From: Acidimicrobiia bacterium
Lineage (GTDB): Bacteria > Actinomycetota > Acidimicrobiia > Spongiisociales > UBA5794
Length of the DNA stretch: 64,000 bases
Direction: 5' to 3'
NCBI GenBank assembly: GCA_013003395.1
Contig: JABDJC010000048.1
Span: forward strand, 2,615-66,614
How positions within the stretch are numbered: position 1 is the first letter of the stretch; every line of letters starts with the position of its first letter. Of this stretch, positions 1 through 64,000 are shown piece after piece. Made by a program: the position numbers and the translations under genes. The notes beneath the pieces were generated by a model. The model was given only the letters and a program-made list of their open reading frames with translations. It searched no databases and was not told the origin of the DNA.

Positions 1-9
1 CGTCGGCGC

Positions 10-579
10 GTGACCTGGATGTTGTTCGTTTTGGGCGTCGGGCTGGTCGTCGCTCTGATCCGCGGCGGCAAGCTTCGAAATCTCTCTGAGCTCCACTTAC
101 GAGCCGGATGGCTTCTCTTCGTGGGTTTCGGATTGCAGATCGGCGCAGAATTCGTGCCAGACACCGAATCGTGGAGCGGGACAGCGTCTATTGGCCTGAT
201 ACTGGCCTCGTATGTGGCGCTCCTGATCGTCGCTTGGGTCAATAGGGCGCTCCGCGGTATGTGGCTGGCGGGTCTGGGGGTCGCCATGAACTTCACGGTC
301 ATTTCGCTCAATGGAGGGATGCCGGTGTCTCGCGAGGCTTCGATCCTTGCCGGAGGTAGCGGGAATCTGACGCTGGACGCGAAACACACGCTGCTCGACG
401 TCGACAGCGTCCTGCCGTTTCTCGCCGACATCATTCCGGTTCCTGGCAGTGTCATCTCGCTCGGCGACGTCCTGCTGGCGATCGGTTTTGCCGTCTACCT
501 CTCCTACGAGCTTCGCCAGGGTCCGACGCTGTTCCGACACAAGATCACTGGCGAGCCTGGATCAGCGCGCCGCACCTGA
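10..579 (+). CDS. hypothetical integral membrane protein (about 4 predicted TM helices); the frame is open to the window start, so the gene may be 5'-partial
   Basis: GTG at 10 and ATG at 19 are candidate starts. Hydrophobic helices LFVLGVGLVVALI, WLLFVGFGLQIGA, IGLILASYVALLIVAWV and LLAIGFAVYL are visible. No catalytic motif is recognisable. The gene is convergent with the HD-GYP genes. Confidence 0.45.
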   Translation: MTWMLFVLGVGLVVALIRGGKLRNLSELHLRAGWLLFVGFGLQIGAEFVPDTESWSGTASIGLILASYVALLIVAWVNRALRGMWLAGLGVAMNFTVISLNGGMPVSREASILAGGSGNLTLDAKHTLLDVDSVLPFLADIIPVPGSVISLGDVLLAIGFAVYLSYELRQGPTLFRHKITGEPGSARRT

Positions 580-582
580 CGC

Positions 583-1887
583 TCAAGCGGCGACAACACC
601 GTGGTGAACGAGAACACGTCGCAGCGAGGCGATGATCGAAGGGTCGTATTCGTAGGCCGAACCCCGGTGCAATTGCTCGAGCGCCTCGATCGGAGGGAGC
701 CCCCGATCGTGGACACCACGGTCGTACTCGCTCGTGATCTTGATGATCTTCGAAGGGATCGGGAGCGACTCGTCCTTCTCGACTCCCGGCTGTCGGTAGG
801 GCGCATATTGCTGGCGCACCATGTCGGCAGCGCGCTCGAGGTACGGCGCTTCCGAGATGATCTGGGCACCCCATCGGGCAATGTCGTCTGACGTGTAACC
901 GGCGCGGATGATGGCGGGCTCGTTGAGCGTCACCCGACCGATGTCGTGCATCAGGGCGGCGTATTCGAGTTCCTCGACCTCTTCAGGATTCAGGCCCAGC
1001 TCCCGGCCGACGGACGTTGCGAGCTTTGCAGTTCTCACGGCATGGCCGTCAGGAGTCAGGTCCGCAACCTCGGGAATGCGGGCCAACGCCCTGATCATCT
1101 GTCGGTAGGTGGTGCGCGTCAGGTCGTACCGCATGAAGGCAAGGTGGGTGAATGCGTACGGCAACAGTGCCGCGGCGATAGACCAGCCGCCCATCTGAGG
1201 CCACGCAAGCCCCAACAAGGCACCTGAAGCGAACAGCGACAGCGCCACCGGCCAATCCTCGAGAGCCAAGAGCCACACATACCGAACGTCGAGTTGGTGC
1301 TCCTCCAGACCGATGAGCGCGTTCGCCGTTGCTCTCCCCAGGTACCACGCCATGGCACCGCCGGCGACCGATCCGAGGATGACGACATCCAACAGCGCGC
1401 CGGATCCGAGCAAGAGGTACTCGATGCCGAAGAATGCGACAACGAACAGGACCATCGCGATGGCCTCCGACACGAACCGGGTTCGTGCGCGGCGCCGCTC
1501 GCCGGTTCGTGCCACTGACACGATCCAGGCGCCGGCCAGGCCGAAGGCGGTGACTGCACTGGTGCCGTAGAGGTCAGGCATTCCGATGCCGCTTCCGAGC
1601 AGCAGCGGGGTCGCGGCTGCCATGCCGACTCCGAGAAACACCCGATCTCCACTGGGCGCCGGCACCGCGATGAGCTGCGCCAGGGTTATGAGCGTTGCGA
1701 GCACCAAGATCTGAACCAATCCGGTGCGGGCAGAGAGTGTCATGAGCGAACCGACGCCGACGAGGGCAATGAAGGTTGCAGCTCCGAGTCGCATCATGTG
1801 GCGATCAGCCATGTACGGCCAACTGTTCTGCAAGACGTCGGGCTTCGTCCTCGGAAACGACATCAGTCGATCCGTATGTCTCCCCAA
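583..1887 (-). CDS. membrane-anchored HD-domain (HD-GYP-like) phosphohydrolase
   Basis: N-terminal multi-TM domain followed by an HD motif (LEYAALMHDIGRVTL). The maximal ORF start at 1887 overlaps the upstream gene by 83 nt, so the real start is more likely an in-frame ATG at about 1812 or 1800. Confidence 0.7.
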   Translation of the reverse strand: MGRHTDRLMSFPRTKPDVLQNSWPYMADRHMMRLGAATFIALVGVGSLMTLSARTGLVQILVLATLITLAQLIAVPAPSGDRVFLGVGMAAATPLLLGSGIGMPDLYGTSAVTAFGLAGAWIVSVARTGERRRARTRFVSEAIAMVLFVVAFFGIEYLLLGSGALLDVVILGSVAGGAMAWYLGRATANALIGLEEHQLDVRYVWLLALEDWPVALSLFASGALLGLAWPQMGGWSIAAALLPYAFTHLAFMRYDLTRTTYRQMIRALARIPEVADLTPDGHAVRTAKLATSVGRELGLNPEEVEELEYAALMHDIGRVTLNEPAIIRAGYTSDDIARWGAQIISEAPYLERAADMVRQQYAPYRQPGVEKDESLPIPSKIIKITSEYDRGVHDRGLPPIEALEQLHRGSAYEYDPSIIASLRRVLVHHGVVAA

Positions 1888-3145
1888 GTCGTAGAAGCGC
1901 TGAAGCCAGCGCTTCTACGGCGATCGGATCGAACTGCGACCCGGCGTTCCGCCGAAGCTCCGACAAGGCGTACTCCTGGGTGAGGGCAACTCGATACGAC
2001 CGCGTGCTCGTCATCGCATCGAACGAGTCCGCAACAGCCAGGATGCACGCTTCGAGTTCGGGCGTGTCGCCGTGGTTGTGATTCGAACCGTGGTAGCCGT
2101 TGCCGTCGTAGTGCACGTGGTGGTTCGAAGCTATTTCCACCATCGGAGCGAGGAACTCGACCTCGGCCAGCAAGTCCTCGACGAGGTGGACGTGCCTCTG
2201 CATCTGCTCGTATTCCTTGGCATCGAGTTTCGCCCGCTTGGTGATGAGCTCGCGCGGCACCGCCAACTTGCCGACGTCGTGTATCAATGCAGCCCAACGA
2301 AGACGCTCGAGCTGCGTGCCATTGAAACCGAGCTCTTCTCCGATGACCGTCGAGAAGTGTGCCACCCGCTCGGTGTGCCCTCTGGTGTACAAGTCCTTCG
2401 CTTCCAACGCCTTGATGAACCCGCGCAACGTCGACTCCTGCGCTTCGCGTAGTGCCGAATACGACGACAACATGAGGTGACCAACGAAGAACACGACGAA
2501 GATGAGCGGGAGGCTCGCTGCGCCGATCGCGAGGTAAGCCGCGCCCAGGAGGCTGCCCAGAACTCCCATCCCGAGATACGACAAGAAGAACTGCCCGAGA
2601 TTCGACCAGGGCTTGATGTCGGTCTTGCCGTAGACCATCCGCACGGCGTATTGAACCAACGTGAGATTGACGAGGTAGAACGCCGCGACGCTCGGCACCG
2701 TGCCGAGCACTATCAGCCAAAGGTCGTCCGGCGTGACCGGCCCGTTCGGGAGAAACAGCTCGAACAGCGACAATCCGACAGTTGCGCTGAGCGCCAGTTG
2801 GCAGGCGTTGGCGAACGGCTGGAAGAAACGGCGGGCCTTGATATCCGCCGGAGTGAGCGGACTGAGCAGCTCCATTGCCACGACGCCGAGGACTGCCGCA
2901 CCACGACCAAAGACCACAGCAGCAGTGAAGGCGATCATGATCGAGGGGCTCCATATGAGACGATCGTTGGCTTCGGTGGCTCGCCACTCGAAAAGGATCA
3001 TCGCCCCGGCAAAGGACGCCCACAACCAGAACGGTTTGGGAAACGACTGCGTCAGGATCAAGGCAGAGATCGATACGCCTGCCACCACGGCAAACTGAAT
3101 CGCAACTCTACGTTTCGAAATGACCTGACCGTTCAGAACTTTCAC
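1805..3145 (-). CDS. 7TM-receptor domain fused to an HD-GYP phosphohydrolase (cyclic-di-GMP phosphodiesterase family)
   Basis: N-terminal 7-TM-like domain. C-terminal HD-GYP signature: HTERVAHFS...AALIHDVGKLAVP...HHVHYDGNGYHG. Confidence 0.8.
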   Translation of the reverse strand: MKVLNGQVISKRRVAIQFAVVAGVSISALILTQSFPKPFWLWASFAGAMILFEWRATEANDRLIWSPSIMIAFTAAVVFGRGAAVLGVVAMELLSPLTPADIKARRFFQPFANACQLALSATVGLSLFELFLPNGPVTPDDLWLIVLGTVPSVAAFYLVNLTLVQYAVRMVYGKTDIKPWSNLGQFFLSYLGMGVLGSLLGAAYLAIGAASLPLIFVVFFVGHLMLSSYSALREAQESTLRGFIKALEAKDLYTRGHTERVAHFSTVIGEELGFNGTQLERLRWAALIHDVGKLAVPRELITKRAKLDAKEYEQMQRHVHLVEDLLAEVEFLAPMVEIASNHHVHYDGNGYHGSNHNHGDTPELEACILAVADSFDAMTSTRSYRVALTQEYALSELRRNAGSQFDPIAVEALASALLRLGETYGSTDVVSEDEARRLAEQLAVHG

Positions 3146-3806
3146 CTTCCGCCACTGTGTACGACAACGGAGATGACCAGACCTAACGCGCGCGCTCGAA
3201 AAATATCGAGAAAAATGAAAGCCGCACGAATGCGGTTGGCGCTGATGGGGAAGTCAACATTGAGAGAGGGGCCCCGCGGAAGCCTTGTTCGATGTGTAGT
3301 ACGAGATCAACCGATCTTGAATTGTGCTGCGCCGCTCAAGAGAGCAGCGGCGATGCCACCGAGTGTCAAAACGAGCTTTGCGAGCCTGTTCCGCATGGAT
3401 TCTCATCCCCAAGTTGGTTCCTCAACACTGGTCTTCGCTAGTCGTGACCTGCGTTGGGTTTGGATCCGCTCCGCTGGGAATCGAATTTGGCGACCACGGG
3501 AGCCGCCCACTCTCATGCTCCGCTCTCCCTGGGGGGTTGAACAGAGCAAACCGTTCGTTGTCTAGATGCCCGGCTGCACGACGCTCATACCCGAGGACCC
3601 CAAAAAGAAAAGGGCCCTAAAGAGGAGCTCCACACAGCGTATGTCGGTCACTCCCCTAAGCAACCCAGACGTAACATACGTCACTGTGCATGTTCGTGCA
3701 AGGACTTTCTGTAGCAATGCCCCATATGCGAATTCGGCACCATGCCTCACGATCGGCCTGACTACGCTACGCGGCGTACTGATCGAAAAGGGGGGCCGTC
3801 GCAGAG

Positions 3807-4442
3807 ATGAGCACCGTGAATTTGCACGAACTGGAAGAGACGTTGACTCGGTTGGAGTCGATCGATGCCGTCCGCGTCGTCGGCGCCGGCGACGACATCA
3901 AAGAGATCCACGTTCTTGCTGCTCAGGCACGCAGCCCCAAACAGGTCGTTCGGGATGTGCAGTCGTTGGCCATGGCTCGGTTCGGCGTCAACATCGACCG
4001 TCGCGTGGTGTCAGTGGTACAGATAGCTCCGGAAGTAATTCGGCAGAACACGAGCGAACGCCCCGGATTTGCCGGCATCACCGAGTCGACTGACGGCAGC
4101 AGAGTCACTGTGACCGTCGGGTTGCGGTTTCATGATGAAGACTTCACCGGTACCGCTACTGGCCCTGGCGTGTCTTCGGCGAAACAGCGACTCGTGGGCG
4201 AGGCGACTCTGCAGGCCGTTGCCGACCTACTCGACGACGATGCCCCGCCACTCGCGCTCGACGCCGTCGGGACCGCGCCCGTCGGGATGAGGATGGTGAC
4301 CATCGCCGTCATCGTGGGAGCTCGCGGTTTGGAGGAGGAGATCTCGGTCGGATCGGCCCTGACCGATGACGACGACAACGAGGCAACCGTGCGGGCTGTC
4401 CTCGATGCGCTGAACCGGCGGCTCGCCGGTTTCCGCCGCTGA
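3807..4442 (+). CDS. hypothetical protein with an internal duplication of an approximately 60-aa module; translationally coupled to ggt
   Basis: ATG at 3807. Two similar modules are present (IDAVRVVGAGDDIKEIHVLAAQ...VNIDRRVVSV and LDAVGTAPVGMRMVTIAVIVGARG...). The stop lies 1 nt before the ggt start. No family assignment is possible from sequence alone. Confidence 0.45.
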   Translation: MSTVNLHELEETLTRLESIDAVRVVGAGDDIKEIHVLAAQARSPKQVVRDVQSLAMARFGVNIDRRVVSVVQIAPEVIRQNTSERPGFAGITESTDGSRVTVTVGLRFHDEDFTGTATGPGVSSAKQRLVGEATLQAVADLLDDDAPPLALDAVGTAPVGMRMVTIAVIVGARGLEEEISVGSALTDDDDNEATVRAVLDALNRRLAGFRR

Positions 4443-4443
4443 C

Positions 4444-6024
4444 GTGCCTGCGCGGCTAGCTGTCGGCCGAGACGTGGCGGTCACTGCCCACCACCTCGCA
4501 ACAGACTGCGCTCTCCAGATCCTCGATTCAGGCGGCAACGCGGTCGACGCCGCAGTCGCCGCCAACGCTGTCCTCGCAGTGGTCGCTCCCGAGACCTGTG
4601 GCGTCGGAGGAGACCTGTTCGCCCTGGTCCACGAACCCGGCTCGACGATCCCCTCCGCGCTCAACGCTTCGGGCCGAGCCGGGTCCGGGGCTGATGCAAG
4701 CGCTTTGAGGCGCAAAGGGCTCGACGACCTTCCACTCCGAAGCCCCCACACCATCACCGTGCCTGGCTGTATCGACGGGTGGGCGGCATTGCTGGATCGG
4801 TTCGGAACCAGAACACTCGGAGAAGCGCTTGGGCCGTCGGTCGAAGCGGCGAAGAATGGCTTCGCCGTGAGTCCGGAACTCGAGAACGCGCTCCAGCGCA
4901 TGAAGCCGACGATGATCACCCAGGGTTCGGCGCCGGACCTGTATCCGAGTGGCCGGGTGCCGGCGGCCGGCGAAGTCTTGTCGCGGCCCCTCCTCGCGAA
5001 AACGCTCGACGCCGTCGCCAACGATGGTCGACACGCCTTCTACTGCTCTGACGTGGCCACCGAGATCAGCCGACTCACGGAAGGGTGCATCTCTGCAGAA
5101 GACCTCGAGACCAACTCCGCTGATTGGATCGACCCGCTCGGTCTCACCGTCGGCGAACGAACGGGCTGGACCATTCCTCCGAACTCTCAGGGATACCTTG
5201 CCTTGGGAGCGTGGTGGATCTTCGATGCTCTGGGACCGCCCCGTGATCCACATGATCCTCAGTTCCACCACGCGGCAATCGAGGCATATCGAGCGATCGC
5301 ATGGGACCGTGACGAACTCGTGGCGGACGCAGATCACGCCCCGTTGTCGCCTGATGCACTCCTGGAGGCCTCGCGCCTGGCGGCACGCGCCAATTCGATT
5401 CGCAGTGATCGGCCGACACCGTGGCCCGACCCCGGCCCTACAGACGGTGGCACTACCTACTTGACGGTCCTCGACGCCAGCGGACTCGGCATCTCTCTCA
5501 TTCAATCGAACTTTCACGGGGTGGGAACCGGCCTGTCAGCCGGGACAACCGGCGTGTGGCTCCACAACCGCGGCGCCGGCTTCAACCTCATGGAGGGCCA
5601 TGCAAACGAACTGGCCCCTGGGAAGCGCCCGATGCACACGCTCTCGCCAACGTCTTGGACACGTGGAGACAGACTCGAGTTGTTGCTTGGTACCCGCGGC
5701 GGTCACCAACAGCCGCAACTACTCCTGCAAGCGCTTGCTGCGCTGTTTCACGCCAACCTGACGCCGGCCGAAGCTCAAGGGCTTCCGCGTTGGACCACAT
5801 CGGAATGGAAGCCGGCGACACGATCTCGAATACTCGTCGAAGATGGTTTCGAGGCAGCGTCGGCGCTGTCCGCGATGGGTCACGACGTCGATCCGGAACC
5901 CAAGGGCCGCCAGGGCGGCTGGGGACCGATATCACTGATTCGTGTCGGCGACGATGGGATGGCCACGGGAGCTGCCGATCCGAGGGTGTCGACATCGTCA
6001 GCAAGATCGCGAAAGTCCACGTAA
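4444..6024 (+). CDS. ggt: gamma-glutamyltranspeptidase
   Basis: Ntn-hydrolase GGT motifs are present: the N-terminus VGGDLFALVHE, the autoprocessing/catalytic Thr region GGTTYLTVLDASGLGISLIQSNFHGVGTGL, and the C-terminal GAADPR. Confidence 0.85.
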   Translation: MPARLAVGRDVAVTAHHLATDCALQILDSGGNAVDAAVAANAVLAVVAPETCGVGGDLFALVHEPGSTIPSALNASGRAGSGADASALRRKGLDDLPLRSPHTITVPGCIDGWAALLDRFGTRTLGEALGPSVEAAKNGFAVSPELENALQRMKPTMITQGSAPDLYPSGRVPAAGEVLSRPLLAKTLDAVANDGRHAFYCSDVATEISRLTEGCISAEDLETNSADWIDPLGLTVGERTGWTIPPNSQGYLALGAWWIFDALGPPRDPHDPQFHHAAIEAYRAIAWDRDELVADADHAPLSPDALLEASRLAARANSIRSDRPTPWPDPGPTDGGTTYLTVLDASGLGISLIQSNFHGVGTGLSAGTTGVWLHNRGAGFNLMEGHANELAPGKRPMHTLSPTSWTRGDRLELLLGTRGGHQQPQLLLQALAALFHANLTPAEAQGLPRWTTSEWKPATRSRILVEDGFEAASALSAMGHDVDPEPKGRQGGWGPISLIRVGDDGMATGAADPRVSTSSARSRKST

Positions 6025-6916
6025 CCGGCTTGCGACAAGGTTTCGTGTTCCCCTACCCTCACGAACCGATCCGAGGCGGCCTCGCTGGCCTGCTGTACCG
6101 GAAGGACCCGTTCTGCGCCCCCGTACCCGCTATACCGCTCTGGCCGTCTTGGCCATCACCGTTGCCTTCTTCGCAAGCTTCGCCGCGTTCTCGACCGACG
6201 ATGCCACAACAGCCGACGTGGACGACACCGTCACGATCAGCAAGGAGCTGCGTGCCCGGGTGAGCGCAGCCGTGCTGGCTGAACGCCTTGGACCGGTCGT
6301 CACGGCGGCTCCGGCGGCCCTGCCTGCAACGACGGTGCCCGACGACGTCGCGCCTTTCGTGTCCGTAGACAAGTCGGCGGCGCCTGATGCGCTCGACACC
6401 GTTGATGCTTCTGCCGTCGCCTCGACAGCTCCCGTCGCCACGACAACCACCACTGCGGCCCCAGTCACCACGACGACGGCAGCTCCGGCGACGACGACCA
6501 CCCACACTCATGCGCCGACGACCACCACGACCGCGGCGCCGGCGCCGCCCCCAACGACGACCACGACGGCCCCTCCGGCAGCTGAGCCTCCGGTCGAAGG
6601 TGGCGAGCGAGACGTCGAGTACTGGCGCCCACTCGTCACGGCCTATTTCCCCGCCGATCTTGTGGAGGAGGCGCTGAGTGTCATCGACTGCGAAAGCAAC
6701 GGCGACCCTCTTGCCCTCAACCCCAGTTCCGGTGCTGCCGGTCTGTTCCAGTTCATTCCGTCGACCTGGAGCTGGGCGTCGGACTTCGCCGGCTGGTCGG
6801 GGGCGAACGTGTTCGATCCTGAAGCGAACATCGCCTCTGCTGCGTGGCTCGTCGTCGACTCCATCAACGGTGGACACTCCGGCGGCGCTTGGGGTCACTG
6901 GACGTGCAAACCCTGA
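5942..6916 (+). CDS. secreted/membrane-anchored protein with a Thr/Pro/Ala-rich linker and a C-terminal transglycosylase-like (SLT/lytic transglycosylase-like) domain
   Basis: C-terminal domain: VIDCESNGDPLALNPSSGAAGLFQFIPSTWSWA...AASAAWL. A low-complexity ACC/ACG codon tract (poly-Thr/Ala/Pro) lies at about 6430-6600. Signal-anchor-like segment: RTRYTALAVLAITVAFFASFAAF. The start is uncertain. ATG at 5942 or 5954 overlaps ggt by 83 nt, and no canonical start exists after the ggt stop. Confidence 0.6.
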   Translation: MSATMGWPRELPIRGCRHRQQDRESPRNRLATRFRVPLPSRTDPRRPRWPAVPEGPVLRPRTRYTALAVLAITVAFFASFAAFSTDDATTADVDDTVTISKELRARVSAAVLAERLGPVVTAAPAALPATTVPDDVAPFVSVDKSAAPDALDTVDASAVASTAPVATTTTTAAPVTTTTAAPATTTTHTHAPTTTTTAAPAPPPTTTTTAPPAAEPPVEGGERDVEYWRPLVTAYFPADLVEEALSVIDCESNGDPLALNPSSGAAGLFQFIPSTWSWASDFAGWSGANVFDPEANIASAAWLVVDSINGGHSGGAWGHWTCKP

Positions 6917-6945
6917 TCAATTCGCCTGGGTAGGATCACCAACTG

Positions 6946-7317
6946 ATGAAGAAGCTCTTCCGACTCCTCCTTACCATCGGCTTGTTGAGCGCTGCCGCAT
7001 ATTTGGTTCGCTACAAGCTGCTCCCTCCTGCCCAACCGGTAGCCATCCCGCCACCGCAGTTCCGCCGCCCGGTGACATCAGACGGAACTCCCAGCTCGAC
7101 GGTCACAGCACCCGGTCAGCGGGAAGACGAGCCGGTTGACGATCTGAAAGTTGTCAAAGGCATCGGTCCCGTCTTCGAACAGCGGCTCAATGATGCGGGC
7201 ATTGCGAGTCTCGGCGGTCTGGTGCGCAGCGACGCGGCCACCGTTGCCGAACAGCTCGAGGTTTCCGAGGCGCAGGTTGCCGACTGGATCCGCCAAGCTC
7301 GTGGATTGGTCTACTGA
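6946..7317 (+). CDS. small N-terminally membrane-anchored protein with a helix-hairpin-helix DNA-binding-type motif
   Basis: N-terminal TM helix LLLTIGLLSAAAYLV. HhH-like motif LKVVKGIGPVFEQRLNDAGIASLGGL. The gene sits immediately upstream of rlmN and overlaps its start. Confidence 0.5.
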   Translation: MKKLFRLLLTIGLLSAAAYLVRYKLLPPAQPVAIPPPQFRRPVTSDGTPSSTVTAPGQREDEPVDDLKVVKGIGPVFEQRLNDAGIASLGGLVRSDAATVAEQLEVSEAQVADWIRQARGLVY

Positions 7318-8440
7318 GCAACGGCGTACCATTGCCGGCGTGACTTACCTCGTACCTCCTGAAGAACTCGATTCGGTCGTTGGCGATGGCCCGCGATACC
7401 GCGTCGACCAGCTCCGCGACTGGTTGTACCGGACACCGGTGCTGACGGCCGACGAAATGACGAACCTCCCTCTTGGATTTCGGACGACCATCGCCGACAC
7501 GCTGTGGCCATTCGACGTCGAAGTCGAGCAAACCGCGGATCGCGGATCGACCATCAAGTGGCTGTTCAGAACACCGAGCGGTGCTTCGATCGAGGCCGTG
7601 CTCATGGGATACGAAAAGCGAACAACGCTGTGCATCTCGAGCCAGGCCGGTTGCGCCATGGCGTGCACGTTCTGCGCAACTGGTCAATTTGGTTTCGAAC
7701 GCCACCTGGATGCCGGCGAGATCGTCGCACAAGTCGCCTACGCCAACGCGCATCTCAGGAAGGCGCCGATGCCGAGATCGCCTGACCACGTCACGAATGT
7801 CGTATTCATGGGTATGGGTGAGCCCCTGGCGAACTATCCCCACGTGCGCGAGTCCATCCGACGCATGATCGAGACGATGGGGATGTCAGCGAGATCGCTG
7901 ACGGTTTCAACGGTTGGTGCGGTGCCCGGAATGCGCAAACTGGCTGAGGAGCCGTGGAACGTCAACCTCGCAGTGAGTCTGCACGCAGCCGATGATGACC
8001 TGCGTAGCAAATTGGTTCCACTCAACAAGCGATATCCGCTCCGCGACGTTGTAGACGCAGCGGACAACTACTTCAGGACCACGGGCCGACGCGTGTCGAT
8101 CGAATGGACGCTCATGGCGGGCACCAACGACTCGCCCGACCAGGCTCGGAAGTTGGCTGCCATCGCCAGGGAGCTGCATGCACACGTCAACCTGATAGCG
8201 ATGAACGTAACGCCGCTGAGCGACGAACGACCTCCAGAGCCAGCTCGCACTCGAGCGTTCTTGTCACAGTTGCGCGACGCCGGCGTGAACGCCACGGTGC
8301 GCGACACCAGAGGCCGCGAGATCGATGCCGCCTGTGGGCAGCTGCGGGTCCGCGACGCCGCCGACGTCCCTGACTACCCGAAGATCACGGAGGCGGGCGG
8401 AATACTCACCTTGGATGAGGCCGGAGTAGGCGACGACTAG
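7301..8440 (+). CDS. rlmN: 23S rRNA (adenine2503-C2)-methyltransferase, radical SAM
   Basis: Radical-SAM cysteine triad CISSQAGCAMACTFCATGQ. N-terminal YRVDQLRDWLY matches RlmN. The GTG at 7301 is preferred over the maximal ORF start at 7151, which lies inside the upstream gene. Confidence 0.85.
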   Translation: MDWSTEQRRTIAGVTYLVPPEELDSVVGDGPRYRVDQLRDWLYRTPVLTADEMTNLPLGFRTTIADTLWPFDVEVEQTADRGSTIKWLFRTPSGASIEAVLMGYEKRTTLCISSQAGCAMACTFCATGQFGFERHLDAGEIVAQVAYANAHLRKAPMPRSPDHVTNVVFMGMGEPLANYPHVRESIRRMIETMGMSARSLTVSTVGAVPGMRKLAEEPWNVNLAVSLHAADDDLRSKLVPLNKRYPLRDVVDAADNYFRTTGRRVSIEWTLMAGTNDSPDQARKLAAIARELHAHVNLIAMNVTPLSDERPPEPARTRAFLSQLRDAGVNATVRDTRGREIDAACGQLRVRDAADVPDYPKITEAGGILTLDEAGVGDD

Positions 8441-8531
8441 CAACTAGGTTGCCGCTGACAGAACCGCAGTGCTCAACAGCCAGTGCATTCGAACCGATGA
8501 GACCTGAACACGAGAAGACTTTGGGGGCGAA

Positions 8532-9425
8532 TTGAAACGGATCAAGAAGGCGGTGTTTCCCGTCGGTGGCTTGGGTACGAGATTTCTCCCAGCAACCAAG
8601 GCGATACCCAAGGAGATGCTGCCGGTAGTCGATCGCCCGCTCATTCAATACGGCGTCGAGGAAGCACGCGACAGCGGCATCGAAGAGTTCATCTTCGTGA
8701 CCGGCCGTAACAAGACCGCCATCGAAGACCAATTCGACACGAATTTCGAGCTCCAGCACACGCTGGCCTCGCGCGGAAAGACGGATGCGCTCGCCACACT
8801 CGAACAGTTACGGCTCGAGCCAGGTGCCGTCTCCTACGTTCGCCAGATGGAACCGCTGGGCCTGGGGCACGCCGTGTGGTGCGCTCGCAACCTCGTAGGC
8901 GACGAGCCATTCGCGGTACTTTTGGCGGACGATCTGATCCTCGGTGATCGACCCGCACTTGCCGAAATGATCGACGTGTACGACCAGCGCGGCGGAAACG
9001 TCATCGCGGTCATGGATGTTGCGACCGAACACACGTCGCGATACGGGATCGTCGACCCAGGATCTGACGACGGCCGCGTGGTGCAGGTGAACAACCTGGT
9101 TGAAAAGCCTGCGCCCGGAGACGCACCTTCGACCATTGCGGTCGTCGGCCGATACGTCCTCCAAAGCGAGGTGTTCGCTTTCCTTTCCGAAAAGCGCGAA
9201 GGAGCCGGCGGGGAGATCCAACTGACCGACGCATTGGCCAGGCTCGATAGTCCGTTCCACGGCATCCGCGTATCAGGGACGCGCTTCGACTGCGGGACCA
9301 AGGCTGGTTTTCTGGAAGCCAACCTCGCGTATGCGCTCGCCAGGGACGATATGCGCTCCGAGGTCTTCGAGGCGCTCGAACGCCTGGGTATCTCAGCAAC
9401 CTTTGTTCAACCAGAGGCTTCCTGA
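8532..9425 (+). CDS. galU: UTP--glucose-1-phosphate uridylyltransferase
   Basis: KAVFPVGGLGTRFLPATKAIPKEMLPVVDRPLIQYGVEEA is the canonical GalU N-terminus. Confidence 0.9.
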   Translation: MKRIKKAVFPVGGLGTRFLPATKAIPKEMLPVVDRPLIQYGVEEARDSGIEEFIFVTGRNKTAIEDQFDTNFELQHTLASRGKTDALATLEQLRLEPGAVSYVRQMEPLGLGHAVWCARNLVGDEPFAVLLADDLILGDRPALAEMIDVYDQRGGNVIAVMDVATEHTSRYGIVDPGSDDGRVVQVNNLVEKPAPGDAPSTIAVVGRYVLQSEVFAFLSEKREGAGGEIQLTDALARLDSPFHGIRVSGTRFDCGTKAGFLEANLAYALARDDMRSEVFEALERLGISATFVQPEAS

Positions 9426-9493
9426 CCGCTCCTGCGTCCAGGTCCTCCACGACATGCGGTACATTGCCTTTCGTGCGCTTCGAAAGGACAGCA

Positions 9494-10594
9494 ATGACGA
9501 AGCTCGAGGAACTGCATGCAGCCGGTCAGTCCGTCTGGCTCGATTTCATCAGTCGCGGGATGTTGGAAGCAGGCGAACTCGATGACCTCGTTGGGCGAGG
9601 TCTCCGCGGCCTCACCAGCAACCCGTCGATCTTCCAGAAAGCCATCGGTCAGTCCGACGACTACGACGACGATCTGGCCACCTTGCTCGATGAGTCGGCA
9701 CCGGATGACATAAACGGCATCTACGAGCAGCTCGTCATCGGAGACATCCAGGCGGCCGCGGACGCATTGAGGTCGGTGTACGACTCGAGCGGCGCGACCG
9801 ATGGATTCGTTTCGCTCGAGGTCTCGCCACTGCTCGCGTCCGATACGCAAGCCACCGTGAACGAAGCGAAGCGACTGTGGAAACTCGTCGACCGTCCAAA
9901 CCTGATGATCAAGGTGCCGGCCACTCCGGAGGGAATTCCTGCGATCGAGTCACTCATCGCCGACGGCATCAACGTCAATGTGACGCTCATGTTCTCGATG
10001 GATCACTACGAAGCTGTTGCCAACGCCTATCTGCGTGGCATCTCCCAGACTGCCGATCCATCGAAGGTTGCGTCGGTGGCCTCGTTCTTCGTGAGTCGCG
10101 TCGATGGCAAGATCGACGCCGCGTTGGAGCAGATCGGGACCGACGAGGCTCTGGCCTTGCGCGGCAAGATCGCCGTCGACAACTCGAAGGCCGTGTATCA
10201 GCGCTATCAGGAACTCTTCGAGGGAGAGGCGTTCGCAGAGCTTGCCAATCGCGGCGCCCGACCTCAACGAGTTTTGTGGGCCTCGACTTCTACCAAGAAC
10301 CCTGAATACTCCGACGTGCTGTATGTGGATGAGCTCGTTGGTCCGAACACGGTCAACACGTTGCCACCCGCAACGCTCGAGGCATTCGAAGATCACGGGA
10401 CCGTCGATGCCTCAGCGATAACGAGTGACCTCGAGGCCTCGTTGTCTCGCCTCGAGCAGTTGGGGCCGGTCGGTGTCGACCTCGACGCCATCACCGATGA
10501 GCTTCAGACAGAAGGGGTCGAGTCGTTTTCGCAAGCGTTCGAGGACTTGATGTCGACCCTGGAGAAGAAGGTCGACAAACTGTCGGATGGGTGA
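9494..10594 (+). CDS. tal: transaldolase (actinobacterial long type)
   Basis: MTKLEELHAAGQSVWLDFISRG...LTSNPSIFQKAI. The start is taken at ATG 9494; the track ORF begins earlier, at 9464. Confidence 0.85.
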   Translation: MTKLEELHAAGQSVWLDFISRGMLEAGELDDLVGRGLRGLTSNPSIFQKAIGQSDDYDDDLATLLDESAPDDINGIYEQLVIGDIQAAADALRSVYDSSGATDGFVSLEVSPLLASDTQATVNEAKRLWKLVDRPNLMIKVPATPEGIPAIESLIADGINVNVTLMFSMDHYEAVANAYLRGISQTADPSKVASVASFFVSRVDGKIDAALEQIGTDEALALRGKIAVDNSKAVYQRYQELFEGEAFAELANRGARPQRVLWASTSTKNPEYSDVLYVDELVGPNTVNTLPPATLEAFEDHGTVDASAITSDLEASLSRLEQLGPVGVDLDAITDELQTEGVESFSQAFEDLMSTLEKKVDKLSDG

Positions 10595-10653
10595 CCGGCT
10601 GCGCCCAACCGAAAGCGAGGCCGTAGGCGTCACTCTTTCCCGAGCGGCGCGCC

Positions 10654-11256
10654 GTGGCTGACATAACGACACTGCTGTTCGACGTTGGCGGAGTGATTCT
10701 GACCAACGGATGGGACACCTCGTCTCGCCAAGCGTGCATCGAGGCGTTCGACCTCGACTGGGATGAGTTCGACGATCGCCACTTGTACGTTGCCGGAGAG
10801 TTCGAGACCGGACGATTGACCCTCGATGGCTATCTCGACCGGACGGTGTTCTACAAAACGAGAGAATTCACGAGGGACGAGTTCAAGGCAGCGATGCGAC
10901 AGCAGTCTCAACGATTGCCTGAGACCTTGGAACTCGTAGCCGGCCTTTCTCCCGGACGGTTGCTGGCCACGCTCAACAACGAGTCGCGCGAGCTCAACGA
11001 ACACCGGATCAGGACATTCGGCCTCGCGGACGTATTCACCGTGTTCTTGTCCTCGTGCTACCTCGGGGTGAAAAAGCCCGACGCCCGCATCTACGAGATG
11101 GCCCTCGAGCTGACGCAGAGCGACCCGAGCCAATGTGTGTTCGTGGACGACAGGGCAATCAACCTCGAATGCGCAAATACCCTCGGAATCAACGGCATAC
11201 TGTTCGAGAATCCGACTCGGCTTCGATACGATCTTCAAGCGCTGGGTGTCGAATGA
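10654..11256 (+). CDS. HAD-superfamily hydrolase
   Basis: HAD motif I (LLFDVGGVIL), the downstream motif (SSCYLGVKKPDARIY) and motif IV (VFVDDRAIN) are present. The start is GTG. Confidence 0.7.
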   Translation: MADITTLLFDVGGVILTNGWDTSSRQACIEAFDLDWDEFDDRHLYVAGEFETGRLTLDGYLDRTVFYKTREFTRDEFKAAMRQQSQRLPETLELVAGLSPGRLLATLNNESRELNEHRIRTFGLADVFTVFLSSCYLGVKKPDARIYEMALELTQSDPSQCVFVDDRAINLECANTLGINGILFENPTRLRYDLQALGVE

Positions 11257-11328
11257 GACACCATCGCAACAAGAAAGGCTCGATCTGCGTAGTGTGACCC
11301 CTTCGGGACATCGAGAATGGTGACGTAG

Positions 11329-12252
11329 GTGCAACCAGCCACAACCAGAACGCGTCCACTGAAGCGCCCCCTTCGGCTTCGCGGCAGTCAGCTGAAGGCC
11401 TACTGGTATCTGGCGCCGACCATGGTCGTGCTTGCCATCTTCGTGTACTGGCCGATCGTCGAATCGCTGCGTTTGAGCCTGAATCGCGTGGCACCTTTCG
11501 GCAACGCCGAGATCTTCGTCGGCTTGGATCAGTACACCCGGCTGTTGACCAGTGGCGAATTCTGGAACAACGTGCTCGTGTCGATCTACTTCATGCTCGG
11601 TACCGTTCCAGTCGGCATCGGCCTCGCAGTGGTGATCGCGCTGCTGTTGTCGTATCCGGTGCGGCGCCTGTCGTGGGCGCACCGAATGCTCATCTTCGTC
11701 CCGGTGGTCATCTCGAGTGCCGTTGCGGGCGTGTTGTTCCGCTGGTTGTACAACCCGGTCGTAGGACATATCAACACCTGGTTGGGTGCCTTCGGGATCG
11801 ATGGCCCCAACTGGCTCAACACACGGACTTGGGCGTTGTTCGCGGTGACCGTCGCCGTCGTTTGGCGCCAACTGGGTTTCAACGTGATCATTGCGCTTGC
11901 CGGCCTCCAACAGATCGATGACTCCTACTACGACGCCGCCAAAGTCGACGGTGCAGGCACGTGGGACCGCATCCGCTACGTGACGCTTCCACTGTTGTCG
12001 CCAACCCTCTTGTTCTTGGTGGTCATCAACGTGATCATCAGCTTCCAGGCGTTCGGCGAGATCGACATCTTGACCATGGGTGGCCCAGGTCAGGCCACAG
12101 AGAACCTCGTCTATTCGGTGTTCGTCGACGGATTCGTCGGCACGAGATTCCGGGGACTGGCATCTGCGCAGGCGTTCCTGCTGGCCTTGCTCGTCATGGG
12201 CGTGTCGTTCGTTCAGTTCAGAGGATTCCGATCGAGAGTGCACTACGGATGA
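11329..12252 (+). CDS. ugpA: carbohydrate/glycerol-3-phosphate-type ABC transporter permease (UgpA/MalF-like)
   Basis: Six TM helices and the EAA loop (DDSYYDAAKVDGAGTWDRIRYVTLPLLSP). Confidence 0.8.
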   Translation: MQPATTRTRPLKRPLRLRGSQLKAYWYLAPTMVVLAIFVYWPIVESLRLSLNRVAPFGNAEIFVGLDQYTRLLTSGEFWNNVLVSIYFMLGTVPVGIGLAVVIALLLSYPVRRLSWAHRMLIFVPVVISSAVAGVLFRWLYNPVVGHINTWLGAFGIDGPNWLNTRTWALFAVTVAVVWRQLGFNVIIALAGLQQIDDSYYDAAKVDGAGTWDRIRYVTLPLLSPTLLFLVVINVIISFQAFGEIDILTMGGPGQATENLVYSVFVDGFVGTRFRGLASAQAFLLALLVMGVSFVQFRGFRSRVHYG

Positions 12253-13142
12253 CCGCCATCGAAGCCGACCTCGCCACGATGTCGACACAAGAGTCGACGT
12301 CGACGCCACCTGCCGAAACGTCTGGCCGAGGAGAGTTTCCTCTCCATCTCGTCTTGTTCACGATCGGAATCATCGTGTCGACGCCGATCATCGTTGCGAT
12401 CTTCACGAGCTTCACCTCATTGAATCGCATCCTCGCCGACCCAAACTCCATCTGGTCAGCCCCTTGGACCTTCGAGAACTATGTGAGCGCGTGGACGGCT
12501 ACCCCGTTTGGGCGCTTCATGATCAACAGCTTCATCCAAACGGGAATCATCACGATCGCCCAGGTCACGTTCAGCATCCTGGCCGGCTTTGCGTTTGCGA
12601 TCTTCCGGTTCCCAGGAAGGAACATTCTGTTTGGCATCGTTCTCGGGAGCCTGATGGTGCCGTTCGAACTCACATTCATCCCCAACTTCATTCTCATCAG
12701 CAACCTCGGCTGGGCGAACACCTACCAGGGGCTCACCATCCCCTTCTTGGCAAGCGCGTTCGGCGTGTTCATGCTTCGGCAGTTCTTCATGGCACTTCCG
12801 AGAGATCTGTACGAAGCGGCGAAGATCGATGGCGCTTCGGACTGGTACTATCTCTGGCGCATCATGGTCCCGCTCAGCAAGGGCGCCATTTCGGCCCTCA
12901 CGATCTTTTCGTTCTTGGGAGCCTGGAACCAGTATCTGTGGCCGCTGGTCATAACCAACGAGGAGTCGATGCGCACGGCACAGATCGGGATTCGGTTTTT
13001 CATGGCCAACCAGGAACGTGCATTCGATTGGGGAGCCATCATGGCTGGAGCAACGATCGTGATGCTCCCGACACTGCTCGTCTTCTTGGTAGCTCAGAAA
13101 CAGCTCGTGAAGGGTATCGCGATGTCAGGTCTCAAGGGTTGA
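12249..13142 (+). CDS. ugpE: ABC transporter permease (UgpE/MalG-like)
   Basis: The ATG at 12249 overlaps the upstream stop (ATGA). EAA loop: LYEAAKIDGASDWYYLWRIMVPLSKGAI. Confidence 0.8.
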   Translation: MTAIEADLATMSTQESTSTPPAETSGRGEFPLHLVLFTIGIIVSTPIIVAIFTSFTSLNRILADPNSIWSAPWTFENYVSAWTATPFGRFMINSFIQTGIITIAQVTFSILAGFAFAIFRFPGRNILFGIVLGSLMVPFELTFIPNFILISNLGWANTYQGLTIPFLASAFGVFMLRQFFMALPRDLYEAAKIDGASDWYYLWRIMVPLSKGAISALTIFSFLGAWNQYLWPLVITNEESMRTAQIGIRFFMANQERAFDWGAIMAGATIVMLPTLLVFLVAQKQLVKGIAMSGLKG

Positions 13143-13170
13143 CACAACAAGTGATCGAGAAAGGGAAGAT

Positions 13171-14571
13171 ATGAAGAAACTGAGGACCATCTTGGTACTT
13201 CTGGCTGCCTTCGCATTGGTTGCCGCTGCATGCGGCGACAGCGATGGCGGGGATACGACGGCGGCGCCGAGCGCGACCACCGCTGCTCCAGGAGCAACTA
13301 CCGCCGCACCGTCGGGCGACGCCATAACGATCGAGTTCTGGCACGCCATGGCGGACGATCTCGGAGCCGTGGTTGACGAGCTCGTCGACCGTTACAACGC
13401 CAGTCAGAGCGACGTCGTTGTCAATGCGACCTTCCAGGGTTCGTATGACGACACGTACAACGCACTGTTGGCTTCGTTCGATGCCGGCACCGCGCCGAAC
13501 ATCGTCCAGAACTTCGACCTCGCAGCGCAGACGATGTTCGACACCGGGCGTCTCGTCCCGGCGCATGAACTCATGGCTGAGGGTGAAGCGGATGGTTTCC
13601 TGGCAGCGCCAAGGGACTACTACTCCGATGACACGGGCATGGTCGCTCTTGCGTTCAACAGCTCGACGCCCATCGTCTATTACAACGCCGAGATGTTCGA
13701 GGCAGCCGGGCTCGATCAGCCTGATCCCGACTGGAATTTCAGCGACTTCTTGGACGCATGTGAAGCGATCGAGGCTTCCGGAGTCCAGTTCTGTGCGACC
13801 TTCGGAACGGTCGGATGGTTCTTCGAGCAGATTCTCGCCAACAGTGGCGGGTTGTACTTCAACAACGACAATGGCCGTACCGCTCGGGCGACCGAGGTTG
13901 AGTTCAACAAGGGCCAGGGCGTCGAAGTCTTCGACTTCCTCACCGGACTCATCGCTGACGGCCATGCGCCGAACCTCGGCAACACGTGGAGTGACACGGA
14001 CAGCGTGTTCTTCGCAGGCGAAGCCGCGATGATCTTCGACTCGACTTCTGGTGCTCGCGGGTTCCAGGACAACGCCGACTTCGAGGTCAAGACCGCGTTC
14101 ATCCCACACAGTGACTCGAGTGAGCGCAACGGAGTCGTCATCGGTGGAGCTGCCTTGTGGCTCATCGATTCCGGCGACGATGCAACCAACCAGGCTGCTT
14201 GGGACTTCATGCGGTACATGACCTTGGCCGATCAGCAGATCACCTGGCACACCGGCACCGGGTACTTCCCCGTGATCGCCAGCCTGCAGGATGCACCGAC
14301 TCCTGAGCTGTCCACGTTCTGGGACGAGAACCCGAACTTCGTGACAGCGATCGATCAGCTGGCGACGACGAGGACCGTGAACGACGACGGATCGCCGAAC
14401 TACGCAGTGCTCGGAGGACGAGCCGGACCGTTCCCCGAGATCCGCCGCATCATTGTCGAGGCGTACAGCGCGGTACTCGACGGCGGATCAACGCCACAAG
14501 AAGCACTGGACGAAGCAGCCGAACGCGCCAACGAGGCGTTGGCCGGTTACAACGCCTTCTTCGACGGCTGA
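13171..14571 (+). CDS. ABC transporter extracellular solute-binding lipoprotein (family 1, UgpB-like)
   Basis: Lipoprotein signal MKKLRTILVLLAAFALVAAAC. Family-1 solute-binding protein features are present. An RBS (gagaaaggg) precedes the start. Confidence 0.8.
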   Translation: MKKLRTILVLLAAFALVAAACGDSDGGDTTAAPSATTAAPGATTAAPSGDAITIEFWHAMADDLGAVVDELVDRYNASQSDVVVNATFQGSYDDTYNALLASFDAGTAPNIVQNFDLAAQTMFDTGRLVPAHELMAEGEADGFLAAPRDYYSDDTGMVALAFNSSTPIVYYNAEMFEAAGLDQPDPDWNFSDFLDACEAIEASGVQFCATFGTVGWFFEQILANSGGLYFNNDNGRTARATEVEFNKGQGVEVFDFLTGLIADGHAPNLGNTWSDTDSVFFAGEAAMIFDSTSGARGFQDNADFEVKTAFIPHSDSSERNGVVIGGAALWLIDSGDDATNQAAWDFMRYMTLADQQITWHTGTGYFPVIASLQDAPTPELSTFWDENPNFVTAIDQLATTRTVNDDGSPNYAVLGGRAGPFPEIRRIIVEAYSAVLDGGSTPQEALDEAAERANEALAGYNAFFDG

Positions 14572-14579
14572 TCCACACC

Positions 14580-15599
14580 ATGACCATCACCAAGGGCCGG
14601 CGGAGTTCCATCTCCGCCGGCCCGTTCTCTCGGCTGTGGCTCGCAGGGCTCGTGATGGCAGTGCTGTCTGTCGGCTGCGCTAGGGCGGCGAACGACACGT
14701 CAGCCGCCCTGACGACGTCATCGAGCTCAGCGCAACACAGCTACGACCTACAAGGGCACCGAGGAGCGCGAGGGCTCTCGCCTGAGAACACGCTGCCGTC
14801 GTTCGAAACTGCACTCGATCTCGGCGTAACCACTCTCGAGCTGGACCTCCACCTCTCAGGGGACGGGCAGGTGGTGGTCTGGCACGACCCGCTCATCGAT
14901 CCCACCAAGTGCCACACCGCAGACGGTGAAGGCGCTCCAGCGGCGATCGTGGCCGAAACGCTGGCGGCGGAGCTCTCGCAGTTGGAGTGCGACGGGAACC
15001 CAGACAGTCAGCGTTTCCCTGATCAATCGGCGGAACCAACTGCGCTCGCCGGTAACAACTTTGGCATCGTGACGCTGGGACAGCTGTTCGAGTTCGTTGC
15101 TGCCTACGCCGAGTCAGAACTCAAGACCGAGGGCCAACGTCGCAACGCCGCTGCAGTTCGTTTCAACATCGAGACCAAACGCGTGCCCGACAAACCGTGG
15201 GCAATCGGAGATGACTTCGATGGGACTACCGCAGGACGTTTCGAGCTCGCCATCCTCGACTTGCTCGACCAGCACGGAGTTGGTGAGCGCACCACGGTGC
15301 AGAGCTTCGACCACCGGTCGCTCTGGGCGATCCACGCGGTCGCACCCACCCAAGAACTCGCAGCGCTGACGCGAAGCGGCGACATACCTGACTTCACCGC
15401 CCTTGCTGAACAGGGAGCCACCACATGGGCGCCCGCGTTCGGCTCGATCACGCGTGACCGCGTCGCTGCTGCTCACGAAGCGGGTCTGTTGGTTGTTCCG
15501 TGGACGGTGAACGAGACCGACGAGATGCGTGTGCTGCTCGACTCAGGCGTCGACGGGATCATCACCGACCGTCCGGATCTCGCCCCCCCGTCACAGTGA
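14580..15599 (+). CDS. glpQ: secreted glycerophosphodiester phosphodiesterase
   Basis: N-terminal signal peptide. GDPD motifs HRGARGLSPENTLPSFETALDLGVTTLELDLHLSGDGQVVVWHD. Confidence 0.8.
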   Translation: MTITKGRRSSISAGPFSRLWLAGLVMAVLSVGCARAANDTSAALTTSSSSAQHSYDLQGHRGARGLSPENTLPSFETALDLGVTTLELDLHLSGDGQVVVWHDPLIDPTKCHTADGEGAPAAIVAETLAAELSQLECDGNPDSQRFPDQSAEPTALAGNNFGIVTLGQLFEFVAAYAESELKTEGQRRNAAAVRFNIETKRVPDKPWAIGDDFDGTTAGRFELAILDLLDQHGVGERTTVQSFDHRSLWAIHAVAPTQELAALTRSGDIPDFTALAEQGATTWAPAFGSITRDRVAAAHEAGLLVVPWTVNETDEMRVLLDSGVDGIITDRPDLAPPSQ

Positions 15600-18133
15600 G
15601 ACTGACGGCGTTCGGAGTGGCAACCGTTGCGATGCTTTTCACGCTCCTCACGTCTTGCTCCAGTGACAACGACGCCACCTCGGTGAGCGTTGAAACCGTG
15701 GCCACCGGCCTCCTCAACCCAGTCGGCCTCGCTGTGATGACCGACGGATCCATCCTCATCGCCGAGGAAGGGACCGGCTTGGACGATGCGAGCGCAGGGG
15801 TGTCGCTGATCGCCGATGGAGAAGCGAATCGAGTCGTCAGCGGTCTCAAAAGCGGACGCGACAGCGGCGACCTCTCTGGTGTTCCGCTCGTCGGGGTGGC
15901 TCCAGACGGTCGAACCATCTACACCACACACTTCGGCCTCGGAGGCCTGTACACGTTCGAGCTCCCCGAATCGAAGTCGTCGACGACTGTCCTCGGACCA
16001 GACGACTTGTCGCTGACGATGACGCCACTCAATCGGGTACGGCTCGTCAACCCGTTCGACATTGCGTTCTCTCCGGACGGTCAGCCGGTGGTGACCGACG
16101 CCAGTGACAACGGCGTGGCAATTCGGACAGCCGAAGGGTCTACTGAATTCATTCATCGGTTCGGCGAGCTGCAGGATCCGACGAACGACACCCTTCGCAT
16201 CGACCCCGTGCCGACAGGCATAAGTCGGCAAGGCAGCGAGTATTTCGTATCGCTCACCGGTGGCTGTCCCTATCCGCTCGGATCAGGTCAGGTGGTCGCC
16301 ATCGACGGTCAGCAGAATGAACGACTCGTGGTCGATGGTCTCAACATGCCGATCGACGTCGCCCACGACTCGGCTGGCACGTTGTGGGTGCTCGAGTTCA
16401 CCAGATTCGATCCCGAGGCGTCCTGTTTCACCGGCGAGGGCTACCAGCGTGAAACCGGACGCCTGAGTCGGGTCATCAACGGCGAGTTGGAGGTCGTGGC
16501 GGAAGGCCTGGATCTGCCGACGTCGATGGCCTTCGGGGCAGACGGCTCGATCTACGTCAGTGAGCTGGCAGCCGGCCGAGTCGTCCGCATCACCGGCTTT
16601 GACCAGCAAGCGGCGAGGCCAGAGCCTCCGCCCGAAAGCGAACAACTGACCTTCACCGACGTCGCCGACGACGTCGGATTGACGTTTTCACACAACGCGT
16701 TCGCCAGCGGATCGTTCACCGATCCAACGGCGCAAATGGGCGGCGGCGTATGTTGGCTCGACGCCGATACCGACGGGCGTCTCGACCTGTACCTCGTGGA
16801 CTACAACGGAAGCAACAGGTTGTTCATGAACACCGTCGACGGCTTCGCCGACGCCAGCACCGAAAGCAACACCGATCTTCGCGTTGCAGGAATGGGCTGC
16901 GTCGTTGCCGACTTCACCGGCGACGGATCACCGGACATGTTAGTGACTACCGACGGCACGGACGTATTACTCGTCAACGACGGAACGGGCACCTTCGATC
17001 AAACTGCGCTTGGGTCACCGGAATGGACCACGGGTGCCACCGCCGCCGACGTCGACCTCGACGGCGACCTCGACCTGTTCGTCGGCGCATATCTCGACCT
17101 GGCGGTGAAGATCGACAAGCCGAGCGGTGCGTACCCACAAGATCATCCCGGCCTGCTCAACCATCTGTACCTCAACAACGGTGCCGGCGACTTCACCGAG
17201 GTGACCCTTGATGCCGGATTGATCGATAAACGGCGGACGCTTGGAACGGTTTTCAGCGATTTCGACGGCGATGGTGACGCCGACCTGTACGTGGCCAACG
17301 ACGGCGAAAGCAATCGCTTCTATGAGAATCGCCAGGGCGAAGGGCAGCTCGGCTTTCTCTACGTCGACGTGAGTGACACCGCGGGCACTGACGACTCCGG
17401 AAGCGGCATGGGGATCGCCGCTGCGGACTATGACGCTGACGGTTTCACGGACCTGATGGTGACCAACTGGGATCGTGAACTGCATGCGCTCTACCGAGGC
17501 GCAGACTCCGGTTCGTTCACCTACAGCACGTTTCGGATGGGATACGCCGGCTTCGGCCGTGGCGAAACCGGTTGGGGAACGTCGTGGGCGGACTTCGACA
17601 ATGACAGCGATCTCGACTTGTTCATCGCCAACGGACACGTCCCTGTCACGGACCTCGAGGCCGACGGCGAGATGCTCGAACTGTTCATGAACTTGGCAGA
17701 CGAAGGCACCAGCGGTCAGTTTCGATTCGCAGATTCGGTCGGGCTCACCGATATCGGCCCGCTCCATGCACGAGGCAGCGCGATAGCCGACTTCGACAAC
17801 GACGGTGACTTGGACGTTGCGATCAACAACATCGGCGGAAGCGTCGTCCTGCTTGCCAACAACGGCAGCACAGGTGCCTGGTTCGGTGTTGCAGTGATGC
17901 CACCGACCCCAGGCACCGTCCTCAGTGTCGTTCTCGACGACGGCCGTACCGTTCGACGCGAGCTGCTTGCGGGCAGCAGCTATCTCTCGTCAGAAGATCC
18001 ACGATTCTTCATCGGACTGGGCGCGTCGACGGAAGCCGTACAGGCAACGGTCACCTGGCCAGACGGTCTGCAGGTCGATCTGCCGGACCTGACGTCCAAC
18101 AGATGGCACGGCCTCGCCCGTCCTACGGAGTGA
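15596..18133 (+). CDS. large lipoprotein: N-terminal beta-propeller-like region plus FG-GAP/VCBS repeats and a C-terminal ASPIC/UnbV domain (CRTAC1-family-like)
   Basis: GTG at 15596 overlaps the glpQ stop (GTGA). Lipobox LLTSC. Repeated FG-GAP-like units (DFTGDGSPDMLV, DVDLDGDLDLFV, DFDGDGDADLYVAN, DYDADGFTDLMV, DFDNDSDLDLFIAN, DFDNDGDLDVAINN). C-terminal LAGSSYLSSEDPRFFIGLG is typical of ASPIC/UnbV. Confidence 0.7.
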   Translation: MRLTAFGVATVAMLFTLLTSCSSDNDATSVSVETVATGLLNPVGLAVMTDGSILIAEEGTGLDDASAGVSLIADGEANRVVSGLKSGRDSGDLSGVPLVGVAPDGRTIYTTHFGLGGLYTFELPESKSSTTVLGPDDLSLTMTPLNRVRLVNPFDIAFSPDGQPVVTDASDNGVAIRTAEGSTEFIHRFGELQDPTNDTLRIDPVPTGISRQGSEYFVSLTGGCPYPLGSGQVVAIDGQQNERLVVDGLNMPIDVAHDSAGTLWVLEFTRFDPEASCFTGEGYQRETGRLSRVINGELEVVAEGLDLPTSMAFGADGSIYVSELAAGRVVRITGFDQQAARPEPPPESEQLTFTDVADDVGLTFSHNAFASGSFTDPTAQMGGGVCWLDADTDGRLDLYLVDYNGSNRLFMNTVDGFADASTESNTDLRVAGMGCVVADFTGDGSPDMLVTTDGTDVLLVNDGTGTFDQTALGSPEWTTGATAADVDLDGDLDLFVGAYLDLAVKIDKPSGAYPQDHPGLLNHLYLNNGAGDFTEVTLDAGLIDKRRTLGTVFSDFDGDGDADLYVANDGESNRFYENRQGEGQLGFLYVDVSDTAGTDDSGSGMGIAAADYDADGFTDLMVTNWDRELHALYRGADSGSFTYSTFRMGYAGFGRGETGWGTSWADFDNDSDLDLFIANGHVPVTDLEADGEMLELFMNLADEGTSGQFRFADSVGLTDIGPLHARGSAIADFDNDGDLDVAINNIGGSVVLLANNGSTGAWFGVAVMPPTPGTVLSVVLDDGRTVRRELLAGSSYLSSEDPRFFIGLGASTEAVQATVTWPDGLQVDLPDLTSNRWHGLARPTE

Positions 18134-18170
18134 CACAACGGCACTGACCGCAGCCGACCGGAACAGTCGT

Positions 18171-19046
18171 CTACTCGGGCACGCTGTGAATGCCATCGGC
18201 CGCGAGTGACGACTTGACGGCGGTGCCGATCGGGTCGAGGCGTGGATTCACCCCGGCGACCATGTTCTCGGCTCTACGGGTTATCGCTTTCGACCATTGG
18301 GGATGCGTGAAGAGGTAGAGCTGACCGGCCACGACTGCATCGAGAACAGAAGAAGCCACTACGACGGCATCGATCCCCTCGCTGAGCACGACGCTCTCCA
18401 GGGCAGCGTCGATGCGAGCCGAAGCGGCACTCCTCTGACCGGGTTCGGCAGCGTTGAGCCCGATCGAAGTGTTGACCCATCCCGGGCACAGCACCGTGAC
18501 GCCGATCGGCGCTCCAACCACGTCGAGATCGTGGAACAGCGTTTCTGACAGCGCTACAACTGCGAACTTCGCAGTCCGGTAGGCGGCCATGCCCGCACCG
18601 GTGACAACACCCGCCATCGACGATGTGTTGACGACATGCGCCGGCTCGTCCTGGCGGATCATGAGCGGAACGAACGCCTCGATGCCGTTCAGCACGCCCC
18701 AGAAATCGACGTCCATGACGTCGTTCCATTCACGCCGTGAGGTCTCCCATGAGAGTCCCCCTCCGCCGATCCCGGCGTTGTTGCAGAGAAGGTGTGCGCC
18801 GCCAAAGTGCTCCACTGTGGTCGAGGCCAGCGCTTCGACCGACGCCTTGGATGTCACGTCCGTTGGGACCGCCATCGCGGCCGCTCCCTTGGCCCCAAGC
18901 TCGGCAGCGAGCTGATCGATGCCGGCGTCGTCCAGATCGGCCAGAACGACGCGCATACCTCTGTCGGCACACTCGCGAGCTATCGCCGCCCCGATGCCGG
19001 ACGCCGCGCCCGTGATGACTGCGACCTTGCCCCGCAGCTCCTTCAT
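18171..19046 (-). CDS. short-chain dehydrogenase/reductase (SDR)
   Basis: Rossmann motif GKVAVITGAASGIGAAIA. Catalytic YxxxK region AYRTAKFAV. Confidence 0.8.
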   Translation of the reverse strand: MKELRGKVAVITGAASGIGAAIARECADRGMRVVLADLDDAGIDQLAAELGAKGAAAMAVPTDVTSKASVEALASTTVEHFGGAHLLCNNAGIGGGGLSWETSRREWNDVMDVDFWGVLNGIEAFVPLMIRQDEPAHVVNTSSMAGVVTGAGMAAYRTAKFAVVALSETLFHDLDVVGAPIGVTVLCPGWVNTSIGLNAAEPGQRSAASARIDAALESVVLSEGIDAVVVASSVLDAVVAGQLYLFTHPQWSKAITRRAENMVAGVNPRLDPIGTAVKSSLAADGIHSVPE

Positions 19047-20467
19047 CGGAGCGAGAACCCGCCTAGCTTGGTCTCGAGGTACTCGGCGATCCCCTCACGA
19101 CCACCTTCGCGTCCCAGGCCGCTGTCTCCCATCCCCCCGAACGGCGCGGCGGCCGCCGTCGGATTGATGTCATTGATACCGACGATGCCGAATCGCAGTC
19201 CTTCGAACAGCCTCATCGCTTTCGAGAGATCGTTGGTGTAGACGTAGGCGGCCAATCCGTATTCGGTGTCGTTTGCGAGGTCGAGCACCGTGTCCTCGTC
19301 ATCGAACGGAATCACAGGGGCTACCGGTCCGAATGTCTCTTCCCGATAGATGTCCATCCCGGGTTCGACGCCGTCAAGCACGGTCGGCGCATAGAAGTGG
19401 CCCGCCTCGAGTCCATCGGCGGTCAGCCGGTGACCTCCAACGACGGTGGTTGCACCCTTGTCGACGGCATCCGTGACCTGCCGTTCCACTTTTTCGACGG
19501 CGGCATCGTCGACGAGTGGTCCCACACTGATACCGTCAGCAAGGCCATTGCCGGCTCTCATCTTCGAGACGCGATCGGCCAACACTGCCGTGAACTGCTC
19601 CGCGATCGAGCGGTGCACGTACATGCGATTCGGACTGATACACGCCTGTCCCGTGTTGAGAAACTTGACGAGCGAAGCGCCTTTCGCCGCGTGCACCGGA
19701 TCGGCATCAGCCATTACGAGGAACGGGGCGTGTCCACCAAGTTCCATCGAGACCCGCTTCAACGATTTCCCTGCCGCTTCACCGAGGATTCTCCCGACTT
19801 CGGTCGATCCCGTGAACGTCACCTTGCGGATACGGCGATCGCTGGTGAATGCCTCGCCGACAGGCACCGGATTCGAGGTGGTGACGAGGTTGGCAACGCC
19901 AGGCGGCAGCCCAACCTCGTCGAGGATCTTGAAGACCTCCATGGCACAAAGGGGTGTCTGTTCCGCAGGCTTCAGAACCACCGTGCATCCGGCCGCAAGC
20001 GCCGGCGCCAGCTTTCGCGTGACCATCGACGTTGGATAGTTCCAGGGCGTAATGGCGCCGACGACGCCTATCGGTTGATGGGCGACGATGAACCGCTGGT
20101 CGGAGCGAGGTGCAGGAATCGTAGATCCGTACAGACGACGCGCCTCTTCTGAGTACCACAGGAGAAAGTCAGCGGCGTATTGCACCTCGTTCCTCGCCGC
20201 CTTGAGTGGCTTGCCCTGCTCCTCCGTCATTTGCTTGGCCAGCGGTTCTTTCCGCTCCATCATCAGGGCGTATGCATCACGCAACATCGCGGCTCGGCGA
20301 TACGCCGTAGTGGCGGACCACTCGGGAAACGTCCGGTGTGCGCTCTCGATGGCATCTTCGAGATCTCGAGCATTGGCATCCGCGACGTCTGCGAGCTTTT
20401 CGCCGGTAGCGGGATTGAAAACGGGGAACGTGGCCTCATTGGCTCGCCATTGTCCGTCGATGTACAC
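19043..20467 (-). CDS. NAD(P)-dependent aldehyde dehydrogenase (succinate-semialdehyde dehydrogenase-like)
   Basis: ALDH motifs ITPWNYP, FTGSTEVG, ELGGHAP and NTGQAC (catalytic Cys). There is a 4-nt overlap with the downstream SDR gene. Confidence 0.85.
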   Translation of the reverse strand: MYIDGQWRANEATFPVFNPATGEKLADVADANARDLEDAIESAHRTFPEWSATTAYRRAAMLRDAYALMMERKEPLAKQMTEEQGKPLKAARNEVQYAADFLLWYSEEARRLYGSTIPAPRSDQRFIVAHQPIGVVGAITPWNYPTSMVTRKLAPALAAGCTVVLKPAEQTPLCAMEVFKILDEVGLPPGVANLVTTSNPVPVGEAFTSDRRIRKVTFTGSTEVGRILGEAAGKSLKRVSMELGGHAPFLVMADADPVHAAKGASLVKFLNTGQACISPNRMYVHRSIAEQFTAVLADRVSKMRAGNGLADGISVGPLVDDAAVEKVERQVTDAVDKGATTVVGGHRLTADGLEAGHFYAPTVLDGVEPGMDIYREETFGPVAPVIPFDDEDTVLDLANDTEYGLAAYVYTNDLSKAMRLFEGLRFGIVGINDINPTAAAAPFGGMGDSGLGREGGREGIAEYLETKLGGFSLR

Positions 20468-20537
20468 GATGACCTCCGTCGCTGCTCCGCGGACAATACC
20501 GCGACGCGGCCGCGTTCATCGCCGTAGAGTGCGCGCC

Positions 20538-20894
20538 ATGGAGATCGGCTCGATCGGAACGGCAGACATGATGGTCACGGCCAGCGACACGGCGATAGCC
20601 ATGCGCTCCGGTGACGTCGAGGTGGTCGGGACGCCGCGGCTCGTAGCACTGGCGGAGGAGGCAACACTTGCCGCCGTCGCGGTGGCGGCAGGCCAGACAA
20701 GCGTCGGCACCCGAATAGAACTCGACCATCTCCTGCCGAGTCGAATCGGTCAACGCCTCACCGCAACGGCGCGACTCGACGAGCAACTCGACAGAGATCT
20801 CCACTTTTCGATCGAGATTCTCGACGGGAACGACCTCGTAGCCCGCGGCCTGGTGACCAGGGTCGTCGTAGACCGCAATCGGTTTGCTCGATGA
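20538..20894 (+). CDS. hotdog-fold thioesterase-like protein
   Basis: An approximately 118-aa protein whose layout is typical of the PaaI/YbgC-like thioesterase superfamily (GTPRLVALAEEATLAAV...GQTSVGTRIELDHLLPSRIGQRLTATARL). The start is taken at ATG 20538, because the longer track ORF is antisense to the aldehyde dehydrogenase. Confidence 0.6.
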   Translation: MEIGSIGTADMMVTASDTAIAMRSGDVEVVGTPRLVALAEEATLAAVAVAAGQTSVGTRIELDHLLPSRIGQRLTATARLDEQLDRDLHFSIEILDGNDLVARGLVTRVVVDRNRFAR

Positions 20895-20900
20895 CCGAGA

Positions 20901-21692
20901 TCAGGAGACGAACTCCGCCATCAGCTTGATGGTCTCGTCTGGCAGCTCGTTCATCATCGAGTGGCCGGCATCGGGCATCGAGACATGCTGAGCGCCCGGT
21001 ATCAACTCAGCAAGCTCCCGCCCGACCTTCTCTCGAGTCATGCGGTCGAATCGTCCCGTGATCACGAGACTCGGAGCAGACAAGGAAGCGGCCGATTGGC
21101 GGCCCGTATCCCACGCGGCACACGCTTCCAGGTCGTTGCGCAGCACGCCCGGCCTACTTCGTCCGAACGTGACGAGGGTGTTCTTCAGCACCCATGTGCC
21201 TGGTGAACGCTGCCCGCCCTTGTGTCCAAGGTCGCCGTGGCTCCAGTCGGTCATCATCCGATACGCCTCACTCGGATCCTCGCTCGCCAACTCCAACAGC
21301 TTGGGGTGGACCGGAATCTCGGGAGCGGTACCCATCAGAATCAACCGATCGACCCGTGACGGATGATTCGCAGCAGTTTCGAGGGCAACCGATCCACCCA
21401 TCGAGTGTCCCACCAAGGTTGCCGACGCGACTTCGACTGCGTCGAGGACCTGCACGATCCACGAGGCAATCTCCTTCATCGAGGTCAGAGGGCCACCTTC
21501 GGATCTTCCATGACCAGGGAGATCGAGCGCCAACACAGCGAAGCCGCGATGAGCGAAAAAGCGAGCGTGCGTTCCCCACACTGTTCTGTCCATGCCTGCC
21601 CCGTGGATGAACACCATGACTGGCTTGGTCGAGTCAAAGGACACTCCGCCAGTCGCAGCGAACACCTTCCGGCCGTCGACAACGAAGTCCAT
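20901..21692 (-). CDS. alpha/beta-fold hydrolase
   Basis: Nucleophile elbow GHSMGG. Motifs HGAGMD and PDAGH. The start ATG at 21692 overlaps the metY stop (TGATG). The track ORF's N-terminal extension is Arg-rich and non-protein-like. Confidence 0.7.
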   Translation of the reverse strand: MDFVVDGRKVFAATGGVSFDSTKPVMVFIHGAGMDRTVWGTHARFFAHRGFAVLALDLPGHGRSEGGPLTSMKEIASWIVQVLDAVEVASATLVGHSMGGSVALETAANHPSRVDRLILMGTAPEIPVHPKLLELASEDPSEAYRMMTDWSHGDLGHKGGQRSPGTWVLKNTLVTFGRSRPGVLRNDLEACAAWDTGRQSAASLSAPSLVITGRFDRMTREKVGRELAELIPGAQHVSMPDAGHSMMNELPDETIKLMAEFVS

Positions 21693-22978
21693 CAGCGCTG
21701 CGACGCTTTCAGTGCCCGATCCAGGTCGGAGACGATGTCGGCTGCGTCTTCGAGCCCGACCGAAATCCGGATGAAGTCTTCGCCCACGCCGGCAGCGTCC
21801 AGCTGCTCGGCCGACATCTGCTGGTGCGTCGTAGATGCAGGGTGGATCACCAAGGTCTTGGCGTCCCCCACGTTGGCGAGATGCGACGCAAGGGTGCACG
21901 CCTCGATGAACTTCCTTCCGGCGTTCCTGTCGCCCTTCACCCCGAATCCCACGATTGCACCGGCGCCTTTCGGGAGCAGCTTGTTTGCCAGCGAATGATC
22001 CGGATGCGAAGGAAGCGTTGGATGAGCGACCCACGCCACAGCATCGTGTTCATCGAGCATCTGCACCACCGCCGCAGTGTTTTCGACGTGCCGAGCCATC
22101 CGCAACGGGAGTGTCTCCACGCCCTGCAAGATGTAGAAGGCGTTCGCCGGGCTGATCACCGCGCCAAAGTCTCTCAGTCCTTCTGTGCGAACTCGCATGA
22201 GGAACGCCATCTGACCGAATTCTTCGAAGAAGTTGATGCCGTGATACCCGGCGTACGGTTCAGTGAGCGTCGGGAACTTGCCGGAGCCTTCCCAGTCGAA
22301 TGTTCCCGAGTCGACGATGACGCCACCGATGGCGAGCCCGTGACCGCCGAGCCATTTCGTCGCCGAGTGAATCACGATGTCGCAGCCGTGCTCGAACGGC
22401 CGCAACAGGTAAGGAGTGGCGAAAGTGGAGTCCATCACGAGCGGAAGACCGGCATCGTGAGCGAGGCCCGCCACCTTCTCGATGTCGAGGACCTCGAGAC
22501 CGGGATTGCCAATCGACTCGGCGTACACCATCCGAGTCTCGGGCCGGATGGCGGCGCGCATTGCGTCATGGTCACGCGGATTGACGAAGGTAGTGGTGAT
22601 GCCGAATCGCGGCAGCGTGTGGGTGAAGAGATTGATGCTGCCGCCGTACAGCGAAGTCGAGGCAACGATGTGGCTGCCGCCGTCCATGAGCGATGTCACT
22701 ACAAGGTGGAGCGCAGCCATCCCCGAAGCGGTCGCGACCGCACCGACGCCACCCTCGAGCGCCGCTATGCGCTCCTCGAGGACTGCGGTCGTCGGGTTCG
22801 ATATGCGGGTATAGATGTGGCCAGGGCGCTCGAGGTTGAACAACGCCGCAGCATGATCGGTGTCCTCGAACATGAAGGAGGTGCTCTGGTAGATCGGCAC
22901 CGCCCGAGCGCCAGTCGTCGGGTCGGGTTGCTGACCTGCGTGCAGCGCCAAAGTGTCGAATTCGAAATGATCGCCCAT
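21692..22978 (-). CDS. metY: O-acetylhomoserine aminocarboxypropyltransferase (O-acetylhomoserine sulfhydrylase), PLP-dependent
   Basis: LHAGQQPDPTTGARAVPIYQSTSFMF...SATKWLGGHG (PLP-Lys region), the Cys/Met-metabolism PLP family signature. Confidence 0.85.
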   Translation of the reverse strand: MGDHFEFDTLALHAGQQPDPTTGARAVPIYQSTSFMFEDTDHAAALFNLERPGHIYTRISNPTTAVLEERIAALEGGVGAVATASGMAALHLVVTSLMDGGSHIVASTSLYGGSINLFTHTLPRFGITTTFVNPRDHDAMRAAIRPETRMVYAESIGNPGLEVLDIEKVAGLAHDAGLPLVMDSTFATPYLLRPFEHGCDIVIHSATKWLGGHGLAIGGVIVDSGTFDWEGSGKFPTLTEPYAGYHGINFFEEFGQMAFLMRVRTEGLRDFGAVISPANAFYILQGVETLPLRMARHVENTAAVVQMLDEHDAVAWVAHPTLPSHPDHSLANKLLPKGAGAIVGFGVKGDRNAGRKFIEACTLASHLANVGDAKTLVIHPASTTHQQMSAEQLDAAGVGEDFIRISVGLEDAADIVSDLDRALKASQR

Positions 22979-23087
22979 GGGAACCTCCGCGGCCGAGGTT
23001 AGCCCTCGCTACATTCGACATTCATTCCGTTCGAGCCGGGCAGGGGCCAGATCCTCTATCATCTGGCGCCGCTCACCCAAGGACTCA
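22979..23087 (-). ncRNA. candidate SAM-responsive leader (SAM-IV/SAM-I-core-like) in the metY 5' UTR; this region also holds the divergent serA promoter
   Basis: The leader read on the minus strand contains CUGGCCC...GGCUAACCUCGGCCGCGGAGG immediately 5' of the RBS GGAGG and the AUG. This resembles the conserved CUGGCC/GGCAACC core of SAM-I/IV. It is weak and unverified. Confidence 0.25.
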
Positions 23088-24296
23088 ATGAAGATCTTGT
23101 TCGCGGACAAATTTCCGGGATCCGGCTTGTCGACCATTCGCGAGATGGGCTACGAGTGCGACTATCAACCCGAGCTGACTGCCGAGTCGCTTCCTGACGC
23201 AATCGCGGGAAATCAGATCCTCGTAGTCCGCAGCACGCAGGTCACGCTCGAGACGATCGAGGCGTCTGACGTGTTGGCGATGGTCATCCGAGCCGGCGCA
23301 GGAACGAACACGATCGACAAGGGCGCAGCAGCACAACGTGGCATCTACGTGAGCAACGTTCCGGGCAAGAACGCTCTCGCGGTCGCGGAACTTGCGATTG
23401 GTCTCATCCTGGCCATCGATCGGAACATCCCGGACAACGTTGCGGACCTTCGCGCCGAGGTATGGAACAAGTCCAAGTGGTCGAAGACTGAAGGCATCCA
23501 TGGTCGTACGCTCGGCATCATCGGACTCGGCGACATCGGAATTGCCGTAGCTGAGCGAGCGGCCGCATTCGGCATGGAACTCGTGTCGATCCAGAGAAGT
23601 GGTCGCGACAAGCTGACGATGCGACGCATCGAAGATCTCGACGTTCAACTCGTGCCCGACGTGCATCAACTAGCAGAAATGTCAGACGTCGTGACGCTCC
23701 ATGTGCCGTACAACGAAGAGACCCACCATCTGATCGACGCGACCTTCCTCGCCCACATGAAGCCTGGTGCAGTGCTCATCAACACTTCCAGGGGCGAAGT
23801 CGTCGACGAACCCGCCCTGCTCGCCGCGATGGATGACAAAGGCATCCGGGCAGGACTCGACGTGTTCTGGAACGAACCGAAAGACGGCAGCGGCACGTTC
23901 ACCTCTGCGCTCGCCCAGCACCCGAACACGTATGGGACCCATCACATCGGCGCCTCAACCGAACAAGCTCAACGTGCAATCGCCGACGGCGTCATCGATA
24001 TCTTGACGGCATTTGCACGGGGTAGGGCACTCAACGCCGTGAACCTCGCCAACGACAGCCTCAGTGCTGCCACAGTCACCATTCGCCACTACGACAAAGT
24101 GGGGGTTCTGGCGGAAGTCCTTGGTGTTCTGCGGAGAGCAGATCTGAACGTCGAACAGATGGACAACACCATTTTTGATGGAGCGCGTGCGGCTGTGGCA
24201 ACGATTCACATCGCCGGAGACGTCCCAACTGATCTGGGAGATCGCCTCAACGATCTGGACAACGTCATCTATGCCGCAGTGCGGAGGTCGCAATGA
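23088..24296 (+). CDS. serA: D-3-phosphoglycerate dehydrogenase (short form with C-terminal ACT domain)
   Basis: 2-hydroxyacid dehydrogenase NAD motif GIIGLGDIGIAVA. Catalytic region HHIGASTEQA. C-terminal ACT-like domain. The start is ATG 23088, and the gene is coupled to serC by an ATGA overlap. Confidence 0.8.
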   Translation: MKILFADKFPGSGLSTIREMGYECDYQPELTAESLPDAIAGNQILVVRSTQVTLETIEASDVLAMVIRAGAGTNTIDKGAAAQRGIYVSNVPGKNALAVAELAIGLILAIDRNIPDNVADLRAEVWNKSKWSKTEGIHGRTLGIIGLGDIGIAVAERAAAFGMELVSIQRSGRDKLTMRRIEDLDVQLVPDVHQLAEMSDVVTLHVPYNEETHHLIDATFLAHMKPGAVLINTSRGEVVDEPALLAAMDDKGIRAGLDVFWNEPKDGSGTFTSALAQHPNTYGTHHIGASTEQAQRAIADGVIDILTAFARGRALNAVNLANDSLSAATVTIRHYDKVGVLAEVLGVLRRADLNVEQMDNTIFDGARAAVATIHIAGDVPTDLGDRLNDLDNVIYAAVRRSQ

Positions 24297-25375
24297 ATCG
24301 TGCCATCAACTTCAGCGCGGGTCCCTGCACCCTCCCGTTGGAGGTGCTCGAGGAGGCGCAAGCCGAGTTCGTGGATTATCACGGTGCGGGAATGTCACTT
24401 GTCGAGATGAGCCACAGAAGTGACGAATACGACCAGGTCCATCAGGAAGCCCTGGCGCTCTCGTCAGAGGTTGCCGGTGCGCCGGATGACTTCGCTCCCC
24501 TGTTCATCCAAGGTGGCGCAAGCCTCCAGTTTGCGATGGTCCCAATGAACCTTCTCGCTCCCGGGGAGACCGCAGGCTATGTGGATTCTGGCGCTTGGGG
24601 CACGAAGGCGATCGAAGACGGCAGCCATCATGGCGACCTCTACACCGCCTGGTCAGGCGCAGCCGAGGCATATCGACGCATGCCTAGTCCAGTCGAGATT
24701 GACGCCCGCCCGGCCAGCCGGTATCTGCACGTCACCACCAACGAAACCATCGGTGGAATTCGTATGGTCGAATGGCCAGAGACCGATGTTCGTTTGGTCG
24801 GTGACGTGTCGTCGGAGTTCATGAGCCGTCCAATTCCGTGGGACCGTTTCGACGTCGTCTACGGAGGGGCTCAGAAAAACCTCGGTCCGGCCGGAGTGAC
24901 GGTGGTGTTCGTTCGGCGATCGATTCTCGAGCGCACCAATCGCAATCTCGCTGCGTACCTGCGTTACGACGTTCACGCCGCAACCGACTCCCTCCACAAC
25001 ACTCCCCCGGTATTCGCCGTGTTCATGATGGGCAAGGTGCTCAAATGGATGAAAGCGAGCGGCGGCCTGGCCGAGATGGAACGCCGCGCCGAAGAACGCG
25101 CCGGCTTGCTGTACGAGACGATCGACTCGAGCGGCGGGTTCTACACATCTCCCGTCGAGCCGACGAGCCGCTCGATGATGAACGTCGTCTTTCGACTGCC
25201 TACCGAAGATCTCGAGGCATCGTTCATCGAGCGCGCAACGGCCGAAGGCATGATGAACCTCAAGGGCCATCGCTCCGTGGGTGGCGTCCGAGCCAGCCTC
25301 TACAACGCGATGCCGCTGGAAGGTGTTGCAGCACTCACCAATTTGATGAGCGAGTTCAAAGCCGCGCACGGCTGA
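24293..25375 (+). CDS. serC: phosphoserine aminotransferase
   Basis: MNRAINFSAGPCTLPLEVLEEA...GGAQKNLGPAGVTVV (PLP-Lys region), typical of SerC. Confidence 0.85.
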   Translation: MNRAINFSAGPCTLPLEVLEEAQAEFVDYHGAGMSLVEMSHRSDEYDQVHQEALALSSEVAGAPDDFAPLFIQGGASLQFAMVPMNLLAPGETAGYVDSGAWGTKAIEDGSHHGDLYTAWSGAAEAYRRMPSPVEIDARPASRYLHVTTNETIGGIRMVEWPETDVRLVGDVSSEFMSRPIPWDRFDVVYGGAQKNLGPAGVTVVFVRRSILERTNRNLAAYLRYDVHAATDSLHNTPPVFAVFMMGKVLKWMKASGGLAEMERRAEERAGLLYETIDSSGGFYTSPVEPTSRSMMNVVFRLPTEDLEASFIERATAEGMMNLKGHRSVGGVRASLYNAMPLEGVAALTNLMSEFKAAHG

Positions 25376-26583
25376 TGGCGCTGATACGCGCACTCGATGC
25401 CTACGTGCCGCGACCCGACGTCGCCGGTGACGTGGTGTCGCCTCCCATTTCGTCCATCGATGCCGCCACCACCGAAGGCGACGCCATCCACCCGCTGAGC
25501 TTTCGAAGGGTCATGCGTCCACCGGAGGACCCGCAGACCGGAGAAGTCGACGATGAAACGCTGGTCGACAGTGGGCTGTGGCTCCGCGATCTGATCGAGC
25601 ACGATGTCTTCGTGCACCACGCGCGGCCTGCGCTGTTCGTGTATCGATTGACCACTGATCTCGCGACCACGACCGGCCTGGTGGCCGATGTGTCGGTGCG
25701 TGCCCTGGAGGCCGACCGTGTCAGACGCCACGAGGACACGGTTGCCGACTCCGAACTCACCGTGACCCGCCACACACGCTTGATCGGCGCCTACGGCGAT
25801 CCCGTGGCTCTTGCCCATGCGTCAACCCCTGACATCAACCGAGCGATCGCACGCGTTATGGATGGAAGCCAGCCCGACTTGGATTTCGAGGATGGCGACA
25901 TCCGGCAACAGCTGTGGGCCGTCACCAACGAACCGACTGTCGACGAGCTCCTCGATGCGTACAACGCCCTAGAGAAGATCTACATCACCGATGGCCACCA
26001 TCGCTCGGCGGCGGCGGCTCGATACGCCGCGGTTCACCGAGCCGCCGGCACGCCTGGTGACGATCACGAATGGTTTTTGGGCGCCTTGTTTTCAGAGGAC
26101 CAAGTTCGAATTCTCGAGTTCAATCGATGCGTCGACGACACGCAAGGCATCGACCATGATGAGTTTGTCCGTCGGCTCGGAGCAACATTCAGGGTCGAGG
26201 AGGTCTCGAGTGCTGATGCGGCGCGTCCCGGCCAACGCGGAGATTTGGGTCTACGCCTCGCCGATCGGTGGTTCCACCTTCGGGTCCTTCCCGAGTTCGT
26301 TTCATCGGATCCGTACGACAGCCTCGATGCGGTAATCCTGCAAGATCACATACTGGCTCCGCTGCTCGGCATCGACGACCCGCGCCGTGACGAACGACTC
26401 CGATTCATCGGCGGTCGGGATGCCTTCGCTGCACTCGCAGAGTGCTCAATCGGCTTTGCGCTGTTCCCGACGTCGATTCAGCAGGTCATGGAGATCGCCG
26501 ATCGAGGCCTCACCATGCCGCCCAAATCGACGTGGTTCGAGCCGAAGCTCCGTGGCGGCATCGTCGTCCGCCTCCTCGACTGA
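25375..26583 (+). CDS. DUF1015-family protein (unknown function), translationally coupled to serC
   Basis: The ATG overlaps the serC stop (TGATG). The conserved ITDGHHRSAAA motif is characteristic of DUF1015. Confidence 0.65.
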   Translation: MALIRALDAYVPRPDVAGDVVSPPISSIDAATTEGDAIHPLSFRRVMRPPEDPQTGEVDDETLVDSGLWLRDLIEHDVFVHHARPALFVYRLTTDLATTTGLVADVSVRALEADRVRRHEDTVADSELTVTRHTRLIGAYGDPVALAHASTPDINRAIARVMDGSQPDLDFEDGDIRQQLWAVTNEPTVDELLDAYNALEKIYITDGHHRSAAAARYAAVHRAAGTPGDDHEWFLGALFSEDQVRILEFNRCVDDTQGIDHDEFVRRLGATFRVEEVSSADAARPGQRGDLGLRLADRWFHLRVLPEFVSSDPYDSLDAVILQDHILAPLLGIDDPRRDERLRFIGGRDAFAALAECSIGFALFPTSIQQVMEIADRGLTMPPKSTWFEPKLRGGIVVRLLD

Positions 26584-26651
26584 CCCACCCGTCTGGACCA
26601 CCCGTACGACGACGTACACTCGCCACCCAACGGACCGCAGGGGTAGAGGTC

Positions 26652-27242
26652 GTGATCACCGGAGTCATCCTCGCTGGAGGAAAGAGCACCCGTATGGGAA
26701 CCGACAAGGCACTTGTCGAACTCGACGGCACGCCTCTCGCTACCCACGTTGCGGGAACGCTGCGCAGCTTTCTCACGACCGTGGTGCTCGTCGGTCGTGA
26801 GTCCCCGATCGGCGACCTCGACGTTCTTCCAGACCGCAACTCGGGGATAGCGGGTCCGCTGCGTGGACTCGCAACGGCACTCGACTGTGTGAAGGCCTCG
26901 TCGGTGCTCCTCGTCGCTGTCGACCAGCCCTTCATGTCTGCCGACACGTTGCGACGCCTCGCAAGTCTGGCCTCGCCTGATCGAGCCGTCGTCCCGGTTG
27001 CAGACGGATACCGGCAGGTGACCACCGCGCTCTACCCCACGAGCTGGGCACGAGAAGCGGCGCAGGAAGCAGACCTGCAGGGTTCGATCCAGACGCTGCT
27101 CGACCGTATGCCTCACCGCACCGTCGGACCGAACGAATGGCAGTCCTGGGGTGAAGACGGTCGCTCTTGGTTCAGCGTCGACACTCCCCAAGCACTCGAT
27201 GACGGTATCAAGCTCTACGGCGCCGCCGCTCGCGATGAGTGA
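26652..27242 (+). CDS. mobA: molybdenum cofactor guanylyltransferase
   Basis: GTG start. VITGVILAGGKSTRMGTDKALVEL...LLVAVDQPF. NTP-transferase fold, MobA-like. Confidence 0.65.
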   Translation: MITGVILAGGKSTRMGTDKALVELDGTPLATHVAGTLRSFLTTVVLVGRESPIGDLDVLPDRNSGIAGPLRGLATALDCVKASSVLLVAVDQPFMSADTLRRLASLASPDRAVVPVADGYRQVTTALYPTSWAREAAQEADLQGSIQTLLDRMPHRTVGPNEWQSWGEDGRSWFSVDTPQALDDGIKLYGAAARDE

Positions 27243-28023
27243 CGCACGCCGCGTCTACCGCGTCCGCCACGGTGTCGGCGAGAGCGTCGACGACATTCTC
27301 GTCGCCGAGGAGCCGGTCGAGTTTCGGCTCGGTTCCACGCCGATAGCGGTGTTGATGCGGACTCCGGGAAACGACGCCGAACTGGGGCTCGGCTTCGCGC
27401 TCACCGAGGCGATCGTTCTACGACCATCGGAAGTAGCTGAGGTTCGGCCCGTTCCCGAGACAGCCGACGACGAGCGGTGGGAGATCGTGCTCTCCGAGGG
27501 CGTGCAGGTCGATCCGGAACAATTCCGACGCAACCTCTACACGACGTCGTCGTGCGGCGTGTGCGGCAAGGCCTCCATCGACGCGGTGCGCATCGCCGCT
27601 CCAAGCCCGCCCGACGGCCCGATGTTGCGGCCAGAAGTCCTACTTGGATTGCCAGACACGATGCGACTTCACCAGACGCAGTTCACCTCGACCGGCGGTA
27701 TCCACGCAGCCGGACTCTTCACGGCCGACGGCACCTTGCTCGAACTGCGAGAGGACATCGGCCGTCACAACGCCGTTGACAAAGTCATCGGCGCCCGTGC
27801 CAAAACGCATTGGCCGCTCGGACAAGTGATCCTGATGGTCTCTGGCCGTGTCTCGTTCGAGATGGTGCAAAAGGCGGCAGTTGCCGGCATCCCCGCCGTG
27901 TGTGGGGTTTCTGCAGCGTCGACGCTGGCTGCCGACCTCGGGGAAGAACTCGGCATCACGGTCATCGGTTTCCTGCGCGATGACGGATTCAACCTGTACG
28001 CCGGCAGCCACCGACTCTCCTGA
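27235..28023 (+). CDS. fdhD: formate dehydrogenase accessory sulfurtransferase
   Basis: CGVCGKASIDAV and IGRHNAVDKVIG motifs. The gene overlaps the mobA 3' end by 8 nt. Confidence 0.8.
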   Translation: MSDARRVYRVRHGVGESVDDILVAEEPVEFRLGSTPIAVLMRTPGNDAELGLGFALTEAIVLRPSEVAEVRPVPETADDERWEIVLSEGVQVDPEQFRRNLYTTSSCGVCGKASIDAVRIAAPSPPDGPMLRPEVLLGLPDTMRLHQTQFTSTGGIHAAGLFTADGTLLELREDIGRHNAVDKVIGARAKTHWPLGQVILMVSGRVSFEMVQKAAVAGIPAVCGVSAASTLAADLGEELGITVIGFLRDDGFNLYAGSHRLS

Positions 28024-28024
28024 A

Positions 28025-29281
28025 TCAGTCGACCGTGAAAAGCATCCACAGGTCGGCAACGTTGGTGCCGGTCGCACCGGTGACGAGCAGATCACCGGCC
28101 GCCTCCAGGTACGGGCCGGAGTTGCAGTTCGTGAGGTGCTCGACGGCGTCGAGACCTGCCGCCGAGCCTCGACCGACCGTACCTCCATCAACGATGGCTC
28201 CGGCTGCGTCTGTCGGTCCGTCGACGCCATCAGTCGCGAGCGTCATCAACGTGCGACGCTCGTCACCTCTGAGACGAAGCGCCCCAGCGAGAGCCCCGTG
28301 CTGATTGCGTCCGCCTCGGCCTCCGCCAGATACCTCCAACGTCGTTTCTCCGTGGAAGACAGAAAGCCCGGGCTGCGCCTCCGCGAGCACGCGTTCGACG
28401 GCGTTGACAGCCTCACCCGAGAGCGGCGGTTCATGGACAGCCGTCATCCAGCCTCTCCTCTGCGCTTCGACCTCGACTGCTTTGGCGACCGTGCGACCGC
28501 TGAGGATCACCCGTGCCGTCACGTCGGCGTGGAAACTCACTGGCGTCTCGGGAATGACCCCTCTCGCCCCCTTCTCCAAGTGCGCGTAAACGGCTGGCGG
28601 CAGGCGATCGCGAAGGGGCGCCGCCAACGTGAGCGCCTCCAGGAACGTCGACGGGTCGCCCACGGTTGGTCCAGAACCGATGGCAGACAGGTCGTCGCCG
28701 ACAACATCGGACACGGCGAGGGTTCTGATGGTCGAGGCTCGTGATGCGGCAGCGAGCCGTCCGCCCTTGACTGCCGACACGTGTTTTCGAATCACGTTGA
28801 TGTCGTCGATTTCCATGGCGCTCGCCAACAGCACGCTCGTCATCTTCGCCAGATCGTCTGTCGAAAGGCCGGCCGGAGGCACCTCCATGAGGGCGGAGGC
28901 GCCTCCCGAGAGCAACACGACCAACGTCCCCGTGGCGCGCTCTACGAGATCCAGAGCAGCTCGTCCTGCAGCCTCGCTCTTGTCACTGGGCATTGGATGG
29001 CTGGCGACAAGACGGCTCCATCCGGGAGGTGCGGCGACGTCGTCGTAGGCGGTGACAACGAGGCCCTCCGTCACGGAGTCGAGTTCGGCGTGCGCACCCG
29101 CCGCCATGACCCCAGCTGCCTTGCCGACGGCGAGTACGGCCACAGGCCCCTCGATGGCCAACTCTTCGACAGCCTGCCGAGTGGCCGACTCGGGATCCGC
29201 CGCGGCGACAGCGAACTCGGCCAGTGATTGCAGCTCCATACGAACGTCTCGAGATGAGTGGTCAGTGGAGGGCGGAGGCAT
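28025..29281 (-). CDS. glycerate 2-kinase (MOFRL family)
   Basis: MOFRL/TtuD-like layout: VLAVGKAAGVMA...DINVIRKHVSAVKGGRLA...LLSGGETTLEV (in parts). Confidence 0.75.
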   Translation of the reverse strand: MPPPSTDHSSRDVRMELQSLAEFAVAAADPESATRQAVEELAIEGPVAVLAVGKAAGVMAAGAHAELDSVTEGLVVTAYDDVAAPPGWSRLVASHPMPSDKSEAAGRAALDLVERATGTLVVLLSGGASALMEVPPAGLSTDDLAKMTSVLLASAMEIDDINVIRKHVSAVKGGRLAAASRASTIRTLAVSDVVGDDLSAIGSGPTVGDPSTFLEALTLAAPLRDRLPPAVYAHLEKGARGVIPETPVSFHADVTARVILSGRTVAKAVEVEAQRRGWMTAVHEPPLSGEAVNAVERVLAEAQPGLSVFHGETTLEVSGGGRGGRNQHGALAGALRLRGDERRTLMTLATDGVDGPTDAAGAIVDGGTVGRGSAAGLDAVEHLTNCNSGPYLEAAGDLLVTGATGTNVADLWMLFTVD

Positions 29282-29331
29282 CAGCAGAAACCTAATCGCG
29301 ATCTCTGCTGGTCGTTCGGCGGGATCACTCC

Positions 29332-30021
29332 TCAGCGCAGTCGGGCTTTGTATGCCTCCGTGAATCGATCCATCTGAGCGACCAGTTGATCGGCGTCTTC
29401 TTTCGCCTGCGGATGCCGTGAGCCGAGAGCCACAGCAGCAAACCTGGCACCACGCCAGTACGGCAACATGGCGTGATCCGGCATGGCTCGTTCGCCTGCG
29501 ACAGCCGATCCAACAATGGGAGGCTCCTGATCAGTCGGAGGCAGACCAAGCCGCCTCAGCGCGTCTACGAGTTCATCTTCAGCGAGACGATCGGCGAAGT
29601 CCCGAGACACTCTTCGATAGGCCTCCGTGCCGTCGCTTGTCACGATGATGATGGCTGGATGGGCGATCTTCCCCGGATGCTTCGGATCAGCAAGTCCCAA
29701 GGGCTCGATCGCCAGCGACCGGTCGGGGTCGGACAGCATCGGGAATGGAAGATCGAGCTTCTCGATCATCGCGGAGTGTTGTTCAGGGGTGTCGACGTCA
29801 ATCGCGAAGACGCGAGCGCCTAGGCCGAGAATCTCGTCGTGCCGTTGCGCCAAGCTGACCAGCTGGCCGTTGCAGTACGGTCACCAGTCACCTCTGAGCA
29901 CCACGAGCACCACCGCAGCGTCCAGGTGTTCGCTGAGAGTCCACAAATGGCCCGCTTGGTCCGTCACCGTGAAGTCGATGTCCGCCACCGGAGTGCCTCC
30001 GTCCCTCTGTCGTGGAGCCAA
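29332..30021 (-). CDS. peroxiredoxin-like (AhpC/TSA-redoxin) thioredoxin-fold protein with an in-frame TGA at 29883..29881 in the position of the first Cys of a W-C-P-Y-C motif: candidate selenoprotein (U-P-Y-C), or else a nonsense pseudogene
   Basis: Single frame: TTG(30021) APRQRDGGTPVADIDFTVTDQAGHLWTLSEHLDAAVVLVVLRGDW-[TGA]-PYCNGQLVSLAQRHDEILGLGARVFAIDVDTPEQHSAMIEKLDLPFPMLSDPD... The beta-strand, W, CxxC and helix arrangement is the classic Trx-fold active site. The track only calls the part downstream of the TGA (29332..29853). Confidence 0.5.
29842..29880 (-). promoter_or_regulatory. candidate bacterial SECIS hairpin immediately 3' of the in-frame UGA
   Basis: RNA: UGA-CCGUACUGCAACGGCCAGCUG[GGUC]AGCUUGGCGCAACGG. 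Lower stem CCGU/ACGG and UGC/GCA. Upper stem GCCAGCU/AGCUUGGC with one bulged U. The GGUC apical loop starts 21 nt after the UGA. For comparison, the E. coli fdhF SECIS has a GGUC loop about 19 nt after the UGA and a bulged U. Confidence 0.4.
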
Positions 30022-30067
30022 CGTAACTCGACGCTAGCGAATACGCTCTTGCCAGACGGATCGAGGA

Positions 30068-31129
30068 GTGGCGATGGCAACCGTGATAGTCGGGACAGGC
30101 ACCGCGCTTCCGCCTGCGGTCGTGACGAACGATCAACTCGCAGAGTTGATGGACACCAGTGACGAATGGATTCGCAGCCGCACCGGTGTCGGTGAAAGGC
30201 GGTTGGCCGAGCCGGGCGTGAGCACCGCCGATCTCGCCACGGAGGCCGGCCATGCTGCGTTGGTCGACGCCGGCCTGGATCCGGAGGATGTCGACGCGTT
30301 GATCGTGGCCACGATGACGCCTGACTTCTACGCCCCCGGCAGCGCACCCTTGGTTCAAGATCGAATGGGACTCGGCACCGTTCGGTCGTACGGAATACGT
30401 CAGCAGTGCAGTGGATTCGTCTACGGGCTCGACCTGGCAGACAGCCTCATCGGGTCGGACAAGGCCGACACGGTCCTCGTGATCGGAGCCGAGGTACATG
30501 CGGGTATCCAACCGTGGGCCAATCAATGGCGTGAGAGACGCAACGGAGGGTCGATCACGCCTGAGGAGCGAGAACGCAACAACAAACACCGACACTGGAG
30601 TGTGCTCTTTGGGGATGGGGCGGGTGCGGCGGTCCTGCGACGCGGCACGGACGATGGCATCCTCGCTGTGGAATTGTTCACCGATGGCTCCTACTTCGGC
30701 CTGATCCAGGTCCCTGCAATGGGTTCGAGCACGCAACCGTTTGTCGACGTCGCCACGATCGCAGCCGACGAGCACATGCCGCAGATGAATGGGCCGATGC
30801 TGTATCGCCAGGCCGTCCGCAAGATGCCAGAAGCTGTGCACGCTGCGTTGAAAGGCGCGGGGCTCGGCGTCGACGACGTGGACGTCGTGGTCGCGCACCA
30901 GGCCAACGCCCGCATCGTCGACGGAGTGCGAAAGCGACTCGGACTCGACGTTGATCAGGTGCCGATGAACCTCGATCGGTTCGGCAACACGACCGCAGGG
31001 ACGCTGCCGATCCTGTTCGACGAGCTGCGCCGCGACGGTCGAGTGTCGCCCGGGACGGTGGTGGTGTTTGTGGCGTTCGGCGCCGGCGCTCATTGGGGCG
31101 CAGCGGTCTACAGGGAGCCAACTGGCTGA
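30068..31129 (+). CDS. fabH: 3-oxoacyl-ACP synthase III (KAS III) family
   Basis: VIVGTGTALPPAVVTNDQL...IRQQCSGFVYGL (active-site Cys)...VAHQAN...NTTAGTLPI. Confidence 0.8.
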   Translation: MAMATVIVGTGTALPPAVVTNDQLAELMDTSDEWIRSRTGVGERRLAEPGVSTADLATEAGHAALVDAGLDPEDVDALIVATMTPDFYAPGSAPLVQDRMGLGTVRSYGIRQQCSGFVYGLDLADSLIGSDKADTVLVIGAEVHAGIQPWANQWRERRNGGSITPEERERNNKHRHWSVLFGDGAGAAVLRRGTDDGILAVELFTDGSYFGLIQVPAMGSSTQPFVDVATIAADEHMPQMNGPMLYRQAVRKMPEAVHAALKGAGLGVDDVDVVVAHQANARIVDGVRKRLGLDVDQVPMNLDRFGNTTAGTLPILFDELRRDGRVSPGTVVVFVAFGAGAHWGAAVYREPTG

Positions 31130-31162
31130 GGGCGTTCTGAACCCACGGCGTGGGCGCGACAC

Positions 31163-32059
31163 TCAGCCGTTGAAGAGTCCCCTAGCCCGTTCGGCATATT
31201 CGGCGACTTCGCCTGGGTCCGGAAGTTCGTTGGCTTCGAACATCGCCGCTTGGAGATCAGGACCACGGCCGAAGCGCTCGATGGCTTCAGAATCGATCGG
31301 TTGCACCACGAAGTGGACATGTCCTGGCTCGCCGCTTTCGTGTGACCAGAGCGACACGTACACCTGAGCGGGTTCGGACAACTCCGTGACGATCGCAGCG
31401 GTGTCTCGCAAGAGCCGGCCCATCTGAACCGCCTCGTCGCCGTCCAGGTCGGCGACGGCAGTCACGTGACGTGCGGGTTTCACGACGAGTGTCCCGAGGC
31501 CGAGCGGCCCCACACAGTGCTCGACCAGCCATCCCTGCTCACGATGGATCAAGCCACCCGGGAGGGGGCGCACCCCGGCAGCCAGGTCACATGCCAAACA
31601 CTGGCCGACCGGCACGGGCACCACCGGCTTGGAGAAGAACACCCTCTTGAAACCGTCATCGACGCGCCGTTCTGTCTCGAAGAAGCCGCTGTTGGTGTAG
31701 AACTCGACGTTCTCGATCATCACTTCGTTGGTGAAGAGCCTCAGCTCGAGCAGGCCGTCTGAGCGCGCCACCTCCTCGGCGTAGACCAGCATCTCGCTCC
31801 CGATTCCTGCGCCTTGATGCGCAGGGACAACTGCAAGATTTCCGATGTGGAGTACCTCGCCTTCAGCGTGTAATGCCATGCAGCTGACGATCTCTCCCGA
31901 CAATTCGTATACATGCATCTCGCCGGCAGCCACGAGAGCGTCATAGTTGACGCGCATCGCTGCCGGCTTGCTGTCGAGGCGGTCGATGTACGGCGAGTAG
32001 GCCGCGTCCACGCAGGCCCGAATGGCTGCGACGTCTTCTACTCGAGCGTCTCTGATCAT
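31163..32059 (-). CDS. GNAT N-acetyltransferase fused to a C-terminal HIT-like (histidine-triad-like) domain
   Basis: GNAT core HIGNLAVVPAHQGAGIGSEML. C-terminal CLAC...HC...GHVHFVV is HIT-like, but only 2 of the 3 triad His are present. The ATG at 32059 overlaps the acyl-CoA synthetase stop (ATGA). The Arg-rich N-terminal 92 aa of the track ORF are rejected. Confidence 0.65.
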   Translation of the reverse strand: MIRDARVEDVAAIRACVDAAYSPYIDRLDSKPAAMRVNYDALVAAGEMHVYELSGEIVSCMALHAEGEVLHIGNLAVVPAHQGAGIGSEMLVYAEEVARSDGLLELRLFTNEVMIENVEFYTNSGFFETERRVDDGFKRVFFSKPVVPVPVGQCLACDLAAGVRPLPGGLIHREQGWLVEHCVGPLGLGTLVVKPARHVTAVADLDGDEAVQMGRLLRDTAAIVTELSEPAQVYVSLWSHESGEPGHVHFVVQPIDSEAIERFGRGPDLQAAMFEANELPDPGEVAEYAERARGLFNG

Positions 32060-33687
32060 GTCTGTCCCGTTGCCTCTTCGATGCTGCCACCGTAGACCCG
32101 CGAGTCGTGGCCCTTCCAGTCGAGTTCGCGAAGAACGAACTTCTGGATCTTGCCTGTTGACGTTTTCGGGAGCTCTTCTCGAAGCTCCACGACATCCGGC
32201 GCTTTGAAATGTGCGATTGCGGATCTGACGTGGTCGATCAGTTCCCGTTCTGTCACGGTCGCACCTGGCTTCAACACGACGTACGCCTTGGGTCTCTCGC
32301 CCCACTTCTCGTGAGGTACTGCCACGACCGCACACTCGAGGACCTCTGGGTGACTCACCAATGCCTGCTCGACCTCGATGGTCGAGATGTTCTCCCCACC
32401 GGAGATGATGATGTCCTTGGCGCGATCTCTCAGTTCGATGTAGCCGTCGGCGTGCCAGACGGCGATGTCACCCGAGTGAAACCACCCGCCTCGAAACGCC
32501 GTCTCGGTGGTCTGAGGATCCGAGAAGTAGCCCTTCATGACGTTGTTGCCGCGCATCACGACCTCGCCCATGGTCTGACCATCTCGCGGTACGTCGTTCA
32601 TGAGGTCGTCGACGACCCGAATCGGATCTGCGATGACGAAGCTGACTCCTTGACGGGCCAGAAACCGCACCCGCTCAGAGCTGCCCATCGAATCGAGCGC
32701 CGGCTGCCGTTCACACACCGTGTGTGGGCCGTACGTCTCGGTGAGCCCGTATACGTGGATCATCCGAGCGCCAAGACGCTCCATCGTTCCGATGATGGTC
32801 GGACTGGGTGGCGCTCCAGCGGTAGTCACCGTCAGCGGCTTGCTGAGCGGCTTTGCCTGCGGTGCATTCGCCATACCCACGAGAACCGTCGGAGCGCCGT
32901 TGAGGTGCGTGACACCTTCGACGTCGATCAACCGCCAGATTTCGGCGTTGTCGATCGATCGAAGGCACACATGCGTCCCTCCGATCGCGGTCACTGCCCA
33001 AGTGGTGCACCACCCGTTGCAGTGGAACATGGGAAGAGTCCACAGATACACCGTCTCGGTGTCATGCCGTGAATGTACGAGCTCTCCGAGGGAATTCAGG
33101 TAGGCGCCTCGATGCGTGTACATGACACCCTTGGGTTCGCCAGTGGTGCCTGACGTGTAGTTGATCGATATCGTTCGCTCTTCGTCGTCGACCGACCACT
33201 CCGGTGGATCGTCGACGCCTGAGGCGATGAATTCGTCGTAGTGGACGGACTCGACTGAGGTAGCTCGGCCAATGTCGTCCAACGCCACGATGAGTTCGAC
33301 TCCGGCCAAACCGTTGGACACCGTCGCTAGCGCTTCGAGGAGTTCGGTGTCAGCGACGAGGACCCGGGATCCCGAATGATCGAGTATCCGAGCGATTTCT
33401 GGTCCTGACAGTCTCGTGTTGATCGCCACGAGCACGGCTCCGAGCATGGGAACTGCGAAGTGGGCGTAGAGCATCTCAGGCAGGTTCGGCATGAGATACG
33501 CAACCCGGTCTCCACGTTCGATGCCGGCAGCACGCAGCGCATTGGCCACCTTCGTCACCTCAATGCCCATTTGCCTGTACGTGACTCTGCGATCGCCGTA
33601 CACGACCGCGGTCTTGTCGGAGAACGCATCAGCGGCGCGCTCGAGAAACGCGAGCGGGGTCAGCTCCGTCCTGAAGACGTCGGTCAA
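32056..33687 (-). CDS. AMP-forming acyl-CoA synthetase (fatty-acid--CoA ligase)
   Basis: AMP-binding motif YTSGTTGEPKGV. Further motifs YGLTET, GWFHSGD, and the C-terminal lysine region PKTSTGKIQK. Confidence 0.85.
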   Translation of the reverse strand: MTDVFRTELTPLAFLERAADAFSDKTAVVYGDRRVTYRQMGIEVTKVANALRAAGIERGDRVAYLMPNLPEMLYAHFAVPMLGAVLVAINTRLSGPEIARILDHSGSRVLVADTELLEALATVSNGLAGVELIVALDDIGRATSVESVHYDEFIASGVDDPPEWSVDDEERTISINYTSGTTGEPKGVMYTHRGAYLNSLGELVHSRHDTETVYLWTLPMFHCNGWCTTWAVTAIGGTHVCLRSIDNAEIWRLIDVEGVTHLNGAPTVLVGMANAPQAKPLSKPLTVTTAGAPPSPTIIGTMERLGARMIHVYGLTETYGPHTVCERQPALDSMGSSERVRFLARQGVSFVIADPIRVVDDLMNDVPRDGQTMGEVVMRGNNVMKGYFSDPQTTETAFRGGWFHSGDIAVWHADGYIELRDRAKDIIISGGENISTIEVEQALVSHPEVLECAVVAVPHEKWGERPKAYVVLKPGATVTERELIDHVRSAIAHFKAPDVVELREELPKTSTGKIQKFVLRELDWKGHDSRVYGGSIEEATGQT

Positions 33688-34529
33688 TTGCTCGCCCAGG
33701 TGGGGGCTCGCTTCTCGAGGAAGGCGCTCATTCCTTCCTGAGCGTCCTCAGTCGAGGCGTTCCCCGCCATGATCGGCTGCGCCACTTCGTAGGCGTCGTC
33801 CTCGTGCAGTTCGGCTTGGGCGTAGAACGCACCTTTGCCGATCCCGATCGTGTCAGCGGAGAACTGCAAGATCTGGTCTGCCAACTCGTCGACCGCCGCG
33901 TCGAGCTCTTCGGCTGGGACGGCACGATTGATCAAGCCCCACTCCACGGCCCGTGCGGCATCGATCGGCTCTCCCGTCAACAACATGTGGAGTGCACGCT
34001 TGCGCCCAACGGCGCGGCTCACCGGCACCAACGGAGTGGTGCAGAACAAACCGATCTTCACGCCGGGAGTGGCGAAGAACGACGTGTCCGCGGCGATCGC
34101 CAGATCGCAGGCGGCCACCAGCTGGCACCCGGCGGCGGTGGCGACACCTTGGACTTTCGCAATCACTGGTTGAGGAATGCGGTGAATCAGCTGCATCATC
34201 TGCGTACAAACACCGAAGAGATCGTCGTAGAACTCGGCAGGACGATCGACCATCTCCGAGAGGTCGTGCCCGGCGGAAAAGGCCGGACCGTTCGCCGCGA
34301 TGACCACGATCCGACATTTCTCGTCGAGCTGTGTGAGCGCACTGATGACCTGGCTCATGAGCTCGTGACTCATCGCGTTACGGCGCTCAGGTCGATTGAG
34401 GGTGATCGTGGTCTTCGGTCCTGCGACAGCGACAGTGATGTGTTCGTGGTCCACGTACGCCTCCTTTGAGGCCCTCAGTGTAAGAACCGACTTGGCGTCG
34501 TCGCCACACACCTCAGGTCGGATGCACAA
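33684..34529 (-). CDS. enoyl-CoA hydratase/isomerase (crotonase family)
   Basis: ITLNRPERRNAM...AANGPAFSAGHDLSEM. The maximal ORF starts at TTG 34529, and GTG 34454 is an alternative start. There is a 4-nt overlap with the acyl-CoA synthetase gene. Confidence 0.8.
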   Translation of the reverse strand: MCIRPEVCGDDAKSVLTLRASKEAYVDHEHITVAVAGPKTTITLNRPERRNAMSHELMSQVISALTQLDEKCRIVVIAANGPAFSAGHDLSEMVDRPAEFYDDLFGVCTQMMQLIHRIPQPVIAKVQGVATAAGCQLVAACDLAIAADTSFFATPGVKIGLFCTTPLVPVSRAVGRKRALHMLLTGEPIDAARAVEWGLINRAVPAEELDAAVDELADQILQFSADTIGIGKGAFYAQAELHEDDAYEVAQPIMAGNASTEDAQEGMSAFLEKRAPTWASN

Positions 34530-34562
34530 AGTCGAATTTCAGTTACAGTTTCGCCTTCGCTG

Positions 34563-35483
34563 ATGGAACGTATCAACCTCCACGACCCCGCCTCGCTTTC
34601 TCATCGGACCGCCGCCTGGATCGCCCTCTGGCTCTTCGCCCTCGGCGTTTCCGTCACTCTGGTTTCCGGATGGGGACGGTCGCTCGCGTCCGATCAACAG
34701 ACCATCACCACTGCGGCGCAGCAGGCCGTTTCGTCTGACGTGGTCGCCAATCGGCTGACAGACTGGCTCGGTACCGCGTTGGCCCAATCGGAACTCGTCC
34801 CCGAGGCTGAAGCCCTCGATGTGGCTAGAACGATGTGGGCAGACCCCAGAGCTCGAGAGCCGATCGACGCCATTGTCGCCGAACTTGCAGCGGCAGCCGT
34901 GAGTCCAGCCGATGAAGCCATCGAGCTGGACGTGAGTGACGAGATTCAAGCTCTTCTCCCCGCCGTGGCGGACGCCATGGCCGGATCAGACCTCCCTTCG
35001 GCGACCATCGAGGATGCGCTGGTTCGAGTGGCCCCGATCCAGTTGGCTGCGACCGCCGAAACGGCGCGAGAGGCAACCTCGACGGACACCGCTCGCAGCA
35101 TCATGAGCGTCGCTCTTCTCGTTGGTCTGTTCGTTGTGATCGCAGCCGGCGGCAGCGCACTGATCCTCTCCACCGACCGGATCTCAACGATGCGGACGCT
35201 CGCGGGACGGGTCGCTACCGCAGCATTGACGTTCACGATCATGCTGCGGTTGAGCGCCTGGGCGCTCGACCCTTCGGGCGGCGCAACGGATCTGCGCGGC
35301 AGTGGCGCAACGCTGCTCGGCAGCAACCTGCACATTCCGCTCATCGCCGGAGCCGTTGCCTTGCTCACCGTCTCGGCGATCTCGGTAGTGATGCGCCGCC
35401 GCATTCCCCTCCACCCTCCGGCTCAGCAGGTAGGACCCCCGCCAGAGGTCGTCAGAGAACTCGTCGGATCGGCTCGTCGCTAG
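34563..35483 (+). CDS. hypothetical membrane protein (N-terminal TM, Ala-rich periplasmic region, C-terminal TM segments)
   Basis: TM helices AAWIALWLFALGVSVTLV, IMSVALLVGLFVVIAAGG and IPLIAGAVALLTVSAISVV. No known motif is present. Confidence 0.5.
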   Translation: MERINLHDPASLSHRTAAWIALWLFALGVSVTLVSGWGRSLASDQQTITTAAQQAVSSDVVANRLTDWLGTALAQSELVPEAEALDVARTMWADPRAREPIDAIVAELAAAAVSPADEAIELDVSDEIQALLPAVADAMAGSDLPSATIEDALVRVAPIQLAATAETAREATSTDTARSIMSVALLVGLFVVIAAGGSALILSTDRISTMRTLAGRVATAALTFTIMLRLSAWALDPSGGATDLRGSGATLLGSNLHIPLIAGAVALLTVSAISVVMRRRIPLHPPAQQVGPPPEVVRELVGSARR

Positions 35484-36922
35484 ACCGGCACGTGTCGAGA
35501 TTCCGCGGCCGATGCGATGCGTCGCGCCATTCGGCCGAATATCGCTACGTGAAACGGCACAAGGACGAACCAATAGAGTCGGCCGAACAGACCCTTTGGA
35601 TAGAACGACGCCGTCTGCGTCAGGGTGTTGGGATCCCCCTCATTGATCACGAACTCCAGCCACGCTTCACCAGGGAGCAGCATCTCGGCACTCAGTTGCA
35701 GCCGCTTCCCCGGTTCCACGGAACTCACCCTCCAGAAGTCGAGTGCTTCGCCCGAACGGAGCTGTTCCGGATGGCGTCTCCCGCGTCGCAATCCGACGCC
35801 ACCAACGATGCTGTCGAGCACGCCCCTGACTCGCCAGGCCCAGTTGAACGTGTAATAGCCGACATCTCCACCGATACGCGAGAACGCCCAGAACAGATCC
35901 TCCGCGCTCGCCGTGGTCTCGACCGTCTGGACATCGCGGTAAACCGTGCGGCCGCTCCACTCTGGATCGTTCTCCTGCGGACTCGCAGAAGCCAAGCCGG
36001 CGTCCGACCATCGTGTGGCCACGTCGAACGCGGCCTCCTTCTCGAGGGCGAGGCCCAAAGCATCTCGGTACGGGATGAGTTCACCAGCGAGGCGTCTCGA
36101 CGCCGACATGTCGCCGACCACGACCTCGTGGCGCAGGCTGTCGACCAGTGGCCTGGCCACGCCGGTCGGCAGCGGCGTGACGAGCCCGATCCACCGAGAG
36201 GACAATTGCGGGGTCAGGACTGGCACCGGCAAGATGATCCGTCTCGGAAGGCCCGCTTCGTTGGCGTACTGCTGCATCATCTCCGCATAGGTGAGTACAT
36301 CGGGACCACCGATCTCGATGATGCAACTCTCAGAACCGTCATCGGCGATGACGTTGACCATGATCTCGAGAACGTTGCGGATGGCGATCGGTTGACACCG
36401 CACGGATACCCATTTCGGCGTGATCATCACTGGCAACACCTCGGTGAGATGTCGCAGCATCTCGAACGACACGGATCCTGAACCGATGATCACCGCCGCG
36501 CGCAACTCCGTGACGGGTGTGGCGCCACTGGCGAGAAGCTTCCCGACCTCATGCCGACTCGCCAGGTGGGCAGAGAGATCGTCACCCTCGCCGAGGCCAC
36601 CGAGATAGACGATGCGCCGAAGGCCGCAAGTCGCTGCCGCCTCGGAAAAGTTCGTTGCGGCCTCTCGATCACGCGAGGTGAAATCTCCTTCACCCATCGA
36701 GTGCACCAGATAGAACGCGGCGTCGCATCCCTCGAGTGCGGCATCGAGCGACGCCTTGTCGAGCACGTCAGCCTCGACGACCTCGACGCGTTCACGCCAT
36801 GGGTCATCGTCCAGCTTGGTGGGATTGCGTGACATGCACCGGACTTCGTGGCCGGCTTCGAGTAGCGCCGGAACCAGTCGGCCTCCGATGTATCCCGATG
36901 CTCCCGTCACGAGGATCTTCAT
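35480..36922 (-). CDS. NAD(P)H-binding NmrA/SDR-like domain fused to a DUF2867-like C-terminal domain
   Basis: MKILVTGASGYIGGRLVPALLEAGHEV Rossmann N-terminus. The start is taken at ATG 36922. The C-terminal half has no catalytic SDR motifs. Confidence 0.65.
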   Translation of the reverse strand: MKILVTGASGYIGGRLVPALLEAGHEVRCMSRNPTKLDDDPWRERVEVVEADVLDKASLDAALEGCDAAFYLVHSMGEGDFTSRDREAATNFSEAAATCGLRRIVYLGGLGEGDDLSAHLASRHEVGKLLASGATPVTELRAAVIIGSGSVSFEMLRHLTEVLPVMITPKWVSVRCQPIAIRNVLEIMVNVIADDGSESCIIEIGGPDVLTYAEMMQQYANEAGLPRRIILPVPVLTPQLSSRWIGLVTPLPTGVARPLVDSLRHEVVVGDMSASRRLAGELIPYRDALGLALEKEAAFDVATRWSDAGLASASPQENDPEWSGRTVYRDVQTVETTASAEDLFWAFSRIGGDVGYYTFNWAWRVRGVLDSIVGGVGLRRGRRHPEQLRSGEALDFWRVSSVEPGKRLQLSAEMLLPGEAWLEFVINEGDPNTLTQTASFYPKGLFGRLYWFVLVPFHVAIFGRMARRIASAAESRHVPV

Positions 36923-36981
36923 GACGGGGACGTTACTCACCGGCACCTCACTAGCGTGCGGTCATCGGAGGGAGAGGTGAC

Positions 36982-38331
36982 ATGAGCGCTGTTGTGTGGT
37001 TCCGTCGTGATCTACGTCTCGAAGACAACCCGGCCTGGGCGGAAGCAACCTCCGACCATGACGAGGTGCGCCCACTCTTCATCATCGATCCGAAGCTCTG
37101 GATTCCGTCACATCGACTCACCCAGCTCATCGCCCATCTCCATGGACTAGACGCCGCCATCCAGAAGTCGAGCGGAAGACTCTGCGTGATGACCGGCAAT
37201 CCGGCAACTGTTCTCAAGACGGTTCTCGCGGCCGGCGATGATCTCTACTTCAATGACGATTACTCGCCATACGCCACCAAACGTGACAACGCTGTCACCT
37301 ATGCCTTTGGTGAGAGGGTCAAGCGAATGAACGGCACTGCGGTGCACGCTCCCGGCACCATCCTGACCAACTCGGAGACGCCGTACAAAGTTTTCACGCC
37401 CTTCCATCGGCGGTGGGCGGATCAGGAGTTGCCCGCTCCCGCACGACAGGGAAAGGCCAAGGTCACCGACGACGTCGGTGAAGGCCTACCCCAGCTTTCA
37501 GAAACTCCACTGATGGAAGGAGGTCCGAAAGCCGCCCGCAAGCGTCTCGCCGAGTTCGAGAAGGTCGTCGATGACTACGCCGACCTGCGGAACCGCCCCG
37601 ATCTCGACTCGACGTCGCACCTCTCAGCCGACCTCAAGTTCGGCACCTTGTCTCCAGTGAGAGTGATGATCGAAATCGGCAGCAAGACCCCGTCGCGAGC
37701 GGCCTTCGTACGCCAGATCGCGTGGCGGGATTTCTATATGCACCTGATGCATCACTTTCCCCATACGGTGGAAGCGCCGTTGCGCCCCGAATATCGAGAT
37801 CTCTGGTGGCGCAACGATGAAGACGCGTTCATCAAGTGGAAAACTGGCAATACCGGCTATCCGATCATCGACGCCGGGATGCGCCAGCTCTTGTCCGAAG
37901 GATGGATGCACAATCGAGTGCGAATGCTCACCGCTTCGTTCCTGGTCAAGGACTTGTTGATCGATTGGCGGTGGGGCGAACAACACTTCATGAAGCTCCT
38001 CGTGGACGGTGATGTCGCCCAGAACGTCGGGAACTGGCAGTGGGTCGCCGGAACTGGCGCCGACGCTGCGCCGTACTTCCGAATCTTCAACCCGGTCACT
38101 CAAGGCAAGAAGTTCGATCCCGACGGCGACTACGTGCGCCGGTACGTTCCGGAACTTTCTGAACTCGGTTCCGCACACATCCACGATCCGTGGGGCGCCG
38201 GTCCGCTCGAACTTGCAGCCGCTGGGATCGAACTCGGAGACCATTACCCGTTGCCGATGGTCGACCATGCCGAGGCCAGGCAAGAGGCGTTGGCCATGTA
38301 CGAGATGGCGAGGGGTCAGTCCGACGGCTGA
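36982..38331 (+). CDS. phrB: deoxyribodipyrimidine photolyase / cryptochrome-photolyase family
   Basis: AVVWFRRDLRLEDNPAW N-terminus. FAD-binding C-terminal domain: WMHNRVRMLTASFL...GDVAQNVGNWQWVAG. Confidence 0.85.
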   Translation: MSAVVWFRRDLRLEDNPAWAEATSDHDEVRPLFIIDPKLWIPSHRLTQLIAHLHGLDAAIQKSSGRLCVMTGNPATVLKTVLAAGDDLYFNDDYSPYATKRDNAVTYAFGERVKRMNGTAVHAPGTILTNSETPYKVFTPFHRRWADQELPAPARQGKAKVTDDVGEGLPQLSETPLMEGGPKAARKRLAEFEKVVDDYADLRNRPDLDSTSHLSADLKFGTLSPVRVMIEIGSKTPSRAAFVRQIAWRDFYMHLMHHFPHTVEAPLRPEYRDLWWRNDEDAFIKWKTGNTGYPIIDAGMRQLLSEGWMHNRVRMLTASFLVKDLLIDWRWGEQHFMKLLVDGDVAQNVGNWQWVAGTGADAAPYFRIFNPVTQGKKFDPDGDYVRRYVPELSELGSAHIHDPWGAGPLELAAAGIELGDHYPLPMVDHAEARQEALAMYEMARGQSDG

Positions 38332-38360
38332 TCTTCAGACGAGCCCTGCAACGCCCCCCC

Positions 38361-38378
38361 CTCCAACGAGCGTTGGAG
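38361..38378. terminator. bidirectional hairpin between convergent genes phrB and the cupredoxin gene
   Basis: Inverted repeat ctccaac-gagc-gttggag. Confidence 0.4.
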
Positions 38379-38404
38379 TGACAGCACCGCACGGGAACAT
38401 CTGC

Positions 38405-38971
38405 TCAGCTCGTCTCTTTCGGCATCGGTCGGATGGCCCACACCGCTGTTGCCAGGACGGCCGTCATCGCAAGCACCCACACGCCGAACGTGAAGGCGAA
38501 ACCGTTCGCGGGACTCGACACGGCGCTGACCGACTGCCCGAGCGGGGATGCCAGCACGGATCGTTCCGCTCCGGCCGAGTTCAATCCATCGACACCATCC
38601 ACCACCTCGACTGCCCCGACCATCCCCACATGCAGGACGCAGACATACGGGTAGATGCCCGGCTCATCGAACCGAACGCTCAGCTCTTCGCCAAACCCGA
38701 GATGCTGCGTGGATCCCCAAGCAAGGTTGGCGCCTGTGACCGTGTGTGGGACGGTGTCTCGATTGAGGAAGGTCACGCTTTCTCCGGGGGCGATCCGGGC
38801 GGTCGTCGGGCCGAAACAGTTGTGCGTGAGGTCAACCTGGCTGGTTGCCTCGGAAGTGACTGGTCTGTCGACACATTGACCGCCACCGCCCGCAAGGGCA
38901 GGTATCGACTGCGCCAACAGCATCCCACCAATGATCATCGTTGCGACAACGGATCGCTTCATCGTCACCAC
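38405..38971 (-). CDS. membrane-anchored cupredoxin (plastocyanin/azurin-like type-1 copper protein)
   Basis: N-terminal signal peptide. Type-1 Cu ligand set: H (PHTVTG), C-x2-H-x2-M (YVCVLHVGM). C-terminal TM anchor VWVLAMTAVLATAVWAI. Confidence 0.7.
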   Translation of the reverse strand: MVTMKRSVVATMIIGGMLLAQSIPALAGGGGQCVDRPVTSEATSQVDLTHNCFGPTTARIAPGESVTFLNRDTVPHTVTGANLAWGSTQHLGFGEELSVRFDEPGIYPYVCVLHVGMVGAVEVVDGVDGLNSAGAERSVLASPLGQSVSAVSSPANGFAFTFGVWVLAMTAVLATAVWAIRPMPKETS

Positions 38972-39016
38972 CTCCTGTGTACCCGAGATACACCGCTGAA
39001 CCCGATCGGGTTCCGA

Positions 39017-39718
39017 TCACGGCGAGACAAATTCCAGCGCCGCATCGAGCGACAGAGCAGTCTCAAATCGATAGGTGTGGCCGTTCTGCTCCCAGACCAA
39101 CGCATTCCCCGAGGTTCGTCCGAGCTCAGTGACGATTGTTCCGTCATCGAGCAAGTCGATCGTGTGGGGCACGCCCTCTACCCAGAACGCATCGGATCCG
39201 AGCACTGTCGTGAGCGTGATCTGCCCGGTCGGATCTCCGACCTGCTTACGGATCACCGGTCCGGCGGCACCGTCGAAGATGCCGAGGAGACCACCAATCC
39301 CCTCAGACACTTCAGGTAGATCGTCAGATGCGTCGTAGACGAGCCACAAGCGACCCACTTCATCGCGGAATGCCCGGTCGTAATCCTTCAAGCCGCCGGC
39401 AAGAGGCACACTTCCGACGTCGTCTGTTTCGACGCCCAGTTCGAGAGACGAACCGACCGGCACCTCAGACCCGACTTCCAGCTGTACGGCTCCAATTCCA
39501 AGCCATGCGCTCAGCGAATCTCGCGTGGCGGGCACAGCCAGCAGCACAATCAGTATCGCTGCGGCACTCAATGCCACGGCAAGGCCGGCAACGCGGGAAC
39601 GCCTGCGAAGCACGACGGGTTCGATTCGGGTGAGAACCTCGACATCCAACGCACCGTGGTCGGGCCACTCGAGGTCGTCCTTGGCCTCGGCCAACAAGCG
39701 ATCCAGTTCACCCATCAT
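39017..39718 (-). CDS. anti-sigma factor (single-pass membrane protein), 11-nt overlap with the sigma factor gene
   Basis: Layout of N-terminal cytoplasmic segment, TM helix VAGLAVALSAAAILIVLLAV and extracytoplasmic domain. The position is immediately downstream of the ECF sigma gene. Confidence 0.6.
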   Translation of the reverse strand: MMGELDRLLAEAKDDLEWPDHGALDVEVLTRIEPVVLRRRSRVAGLAVALSAAAILIVLLAVPATRDSLSAWLGIGAVQLEVGSEVPVGSSLELGVETDDVGSVPLAGGLKDYDRAFRDEVGRLWLVYDASDDLPEVSEGIGGLLGIFDGAAGPVIRKQVGDPTGQITLTTVLGSDAFWVEGVPHTIDLLDDGTIVTELGRTSGNALVWEQNGHTYRFETALSLDAALEFVSP

Positions 39719-40268
39719 TCACCTCGAGCTGCTCGGCCAACAAGGCTCGTGCCCGACTTGTGCGGGACTTCACGGTGCCCCGAGGAATGGACAGCGCCTC
39801 AGCTGTTTCGGCTTCATCGAGTTCCAAGAAGTAGCGCAGATAGACAACCTGTCGAAACTGCTCGGGCAGAGCATCTACGGCCGCTACCACGCGAGCACTC
39901 TCGGCGTTTCGCATCACTGCAGTCTCGGCTGATGACTGTCCGTAGACCAGTGCGGTGTCGCGTACGCCAGCCAGATTCTCACGGTGGATTCGACGTCCTG
40001 ACGACCGATTCCGGTTGCGAGCCTCGTTGGCAACGATGCGCAACAGCCACGGCCGAAACGGCAAGGTCTGATCGAAACGATCGATGGCCAACCATGCCTT
40101 CACGAACGCCTCCTGTGCAACGTCATGCGCCTCGACCGGCGAGCGGGTGATCACGACAGCGACCCTGAAGGCAACCGCCTGGTGGCGGCGCACGAGTTCA
40201 CCGAAAGACGACGTGTCGCCATCGCGGGCTGCTGCAATCAGCGCTTCTTCGGTCAGGTGTATGTCCAC
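39708..40268 (-). CDS. ECF-subfamily RNA polymerase sigma-70 factor
   Basis: Region 2: FGELVRRHQAVAFRVAVVITRSPVEAHDVAQEAFVKAWLAIDRFD. Region 4: VVYLRYFLELDEAETAEALSIPRGTVKSR. Confidence 0.8.
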   Translation of the reverse strand: MDIHLTEEALIAAARDGDTSSFGELVRRHQAVAFRVAVVITRSPVEAHDVAQEAFVKAWLAIDRFDQTLPFRPWLLRIVANEARNRNRSSGRRIHRENLAGVRDTALVYGQSSAETAVMRNAESARVVAAVDALPEQFRQVVYLRYFLELDEAETAEALSIPRGTVKSRTSRARALLAEQLEVNDG

Positions 40269-40305
40269 CTGCGAGAGTTACACCGCCGAGCCGTCGGCGG
40301 TTCCC

Positions 40306-40722
40306 TCACTCAGTGGTTTCGATGTCGCCGTCGGCAGCGCGTTGCACACGATCCATCACGGTGTCGACGTCATCCAGAGCGGCGGCTGCCTTCTCCTCGG
40401 CCGTCGCAGTGCTCGGCGGATCGGACTCCGAGGAATCGTCGACCTTCGAACTGATCACGGCACCGAGTTCGGTGATCGAGGCGCCGATGGCGTCAACGAT
40501 GGCGTTACCCGCCTTCTTGGCATCGTCGCGAACCTGGGGATCGCGGATCGCCTTTCCGAGTGAGTCGACCGCTCTGTCGAGGGACTGCGCGAACGCGTCG
40601 AGGCCCTTCTTGACTTCTGCCGCGTCATCCGAGGTCGTTTTTCGGTAGTGGTCTTTGAAACGCTCCCCCAACGAAGTGAACTCGTTTCCGACCTTGCCCC
40701 ACGCGTCTTGTGTATCACTCAT
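40306..40722 (-). CDS. hypothetical soluble acidic helical protein
   Basis: The start is taken at ATG 40722 (MSDTQDAWGKV...). There are no TM helices or known motifs. The gene lies between the DUF3105 and sigma genes. Confidence 0.45.
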   Translation of the reverse strand: MSDTQDAWGKVGNEFTSLGERFKDHYRKTTSDDAAEVKKGLDAFAQSLDRAVDSLGKAIRDPQVRDDAKKAGNAIVDAIGASITELGAVISSKVDDSSESDPPSTATAEEKAAAALDDVDTVMDRVQRAADGDIETTE

Positions 40723-40761
40723 ACGCCAATTCTCGCACACTCTCGGACAATGCGGAGGGCC

Positions 40762-41412
40762 TCAGAAGTCGCAGGGAACGCGCTCGGGACCCCGCCGTGC
40801 ATATACGTCGATGAACTCGCGAATTTCGGGGTCGGCGCCTTCGTAGGCCTTGAGGCGAGTCCACGCGGTCACCACAACCGGCTCGACAATGTCCGGATTG
40901 GGGCTGAGAATCACATGCGAGTCGTATTCGTTGACGATGTCGGTCAGTTCGTCGACCACGACGTCGCCGACATCGGGCCGGTACCAGATGACGATCGCCC
41001 CGTGCTCCAGACCATGAACGGCCAGCTCGAGTGGAATCTGCTCCGTGTAGATCCCACAATTGGCTGACTGAGACGCGTGCGTCCCGCTCGTGGGTGTCGC
41101 AGATGAGTAGCTGACGGGCGTACCAAGAGTCACGTGCTCGCGACCGTCGCTCCCGAAGCTCTCGACCCCGTCGACCTCGCCCGGGAACAATGCACCCCAC
41201 AACGCCCACAGCACCACGCCTGCTGCGATGACAGTGGCGGAGACCATCGCGTAGGTCCGGAGCTTCTTCTTGCGAGCAGCTGCCTTCTTGGCCGCCGCCT
41301 CTTCTGCCTGGCGAGCCTCACGCCGCGCTTTCTTGGCAGCAGCCTTCGCTGCGTCGACGGGCTTCTTCGAGGTCTGACGCTTTTGTGCCGCCACCGTTTC
41401 TCCAGTGTTCAA
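40762..41412 (-). CDS. DUF3105-family membrane-anchored protein
   Basis: Lys/Ala-rich N-terminus, one TM helix (MVSATVIAAGVVLWALWGALF), and the conserved LEHGAIVIWYRPD motif typical of DUF3105. Confidence 0.6.
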   Translation of the reverse strand: MNTGETVAAQKRQTSKKPVDAAKAAAKKARREARQAEEAAAKKAAARKKKLRTYAMVSATVIAAGVVLWALWGALFPGEVDGVESFGSDGREHVTLGTPVSYSSATPTSGTHASQSANCGIYTEQIPLELAVHGLEHGAIVIWYRPDVGDVVVDELTDIVNEYDSHVILSPNPDIVEPVVVTAWTRLKAYEGADPEIREFIDVYARRGPERVPCDF

Positions 41413-41448
41413 ACAGGTCCTGAGTCAGGCATGGTACGCCAGCTCAGG

Positions 41449-41907
41449 TCACTCTTCTTCGGAGTCAGCGTCCTCGTCGCCTGAATCGGAGTCAGCGTCC
41501 TCGTCGTCCGAATCGGCTTCCGCGACGGCAACCTCAGAAGCGCTGTCGTCCTCGGCGACGTCATCGTCCTGGAGGTCGTCGGCATCGTCGGTTTCGGCGT
41601 CTGCGGCCGCTGCAGCCTCAGGGTTGGAATTGCGGAGCCGAACGACCTCTTCTTGAAGCGCCTCGATCTCCCAGGTAGCCACTTCGAGATCTTTGCGCAG
41701 CGCTGCGTCGGTCGGAGCCGGCTCGACAGCGGTCGTCGAGGCCGCTGTGAGCGAAGCGACCTGCGCTTCCAGGTCCTTGACACGAGAGGCATCGGAGGAC
41801 ACCGCCGGCGTGGCCCGAGCCGTCAGCCGTCCAATGGCGAAGCCGATGCCCGTGGCAACGGCCAAGAGCAGGATGATTTCGGCGATTGCGTAAGTGATAC
41901 CAGTCAT
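41449..41907 (-). CDS. small membrane-anchored coiled-coil protein with a poly-acidic (Asp/Glu/Ser) C-terminal tail
   Basis: N-terminal TM helix IAEIILLLAVATGIGFAIG. Heptad-like region. The acidic tail is encoded partly by a 27-bp tandem repeat. There is a 3-nt spacing to the OmpA gene. Confidence 0.5.
   Translation of the reverse strand: MTGITYAIAEIILLLAVATGIGFAIGRLTARATPAVSSDASRVKDLEAQVASLTAASTTAVEPAPTDAALRKDLEVATWEIEALQEEVVRLRNSNPEAAAAADAETDDADDLQDDDVAEDDSASEVAVAEADSDDEDADSDSGDEDADSEEE
41461..41514. repeat. 27-bp direct tandem repeat x2 inside the acidic-tail coding region
   Basis: ggagtcagcgtcctcgtcgcctgaatc / ggagtcagcgtcctcgtcgtccgaatc (2 mismatches). Confidence 0.6.
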
Positions 41908-41909
41908 TG

Positions 41910-43322
41910 TCAGCCTCCTTGGGGAGGTCCGAACACGAACTGCACGCGGCGGTTCGAGGCTCGGCCTTCGGCCGTGTCGTTCGATGCGATCGGTTGAGTC
42001 TCTCCGAATCCCGTAGCGATGAGACGCTGAGGATCGATACCTTTGGGAACCAAGTATGCGACCGCGGCCTGAGCCCGTCGCTCGCTGAGCGCCTGATTCT
42101 CATCAGCCGGTCCTCGCGAGTCGGTGTGACCCTCGATGACCAGAACGGAGGTCGGGTTCCGCAAGATGATGCCGGCCGCAGTGTCGAGCAGCGCTTCGAG
42201 TTCGGGCGTGAGCTGCGCGGACCCGACGGCGAAGGATGCGCCTCCCAGGAAAGCTCCTGAGATCACATCGTTTTCGATGTCGATGTTCCATTGGGTCAAC
42301 GGCTGGAGGAGCGTGAACGTCAGCGGAATACGGAACACCGAGAAGGTCGCTTCGACGTTCTCGCCGACCGTCATGGTGTTCTGGATGCGCTCAGGTCCGT
42401 AGATCTGAGCGGCAGCACCGGCGATCGTATCGATCGCCCGTTGATCCGGCATGACTCCTGCGAGGGTGATCGTGCCATCCGGCGAGCCCACCGCCTGGTA
42501 CGACGGAGGCACTTGGCCGGTCACGACGATGCTGTTGACAACAGTCGTGGCTTCGCCGACGGCCGCCTGAATGGCGCCGCCGACGGTCGCCTTCTTCTGT
42601 TCTGTGCCCGTGGTGCCGGTCAGCGTTGCCACGCCGTTGACGATGGATAGCTGCGCCTCACCGGCAATTGCCAGAGCGGCAACGCCGCTGGCGATGTTCG
42701 GCACCCAAGCCGCTTCTCCGACGGTTCCATCGACGCTGATCTGGTTGTCGATGAACGGAGCGAAAATCGCATTGGTCACCCCTGCCAAACGCTGCGCCGA
42801 CGCTTCGTCGGGGAGCACACCGCTGACGGTGAGTCTGCCCTCGCTGAGTGACGCGTCCAGGTGTGGACCAACGGCGACAACGGCGGTGGTGCTCGTTGTG
42901 CTCGGGACGGTTGTGGTTGGTGTCGGGACCGCGGTCGCGGTGACGGTGGTGTCGGGAGCTCCGGCCACGGTGGTCGACGTGGCATCCGGCCCAGCCTGAC
43001 CCGGGGTGTCCCAGACGACGGCTCGAACGCCCTCAACCGCCAAGACGATCGCCTCGGCACGAGCACGATCTGGGAAGTCCGGTGCGGCGATCAGCGTGGC
43101 GTCCCTGCCCTCGAACCGGACGTCATCAACTTCTACTCCGGCGGCCGCGAGCGCGGCGCGGGAGTTTCTCTCGAGATTGTTCTGCTCGTTGGTCACGCCA
43201 TAGGCCACAGTGGCAACGGCCAGCACCGCCAACCCGGCGATCAGCCACCGCACCAGACTCGACCGTTGTTTTTCTTGCTCCACAAATATCTCCAGACAAG
43301 AACCGTTGTTGTGGCGCGACAT
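41910..43322 (-). CDS. OmpA/MotB-domain peptidoglycan-associated protein with an N-terminal TM anchor and BON-like repeats
   Basis: C-terminal OmpA domain VLVIEGHTDSRGPADENQALSERRAQAAVAYL...NRRVQFVF. N-terminal TM helix LVRWLIAGLAVLAVATVAYGV. Confidence 0.7.
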   Translation of the reverse strand: MSRHNNGSCLEIFVEQEKQRSSLVRWLIAGLAVLAVATVAYGVTNEQNNLERNSRAALAAAGVEVDDVRFEGRDATLIAAPDFPDRARAEAIVLAVEGVRAVVWDTPGQAGPDATSTTVAGAPDTTVTATAVPTPTTTVPSTTSTTAVVAVGPHLDASLSEGRLTVSGVLPDEASAQRLAGVTNAIFAPFIDNQISVDGTVGEAAWVPNIASGVAALAIAGEAQLSIVNGVATLTGTTGTEQKKATVGGAIQAAVGEATTVVNSIVVTGQVPPSYQAVGSPDGTITLAGVMPDQRAIDTIAGAAAQIYGPERIQNTMTVGENVEATFSVFRIPLTFTLLQPLTQWNIDIENDVISGAFLGGASFAVGSAQLTPELEALLDTAAGIILRNPTSVLVIEGHTDSRGPADENQALSERRAQAAVAYLVPKGIDPQRLIATGFGETQPIASNDTAEGRASNRRVQFVFGPPQGG

Positions 43323-43398
43323 CTGCGTCGCACCCCGTCTTATCGGCTCGAACTAGTCATCCTGAATCGTTTCGCGAAGGTCAGAACAGGCAGATCAT

Positions 43399-44571
43399 TC
43401 AGAGAAACCGACTCGGGTCCTCGAGGTTGGCGATGACCGCAGCCATGAAGCGCTGCCCCATGGCTCCGTCGATGGCTCTGTGATCGTAAGAGATGCTCAG
43501 AGGCATGACCGTACCCACAACGATCTCGCCCTTCTCGACCACCGGCTTGGGCTCAGCCTTGCCGATCGAGAGGATCGCGAGCGTTCCGAGAGGAATGATG
43601 GGGGTGCCGTGTCCACCGCCGATGGCGCCGATGTTGGTGATGGTGAACGTCGCTCCTGACAGGTCATCAGGCGCCACGCGTCTGTTCTTCGCTCTCTCTG
43701 CGAGTTCCGCGATCAACCGTGCCAGCTCGACCGCGCTGTGCGTATCTGCCGAACGAACCACCGGCACGATCAGCCCTTCAGCCGTGTCGACGGCCACCCC
43801 GATGTCTCGCCGAGCGTGCAGCACCAGGTCGTCGCCGTCGATCGAGGCGTTGAAGCGAGGGTGCGCGTCGAGAACCGGAAGCACTGCACGGATCACGAGC
43901 GCCTCGATTGGGACCGCCACTCCGGAATCACTGGCAAGCGCTGTTCTTGCCGCCAGTAGCTGGTCAGCCCTCGCTTCGTGCAGCGTTGTGACGTGCGGAA
44001 TCTCGCTCCAACTTCGCTGCATGTGCTCAGCTATCGCTCGCCGAGTTCGCGACATCGGCACCCGCTCATCGCCTGCGACCGTGGCCGCCGACGAAGAACT
44101 CGCGGTCGATTGATCGAGATCCCCGAGGGTTATGGAGCCACCCGGACCGGTTCCGTGGATGGTGGTGAGATCGATTCCTCGTTCACGGGCCGCCTTGCGA
44201 ACGGCAGGCATGGCCCGAGCAGACGAGCCTCCCGAGACCTCGTCAGCCCGGCTCACCGCTTCTTGCTGCAGGTCGACGCTCTCGACCGGCGCCGGCGAAT
44301 CTGTTGCGTCGACGGTCTCGCCTGCAGCTCCGATCACTATCAGGACATCACCGACTTCGACGACATCGCCCGGGTTCCCACCGAGCGCGAGAACGGTGCC
44401 GGCGTATGGCGAAGGAATATCTACCAACGACTTGTCGGTCTCGACTTCAACGATGACTTGATCGACCGCGACAACGTCTCCAACCGTGACGTGCCAGGCG
44501 ACAATCTCGGCCTCTACAAGACCTTCACCGATGTCGGGCAAACGGAACTGCTGTGCCAAGGTCACCTCCAA
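43399..44571 (-). CDS. 2-oxoacid dehydrogenase E2 component (dihydrolipoyllysine-residue acyltransferase)
   Basis: Lipoyl domain with EVETDKSLVDIPSP. Peripheral-subunit-binding domain. Catalytic SISYDHRAIDGA. No E1 or E3 genes are in the window. Confidence 0.8.
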   Translation of the reverse strand: MEVTLAQQFRLPDIGEGLVEAEIVAWHVTVGDVVAVDQVIVEVETDKSLVDIPSPYAGTVLALGGNPGDVVEVGDVLIVIGAAGETVDATDSPAPVESVDLQQEAVSRADEVSGGSSARAMPAVRKAARERGIDLTTIHGTGPGGSITLGDLDQSTASSSSAATVAGDERVPMSRTRRAIAEHMQRSWSEIPHVTTLHEARADQLLAARTALASDSGVAVPIEALVIRAVLPVLDAHPRFNASIDGDDLVLHARRDIGVAVDTAEGLIVPVVRSADTHSAVELARLIAELAERAKNRRVAPDDLSGATFTITNIGAIGGGHGTPIIPLGTLAILSIGKAEPKPVVEKGEIVVGTVMPLSISYDHRAIDGAMGQRFMAAVIANLEDPSRFL

Positions 44572-44606
44572 GGCGCCAAACTAGCGATTGCTGTCCACCC
44601 CGGTCG

Positions 44607-46241
44607 TCAGTGGACCGATGCCAGGTAGCGGTGCACCAACTGGACAGCGGTCGATCCTTCGCCAACGCCTCCGGCGACCCGACGGATAGAACCGTGCCGG
44701 ACGTCGCCCGCCGCAAACACACCTGGAACACTGCACTCGAGGTGCATCGGGTCGCGAGACAGTGGCCAGCCTTCATTTTTGGCGTCTCGGCCGGTGTAGA
44801 GGTATCCCCGGTCATCGGCGGCCACAAGGCCACCGAGCCATTCGTTGCGTGGCTCAGCGCCGATGAACACGAAGAGGAACCGTGTTTCCAAGCGAACCAC
44901 TTTGCTCTTGGTTTCGATACTGATCGCCTCCAAGCTGTCCTCACCGTGAGCCTCGACAACGCGACTTTGGACCCGAACCGAAATGGACGGAGAAGCCTCG
45001 ATCTGATCTGCCAGATAGGCAGACATCGTTTCTCGGAGATCGGCTGCCTTCACGATCATCGTGACCGACCGTGCGAACTTCGCGAAGTAGAGGGCCCCCT
45101 GACCTGCGGAATTGGCTGACCCAACCACGATGACGTCCTCTCCTGCGGCATCGAGCGCCTCAGTTGTGGCCGCTCCGTAGAACACTCCAGCGCCCGTCAG
45201 CGCCCGCAGGCTCTCGGCATGCATCTCGCGATACGTCACGCCCGTCGCGACCACAAGCGCTGCCCCGCTCACGGACCGACCGTCGGCGAGGTCGAGGACC
45301 TTGTAGCGACCATCGAGCGACAGCTTGGTCACCTCTTGGGGAGCGAGGACTTCAGCACCGAAGCGGGTTGCCTGCGCCAACGCTCGCTCGGCGAGTTCGG
45401 CACCGCTCACGCCGTTTGGAAAGCCGAGATAGTTCTCGATCTTCGATGAAGTGCCTGCCTGTCCGCCGACTGCGTCGCGCTCCACCAGCAGCGTCGACAA
45501 TCCTTCCGAGGCGCCATAGACGGCTGCCGCCAGCCCGGCCGGGCCACCGCCGACAATCACCAAGTCGTAGTACTGCCTCGTGGGGTGATGATGCATCGAC
45601 AGCGCGTCGGCGAGGTCATCGATGTTCGGCGCCACGAGCGCATCGCCTTCCGCTCGCAGCACAACCGGAAGTTTCGCGTCGGATAGGCCGGCCCCGTCGA
45701 GCAGGCGAACGCCTTCGTCGCCATGATCGAGATCGACCCATCGGAACGGAACATGATTGCGGCCGAGGAAGTCACGCAGCTCGTGAGCGTCACGAGCCCA
45801 ACGGTGGCCAATCATCACAAGCGACTCCCCGGCCGTGTGCAGCGCCAGCCAATCGTTCAGCAGATCGTCGACGCCGTCGTGGAGCGAGTCGCCACTCCAT
45901 GGGGACACCACAACTTCATGTGCATCGAGCTCGGTCAGTCGCTGATGAACGGTGGCAACGTCGCTGTACGGCGCCACGATCACGACCTTTGAAGCCTCGA
46001 GGCCGATGTGGCTGCGCACCTCGCCGATGGTGGTGGCATCGCCAATGATCATCGCGACTGGCGATCGAAGGTGGTCGAGGAGATCTAGAACCCCATGGAC
46101 ATCTGTCGCTCCGACAACCTTGAACACGTTGCTGTAGAGGCGCTCCAGTTCGGTGCGCAACGATGCCAGCACGAGGCGGTCGCCGTGTGCCGCGAGGATG
46201 AACGGTTTCTCCACGGTTTCGAAGCTAGCGGTTCTGGCCAC
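44607..46241 (-). CDS. three-domain oxidoreductase: N-terminal receiver-like (CheY-fold-like) domain, a Cys-less thioredoxin/glutaredoxin-like domain, and a C-terminal thioredoxin-reductase-like FAD/NAD(P) domain lacking the CxxC redox centre
   Basis: N-terminus FILAAHGDRLV...VAMIIGD. Middle domain VPFRWVDLDHGDEGVRLLDGAGLSDAKLPVV. C-terminus YDLVIVGGGPAGLAAAVY (FAD), VIVVGSANSAGQGALYF (NAD(P)) and VFAAGDV. GAATTE occupies the place of the CATCDG motif. Confidence 0.65.
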   Translation of the reverse strand: MARTASFETVEKPFILAAHGDRLVLASLRTELERLYSNVFKVVGATDVHGVLDLLDHLRSPVAMIIGDATTIGEVRSHIGLEASKVVIVAPYSDVATVHQRLTELDAHEVVVSPWSGDSLHDGVDDLLNDWLALHTAGESLVMIGHRWARDAHELRDFLGRNHVPFRWVDLDHGDEGVRLLDGAGLSDAKLPVVLRAEGDALVAPNIDDLADALSMHHHPTRQYYDLVIVGGGPAGLAAAVYGASEGLSTLLVERDAVGGQAGTSSKIENYLGFPNGVSGAELAERALAQATRFGAEVLAPQEVTKLSLDGRYKVLDLADGRSVSGAALVVATGVTYREMHAESLRALTGAGVFYGAATTEALDAAGEDVIVVGSANSAGQGALYFAKFARSVTMIVKAADLRETMSAYLADQIEASPSISVRVQSRVVEAHGEDSLEAISIETKSKVVRLETRFLFVFIGAEPRNEWLGGLVAADDRGYLYTGRDAKNEGWPLSRDPMHLECSVPGVFAAGDVRHGSIRRVAGGVGEGSTAVQLVHRYLASVH

Positions 46242-46252
46242 GACGGACAGAG

Positions 46253-47602
46253 TCAGCCGTCAGTGCTATTCGATGCCTCTTCTTCCTGGAGAGCGCTGCG
46301 AGCATACGATCCGCCCGCGTTCCAGAGAATCCAACCGAATCCCCTCTCTTCCGCCACTTCGATCTCTGTTCGGATCTGGGCAGCGCTGTAGTAGAAGGCC
46401 TGAAGCCAGGGACGCATCAATGCCGGCCCTTCGAATCGTGGCCATCCGTCGTCGAGCGCCCTGGAAACCACTGGACCCGGATGGTCGTTCGGTTCGGCGA
46501 ACCCGAGCCAGCCTGGCGAATAGTGACTGGGGTAGATCATCGGGCTCAGCGCATCGACGATCCGCGACAACTCCTCGGGTCGTTGGCCAATCCCCTCGTC
46601 AGTCGGTGACGAGAGAACGATCCCGAAGATGTCAGCAGACACCGCACAACCGAGCGGATGCAAGGTCTCTGTGGCCTCGGTGAGGAATGAAGCAATCGCG
46701 CCAACCCGCTCCTCTTGCGACAAGGAACGTTTGGCCGACGCGGCCGCGGCTGCTTTGCCCGTCGGGAATCGAACGTAGTCGAACTGGACCTCGTCGAATC
46801 CCAGCTCGCAAGCTTCGACCGCAAGCGCAAGGGGATACTCCCAGTTGACTTCGTCGACCGGATCGAGCCACCACCCGGCCAGCTTGGCCTCGGCGTCGAG
46901 ACCGGACTTGATGCGATCCTCGAACGTGACAATGCGCGTGATCGTGTAGAGACCCTCAGCCTTCGCAGCTGCCAACGCCTCGACCGGGTCGTACATCGGA
47001 TTCACAGCCCCGAGATCGTGAGCCTCCTCGACCGAGGTCTCATACAAGACTTCGCCCGTTTCGTCTTTGGTGTCGAATACGAGAGCGTTCACGACCGTTG
47101 TCGCAGCGAGGTCGATCAGCGCCGCAAATTCCTCTGGCTCCATCGCCACGTACTTGCTCACACGCAGCGCACGGACGATCCGAGGCTCCATCGCAACAGG
47201 TTCTGGTGGTTCGCCCGTAAATGAGAACGACGTGGACAACCATGCGGGACGCTCGACCACTACCTCGCCCGCCGCCACTCCCTCGATCTCGAATCGCCCC
47301 TCATCGTCGACTTCGACCGTCACCCCACCGGGAACGGTCACGAGGGCTCCTGGGAGCGGCTCACCAGACGGCGTGGTGACCGCGCCTGACAGCGTGAACA
47401 AGGGCACGGTGGTGGTGGTTTCTGGTGGAAGTGTCGTCGTCGGCGCCACCGTGGTAGTCGTGGCGACCGTTGGCGCGGGACCTGTGGTTGACACCCCGAA
47501 CGTGTTCGACACGTCGAGCGTGGTCGACGATGAGTCGGCGCTCGTGCACGCAGCCACGGAAAGAGTCACGGCGCAAACCAACACTGCTGTTCGGAAAGAC
47601 AT
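46253..47602 (-). CDS. lipoprotein with a putative glycoside-hydrolase-like TIM-barrel domain (GHL/DUF4015-like) and a Thr-rich linker
   Basis: The start is taken at ATG 47602. Lipoprotein signal MSFRTAVLVCAVTLSVAAC. Poly-Thr/Pro linker. The DUF4015 assignment is from recall, not a search. Confidence 0.55.
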   Translation of the reverse strand: MSFRTAVLVCAVTLSVAACTSADSSSTTLDVSNTFGVSTTGPAPTVATTTTVAPTTTLPPETTTTVPLFTLSGAVTTPSGEPLPGALVTVPGGVTVEVDDEGRFEIEGVAAGEVVVERPAWLSTSFSFTGEPPEPVAMEPRIVRALRVSKYVAMEPEEFAALIDLAATTVVNALVFDTKDETGEVLYETSVEEAHDLGAVNPMYDPVEALAAAKAEGLYTITRIVTFEDRIKSGLDAEAKLAGWWLDPVDEVNWEYPLALAVEACELGFDEVQFDYVRFPTGKAAAAASAKRSLSQEERVGAIASFLTEATETLHPLGCAVSADIFGIVLSSPTDEGIGQRPEELSRIVDALSPMIYPSHYSPGWLGFAEPNDHPGPVVSRALDDGWPRFEGPALMRPWLQAFYYSAAQIRTEIEVAEERGFGWILWNAGGSYARSALQEEEASNSTDG

Positions 47603-47675
47603 TGGCGAGATCGTACCTGGGCGGTCAACGCCGGCACGTTCATGTTGCAGAGCGGAGCTGGGTACGCTTGAGGCA

Positions 47676-48644
47676 ATGGAACAGCCCACCTTCAGTGCGA
47701 TACAGACCACCAGACTCGGGGTCTTGTCAGCAGTTCTCGAAAGCGAAGTTGGGCTTGCTCTGCGCCTGTTGCGCGACATCATGGATCAGGGTCTCGGCTT
47801 CGAGGCGGTCCTCAGCGAGGTCCTCATACCCATCCAGGCCGACATCGGCCATCGATGGAGTCTCGGCGAATACCGGGTGTCAGAAGAGCATGCCGTCACT
47901 GCCACCATGGAGACACTGGTCGCCAGCCTTGCCGGTTCGATTGAGGGCGACCCGGACGCGCCTCGCGTGGTTGTCGTTTGTGCGGAAGGTGACACCCACT
48001 CGCTGCCGGCGCGAATGGTCGCCGCGTTCTTGTCGCTTCGCGGATGGCGAGTTCAGTTTCTCGGAACCGGGATTCCGGCTGACGACCTCGGAGAGCACCT
48101 CGCCGACGGCGAGTTCCATGCTCTCGTTCTGGCGTGCGCCATGCGCGCCCACCTGCGCGGCGCGCGAGCCTGCATCGAGGCATCCCACCGTGCCGGGGTC
48201 CCCGTGATCGTCGGCGGACGGGCTTTCGGGTCCGACGACTCGATTGCTGTGAGCCTTGGGGCCGACGGGTGGAGCAACAGCTTCGACGACATCGACGCCG
48301 TGCTGCACACTTGGCATCCCGATCCTGCCAAGGCCGAGGCCATCGTGCAGCAGCCAGGTCCGGAGTTGGCGATGCTCACCAAACGTCATCGCTCGATCGT
48401 CGAATCCGCGCTTGGATCGTTGCCGGAAGGCATCACACACGAGGAGTTGGACCTCCTCTTGGACAACCTGGCGTCGTCTGTCCTGGTTGGCAACCCCGAT
48501 CCGCTGATTCAGCATGCTTCTTGGCGCGACGCCCTCTGGACGACACGAGTACCGACCGCCTCGCTGCTCGAGGCTGTTGCGGACGTCATCGATCCGACGG
48601 CCGAGCAGATCCATCGACACCTCGCGACGGCCATCGCGGTGTGA
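47676..48644 (+). CDS. cobalamin (B12)-binding domain protein (B12-binding_2 helical bundle plus B12-binding Rossmann-like domain); no DNA-binding domain
   Basis: ATG 47676. VLSEVLIPIQADIGHRWSLGEYRVSEEHAVT (B12-binding_2-like). VVVVCAEGDTHSLPARMVAAFLSLRGWRVQFLG (DxHxxG-like B12 motif, His-on). Confidence 0.6.
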   Translation: MEQPTFSAIQTTRLGVLSAVLESEVGLALRLLRDIMDQGLGFEAVLSEVLIPIQADIGHRWSLGEYRVSEEHAVTATMETLVASLAGSIEGDPDAPRVVVVCAEGDTHSLPARMVAAFLSLRGWRVQFLGTGIPADDLGEHLADGEFHALVLACAMRAHLRGARACIEASHRAGVPVIVGGRAFGSDDSIAVSLGADGWSNSFDDIDAVLHTWHPDPAKAEAIVQQPGPELAMLTKRHRSIVESALGSLPEGITHEELDLLLDNLASSVLVGNPDPLIQHASWRDALWTTRVPTASLLEAVADVIDPTAEQIHRHLATAIAV

Positions 48645-48695
48645 GTAGCGTCCGCCGTCGCGGCGCCACCGGGACGTCGCCCTAACCTCGCTCAG

Positions 48696-49310
48696 GTGAA
48701 CAGCCCACACAGTGCACTGGTCGAGCGCCGTAGAGAGTCGGTACTCGATGCCGCGGAACGATTGCTTGCACGTGAAGGCGCGGACGTGACGATGACCCAG
48801 TTGGCTGCGGCGGCCGATGTGGGCCGCCGCACGTTGTTTCGCTACTTCGAAACTAGAGAGTCGCTGATCGCCGAAGCCATCGATCGCAGCTACACGCGAC
48901 TGATGCGGGACATTTTCGCCGCCCATGCCACCGACACGTCGAGCCCTTCGCAGCTCATCCGGGAAGTGCTCACCGCCACCCATCTCGTGGCCTCCGACAT
49001 GGGACGGGCCCATTGGCAGATCGCCGCCGATCCTGAGTCGCATCCAGGCCTGACGCAAGCATCTGAGCGCAGACGATCAGCTCGCTCGCGGTACGTGAAG
49101 GCCTTCTGTCAGCAACTCTGGGATGCAGCCTCGATGCCCGGATCGCCGCCACAGTGGCTCCACGACGCCTTCGGGCTCGTCGAGTCGCTGTTCGCCTACG
49201 AGGCGCTCCGGCGAGACTTCGGTCGATCCGACCGCGAGATCATCGACTCGGCGGTCAACCTGATGCAGGCTGCCTTCGATCGGGCAGTCAGCCAGGCGGA
49301 CATTCCCTAG
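48696..49310 (+). CDS. TetR-family transcriptional regulator
   Basis: HTH: VTMTQLAAAADVGRRTLFRYFETRESL. The gene is convergent with the proline dehydrogenase-pruA operon. Confidence 0.8.
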   Translation: MNSPHSALVERRRESVLDAAERLLAREGADVTMTQLAAAADVGRRTLFRYFETRESLIAEAIDRSYTRLMRDIFAAHATDTSSPSQLIREVLTATHLVASDMGRAHWQIAADPESHPGLTQASERRRSARSRYVKAFCQQLWDAASMPGSPPQWLHDAFGLVESLFAYEALRRDFGRSDREIIDSAVNLMQAAFDRAVSQADIP

Positions 49311-50902
49311 GTGACGAGATCGGCGGCGAACCCTTGCCGCATGGTGTTTTCCGTGACCACCCATGCTGAAGAGAGCGCCCGCAGCGTGTCGAGCGTTCCG
49401 GCCTTGGGCCCGGTGCCGCTCTGCAACATCCCGCCGAAGGGCTGCCTCCCGACTACGGCCCCGGTGGTACCGCGATTCACGTAGATGTTGCCCGCCTGGA
49501 GCTCGCCGGCGCGTGCGATGGCGTCCGGCGATCGAGAGAACAGTCCTGCTGTGAGCGCGTAGTCGGTGGCATTGGCGAGCTCGAATGCGTGGTCGAGGTC
49601 ATTGGCGTGAACGACCGCCAGCAGCGGGCCGAACTGCTCGTCGCGTCGCAACGGCGCTTCAGATTCCAATCCGTCGACGATCGTCGGTGGGACAAACCAG
49701 CCCGTCTCCGGGAGTCTCTGGTGGCGGTAGCGGACGGTTCCCCTCGTGCCATCAATGACCGACAGCAGCCGCTCGTGAGCATCCGCGTCGATGACCGGTC
49801 CGACAGAGGTGGCGCCGTCTTTGGGGTGCCCCAAGATGAATGTGTCGGCGTGGGCCGCCAGGCGTTCGATGACCTCGTCGTAGCGGCGACCCACCACGAT
49901 GAGCCGCGAACACGCAGAGCACTTCTGGCCGGCAAATCCAAAGGCCGCCTTGGCGACCTCAGGAACGGCCTCGTCCAGATCGGCGTCCGAGTCCACCACG
50001 ATGGCGTTCTTGCCGCCCATCTCGGCGATCACCCGCTTCACATACCGGCTCGAGTGCGAGCTGGCTGCGGCTCGTTGGTTGATCGCCAACCCCACGGCTC
50101 GGGACCCTGTGAATTCGATCGTCGCCACGTCGGGATGCTCGACGAGCCGAGCGCCTGCGACTTCCCCTCGGCCTGGGGTGAAGGACAACACGCCCTCTGG
50201 AAGGCCGGCAGCCTCGAAGGCCTTCACGATCTCGTACGCAATCGCAGGAGTCTGCTCGGCCGGCTTGAACACGACAGCATTGCCGGCGGCGATGGCCGCC
50301 GACACCATGCCCATCGGAATCGCCAGCGGGAAGTTCCACGGGGAGATGACGGCGGTGACGCCGCGCGCCCGGTAGCCGGCGGAGTTGGCCTCGCCGAGCG
50401 GCGACTGCACGACCAACGACGCGTCGAGTTCGACGATGGCACGTCCGTAGAACTCGAGGAAGTCGATGGCCTCGCAGAGGTCGCCGTCCGCTTCGGACCA
50501 CGGCTTGCCGGCCTCGAACACCTCGATGGCGGCAATTCGGTCTCGATCGGCGCGCAACGCGTCGGCCGCGGCGAACAGCACCTCGGCGCGACCGGCAGGA
50601 GGGACCGCCGACCACAGCCGGTGGGTGCGGTTCGCCACGGCCACGGCTTCGTCGATCACCGCGGCACTGGCCGAGCCCGACCTGGCGACGATCCGGGTCG
50701 GATCGGCCGGATCGAAGGAGTCGATGCCATCTTCGGTCGCCACCGGGCGGCCGTCGATGGTCACCGGGACATTCAGACCGCGCAAGGCCGCGTCCGCCAC
50801 CTCGACTTCGTGTGCGAAACGTTCGACGACACCGGGTAGGTGCCACGCGCGCATCGCCTCGGGTTCGTAGGCCTCCAACGATCGGCTCGAAGCTGCGGTC
50901 AT
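49307..50902 (-). CDS. pruA: L-glutamate gamma-semialdehyde (delta-1-pyrroline-5-carboxylate) dehydrogenase
   Basis: ALDH motifs VISPWNFP, FTGSRAVG and EMGGKNA. Catalytic Cys FGFAGQKCSACSR. There is a 4-nt overlap with the proline dehydrogenase gene. Confidence 0.85.
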   Translation of the reverse strand: MTAASSRSLEAYEPEAMRAWHLPGVVERFAHEVEVADAALRGLNVPVTIDGRPVATEDGIDSFDPADPTRIVARSGSASAAVIDEAVAVANRTHRLWSAVPPAGRAEVLFAAADALRADRDRIAAIEVFEAGKPWSEADGDLCEAIDFLEFYGRAIVELDASLVVQSPLGEANSAGYRARGVTAVISPWNFPLAIPMGMVSAAIAAGNAVVFKPAEQTPAIAYEIVKAFEAAGLPEGVLSFTPGRGEVAGARLVEHPDVATIEFTGSRAVGLAINQRAAASSHSSRYVKRVIAEMGGKNAIVVDSDADLDEAVPEVAKAAFGFAGQKCSACSRLIVVGRRYDEVIERLAAHADTFILGHPKDGATSVGPVIDADAHERLLSVIDGTRGTVRYRHQRLPETGWFVPPTIVDGLESEAPLRRDEQFGPLLAVVHANDLDHAFELANATDYALTAGLFSRSPDAIARAGELQAGNIYVNRGTTGAVVGRQPFGGMLQSGTGPKAGTLDTLRALSSAWVVTENTMRQGFAADLVT

Positions 50903-52257
50903 GCAGCATCCTCCTTGCTGGTGAATCTGGGCGCCGCGAGCAGCTGGTCTCGCGACATCTGCTTTGAGCGGTTCTGACGGATGAAGCTCTCGTTGCTGGT
51001 GTTCTCGAGCAATCGGCGGACCAGGTAGGACATTCCGGGAACGAGCTCGCCCACGGGGACGTAGATCCGGCTCCGAATCCCGGCTTTGGCGGCTGACGCC
51101 GCCAGATCACCACCCATACCATGCAGCGCCTGGATCTCGAGCGCCGACTTCGGGAGTCCGCGGACCGACGCCGCAGCCAGTGCATGAGCAAGCGAGCGTA
51201 CGTTGTGCGAGGCAAAAGACGGCCGGACGACGTCTGCGTTGTCGACCAAGAGGAGCGAACACCGCTCGAAGTTCGCGTCCGTGTCGACCTTGGCGTCGTA
51301 GACCGGTTGGGGCCAGCCGTGGGCCGATGCGACGACGGTCTCGTAGTCCCAGTACGCCCCCTTGACGAGTCGGATGCCGATCGGCACGCGGCGATCGCGC
51401 TCCTGCGCGATGATCCGCTGGAGGTCGTCGAAGCTGTCACGCAGGTACGCCTGGACGACGATGCCGATGTGGGCGTTCGGCCAGTCGTGCGAGATGTCGG
51501 CGAACAAGCGCTGCGTCAACGTCTTCACCGCATACTGCTCCATGTCGAACCAGACCATCACGTCATGTTCCGTGGCCGCCTGCATGATCGGGTCGAGTCG
51601 TCGCCTCACGTCGGCGAGTGCTATCTCTGCGCTCAATGGCTGATACTTGGCAGATAGGCCCGTTGGCTTGATGGCCACCGCAACCCTCGGCAACACGCCG
51701 AGCTGATCTCTCTCCAAGCCGGGACTCGCGGGCCAGCTACCGGCTGCACGGCCGAGGTGGGCGACTATGTCGAGGATTCTCGCCGCGTAGTCATCGGCCT
51801 GATCGGCGGTGACGGTCTTCTCCCCCAAGGCGTCGATGATGACGCCAACCTCGGCGTCCCAATGGCGACGGACGAGGGGCTCGACGTCAGCGGCTCGTCT
51901 GCCACCGATGAAGTTCTTGGCCATCGTCGAGATACCGCGATCAGCCGCCCAGGCCGCGATCCGGGAACCGAACGGTATCCGGGCGGCGAGCGCAATAGGC
52001 AGCCGGACCCACCATGGCATGGCGTCGTGACCCAGGTAGCCCCGGAGATGGGCCATGACATCGTCTGGCCCTTCCATCGCCGGAAACGCTTCGGCAAATC
52101 GAAACAGCCCGACCCGAAGATCGTGGTTGCGCATGACCGATGCGATGACGAACTCGTCGAGTCTCCCTCGCAGGCCGACGTCGCCCGGGTCGAGGTCGCC
52201 GCTCACGGCCCGCACCGTGGCTTCGAGCGATGACGAGGCTATGGGTGCGGTCATCAT
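50899..52257 (-). CDS. proline dehydrogenase
   Basis: PRODH TIM-barrel motifs: MVWFDMEQY, IGIVVQAYL, IRLVKGAYWD and FASHN. Confidence 0.8.
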   Translation of the reverse strand: MMTAPIASSSLEATVRAVSGDLDPGDVGLRGRLDEFVIASVMRNHDLRVGLFRFAEAFPAMEGPDDVMAHLRGYLGHDAMPWWVRLPIALAARIPFGSRIAAWAADRGISTMAKNFIGGRRAADVEPLVRRHWDAEVGVIIDALGEKTVTADQADDYAARILDIVAHLGRAAGSWPASPGLERDQLGVLPRVAVAIKPTGLSAKYQPLSAEIALADVRRRLDPIMQAATEHDVMVWFDMEQYAVKTLTQRLFADISHDWPNAHIGIVVQAYLRDSFDDLQRIIAQERDRRVPIGIRLVKGAYWDYETVVASAHGWPQPVYDAKVDTDANFERCSLLLVDNADVVRPSFASHNVRSLAHALAAASVRGLPKSALEIQALHGMGGDLAASAAKAGIRSRIYVPVGELVPGMSYLVRRLLENTSNESFIRQNRSKQMSRDQLLAAPRFTSKEDAA

Positions 52258-52480
52258 TCGAGTCTACTCGAAACTGGCACTCGATGGTGCCAAACGGCCG
52301 AGCTCGCGACGGCGGATGTCTCACTTCCGGGGGCGCAGCCCAATGCGCTGAGGTCGGCGACGTCGCTCCGGCTTCCACGGTTGCAGCACCGACACCGAGA
52401 TTTTCCGAGACGTTCGAGCTATGTTGACTGGCGACGCACCGCTCAGCGATGCGCAACGCCCCCGGAGGTAGAGAAACAAA

Positions 52481-54226
52481 ATGAATTGGAAACGCTACGA
52501 CTTCATTCGCAGGAACGCATCGCCGCTCGAGGTCGACCTCATCGAGCACTACGCCCAGGGCGCCATCTCGAGGCGCGACTTCGTGAAGCGGGGAACGATC
52601 CTCGGGCTCAGCACGACCGCCATGGCCGCTGTCATCTCGGCTTGTGGAAGTGGTGAGGCCGAAACAACCACGGCCGCACCGGGTGCCACGGCGGCACCTG
52701 GCACTACCGGTGCACCGACACAGGGCGGCGCCCTGAAGATCGGCATCCAACAGGGCGATGCCAACTCCGGCCTGGATCCCCTGAACATGCTGGACCTTGG
52801 GACCTACAGCGTCCTGTCGCAGTCCTTCGAATACCTGGTCGGCCTCGCCGAAGACGGCAACATCGGCGCCACCGGCCTGGCGTCGAGCTGGTCGCCCAAC
52901 GATGACGGGACGCAGTGGACCTTCAACCTTCGTGAGGGCATCACCTGGCACGACGGCACGCCGTTCACTTCGGCCGACGTTGCCGCAACCGTCGACCGCA
53001 TGGTCGTGGCGGGGGCCGGGCTGGCGGGCGTCGTCAGTGAAGGCGCAGTCGAGACTCCCGACGACCTCACGGCCGTCATCAACCTCGACAAGGCCAACGG
53101 CAACTTGCCGGTGCTCATCTCGATCTACAACCCGCAGTCTCTCATCACACCCGTCGACTACGCCGACGGAACCACTCTCGACGCCGTTCAGGCGGGTACC
53201 GGACCGTGGCTCTTCGAGAGTCACGATCCGACCACGTTCACGACCGTGTTCACGGCCAACGAGAACTACTGGGGAGGACGACCCAATCTCGATTCGATCG
53301 AACTGATCGGATTCGGTTCCGAGGGCGCTCGCGTATCGGCGATGCAAGCGCGCGAGCTCGACATGATCCAGCAGTTCGGCGTTGTCGACGGCAGGAGCCT
53401 GCTCGACGACGGCGACTTCACCGTGCTGAAGCCACCGTCGGCCAACCACCGTCAGCTGTGGTTCAACACCCAGCTCCCCGAGGGTGGTCCGTTCACCGAC
53501 GCCCGCGTGCGGCGAGCGTTCGGGTTCATGCTCGACCGCCAGCAGATGGTCGATGTGCTCTTCGAAGGGTTCGCCACCGTCGGCAACGACCATCCGGTCC
53601 ACCCGACGCTGCCGTTCTTCGATGCGGACGCCACGCCGCAGCGCGGCCGCGACATCGAGATGGCGAAGCAGCTGCTGGCGGACGCCGGGTACGAAGGCCT
53701 CAGCGCCACCATCGAGGCCGGCGACATACTCGTCAGCCCCGACATGGGCGCCATCGTGCAGCAGAACGCACTCGAGGCGGGCGTGGACCTGACGGTGAAC
53801 GTCACGGCGAACTCGGACTTCTACGGCGAGTACTGGTGCACTGGCGCCCCGTGGGGGAACCAGCCGGAAACCGGCGGACCTGGTCGTCCGTGTGGCGCAT
53901 CGGCGCCGATAGGCATCGTCGACTACGGGCACCGGCCAACGCCTGACGTCTACTTCGGCCGTGCGCTCGAGACCGACGGCGACTGGAACTCGTCGAATTA
54001 CGCGTCGACCGAGTTCGATCGCTTGTTCGCCGAGTACCAGGCGGCAGTGGACGTGTCCGGTCAGCAGGCGGCAGTGGGCCAGATCCAGCAGCTCCTGCAT
54101 GAGGATGCTCCTGCTCTGTACCCGTTCTTCTTCGACTACCTGTCCGGCCACGACGACTCGGTGTCCGGAGTGCAGGTGACTGCACTCGGCCACATGAAGC
54201 TGGAGAAGGCATCGAAGAGCGCCTGA
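52481..54226 (+). CDS. ABC transporter substrate-binding protein, family 5 (Dpp/Opp/Nik-type), Tat signal
   Basis: Twin-arginine signal RRDFVKRG followed by an AXA site and lipobox-like ISAC. Family-5 solute-binding protein length and motifs. Confidence 0.8.
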   Translation: MNWKRYDFIRRNASPLEVDLIEHYAQGAISRRDFVKRGTILGLSTTAMAAVISACGSGEAETTTAAPGATAAPGTTGAPTQGGALKIGIQQGDANSGLDPLNMLDLGTYSVLSQSFEYLVGLAEDGNIGATGLASSWSPNDDGTQWTFNLREGITWHDGTPFTSADVAATVDRMVVAGAGLAGVVSEGAVETPDDLTAVINLDKANGNLPVLISIYNPQSLITPVDYADGTTLDAVQAGTGPWLFESHDPTTFTTVFTANENYWGGRPNLDSIELIGFGSEGARVSAMQARELDMIQQFGVVDGRSLLDDGDFTVLKPPSANHRQLWFNTQLPEGGPFTDARVRRAFGFMLDRQQMVDVLFEGFATVGNDHPVHPTLPFFDADATPQRGRDIEMAKQLLADAGYEGLSATIEAGDILVSPDMGAIVQQNALEAGVDLTVNVTANSDFYGEYWCTGAPWGNQPETGGPGRPCGASAPIGIVDYGHRPTPDVYFGRALETDGDWNSSNYASTEFDRLFAEYQAAVDVSGQQAAVGQIQQLLHEDAPALYPFFFDYLSGHDDSVSGVQVTALGHMKLEKASKSA

Positions 54227-54240
54227 TCGGAGACAAGCTG

Positions 54241-54284
54241 ATGGCAGGGCCGATGCGGCCCTGCCATCATGGCCACACATTTTG
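54241..54284 (+). terminator. hairpin (perfect 11-bp GC-rich inverted repeat) followed by a TTTT run, downstream of the solute-binding protein gene
   Basis: atggcagggcc-gatgc-ggccctgccat, then ...cacatttt. The T-run is 13 nt downstream of the stem, so this may be an attenuator that modulates downstream permease expression. Confidence 0.45.
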
Positions 54285-54346
54285 ACGATGGGGCCGCGCG
54301 ACGCGGTCAGAAAGAGGAGAGGGATGCATCGAGTTGAGGTGGACTC

Positions 54347-55306
54347 GTGAGGCGATTCATTACCCGTCGCCTGCTGCTGTCGATTCTCACTCTCGCCATC
54401 ATCATCGTCATCATCACGCTGATCCCGAACCTCGCGCCGGGGGATCCGGCCCGAAAGATCGCAGGCGGCACGGCATCCCCTGAGCGCCTCCAAGCCGTGA
54501 CCGAATCACTCGGCCTCAACAAGTCGGTGCTCCAGCAACTCAGCGACGTCGTGAGCAGCACCATCCGCTTCGATTTCGGGGACTCCTTCACCAGGCCGGG
54601 TACGAGTGTGACGAGCCTCGTGACCGTTTCATTGTGGAATTCGACGAAGCTCGTCGTCTTCGCTCTCGTGCTGGTCCTTCCGATCTCGATTGCCGGCGGT
54701 CTCATCGCCGCCTATCGCCGGGACACGTGGCTGGACCGCGTCATAGTCAACGCCGGCGTGGCGTTGTCGTCGCTCCCCGAGTTCGTCGTCGGTGTGCTGT
54801 TCCTGGCGTTGCTCGCCGTGCCGTTCTCGTTCTTCAAGGTCATCGCCGACCCACCTGACGGTGCAGGGTTCTTCACTCAGCTGCAGTTCCTCCTCTTGCC
54901 GGCCCTGACCGTGCTCACCGTGTACTTCGGGTACATCGCTCGTATCACCCGTGCGAGCACGATCACGTCACTCGAAGCCGACTACGCCCGCACCGCTTTC
55001 ATGCGCGGCCTCAGCACGTGGGACGTGTTCCGCAAGCATGTGCTCCGCAACTCGTTGGTGCCCACCGTTGCGGTCGTCGGAACCCAGCTCGGCTACCTCT
55101 TCGGCGGCATGGTCGGCCTCGAGCTGATCTACAACTACCCCGGACTCGGCCGGTTGATCTTCGATGCGGTTGACGCAGCTGACTACCCGGTGTTGCGCGG
55201 CGGCGTCATCACCGTCGCCATCATCTACATGGTGGCGACGCTGTCCGCCGACCTCATCATTGCCTGGATGAACCCACGTGCCCGACTGAGCTTGAGTGAG
55301 GCGTAG
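54347..55306 (+). CDS. ABC transporter permease (DppB/OppB-like)
   Basis: N-terminal TM helix and the BPD_transp_1 EAA loop (ADYARTAFMRGLSTWDVFRKHVLRNSL). Confidence 0.8.
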   Translation: MRRFITRRLLLSILTLAIIIVIITLIPNLAPGDPARKIAGGTASPERLQAVTESLGLNKSVLQQLSDVVSSTIRFDFGDSFTRPGTSVTSLVTVSLWNSTKLVVFALVLVLPISIAGGLIAAYRRDTWLDRVIVNAGVALSSLPEFVVGVLFLALLAVPFSFFKVIADPPDGAGFFTQLQFLLLPALTVLTVYFGYIARITRASTITSLEADYARTAFMRGLSTWDVFRKHVLRNSLVPTVAVVGTQLGYLFGGMVGLELIYNYPGLGRLIFDAVDAADYPVLRGGVITVAIIYMVATLSADLIIAWMNPRARLSLSEA

Positions 55307-56266
55307 ATGACGACTACACCCGACGGCGCGGACCGGCCGATCGAGTCACCCGACGCCGGCTCGCAAGGACCCCACGACGCCGCCATCGACGAGATCGCCG
55401 TCAACACCGCAACCCGGAGGCAGGTTCGCAAAGAGCAATGGCGAGTGCTGTACCGAAGCCCCGGGTTCATCATCGGCTCGGCCATCATGACCCTGTGGAT
55501 CGTGTCGTCGTTCTTCCCTGAGTTGCTGGCGAACTTCGATCCGAAGATATCGGTGACCGGGCCAGAGGGTCAGACGTTGACGCGCATGCCACCCGACTCG
55601 ACGTTGTGGTTCGGTACCGATCGGCTCGGCCGCGATGTCTACTCACGGGTCATCTACGGATCACGGCCGATCATGATTGCCGCGCCGGCAGCCACGATCA
55701 TCGCCGCCGTGATTGGAACGCTGCTCGGTCTGCTGAGCGGCTACTTCAAGGGTTGGGTGGACGAACTCGTCAGCCGGCTCCTGGAAGCCATACTCTCGAT
55801 CCCCGCCATCTTGCTGGCCATCGTCATCGTGTTCACCTTCGGAGCCACCAACCCGGTCATCATCGGGGCCATCGCCTTTCTGTTCATTCCGCCGATCGCC
55901 CGTACCGTGCGGGCTGCGACGCTCGCCGAGTCGCAGCTCGACTACGTGACCGCGGCACGTATGCGTGGCGAACGGAGCCTCTTCATCATCGGCAGGGAGA
56001 TCTTTCCGAACGTCACCGGCGTCGTCGTCGTAGAGGTGACCGTGCGCCTCGGCTACGCCATCTTCACGCTGGCCACGTTGGCCTTTCTCGGGCTCTCTGG
56101 CGGTGACGTGACCGATCCGAACTGGGGTGTCGACGTGGCACAGAACTACCAGCAGATCGTCGCACAGGTGTGGTGGCCGACCGTCTTCCCGGCACTCGCC
56201 ATCGGCACACTGGTGATCGGCGTGAACCTGATCGCGGACTCGATAGAACGGGCAACCAAGTCATGA
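55307..56266 (+). CDS. ABC transporter permease (DppC/OppC-like)
   Basis: The start is immediately after the upstream stop. EAA loop: LDYVTAARMRGERSLFIIGREIFPNV. Confidence 0.8.
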   Translation: MTTTPDGADRPIESPDAGSQGPHDAAIDEIAVNTATRRQVRKEQWRVLYRSPGFIIGSAIMTLWIVSSFFPELLANFDPKISVTGPEGQTLTRMPPDSTLWFGTDRLGRDVYSRVIYGSRPIMIAAPAATIIAAVIGTLLGLLSGYFKGWVDELVSRLLEAILSIPAILLAIVIVFTFGATNPVIIGAIAFLFIPPIARTVRAATLAESQLDYVTAARMRGERSLFIIGREIFPNVTGVVVVEVTVRLGYAIFTLATLAFLGLSGGDVTDPNWGVDVAQNYQQIVAQVWWPTVFPALAIGTLVIGVNLIADSIERATKS

Positions 56267-58338
56267 CCACACAGGAACCGAGCGCAGCAACAACAACCCA
56301 CGACCGCCCCGCGGCACTCGAGATCGAAAACCTCGAGATGGCCTACGTCGTGCGAGGCACTCCTCGAGCAGTGCTTCGTGGTGTGTCGTTCGAGGTGCGT
56401 CCAGGCGAGGCCTACGGCCTGGTCGGCGAGAGCGGCTGCGGTAAGTCGACCACGGCGTACGCCGCATTGCGCTACCTGCCGTCGAACGGACTCATCACCA
56501 ACGGGACGATCTCCGTCGACGGCCGTGACCTGACGAAGATGTCGGGCAAGGAGTTGCGCGAATTCCGAGCCCGCCGCGCATCGATGGTCTACCAGGATCC
56601 GGTGCAAGCGGTGAACCCTGTATTGAAGATCGGACGGCAGGTAGCGGAAGCCTTCGAGATCCTCGGCCATTCCAAGTCGGAATCGAAAGACCTCGCCCAC
56701 GATGCACTCAAGCGGGTGCACATCGCCGATCCCGTCAGCGTGCTGGACCGATACCCGCATCAGTTGTCGGGTGGCATGTTGCAGCGAGTCGTCATCGCCA
56801 TGGCTCTGGCCTCCGATCCTGCGCTGCTGGTACTGGACGAGCCGACAACTGGACTGGACGCCACGGTCGAGGCCGAGGTACTCGATCTTGTTCGTGAGCT
56901 GCGCGACGACATCGGCGCAGCCATCCTCCTGATCGCCCACAACCTCGGAGTCATCAGAACGATGTGCGACCGAGTTGGCGTCATGTACGCCGGACGCATG
57001 GTGGAGGAAGGCACTGTCGAGGAGGTGTTCGACAACCCGAGCCATCCCTACACCGTCGGACTGCTCAACTCGATTCCTCGCCACGGTGCACGAAAGACCG
57101 ACCACGCCTTGTTCACCATCCCCGGGAGCCTTCCGCAGATCGGCGATCCACTGCCCGCTTGCGTGTACGTCGCCCGCTGTCCCCTGGCCACCGAGAAGTG
57201 TGCGACGGAAAACCCACCCATCGTCGCCCGAAGTGGCAACCACTGGACGCGGTGTCATTACCCCGACCGGATCGACGAGATTCCGAAGCCCGACCACATC
57301 GCCACGGAGCACACCATCGGGGACGTCGAGATCATCGGCGTCGAGAACGTCTCCAAGACGTTTCATCAGCGTTCCGGTGACGTGCCTGCGCTTGTCGGCG
57401 TGGACCTCGGGTTCGCCGAAGGCGAGACCCTCGGACTGGTCGGTGAGTCTGGTTCTGGCAAATCGACTCTGGCCAAAACCATGCTCGGTGTGCACGAACC
57501 AGATGAGGGTGGCGAGATCACGCTGCGCGGCAAGCCAATGGCGACCAAGGCCACCGATCGTCGAACCGAGTCGATCCGGGCGATCCAGATGGTCTTCCAG
57601 AACCCCGACTCTGCACTCAACCGGTCGTGGACCGTGCGCAGGATCCTCACCCGAGCCGTCTCCAAGCTGACCGGCAAGTCAGGCGATGAAGCCGACGCAC
57701 AGGCGGTCGAGGTCGCTCACGCCATGCAGCTGTCCGATCGCCACCTCGACATGCGCCCTCGCCAGCTCTCGGGTGGACTGAAACAACGAGTGGCGATCGC
57801 AAGAGCGTTCGCCGGCGATCCTGACGTGGTCGTCGCAGACGAGCCGACATCCGCACTCGACGTGTCGGTGCAGGCTGCCATCTTGAATCTGCTTGCCACC
57901 CTGCAACGCGACATTCGCACGAGCTACCTGTTCATCACTCACGACATCGGAGTGGTCCGGTACCTCGCCGACCGGATCGCGGTGATGTACGTCGGACGAG
58001 TCATGGAGCTCGGTCCGACCGACGCCATGTTCGACGGGCCCAATCATCCCTATACCGAAGCGCTGTTGTCTGCGGTGCCCAGTGTCGACGGTGAGGCCGA
58101 GAATCGTATTCCGCTCAAGGGCGAGATCCCCTCACCGAAGGATCCGCCCTCCGGGTGCGTGTTCCACACGAGGTGCCATCGCTTCATCGAGGGAACGTGC
58201 GATGTGATCGAGCCTCCGGTCGTAGAGGTCTCACCCGGACACACCATCGTGTGTCACATCCCGCCTGCCGAGCTGCTGGAACTGCAGAAGATCCCTTGGG
58301 TCGACCACTCGGTGCCGGATGCCGAGCTTTCCGACTGA
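56263..58338 (+). CDS. fused double ATP-binding-cassette ATPase (DppD-DppF-like)
   Basis: The ATG at 56263 overlaps the upstream stop (ATGA). There are two complete sets of Walker A (GESGCGKST, GESGSGKST), signature (LSGGMLQR, LSGGLKQR) and Walker B (LLVLDEPT, VVVADEPT) motifs. Confidence 0.85.
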   Translation: MTTQEPSAATTTHDRPAALEIENLEMAYVVRGTPRAVLRGVSFEVRPGEAYGLVGESGCGKSTTAYAALRYLPSNGLITNGTISVDGRDLTKMSGKELREFRARRASMVYQDPVQAVNPVLKIGRQVAEAFEILGHSKSESKDLAHDALKRVHIADPVSVLDRYPHQLSGGMLQRVVIAMALASDPALLVLDEPTTGLDATVEAEVLDLVRELRDDIGAAILLIAHNLGVIRTMCDRVGVMYAGRMVEEGTVEEVFDNPSHPYTVGLLNSIPRHGARKTDHALFTIPGSLPQIGDPLPACVYVARCPLATEKCATENPPIVARSGNHWTRCHYPDRIDEIPKPDHIATEHTIGDVEIIGVENVSKTFHQRSGDVPALVGVDLGFAEGETLGLVGESGSGKSTLAKTMLGVHEPDEGGEITLRGKPMATKATDRRTESIRAIQMVFQNPDSALNRSWTVRRILTRAVSKLTGKSGDEADAQAVEVAHAMQLSDRHLDMRPRQLSGGLKQRVAIARAFAGDPDVVVADEPTSALDVSVQAAILNLLATLQRDIRTSYLFITHDIGVVRYLADRIAVMYVGRVMELGPTDAMFDGPNHPYTEALLSAVPSVDGEAENRIPLKGEIPSPKDPPSGCVFHTRCHRFIEGTCDVIEPPVVEVSPGHTIVCHIPPAELLELQKIPWVDHSVPDAELSD

Positions 58339-58340
58339 CG

Positions 58341-59318
58341 TCAAGTCGAAGCCGACGCCTCCAATTCGAGGCCGACGTCGATCTCGGCTCCCAGCAGCAC
58401 GACCAGCGCCGACACGTAGATCCACAGCAACAACACGATCACGCCGCCCAGCGCACCGTACGTCTCGTTGTACGACGCGAAGTTGGACACGTAGAAGCTG
58501 AGGCCCAGGGACGCCAGCAGCCACAACACCGTGGCGGACACCGCCCCGATGGTTATCCAACGCCACTTGGCTGTCCGGTTCGGCGCAAAGCGGTAGAGCA
58601 CTCCCAGCCCGACGATCATCGCCAGACCGAGTCCGGGCCAGCGCAGCCACAGCACGGCGGATCCCGCGCCTTCGGAGAAGCCTGCGCTCTCTATCAGGGG
58701 CGGCAAGATGGTGATGACGAACGCCGCCGTGATCACAAACAGCACGATGCCGACAGTGAGGCCCATGGCGAGCAACCGCACCTTGACGAAACTGCGAGTT
58801 TCCGTCGCATCGTGAATCCGGTTGACTGCCTTCACGAGTGCCGCAACCCCTGACGACGCAGTCCACAACGCAGCGAGAATGGAGAGGGCGAAGCCTATCC
58901 CGAGACCGGCGCCCGAACCGCCGACGATCTCCGCGAGTTGCTCGCCTACCAGGTCTGCGGCGCTCTCGGGCAGCACCGAAGCGACCATGTCGATCTGCTG
59001 TTCGATCTCAGCCGGATCAGAGATCAAGCCGTACAGCGAGACGGTGGCGATCAGTGCGGGAAACAGGGAGAGCAGGCCGTAGTAGGTCATGGCGGCGGCA
59101 TGGGTCGTGATGTTGTCGTGTTTGAACTGCGTCCGCACGTAATCGGCCACCCTGCGCCACGTCGGCACGGCGTTGGCCTCCAACGATGGAGCGACCCCAG
59201 CCGGACGGGGCACAGCGGGAACCGCGAGCATCGGATCCTCTCGGCGCTTCCCCAGTACCGATCGCCCTGCCGCCAGGAACACGACAACGCCCGCCAGGAG
59301 ATCGATCAACTTGCTCAT
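58341..59318 (-). CDS. yihY: YihY/BrkB-family inner membrane protein
   Basis: HAAAMTYYGLLSLFPALIATVSLYGL...6 TM helices typical of YihY. Confidence 0.75.
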   Translation of the reverse strand: MSKLIDLLAGVVVFLAAGRSVLGKRREDPMLAVPAVPRPAGVAPSLEANAVPTWRRVADYVRTQFKHDNITTHAAAMTYYGLLSLFPALIATVSLYGLISDPAEIEQQIDMVASVLPESAADLVGEQLAEIVGGSGAGLGIGFALSILAALWTASSGVAALVKAVNRIHDATETRSFVKVRLLAMGLTVGIVLFVITAAFVITILPPLIESAGFSEGAGSAVLWLRWPGLGLAMIVGLGVLYRFAPNRTAKWRWITIGAVSATVLWLLASLGLSFYVSNFASYNETYGALGGVIVLLLWIYVSALVVLLGAEIDVGLELEASAST

Positions 59319-59324
59319 CTGTAC

Positions 59325-60134
59325 TCAACTCGCCTTCAACTCGTATGTCAGATCGATCACCAGCGGCGCGTGGTCGGAGGGCTTGGCCTCCCGCACCTTC
59401 GATGGCTTTCGGAACGATCGATCCACCCATACCCGCTCGACCTCGGTCGAAAACCCTGGACTGAGCAGGGCGTGGTCGATTCGCAGTCCAAAGCCCTTGT
59501 GAAAGTGGCCGGCGCGGTAGTCCCACCATGTGAATCCGGGCTCGTCGGGATACATGCTGCGATAGGCGTCGACGTAGCCCCGATCGACGACCTTGGCGAG
59601 CCGCTCCCGCTCCTCTGGGGTGATGTGAGTTCCGCCATGAATGTCGGGGACGCTCCAGACATCGAGGTCGGAGGGACAGACGTTCATGTCACCACAGATG
59701 ATCACCGGCTCGTGGGCGAGCGCGGCGGCCCGGTCGGACATGGCGTCTAGGAAGGCGAGCTTGTCGAGGAACGCTGCGGAGCCGATCGCCTGGCCGTTCG
59801 GCACGTAGACACTGACGACACGCACCCCAGACACGATGGCTTCGATCCAGCGTGCCTGGTCGGGTTGCGCCTCGCCTTCCAGGCCGAGGACCGTCCCCGT
59901 GACCGGCAACTCCTGCCGCGCAAGCACCGCAACACCCTCCCATCGGCCCCCGGAATGATCGACTGCGGCGTAGCCCGCCGCTTCGAGCGCGTCGTGCGGA
60001 AACTGCTCTGTCGTGGACTTGGTCTCCTGCAGACACACGACGTCGGGGCGGTGTTCTTCCAGAAGCACCATCAGCCGGGGCAGTCGGGCTCGGAGCGAGT
60101 TCACGTTGTAGGTGATGACACGCACAGCCATCAT
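59325..60134 (-). CDS. xthA: exodeoxyribonuclease III (AP endonuclease, EEP family)
   Basis: VITYNVNSLRARL...VVCLQETK...IDHALLSPG. The start is taken at ATG about 60134, inside the longer track ORF. Confidence 0.8.
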   Translation of the reverse strand: MMAVRVITYNVNSLRARLPRLMVLLEEHRPDVVCLQETKSTTEQFPHDALEAAGYAAVDHSGGRWEGVAVLARQELPVTGTVLGLEGEAQPDQARWIEAIVSGVRVVSVYVPNGQAIGSAAFLDKLAFLDAMSDRAAALAHEPVIICGDMNVCPSDLDVWSVPDIHGGTHITPEERERLAKVVDRGYVDAYRSMYPDEPGFTWWDYRAGHFHKGFGLRIDHALLSPGFSTEVERVWVDRSFRKPSKVREAKPSDHAPLVIDLTYELKAS

Positions 60135-60162
60135 CGTAGGGGTCGACGTTCGGCTCGATGCG

Positions 60163-61479
60163 TCAGGAGCTGGACTCCGAAGTATGGGCACCGCCGCGAG
60201 ACTTGCGGGCGATCAAGTCGACCTGGGTGAGCCGGTGGCCGTCCATTGCTCGCACTTGCAGTATCCATTCGTCGAGGGCGACGCGATCGCCGATCTTGGG
60301 AATGACCCCGATGCGCTCCAGGAGCAGTCCGGCAATCGTCTCGTAGTCGCCCTCGGGGAGCCTGATGCCGATCGCGCGCTCGATTTCGTCCGGTCGCAGC
60401 GAGGCGTCGATGGCGTAGCGATTGGCCGATAGCTGGCGAACTCCGTCCAGTTCGGTGTCGTGCTCGTCCCTGATCTCGCCGACCACCTCTTCGACGATGT
60501 CCTCCAGGGTCACGATCCCGGCAGTGCCTCCGTGTTCGTCCACCACAAGGACGAGGTGATTGCGATGCTCGCGCATCCGTTCCAAGAGATCGCCGACACC
60601 GATCGATTCCGGTACGGCCAGTAAGGGCCGGATGACGTCTGATGGCAGGCGATGCGCTGCCTCATCGCCCTCGAAGCCGAGCAGGTCCTTGGCGTGTACG
60701 AAGCCTTTGATGTCGTCCATCGTCTCGCCATAGACGGGCAGTCGCGAATACCCACTCTCGATTACGACGACTTCGATGTCCTCGACCGTCGATGTGTGGG
60801 CCACGGCCACCATGTCGATCCGCGGCACCATCACGTCTTCGGCTCGCAGGTCCCAGAGGTCGATCGCTCCGGTCAGCAAGCGGTGGGCAAAGTCCTCGAC
60901 GACGCCCTCTCGCCGTCCGGCGGTGATGAGGGTCGCGAGGTCATCGGCCGTATGCGCCTCTTTGGCGTCAGTCGGGTCGATCCCGACCATGCGCAGCATG
61001 ACGTTGGCGATGCCGTTGAGGAAGCCGATGACCGGCCGGAACACCGTCGAATAGGCACGGAACGGAATGGCCATGAGCAGCGACGATCGTTCGGGCGCCG
61101 CGATCGCGATGTTCTTCGGCCCCATCTCCCCGACGACCATGTGGAGGAACACGACGATGAGGAGCGACACGATCAGCGCGATCGTGTGCAGCGCATCGTC
61201 TGACAGCGTCACGAACGAGCCGAGAAGTCCCTCGATGATCGAAGCGACAGCGGGCTCGGCTACGGCTCCGAGCAGGAGGGACGCAATGGTGATGCCCAGC
61301 TGGGCTCCCGCCAGCGAGAACGAGAGTTCGTCGATTGCCTTGACGGCGGATCGTGCCGATCTGCTGGTCATCGCGGAGAGTTGATGCTTGCTCGCTGCGG
61401 TGAATGCGAACTCGGCGGCGACGAAGAAGCCGTTCAGCACCAGCAAGGCGACCATCGCCAGCAGAGGACCGACGCTCAT
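60163..61479 (-). CDS. corC: HlyC/CorC-family (CNNM) transporter: DUF21 TM domain, CBS pair and CorC_HlyC domain
   Basis: LVLNGFFVAAEFAFTAASK (DUF21 start). CBS pair. C-terminal transporter-associated domain. There is a 4-nt overlap with the upstream paralog. Confidence 0.8.
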   Translation of the reverse strand: MSVGPLLAMVALLVLNGFFVAAEFAFTAASKHQLSAMTSRSARSAVKAIDELSFSLAGAQLGITIASLLLGAVAEPAVASIIEGLLGSFVTLSDDALHTIALIVSLLIVVFLHMVVGEMGPKNIAIAAPERSSLLMAIPFRAYSTVFRPVIGFLNGIANVMLRMVGIDPTDAKEAHTADDLATLITAGRREGVVEDFAHRLLTGAIDLWDLRAEDVMVPRIDMVAVAHTSTVEDIEVVVIESGYSRLPVYGETMDDIKGFVHAKDLLGFEGDEAAHRLPSDVIRPLLAVPESIGVGDLLERMREHRNHLVLVVDEHGGTAGIVTLEDIVEEVVGEIRDEHDTELDGVRQLSANRYAIDASLRPDEIERAIGIRLPEGDYETIAGLLLERIGVIPKIGDRVALDEWILQVRAMDGHRLTQVDLIARKSRGGAHTSESSS

Positions 61480-62687
61480 GACGCTTCCTCGTCATCGGAT
61501 TCGGTCCGGCGGACCGTCAGCGATTCGGCAACGTGATCGTTCACCGCGACCACCTCGATGCGATAGGCCCCTTCGACGACCACGTCGCCGACCTCGGGGA
61601 AGCGTTCGAGTCTGTCGGTGACGAACCCGCTGAAGGTCTCGAACGGCCCTTCTTCCCACTCGAATCCTGTGCGCTCTGCCACCTCGCGTCGATGCAGGCT
61701 GCCGCTGATCAGGTTGCCGTCGTCTGCCGTCTGTGGAGTGTCGTACTCATCTTCGATCTCGCCGAGGATCTCCTCGACGATGTCCTCGACGGTCACGATG
61801 CCTGCGGTGCCTCCGTACTCGTCGGCGACGACTGCCATCGACCTTCGATCGGCCTGGAGTTCAACGAGCAACGTGTCCAACCGCACCGACTCCGGAACGA
61901 TCCGGGCGTCCACGGCAATGTGACTGACCGGGGTGGTGGCGCGATCTGCCGGGTGAACGCCGAAGGTGTCCTTGACATGGGCGATCCCCTCGATGCGATC
62001 CAGATCGCCCTGATACACGGGGAACCGGGAATGGCCGGTCTCGATCGACAGACGGCGGAGATCGAGCACGCTGGCATCTGCGCTGATGCCGACGACGCTC
62101 ACACGAGGCACCATCGCCTCGGCCGCGTCACGGTCACCGAAGCCGATCGCCCTGGTCAGCAGCGATGTCTCGTTGTCGTCGAGCACGCCGTCGTCAGACG
62201 ACGCGCGGATGATCATCTCGAGCTCCTGGAGCGACCGAAGGCCGGTGAGTTCGCTGCGCGGCTCGATACCGAAACGCCGGACGGTCCAATCGGCTGCGGC
62301 GTTCAAGAAGACGATGACCGGACGCAGCAGCCGGTTGACCGTAGCCATGGGCAGCCCGACCCGAACCGCTGTCGGGTACGGCCGGGCGATGGCCACGTTT
62401 TTTGGAAACAGCTCGCCGAAGACCATCTGGATGGTGGTGGCCAGCACGAGCGACATCGCCACGGCAACGCCGAGCGAGCTGATGCCGAGGCGTTCCAAGA
62501 GCGGTCCGATGAGCTTGGCGATCGTGTCTTCGGCGACGAATCCGATGATGAGCGACGTGACCGTTATGCCGAGCTGCGCACCGGACAACTCGAATGAGAG
62601 GTCGCGGACCCGCGACAGCACTCGCTTGGCCCGCTTGTCGCCCTGGTCGGCGAGCGACTCCACTCGGCTCCGATTGACGGCGACCAA
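61476..62687 (-). CDS. second HlyC/CorC-family (CNNM) transporter paralog; the N-terminus probably extends to about 62765 with a non-canonical start
   Basis: The same domain layout as corC. The in-frame upstream translation reads IELWLGIGIVVLLIAINGFFVAGEFALVAVNRS, the canonical DUF21 first helix. No ATG, GTG or TTG in that frame precedes it before a stop at 62853-62855. Candidate starts are ATA, ATC or CTT codons. Confidence 0.7.
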   Translation of the reverse strand: MVAVNRSRVESLADQGDKRAKRVLSRVRDLSFELSGAQLGITVTSLIIGFVAEDTIAKLIGPLLERLGISSLGVAVAMSLVLATTIQMVFGELFPKNVAIARPYPTAVRVGLPMATVNRLLRPVIVFLNAAADWTVRRFGIEPRSELTGLRSLQELEMIIRASSDDGVLDDNETSLLTRAIGFGDRDAAEAMVPRVSVVGISADASVLDLRRLSIETGHSRFPVYQGDLDRIEGIAHVKDTFGVHPADRATTPVSHIAVDARIVPESVRLDTLLVELQADRRSMAVVADEYGGTAGIVTVEDIVEEILGEIEDEYDTPQTADDGNLISGSLHRREVAERTGFEWEEGPFETFSGFVTDRLERFPEVGDVVVEGAYRIEVVAVNDHVAESLTVRRTESDDEEAS

Positions 62688-62838
62688 TGCGAATTCGCCG
62701 GCAACGAAGAAGCCGTTGATGGCGATGAGCAGTACGACGATGCCGATTCCGAGCCAAAGCTCTATTGGGGGCCTCCAGGGACGGGACCGATACGATACTG
62801 CTGCGCAACCCGCTCGAACTGCACTGGCGACATCGAGG

Positions 62839-64000
62839 TCACAAGACGTCCTTCAAGTCGGTGAGCACCACTACCTCGCCATGGAGCGATTTGTGCACCG
62901 GGCAGCGATCGGCGATTGCCAGAAGCCTCGAGCGCTGGTCGTCGTCCAGATCGCCCTCCAGAAGGATCGATCGCTCGATCCGATCCACGGTTCCCGATTC
63001 GGACTCGCACTCGGCACAGTCTCGGGCGTGAACCTTGCGGTGGGACAGACGCACCGTCACGGCGTCGAGGGGCCACTGTTTGCGGTCTGCATACATGCGC
63101 AGCGTGATCGAGGTGCAGCTCCCGAGCGCCGTGAGCAGGTAGTCGTAGGGAGTCGGGCCCGTGTTCGTGCCACCTACCGAAGCCGGCTCGTCCACGGTGA
63201 GCGGGAAGCCGTTGGAGATCACCTCGGTGCGAAAACCCGACTCGGTGCGCACGGTCGTCACACTGGCAGGGGCGTCTGCAATGAAGTCGGGTTGGGAATG
63301 GTCTCGCAAGTCGACGCTCAGATACCGCTCGACCCAAGATGCGACCACCTCGGCTACGTAGCGGGCGTCCTTCTCTTCCATCACGAGGTGATCGGCGTCG
63401 TCGAGAGATATGAAGCTCTTGGGATGCCGGGCCCATTCGAAGATCGTCGCCGCGTTTTCCACTCCGACCGTCATATCGATCGGTGAGTGGAGAACCAGTA
63501 GTGGCTTGCCGAGCGTCGCGACCGCAGTGGCGGCGTCGAACCGGTCGACGTCGTCGACGAACTGCTGGGTGATCGTGAACTCGCGGCCGGCGAGGAGCAC
63601 GTTGGCGCTCCCTGCTTGCTCGATCCGCTCGAGATCGGACACGAGATGGCGCTTGACGTGATCCGGATCGGCCGGGGCGCCGATGGTGACGACAGCGCGC
63701 ACAGACTCGAGGGAGCCGGCCACCGCCAACGCAGCAGTGCCGCCCAGCGAGTGCCCGACCACGAGCTCTGGCGCCAGGTACTTCTCCGACAGAAAGTTGC
63801 TGGCAGCCTCGAGATCGCTCACCGTGGTGGAGAAGTTCGTTTGCGAGAAGTCACCGCTGCTCTCACCGAGACCGGTGAAGTCGAATCGCAATGTTGCGAT
63901 CCCATGGTGGGCCAGCGTACGGGTGATGTGCCCGATGGCCCTGAGGTTCTTGGAGCACGTGAAACAGTGGGCGTAGAGGGCATAGGCGACAGGGTTGCCG
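62839..64000 (-). CDS. bifunctional alpha/beta-hydrolase - OsmC/Ohr-family protein; the 5' end lies beyond the window
   Basis: The frame is open to the window end (...AYALYAHCFTCSKNLRAIGHITRTLAHHGIATLRFDFTGLGESSGDF). Nucleophile elbow GHSLGG. C-terminal OsmC-like domain TALGSCTSITLRMYADRKQW...ADRCPVHKSLHG. Confidence 0.7.
   Translation of the reverse strand, partial: GNPVAYALYAHCFTCSKNLRAIGHITRTLAHHGIATLRFDFTGLGESSGDFSQTNFSTTVSDLEAASNFLSEKYLAPELVVGHSLGGTAALAVAGSLESVRAVVTIGAPADPDHVKRHLVSDLERIEQAGSANVLLAGREFTITQQFVDDVDRFDAATAVATLGKPLLVLHSPIDMTVGVENAATIFEWARHPKSFISLDDADHLVMEEKDARYVAEVVASWVERYLSVDLRDHSQPDFIADAPASVTTVRTESGFRTEVISNGFPLTVDEPASVGGTNTGPTPYDYLLTALGSCTSITLRMYADRKQWPLDAVTVRLSHRKVHARDCAECESESGTVDRIERSILLEGDLDDDQRSRLLAIADRCPVHKSLHGEVVVLTDLKDVL

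Follow-up and report, generated by a model that had tools for sequence, protein, structure and literature searches.

A minus-strand locus in a 64,000-nucleotide stretch of DNA from an Acidimicrobiia bacterium (the window) is almost certainly, as judged from sequence comparison, a real gene for a selenocysteine-containing thioredoxin-fold redox protein that annotation has split at an in-frame UGA codon. The locus very probably encodes one cytoplasmic oxidoreductase of about 218 residues, with a thioredoxin/peroxiredoxin fold and a Sec-Pro-Tyr-Cys motif, in which the UGA is recoded to selenocysteine (Sec). The observations made here comprise a conserved UGA, coding on both of its sides, a pair of Sec and Cys forms, a hairpin over which synonymous change is suppressed, and the fold. 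The gene belongs to a kind of bacterial selenoprotein that has been described since 2005 and is not a new kind, since Prx-like UxxC selenoproteins have been known from that year onward.

On the minus strand the frame runs from a GTG at 29988 (or a TTG at 30021) to its TGA stop, with the TGA at 29883..29881 as the sole interruption, around which it reads ...DFTVTDQAGHLWTLSEHLDAAVVLVVLRGDW*PYCNGQLVSLAQRHDEIL... (Table 1). The interrupting codon sits within an AhpC/TSA domain, in the motif RGDW-U-P-Y-C. When Cys is put at the stop, Pfam AhpC-TSA (PF00578) matches residues 16-132 (E 2.5e-23, 82.8 bits against a cut-off of 26) and Redoxin matches as well (E 1.7e-12); the match spans the UGA and confirms the continuous AhpC/TSA-like protein that the initial annotation had read across this codon. 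The gene span first proposed, 29332-30021, holds as to frame, and the GTG is the likelier start, since it leaves 35 codons before Sec, as against mostly 32-39 in relatives, and has a GGAGG upstream.

Table 1. Features of the candidate selenoprotein gene, in window coordinates
Feature	Position	Strand	Remarks
Selenoprotein CDS, complete (predicted)	29332..29988	-	218 codons (35 + Sec + 182), then TGA stop 29334..29332; continuous frame
Alternative start TTG	30021	-	adds 11 codons upstream of GTG 29988
Shine-Dalgarno-like GGAGG	29996..30000	-	7 nt upstream of GTG 29988; read from the sequence, function putative
In-frame UGA, predicted Sec	29881..29883	-	residue 36 from GTG, 47 from TTG; TGA in 81/81, Cys in distant homologues
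Apical hairpin, SECIS-type (putative)	29849..29867	-	4-bp stem, one-base 3' bulge at 29853, 3-bp stem, GGUC loop 29857..29860
39-nt hairpin as first proposed	29842..29880	-	lower stem 29880..29872 with 29848..29842; forms in the window only
Thioredoxin/peroxiredoxin-fold domain (AhpC/TSA)	29626..29976	-	Pfam
U-P-Y-C redox motif	29872..29883	-	phmmer alignments to peroxiredoxin structures 5xbs, 2cx3
Family-specific C-terminal extension	29335..29550	-	conserved in Sec and Cys forms
Pro-rich linker of extension	29479..29550	-	
Two long extension helices	29413..29478 and 29335..29406	-	carry conserved motifs

The fold places the UGA at the heart of the active site. Alignments of the translation by phmmer to 5xbs and 2cx3 set Sec at the Thr of the peroxiredoxin TxxC and the Cys of the motif at the peroxidatic-Cys position, and together with the Cys homologues and the Pfam match they bear out the proposal that the UGA occupies the N-terminal redox position of a thioredoxin-fold U-x-x-C. 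Both the Tyr and the Cys of U-P-Y-C are invariant in the family. Solved-structure matches cover only a stretch as large as the core fold, about 130-163 residues, and include peroxiredoxins of the BCP/PrxQ and AhpE types (M. tuberculosis BcpB, 5epf, and AhpE, 1xxu/5id2; Sulfolobus Bcp, 3hjp/3drn), with 16-27% identity over the top ten. Against these proteins, which lack a C-terminal helical hairpin, the window family has an invariant Arg for the Pro and Sec for the Thr of the signature PxxxTxxC, so that R-G-D-W-U-P-Y-C keeps the Cys alone, and a Pro is aligned to the catalytic Arg. The position adjacent to this Pro is His in the window and R, Y, I or L in the family. A one-residue structural shift is possible at the aligned catalytic Arg. 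Oxidoreductases with a CxxC site of the TlpA/ResA/CcmG type are extracytoplasmic, either membrane-anchored or secreted. Their structural match is weaker than that of the peroxiredoxins, and the window sequence has no hydrophobic N-terminus.

With Sec in place of the Thr of PxxxTxxC and with the motif Pro missing, the predicted protein is 'Prx-like', with a thioredoxin-like UxxC site, and not a peroxiredoxin. A genuine peroxiredoxin, in which the Cys of UPYC would attack peroxide as in BCP/PrxQ and Sec would be merely resolving or auxiliary, fits the alignment of that Cys to the peroxidatic Cys as well as the AhpC/TSA assignment, yet we consider it unlikely in view of the lost signature, the Pro aligned to the catalytic Arg with a variable residue beside it, and NCBIfam scores far under their cut-offs (PrxQ 35 against 260; PrxU 29.5 against 270). 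Known Sec peroxiredoxins, moreover, place Sec at the peroxidatic position itself, as TxxU (PMC1088965, PMC13188914).

A scan with the protein matched 383 species-level genomes, and the UGA was checked in the best 80. The resulting comparison set comprises 81 sequences, namely 80 loci from species-representative genomes, almost all of them Acidimicrobiia MAGs, and the window; among the carriers of an orthologue are OZ242000.1, OZ244213.1, OZ242375.1 and CP070681.1. TGA occupies the identical column in all 81 sequences, which come from different species and independent assemblies and share 50-66% protein identity, and the tblastn matches cross it, extending from query residues about 4-16 to about 225. 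The 28 codons 5' of the UGA carry the periodicity of coding sequence, the entropy being 0.80 bits at the first codon position, 0.63 at the second and 1.40 at the third. Both flanks of the UGA are conserved as protein, a pattern indicative of purifying selection on both halves. TGA also acts as an ordinary stop in these genomes, where it ends 42 of the 81 orthologues as well as the window gene.

Over the codons that follow the UGA, constraint extends beyond the protein. Mean third-position entropy across codons +1 to +12 is 0.60 bits, compared with 1.35 upstream and 1.46 downstream, and synonymous sites over the hairpin are frozen (CAG 81/81, GTC 70/70, AGC 75/78, GGC 73/81). More distant homologues supply the Cys counterpart. 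At 35-50% identity there are full-length Cys forms whose codon in the Sec column is TGT or TGC, so that alignment of homologues, as proposed at the outset, puts Cys exactly there; the motif RGDW-C-x-x-C occurs in P0243, P0244, P0247, P0253, P0254, P0260, P0288 and P0290, and the Cys codon was confirmed in the DNA of six of these. Within about 50% identity, all members found are Sec forms. The hairpin is absent from four of the six Cys forms, one of which (L085) encodes the identical GQLVSLA peptide through other codons. The other two (L081 and L083) retain it at the same position, and their hairpins could be fossil SECIS elements left by recent Sec-to-Cys conversions. Taken together, the invariant TGA, the Cys homologues and the frozen synonymous sites over the hairpin uphold the original claim that this UGA is a sense codon of a selenoprotein gene.

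The RNA element itself is smaller than was first proposed. A 39-nt hairpin that follows the UGA immediately, carries a bulged U and is capped by a GGUC loop was described in the initial annotation, and this structure is indeed the minimum-energy fold of the 39-nt stretch taken alone (-13.3 kcal/mol). Considered in the window alone, however, the hairpin does not rise above chance, because a 71-nt stretch is as stable as its shuffles (z = -0.01) and a competing fold exists, the best fold of the window sequence changing when 9 nt of upstream sequence are added. It is comparison that takes the hairpin beyond chance, through the invariant TGA, the low third-position entropy, the pairing across relatives and the result of RNAalifold. 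With the U of UGA counted as nt 1, nt 17-23 and 28-35 are paired in 98.9% of cells across relatives, whereas pairing in the lower stem (nt 4-12 with 36-42) reaches only 53.9%, so that this part falls away as a conserved feature. What the relatives share is an apical hairpin of 19 nt that starts 13 nt downstream of the UGA; its loop begins 20 nt after the UGA (nt 24-27) and reads GGUC in 70 of 81 sequences and GGCC in the remaining 11. At the bulge, nt 31, all four bases (U, C, G, A) occur among the relatives, and the U drawn at first is not conserved. On this comparative footing, and mostly by virtue of its conservation, the apical 19 nt is a conserved hairpin of putative SECIS type. Pair 18-34 is compensated (CG 70, AU 3, UG 3, GU 1). 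Covariation is thin, with one pair compensated in four related sequences, probably through one or two events.

A structure search of the 29842..29880 region had been recommended at the outset. RNAalifold independently returns the identical apical hairpin, and Rfam gives no match over the whole window at gathering thresholds and none over 29780..29920 at E up to 10. Two other pairings were considered and set aside. A 4-bp mini-hairpin in the GGCC/GGUC segment is paired in 98.4% of cells, shows no covariation and breaks at just the point where the apical hairpin shows compensation; pairing of an upstream GAC-UGG with CUGGUCA reaches 84.3%, with 11 A-C mismatches, compared with 98.9% in the apical hairpin. 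For the 11 sequences with a GGCC loop the mini-hairpin may still hold.

The resemblance to the E. coli fdhF SECIS, which formed part of the original claim, is one of loop and general shape. Each is a hairpin that follows directly on a UGA, its stem interrupted by a one-base bulge and its four-base loop reading GGUC; this loop occupies nt 24-27 in the window family and nt 22-25 in fdhF, whose sequence was verified. In the fdhF structure the bulged U lies on the 5' strand, below the loop. The bulge of the window family lies instead on the 3' strand (nt 31) and its base varies; 11 relatives have a GGCC loop, the lower stem is unconserved, and sequence similarity ends at the loop. The 20-nt distance falls within the 16-37 nt range reported between the UGA and the loop of bacterial SECIS elements (PMC10778597), and the G in the small apical loop agrees with the description of that loop as containing G (PMC1088965).

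The machinery for Sec insertion appears to be unlinked to the gene. In the 64-kb window and the roughly 1.2 Mb that flank the gene in the 80 loci, tblastn with the E. coli SelA, SelB and SelD queries (checked full-length against PDB 8uzw, 5lzb and 3u0o) returned no selA, selB or selD, and ARAGORN no tRNA-Sec. Sec competence of the window genome is presumed from its relatives. SelD, SelA and SelB are recorded for three cultured Acidimicrobiia, Ilumatobacter coccineus, I. nonamiensis and Ca. Microthrix parvicella, together with 15, 10 and 7 selenoproteins respectively (PMC5029168 supplement), and a preprint on Actinomarina, of the same class, reports selA, selC and selD in all 84 genomes, plus a divergent selB below threshold. 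Unlike these lineages, Acidimicrobium ferrooxidans has no Sec machinery reported. The initial annotation had also taken fdhD and mobA in the window as a sign of a formate dehydrogenase selenoprotein; both genes are real, and they are weak evidence for Sec use. A tblastn search with E. coli FdhF found no formate dehydrogenase catalytic subunit in the window, its sole match being a non-FDH molybdoenzyme in L039. A second selenoprotein was sought by clustering 10,689 TGA-bridging 45-residue peptides from the window and the loci, among which the Prx-like family was the sole real cluster, the rest being low-complexity out-of-frame translations. The neighbours of the gene in the window (FabH, glycerate 2-kinase, FdhD and MobA) show no synteny with the 80 loci, across which there is no conserved neighbourhood; recurrence of a neighbouring family is limited to one nine-locus clade.

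The negative searches for the Sec machinery lend something to the proposal that the UGA terminates translation, or is read through at a low level by a near-cognate tRNA inserting, for instance, Trp or Cys. The hairpin would on that view have some other task, such as pausing, reinitiation or stabilising the mRNA, and translation would yield either two peptides or one protein with Trp or Cys at this codon. The proposal can also draw on the competing fold of GAC-UGG with CUGGUCA and on the two Cys forms that keep the hairpin, which indicate that the hairpin can exist without a UGA. Against it, a stop at this codon would cut the fold through its active site, between beta-strand and helix; there is no conserved restart codon, the called starts differing among genomes; Cys stands at the UGA column in homologues, a pattern found throughout published selenoprotein families; the competing fold is less well paired than the apical hairpin; and Ilumatobacter, Ca. 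Microthrix and Actinomarina, though not Acidimicrobium ferrooxidans, are reported to have the machinery for Sec. We regard termination or read-through without Sec as very unlikely.

Under the preferred reading, that of a Sec-containing oxidoreductase, we infer SelB-dependent decoding in the host, a catalytic cycle and the nature of the substrate as follows. The UGA at 29883..29881 would be recoded to selenocysteine in translation, with the 19-nt hairpin and its GGUC loop recruiting SelB and Sec-tRNA(Sec) to the ribosome, like the elements of other bacterial selenoprotein genes. Sec, at the exposed N-terminal position of the motif and the start of the active-site helix, would be the nucleophile and would attack an oxidised substrate, possibly a disulfide, sulfenic acid or peroxide. 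A selenenylsulfide would then form between Sec and the motif Cys, three residues further on, and a cellular thiol reductant would regenerate the enzyme.

Proteins of this kind were named Prx-like protein in the Sargasso Sea data (2005) and Prx-like 1 in the GOS data (2008), and the surveys of 2016 and 2026 list them as Prx-like thiol:disulfide oxidoreductases (PF00578, UxxC/UxxU). The window family shares with the Prx-like UxxC selenoproteins the PF00578 fold, a UxxC in place of TxxU and the motif W-U-P-Y-C-x-x-Q-L-V, and for both the function is predicted. The part of GOS Dataset S1 available to us contains at least 67 'WUPYC' and at least 19 'DWUPYC' strings, and the string 'YCNGQL' does not occur in that part. 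BLASTP against two GOS 'Prx-like 1' reads, JCVI_READ_900765 and JCVI_READ_286511, gives 33% identity over 99 residues and 28% over 123 residues, respectively (E 1e-13 each), with WUPYC, and Sec to Sec, aligned in both. Identity between GOS Prx-like 1 and the window protein is thus only about 30%, and the two compared reads lack the extension of about 70 residues (a linker and two helices) that the window family carries. GOS Prx-like 1 has, further, about 12 Cys homologues per selenoprotein, in contrast to the uniformly Sec membership of the window family within its identity range, and the window family is almost entirely confined to Acidimicrobiia. The best-scoring NCBIfam models, NF040769 ('SelL-related redox protein') and NF040737 ('PrxU'), belong to the same superfamily; the former scores 43.9 against a cut-off of 120 and the latter falls as far short as noted above, which makes the protein a member of neither, and no curated NCBIfam model covers the subfamily.

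The helices of the C-terminal extension carry the conserved motifs Y-x-R-G-A-R-F and R-H ... M-D-R-[FY]. In a structure model made on the orthologue P0004 they span residues 170-191 and 196-223, and a Pfam scan of the extension alone gave nothing meaningful (best E 0.13, 11.9 bits). The extension may serve in partner binding or oligomerisation. It is conceivable, if somewhat short of an even bet, that the family is a distinct Prx-like UxxC subfamily, undescribed and uncurated, that extends across the Acidimicrobiia and is marked by Sec throughout its range of about 50% identity and by the two-helix extension.

That automated annotation would split the gene was predicted from the window and proved correct. 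Among the 120 best matches to the full query 118 start after the UGA and are C-terminal fragments, and 119 of the 120 best matches to the N-terminus stop exactly at ...RGDW/F, as mini-ORFs of 32-84 residues. The starts called after the UGA vary by genome (MASLAQRH, MAQRH, MFAID, MIEKL), some split calls are named 'peroxiredoxin family protein' by NCBI, and hundreds of further split calls occur in other metagenomes. The fragments, the existence of Cys forms and the single base change that separates a Cys codon (TGC/TGT) from TGA would all accord with a sequencing or assembly error or a recent inactivation leaving a pseudogene or fragment, an explanation effectively refuted by the same TGA in 81 independent assemblies from different, divergent species, by purifying selection on both halves, and by the split calls elsewhere.

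The gene is split wherever calls were inspected, and all NCBIfam models score under their cut-offs. A model of its own, together with a selenoprotein rule, would mend the calls across the genomes matched by the scan. The finding leaves knowledge of how selenoproteins work unchanged. It provides a clean pairing of Sec with Cys forms, the SECIS hairpin being present in some and absent from others, for the study of gain and loss of the Sec codon and its RNA element. Should the subfamily prove distinct, its extension could determine a partner or substrate unique to this group among the Prx-like selenoproteins. The finding also adds a widespread selenoprotein to the Acidimicrobiia, whose members Ilumatobacter and Ca. 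Microthrix are already credited with large selenoproteomes in published surveys.

The initial annotation had proposed that a minus-strand peroxiredoxin-like gene is read through an in-frame TGA encoding selenocysteine (Sec), and the frame is indeed continuous: from TTG 30021 it encodes MAPRQRDGGTPVADIDFTVTDQAGHLWTLSEHLDAAVVLVVLRGDW, meets the TGA and resumes as PYCNGQLVSLAQRHDEILGLGARVFAIDVD..., running to a second TGA. With Cys typed at the stop, the read-through protein matches Pfam AhpC-TSA over residues 16-132 (E 2.5e-23), an alignment spanning the UGA, and also Redoxin. The ORF list breaks the gene into 46-aa and 173-aa pieces, and, as anticipated, such fragments also occur among the best database matches. 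The likelier start is GTG 29988 rather than TTG 30021, since it lies 7 nt downstream of GGAGG and places 35 codons ahead of the UGA, close to the N-terminal length of relatives (mostly 32-39). The ordinary UGA stop lies 182 codons past the Sec UGA in the same gene; one mRNA would therefore use UGA in both senses.

Positions of the selenoprotein gene, its RNA element and other features (window coordinates unless stated; nt counted from the U of UGA as 1)
Feature	Position	Strand	Detail
Sec UGA	29883..29881	-	
Terminal UGA stop	29334..29332	-	
39-nt hairpin	29880..29842	-	
Apical hairpin	pairs 17-35, 18-34, 19-33, 20-32, 21-30, 22-29, 23-28		one-base bulge 31
Apical hairpin loop	nt 24-27		GGUC in 70 sequences, GGCC in 11
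CAG (Gln)	after UGA		frozen, 81/81
GTC (Val)	after UGA		frozen, 70/70
GGC (Gly)	after UGA		near-fixed, 73/81
AGC (Ser)	after UGA		near-fixed, 75/78
G-ending Leu codons	after UGA		81/81
MobA-like and FdhD genes	26442..28023	+	adjoining
FdhD coding sequence	27151..28023		
ARAGORN 'tRNA-Asn'	27263..27351	+	89 nt, anticodon ATT
877-aa ORF	15500..18133	+	ScyD/ScyE family NF033206

A search of the read-through product against 5.8 billion proteins gave 485 matches. Among the best 120, 118 start just past the UGA (MASLAQRH..., MAQRHDEIL..., MIEKL...). Two JGI metagenome gene calls, P0004 and P0008, are the exceptions: they retain the N-terminus and read LRGDW-W-PYCNGQ, so the genes on their contigs were predicted using a TGA=Trp table. 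The 320-aa P0008 appears to pass its terminal stop too. A profile restricted to the 48 N-terminal residues matched 276 proteins, of which 119 of the best 120 are mini-ORFs of 32-84 residues terminating exactly at ...RGDW/F. A scan of 185,579 species-representative genomes, one per species, found a relative encoded in 383. The best 80 loci were fetched, nearly all from genomes labelled Acidimicrobiia MAGs and including four complete chromosomes; with the window included, the column holds TGA in 81/81 sequences, flanked as RGD[WF]-TGA-x-Y-C. Over the 28 codons preceding it, variation has the periodicity of a coding sequence (entropy 0.80, 0.63 and 1.40 bits at positions 1, 2 and 3). These genomes use TGA as a regular stop, and it terminates 42/81 orthologues and the window gene. 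This comparative evidence excludes a pseudogene, as well as sequencing error and whole-genome codon reassignment. The source organism seems to be without a close representative in the species-representative collection, where the top match is only 64-66% identical to the window protein; fragments with 100%, 88% and 86% identity occur in Logan assemblies.

An exhaustive HMMER search with P0004 as query returned 2,314 matches at E <= 0.001 and 170 at E <= 1e-10. Full-length Cys homologues (35-50% identity) read RGDW-C-[PAS]-[YFW]-C-N-G-Q-L and share the C-terminal extension, and the DNA of six has TGT or TGC in the Sec column, so that homologues place Cys where the UGA stands. Judged by sequence, the two forms are a classical Sec/Cys pair. 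Cys forms were rare among those found (clusters of 1-6 members), and all forms seen within ~50% identity carry Sec.

The 39-nt hairpin first described after the UGA is the minimum-energy fold of the isolated stretch (-13.3 kcal/mol), but in the window sequence alone it does not exceed chance: a 71-nt segment is as stable as its shuffles (z = -0.01), and adding 9 upstream bases changes the best fold. The case therefore rests on the comparison of relatives. There only 53.9% of cells are paired in the proposed lower stem and the bulged position is variable, whereas the apical part is conserved, with 98.9% of cells paired (pair 18-34: CG 70, AU 3, UG 3, GU 1, unpaired 2); RNAalifold gives the same structure unprompted. 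Two rival folds (a GGCC/GGUC mini-hairpin; GAC-UGG with CUGGUCA) fit less well than this apical hairpin. The likeness to the E. coli fdhF SECIS (sequence verified) holds for the GGUC loop and approximately for its distance, here 2 nt farther from the UGA, but not for the bulge, since the fdhF bulged U lies on the opposite strand. The loop begins 20 nt past the UGA and contains G, within the published bacterial range of 16-37 nt and with the typical G (PMC10778597, PMC1088965).

Covariation in the hairpin is modest among these related sequences, so the strongest arguments are local synonymous freezing and its release in Cys forms. Mean third-position entropy is 0.60 bits in codons +1..+12 after the UGA, where codon choice is nearly fixed, versus 1.35 upstream and 1.46 in the rest of the gene; elsewhere in the same genes Gly, Leu, Val and Ser columns use every synonymous codon. 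As a natural control, the hairpin is absent in four of six Cys forms, among them L085, which encodes the same GQLVSLA peptide via CTC-GTC-TCC-CTC. Two Cys forms have a hairpin at the SECIS place, L083 (gene 1001..1726; 7/7 pairs, loop GAUG) and L081 (gene 3001..3642; perfect 8-bp stem, GUG triloop), and these may be fossil SECIS elements left by Sec-to-Cys conversion. The loci with a GGCC loop (L030, L036, L038, L054, L058, L066, L068, L070, L071, L072 and L080) have CAG-UUG-GCC (Val to Ala) in nt 16-36 after the UGA. Their SECIS shape may differ; the isolated 21 nt of L030 and L070 prefer a hairpin in which 4 bp of GGCC/GGCC enclose the loop AGUU.

In alignments to solved peroxiredoxins, Sec takes the place of the Thr in PxxxTxxC, and the Cys that follows it matches the peroxidatic Cys. 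Canonical peroxiredoxins have the signature Pro, Thr and a catalytic Arg; here those columns hold an invariant Arg, Sec and Pro (the position neighbouring this Pro is variable), and the protein is thus predicted to combine a peroxiredoxin scaffold with a thioredoxin-like UxxC site rather than to be a peroxiredoxin. The confident AlphaFold2 model of the orthologue P0004 (mean pLDDT 95.5) has a Trx/Prx core joined by a Pro-rich linker to two long helices at the C-terminus. The helices lie outside the solved-structure matches, which span only ~130-163 residues, matching the core in size, and the extension alone had no meaningful Pfam match. The sequence has no hydrophobic N-terminus, so the protein is presumably cytoplasmic; no conserved gene neighbour was found. 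Most likely, Sec would act as nucleophile and form a selenenylsulfide with the downstream Cys, and a thiol reductant would regenerate the enzyme.

Validated queries found no Sec-decoding genes in the window or the flanks of the 80 loci. Sec use in the class has support in the literature: SelD, SelA and SelB are listed for Ilumatobacter coccineus, I. nonamiensis and Ca. Microthrix parvicella, with 15, 10 and 7 selenoproteins, respectively (PMC5029168 supplement), and all 84 Actinomarina genomes are reported to have selA, selC, selD and a divergent, below-threshold selB (preprint). The machinery is not universal in Acidimicrobiia, as Acidimicrobium ferrooxidans is listed with none (PMC5029168 supplement). 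The fdhD and mobA genes, taken earlier to imply a formate dehydrogenase elsewhere in the genome, are both real, but tblastn with E. coli FdhF found no catalytic subunit in the 64-kb window. The 'tRNA-Asn' is almost certainly a false positive, because the FdhD coding sequence encloses it. The 877-aa ORF matches its family over residues 65-365 only (127 bits, cut-off 80).

The suggested link to known bacterial selenoprotein families proved sound. The GOS study lists 225 selenoproteins as 'Prx-like 1, pfam00578, UxxC' (PMC2398784); the available part of its Dataset S1 contains at least 67 'WUPYC' strings, and the window protein shares 28-33% identity with two such reads, Sec aligning to Sec. A 2026 review (PMC13188914) gives 'Prx-like thiol:disulfide oxidoreductase, PF00578, UxxC/UxxU' as a high-confidence prediction. 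The kind is therefore already known, and every NCBIfam model scored below cut-off (best, SelL-related, 43.9 vs 120). The locus is almost certainly a genuine, mis-annotated selenoprotein gene of this kind; the divergent Acidimicrobiia subfamily, its C-terminal extension and its near-exclusive use of Sec may be new.

Follow-up and report, generated by a model that had tools for sequence, protein, structure and literature searches.

The window analysed here, i.e., the whole 64-kb stretch of DNA, carries two neighbouring minus-strand genes, one for a flavoprotein of three domains and one for the E2 component of a 2-oxoacid dehydrogenase. This raises the question whether the pair represents a regulatory or redox-relay module of a new kind, as had been proposed in a sequence-only reading, or whether both genes belong to systems that are already known. 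We consider it probable (roughly 0.65) that the flavoprotein is a divergent paralogue of the TrxB-type response regulators with a pseudo-receiver and a non-disulfide flavin output, and that it lies beside an ordinary stand-alone E2.

Genes and start sites

The two ORFs that had been described on the minus strand, including the length of 544 aa for the flavoprotein, have both been recovered (Table 1). The real starts are likely GTG 46214 for the flavoprotein, in agreement with the 535-aa NCBI entry P0001 (100% identical), and TTG 44559 for the E2, which is preceded by GGAGG 5 nt upstream and agrees with P0121. The distance of 35 bp previously given between the genes thus holds for the spacing of the ORFs, but not for that of the genes, as the probable true E2 start makes it 47 bp. 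The name carried by P0001 is "FAD-dependent oxidoreductase [Acidimicrobiia bacterium]". The DUF4015, flavoprotein and E2 genes have been found co-directional in the clade of the window, with gaps of 11-47 bp, and a promoter and terminator scan of the minus strand has returned nothing, including no terminator-like site between the three genes. Co-transcription of all three and some clade-specific functional link are possible. The DUF4015 protein starts with a hydrophobic, putative signal-like segment.

Table 1. Features of the locus, with positions counted from the first nucleotide of the window.
Feature	Position	Strand	Extent and basis
Three-domain flavoprotein ORF	44607..46241	-	544 aa; probable start GTG 46214, giving 535 aa
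Pseudo-receiver domain	45837..46205	-	residues 13-135; BLASTP homology, AF2 model, residue alignment
Cys-less glutaredoxin/mycoredoxin-like domain	45597..45824	-	residues 140-215; profile, Foldseek
Low-Mr TrxR-like FAD/NAD(P) module	44610..45572	-	residues 224-544; Pfam, alignment, structure
Former redox-disulfide loop Y355-G-A-A-T-T-E-A362	45156..45179	-	alignment
E2 ORF (2-oxoacid dehydrogenase)	43399..44571	-	390 aa; probable start TTG 44559, giving 386 aa
DUF4015 putative glycosyl hydrolase	46253..47782	-	CarboxypepD_reg domain; upstream of the flavoprotein, co-directional

Domains and family of the flavoprotein

The C-terminal module provides the sole Pfam match of the flavoprotein (Pyr_redox_2, residues 225-529), and its score of 204.8 bits against the NCBIfam model TRX_reduct (TIGR01292) lies under the curated equivalog cut-off of 343.45. 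The nearest solved TrxR is that of Thermosipho africanus (7jyp; ∼31% identity, 161 bits), and superposition of the module with TrxR structures in the FR conformation has given TM values of 0.88-0.93. AF2 has modelled the module in an FR-like state, with the former disulfide loop turned outward in the manner of the TrxR-Trx complex 1f6m. Alignment to solved TrxRs has placed A357 and T360 at the positions of C135 and C138 of the E. coli enzyme and E361 at that of D139, which bears out the initial observation that GAATTE replaces CATC. C503 is the single Cys of the whole protein and is non-conserved, so that an AhpF-like N-domain with overlooked Cys has been ruled out; an alternative Cys pair has also been rejected, as G and A stand here in place of the partly conserved Cys that other members have at positions 326 and 365. 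The FAD motifs G231-G-G-P-A-G236 and G512-D513 are intact. In the NAD(P) motif, G374-S-A-N-S-A379, the second Gly of GxGxxA is Ala, as in most family members, and two of the three Arg in HRRxxxR (NADPH 2'-phosphate) have K398 and R403 as their counterparts, family-wide conservation being limited to the first. With this Ala and one of three Arg conserved, nucleotide binding is therefore uncertain.

For the two preceding domains, Pfam and NCBIfam searches of residues 1-221, 1-137 and 138-221 at E ≤ 10 have detected neither Response_reg nor Glutaredoxin, and for this reason their homology has been established by profiles, by BLASTP to family members and by structure prediction. A profile of the middle domain matches mycoredoxin-1 (2lqo, E = 2.6e-9), and the best Foldseek matches are Grx, Mrx1 and NrdH-like proteins (3ic4, 2lqo, 7c10, 3zit), confirming the glutaredoxin-like fold without cysteines that had been recognised earlier. 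In its AF2 model (core pLDDT ∼88) the elements follow one another as beta-alpha-beta-alpha-beta-beta-alpha with a cis-Pro loop, whose motif L191-P192 is conserved. The CxxC/CxxS active site is missing: W148-A-R-D-A152 aligns with W-C-G-Y-C of mycoredoxin Mrx1, and the family consensus at the CxxC position is A/S-x-x-A/S. An exhaustive search with the Grx domain has returned as its best match a 4,708-aa protein, which has been discarded as a false positive (a cadherin/Big_9 repeat protein).

The N-terminus had been taken for a degenerate receiver of the CheY type, and both fold and homology support this despite the missing Pfam match, Response_reg (PF00072) having failed to hit the full protein and also, at E ≤ 10, residues 1-221 and 1-137 searched separately. 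Residues 13-135 are 31% identical to the receiver of a PF00072-bearing homologue (BLASTP, E = 2e-11), and the AF2 model displays the (beta-alpha)5 order, from strand E14-18 to helix H119-135, with pLDDT >90 across most of the domain. Four of the five phosphorylation residues are gone: the Mg-binding DD pair has become H19-G20, T has become A90 and K has become S113, while the acceptor D68 is retained and is followed by a deletion of ∼7 residues and a short alpha3. Pseudo-receivers have been defined by the (beta-alpha)5 receiver fold in which one or more of DD, D, T and K are lacking (PMC12632262), a description that fits the fold and the losses seen here. Furthermore, no histidine kinase has been found among the scanned ORFs of the 64-kb window. 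As the Mg-binding pair, T and K are lost and no kinase is adjacent, the domain is to be regarded as a pseudo-receiver; since the acceptor Asp is kept, residual phosphorylation is formally still possible.

The same architecture is widespread. The window protein aligns end to end (97-98% query coverage, 44-55% identity) with thousands of proteins that combine PF00072 with Pyr_redox_2, some of them named "Fused response regulator/thioredoxin-disulfide reductase" in UniRef, and census tables list a "TrxB" class of response regulators, e.g., SCO7298 with its kinase SCO7297 in S. coelicolor. This family comprises thousands of proteins from Cyanobacteria, Chloroflexi, Acidobacteria, Actinobacteria, Bacteroidota and other phyla. 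Neither redox position carries a Cys in any of the 121 nearest homologues, nor in any of 68 proteins taken from genome loci of various phyla; Y355, G356 and E361 are invariant in the 121 sampled proteins, and A362 is present in all but one. The TrxR module is ∼65-92% identical among sampled homologues. By homology and by its Cys-less loop, the window protein is a member of this already catalogued family. The architecture had previously been judged unusual, yet it is a census class, and the loss of Cys is a family-wide trait. As both redox disulfides are absent throughout the family, a role as thioredoxin or glutaredoxin reductase is excluded for the protein.

In canonical members (n = 102) the receiver residues are largely preserved, with 93 and 90 proteins having the two Asp of the DD pair, 98 the acceptor D, 88 the T and 90 the K. 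A histidine kinase with a cNMP-binding domain (cNMP_binding + HisKA + HATPase_c) adjoins the family gene in 46 of 80 genome loci, and the signalling contexts observed in the family comprise this kinase, a nucleotide cyclase and a C-terminal cNMP-binding fusion. A literature search on receiver-fused TrxR-like or FAD-dependent proteins has returned nothing, and the sole functional record found is the induction of sco7298 ("trxB3") by polysulfide in expression data.

Within this family, the window protein falls into a clade with mixed receiver states, as placed by a single NJ tree calculated without support values. In the window clade the canonical DD/D/T/K is replaced by H-G/S/T, D, A/S/C and S/T/L, and receivers are only 45-70% identical, whereas the TrxR module is 77-92% identical. 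In two Acidimicrobiia genomes a receiver-less paralogue has been encountered ∼3.5 kb apart from a canonical REC copy that is accompanied by a kinase. The window protein thus belongs to a paralogous sub-lineage with repeated decay or loss of the receiver, and the flavoprotein is a pseudo-receiver variant of a known family. The sub-lineage is apparently actinobacterial, its named members and contigs being Acidimicrobiia.

The E2 gene and the competing explanations

The E2 gene is complete, as had been stated, all three domains being confirmed by Pfam: lipoyl (residues 8-80, with Lys K47 in a DK motif, E = 1.1e-19), E3-binding (119-152, E = 2.4e-13) and catalytic (168-389, with DHRAIDG at 363-369, E = 1.3e-73). 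The sequence does not reach any NCBIfam equivalog cut-off. The reported lack of partners within the window also stands, since neither E1 (E1_dh, Transket_pyr-type) nor E3 (Pyr_redox_dim) has been detected in Pfam scans of ∼58 ORFs across the 64 kb, and a six-frame regular-expression search with CxxxxC-[ILVM]-P-[ST]-K, the motif of class-I disulfide reductases, has revealed no E3-like gene. A functional pairing, in which the flavoprotein would act as a redox relay or regulator of the E2, e.g., by docking on its E3-binding domain as a substitute for or modulator of E3, has some appeal, given this missing E3 gene, the common strand, the spacing of 35-47 bp free of terminator-like structures, and a gene order kept in three genomes at 67-100% identity. 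All three are nonetheless syntenic over >10 kb on both sides, and the conserved adjacency therefore carries little information. Beyond these close relatives the pairing disappears: in none of 83 other family loci does an E2 gene lie within 10 kb, orthologues of the E2 with 56% identity (loci L086 and L088) have neither a flavoprotein nor E1/E3 neighbours, and in more distant relatives it is the DUF4015 gene, not the flavoprotein, that directly adjoins the E2. Moreover, the flavoprotein is devoid of the redox Cys that lipoamide dehydrogenase chemistry requires and of an E3-type dimerisation domain. We consequently regard such a pairing as improbable, and the idea of a regulatory or redox-relay module with the E2 has found no backing in the comparison of gene neighbourhoods. 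Nor is a lone E2 exceptional. The orthologues that stand alone without the flavoprotein show that solitary E2 genes are the norm in this lineage, and lone E2 genes away from E1/E3 genes are ordinary in actinobacteria (PMC10415282, which cites Tian et al. 2005 for "widely separated genes"). The adjacency of flavoprotein and E2 is thus a local accident of gene order, not a new redox module.

Two further explanations concern the flavoprotein itself. The pattern of a TrxR fold without CxxC had been likened to TrxR-type ferredoxin-NADP reductases, and a genuine ferredoxin/flavodoxin-NADP+ reductase of the YumC/BsFNR/CtFNR kind with acquired N-terminal domains would share this feature. The likeness has turned out to be superficial: 3ab1, 5xhu, 3lzw, 6gas and 2zbw score 47-64 bits, as opposed to 161 for the true TrxR 7jyp, and beyond the alignments these enzymes have 16-38 C-terminal residues compared with 4-9 here, so that the flavin-covering extension is missing. 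Given the low scores and the absent extension, the loss of Cys looks independent of the FNRs, and of all explanations we deem this one the least credible. More room has to be left, although we still think it unlikely, for the view that the flavoprotein is a non-catalytic "fossil" left from a fused Grx-TrxR couple, in which the Grx-like domain would sit permanently on the former disulfide loop and the protein would act as a scaffold or would sense the NAD(P)H or flavin redox state. Both partners of such a couple are present in one chain and both are Cys-less, Y355, G356, E361 and A362 of the loop have stayed (near-)invariant in the absence of Cys, as expected of a conserved interface, the loop points outward in the FR-like model as it does in 1f6m, and the signalling contexts of the family would suit a sensor. 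However, the strong conservation of the FAD-binding residues and of the flavin surroundings fits an enzyme equally well, and no sensor of such kind is known.

In the favoured reading of a divergent TrxB-type paralogue, FAD would still be bound and NAD(P)H probably so, to judge from the sequence, and the reduced flavin would most likely pass its electrons directly to an acceptor other than a disulfide (O2, a quinone or a small redox protein, for example). Regulation of the output may have shifted from phosphorylation to a phosphorylation-independent role of the receiver-like domain, e.g., in conformation or dimerisation, and the E2 would serve E1 and E3 whose genes lie at other sites of the genome. 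Throughout the family, the binding of FAD, the use of NAD(P)H and the nature of the electron acceptor are predictions from sequence. As a broader and rather speculative proposal, the whole TrxB-type family may be a fused Grx-TrxR couple that has lost all redox Cys and has been repurposed, its Tyr/Glu loop for new flavin chemistry or for NAD(P)H/redox sensing, with two-component systems and cyclic nucleotides in control. The window lineage would then be a case in which this module has slipped phospho-control and may share a transcript with a lipoyl E2.

For the locus itself these results carry little weight, as the two genes do not form a new redox system and the E2 is of an ordinary kind. They matter for annotation, a broad class of two-component outputs being labelled "thioredoxin(-disulfide) reductase" when no sampled member has the needed Cys in its Grx-like or TrxR-like part. 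In addition, the actinobacterial paralogues with decayed receiver and conserved flavin module are natural versions presumably free of phosphorylation control, which makes them convenient for a first biochemical characterisation.

Comparison with known systems

With the low-Mr TrxR (TrxB) the window protein shares the two-domain FAD/NAD(P) fold, the intact FAD motifs and an acidic residue at the D139 position; it differs by the lack of the redox CxxC, by its G-S-A-N-S-A motif and by two extra N-terminal domains. Fold and cis-Pro loop of the middle domain are common to mycoredoxin-1, glutaredoxin and NrdH-like proteins, but here the domain is set between a receiver and a flavin module and has no CxxC, and with A/S-x-x-A/S in its place thiol chemistry is excluded. 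AhpF, NTRC and thioredoxin-glutathione reductase likewise unite a Trx-superfamily domain and a disulfide-reductase-type flavin module in one chain and, unlike the window protein, keep redox Cys in both modules. AhpF in particular has a double Trx fold in another arrangement, as opposed to a receiver and a single Cys-less Grx fold, and superposition of the full model on the AhpF-type structures 4o5q, 1hyu and 4xvg has given rmsd values of 18-28 Å.

The E2 resembles M. tuberculosis DlaT and C. glutamicum AceF in being a complete lipoylated E2 encoded away from E1/E3 genes (PMC10415282). There is only one lipoyl domain, and inspection by eye of the canonical C-terminus (…NLEDPSRFL) has found no counterpart of the Phe-containing C-terminal insertion described for Actinobacteria-class E2p (PMC10415282).

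The closest relatives of the flavoprotein are the TrxB-type response regulators (SCO7298/SCO7297; Galperin's "Mycobacterium-like REC + thioredoxin reductase"), which agree with it in the order of the three domains, in the invariant residues of the Grx-like domain and in the Cys-less Y-G-A-x-x-x-E-A loop. In contrast to these, the window receiver has lost DD, T and K, bears a deletion after the acceptor Asp and lies below Pfam detection, and its gene is not adjoined by a cNMP-binding kinase. Compared with other pseudo-receivers (PMC12632262), the decay can here be traced stepwise within one paralogue lineage, up to the loss of the full domain.

Anatomy of the flavoprotein and its neighbour

The flavoprotein and the 2-oxoacid dehydrogenase E2 gene, which are separated by 35 bp as the ORFs stand, have both been recovered at the coordinates and strand read initially, and each product is 100% identical to an entry of an Acidimicrobiia MAG. 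The true flavoprotein start is probably GTG 46214, giving the 535 aa of the NCBI annotation, and that of E2 probably TTG 44559, which has GGAGG ahead and yields the annotated 386-aa protein. The E2 is complete, with Pfam matches to Biotin_lipoyl (8-80), E3_binding (119-152) and 2-oxoacid_dh (168-389), and both its lipoyl lysine, K47 within TDK, and the catalytic motif DHRAIDG are present.

For the flavoprotein, Pyr_redox_2 (residues 225-529) has been the sole Pfam match, and its score of 204.8 bits against the NCBIfam thioredoxin-reductase (TrxR) equivalog lies far below the cut-off of 343.45. Aligned with solved TrxRs, A357 and T360 occupy the redox cysteine positions and E361 that of the acid catalyst, C503 being the single Cys of the whole protein. 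A profile of the middle domain (residues 132-224, 30 sequences) has matched M. tuberculosis mycoredoxin-1 (2lqo, E = 2.6e-9), with W-A-R-x-S over W-C-G-Y-C, and the AF2 model of this domain has the order β-α-β-α-β-β-α (core pLDDT about 88) and glutaredoxins (Grx), Mrx1 and NrdH-like thioredoxins as best Foldseek matches. Pfam Response_reg has not matched the N-terminus even at E <= 10; alignment to the receiver in a homologue that carries PF00072 has given 31% identity (E = 2e-11), and a profile from the N-termini of the four-member window clade alone has reached the response regulator 3lte (E = 0.005), with Spo0F within the next few matches (E ≈ 0.4-0.7). The full-length model (mean pLDDT 87.7, pTM 0.75) comprises a (βα)5 unit (14-135), a Grx fold (141-213) and a TrxR module (224-542). 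The anatomy proposed by the sequence-only reading, a receiver-like N-terminus followed by Cys-less Grx-like and TrxR-like parts, is therefore correct.

Coordinates of the window features and of related genes in genome loci of relatives (L-numbers)
Feature	Position	Strand	Length
Flavoprotein ORF	window 44607..46241	minus	544 aa
E2 ORF	window 43399..44571	minus	390 aa
Column of residue 326	window about 45264-45266
Column of residue 365	window about 45147-45149
B12-binding + B12-binding_2 ORF	window 47067-48644	plus
Proline dehydrogenase / P5C dehydrogenase pair	window 49307-52257
Alpha/beta hydrolase with OsmC-like domain	window 62839-63891	minus
Two HD-GYP-type (HD_5) proteins	window 583-3145	minus
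Receiver-less paralogue	L090 6001-7275; L091 6001-7251		416-424 aa
Canonical REC paralogue with kinase	L090 10879-12534; L091 10764-12419
Guanylate_cyc + AAA_16 + TPR gene, upstream of decayed-receiver flavoproteins	L002 2693-6004; L089 2711-6001		~1,100 aa
zf-UBP zinc-finger protein	L031 9554-9856		~100 aa
egtB/egtD-like genes	L017 6804-8390; L050 8234-9202

A cysteine-less family and a decayed receiver

The window protein belongs to a known but uncharacterised family, as a variant with a pseudo-receiver. Alignments that cover 97-98% of the protein, with 44-55% identity, join it to thousands of Response_reg + Pyr_redox_2 proteins, named 'thioredoxin reductase (NADPH)', 'response regulator' or 'Fused response regulator/thioredoxin-disulfide reductase' in their sources; census tables list this family as the 'TrxB' response regulators (example S. 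coelicolor SCO7298, kinase SCO7297). A literature search has found no biochemical study of 'TrxB-type' response regulators, the sole functional remark found being the induction of sco7298 by polysulfide. The Cys-less architecture, taken at first as unusual, is no one-off: none of the 121 nearest homologues has Cys at either TrxR redox position, Y355, G356, E361 and A362 vary little or not at all among them, and 68 proteins taken independently from genome loci (Cyanobacteria, Chloroflexi, Acidobacteria, Actinobacteria, Bacteroidota and other phyla) likewise lack these Cys and keep the loop residues. The Grx-like domain is without CxxC throughout the family. Since the redox Cys is absent in all sampled members, its loss is a trait of the entire family and no peculiarity of the window gene, and the label 'thioredoxin reductase' is untenable for any of those sampled.

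An exhaustive profile search has placed the Grx-like domain in 3,875 cluster representatives; real matches with sequence beyond the domain have the TrxR-like module directly after it and, upstream, a receiver or no recognised domain. The top match, P0241, a 4,708-aa cadherin/Big_9 repeat protein, has been rejected as a repeat-driven false positive (30 partial matches). Many canonical members have Cys in the columns of window residues 326 (FAD domain; 77 of 121 homologues, 39 of 68 locus proteins) and 365 (NAD(P) domain, four residues past E361; 76 and 48), positions taken by G and A in the window protein; conceivably, these two cysteines of canonical members pair up for another redox or regulatory function.

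The degeneracy of the receiver has held up. Among 102 canonical receivers, DD is kept in 93 and 90, the acceptor D in 98, T in 88 and K in 90. At these positions H-G/S/T, D, A/S/C and S/T/L are seen in the window protein and the three relatives nearest to it, along with a deletion following the acceptor Asp, which alone is retained. Under the definition of PMC12632262 the domain is a pseudo-receiver, and such domains account for several percent of receivers overall. In further relatives whose receiver has decayed, in some cases to the loss of the acceptor Asp itself, an overlapping nucleotide-cyclase-AAA-TPR gene lies just upstream. A neighbour-joining tree of the shared Grx-TrxR part, which carries no support values, separates one uniformly canonical clade from a second, holding the window protein, in which intact, decayed and absent receivers are mixed. 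In canonical pairs, receiver and TrxR module are conserved to a similar degree, whereas in the window clade identities are 45-70% and 77-92%, respectively; constraint on this receiver is thus relaxed, yet not gone.

The lone E2 and the gene neighbourhoods

Among about 58 scanned window ORFs, neither E1 nor E3 genes have been found, and a motif search has given no class-I disulfide reductase motif, so the E2 indeed lacks a partner in the window. Its proposed redox or regulatory coupling to the flavoprotein, on the other hand, has not been supported: the adjacency has been found only in relatives of 67-68% identity in which the whole neighbourhood is syntenic (ProDH, P5CDH, TetR, B12-binding protein, DUF4015, flavoprotein, E2, OmpA-like protein), and a tblastn search with E2 across the 84 family loci, each with up to 10 kb of flank, has given just one match, a syntenic relative. 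E2 orthologues of 56% identity directly adjoin the DUF4015 gene, with no flavoprotein and no E1 or E3 nearby; a lone E2 is thus the normal state of the lineage, and the flavoprotein gene is a clade-specific newcomer beside it. In actinobacteria, E2 genes that stand alone are a familiar finding: the M. tuberculosis PDH genes are 'widely separated' (PMC10415282), and in Corynebacteriales one E2p serves PDH and ODH alike. DUF4015, flavoprotein and E2 genes are co-directional with short gaps, no terminator-like site has been found between them, and co-transcription in the window clade is possible; the DUF4015 hydrolase is probably exported and an unlikely functional partner. The ORFs, domains and lone E2 of the sequence-only reading have stood, its interpretation only in part.

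The B12-binding gene, whose true product is probably ~320 aa long, the size in L001 and L085, adjoins the TetR regulator and the proline/P5C dehydrogenase pair. Elsewhere in the window, an alpha/beta hydrolase is fused to a C-terminal OsmC-like peroxiredoxin domain, and one of two neighbouring HD-GYP-type proteins has a MASE9 membrane sensor domain, with a DUF5317 gene beside.

The family gene has a histidine kinase gene with a cNMP-binding domain next to it, on the same strand, in 46 of 80 genome loci; no kinase gene has been found among the scanned window ORFs. Two Acidimicrobiia genomes have a receiver-less paralogue ~3.5 kb from a canonical REC copy with kinase, a MerR regulator and an NYN/OST-HTH protein lying between. 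The stop codon of the cyclase-AAA-TPR gene overlaps the flavoprotein start in L002 and L089, and P0252 is a REC-Grx-TrxR-cNMP_binding fusion protein; cyclase gene, kinase and fusion all point to a link of the family with cyclic-nucleotide signalling. In 9 of 80 loci (L031 and eight more), a neighbour of the family gene encodes a small zf-UBP protein. In 5-6 loci, Acidobacteria MAGs included, genes resembling egtB/egtD by eye (ergothioneine biosynthesis) lie 2-3 genes upstream of the REC-flavoprotein, which may be mere lineage synteny.

Putative mechanism and relation to known flavoproteins

In the flavoprotein, the FAD motifs and fold are intact and the redox cysteines absent, and it is predicted to bind FAD. 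Reduction by NAD(P)H is probable but uncertain, because the NAD(P) motif reads G-S-A-N-S-A and, of three 2'-phosphate-binding Arg residues, only one is conserved family-wide. Electrons would then pass straight from the flavin to a non-disulfide acceptor, and control in the window lineage would no longer act via phosphorylation. That the former disulfide loop is strictly conserved despite the missing Cys argues that its surface still has some role, be it as a new active site or as a contact surface for the Grx-like domain of the same chain; the latter could represent a 'fossil redox couple or sensor'.

The suggested likeness to TrxR-like ferredoxin-NADP reductases has not been borne out: true TrxRs score 161 bits to the flavoprotein and TrxR-type ferredoxin reductases 48-64 bits, and the C-terminal extension of the latter is missing. 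Among solved structures, TrxRs in the flavin-reducing conformation have given the best superposition of the modelled TrxR module (TM 0.88-0.93), and superposition of the model shows that the domain arrangement differs from that of AhpF. For 'TrxB-type' response regulators in general, a function as thioredoxin reductase can be excluded.
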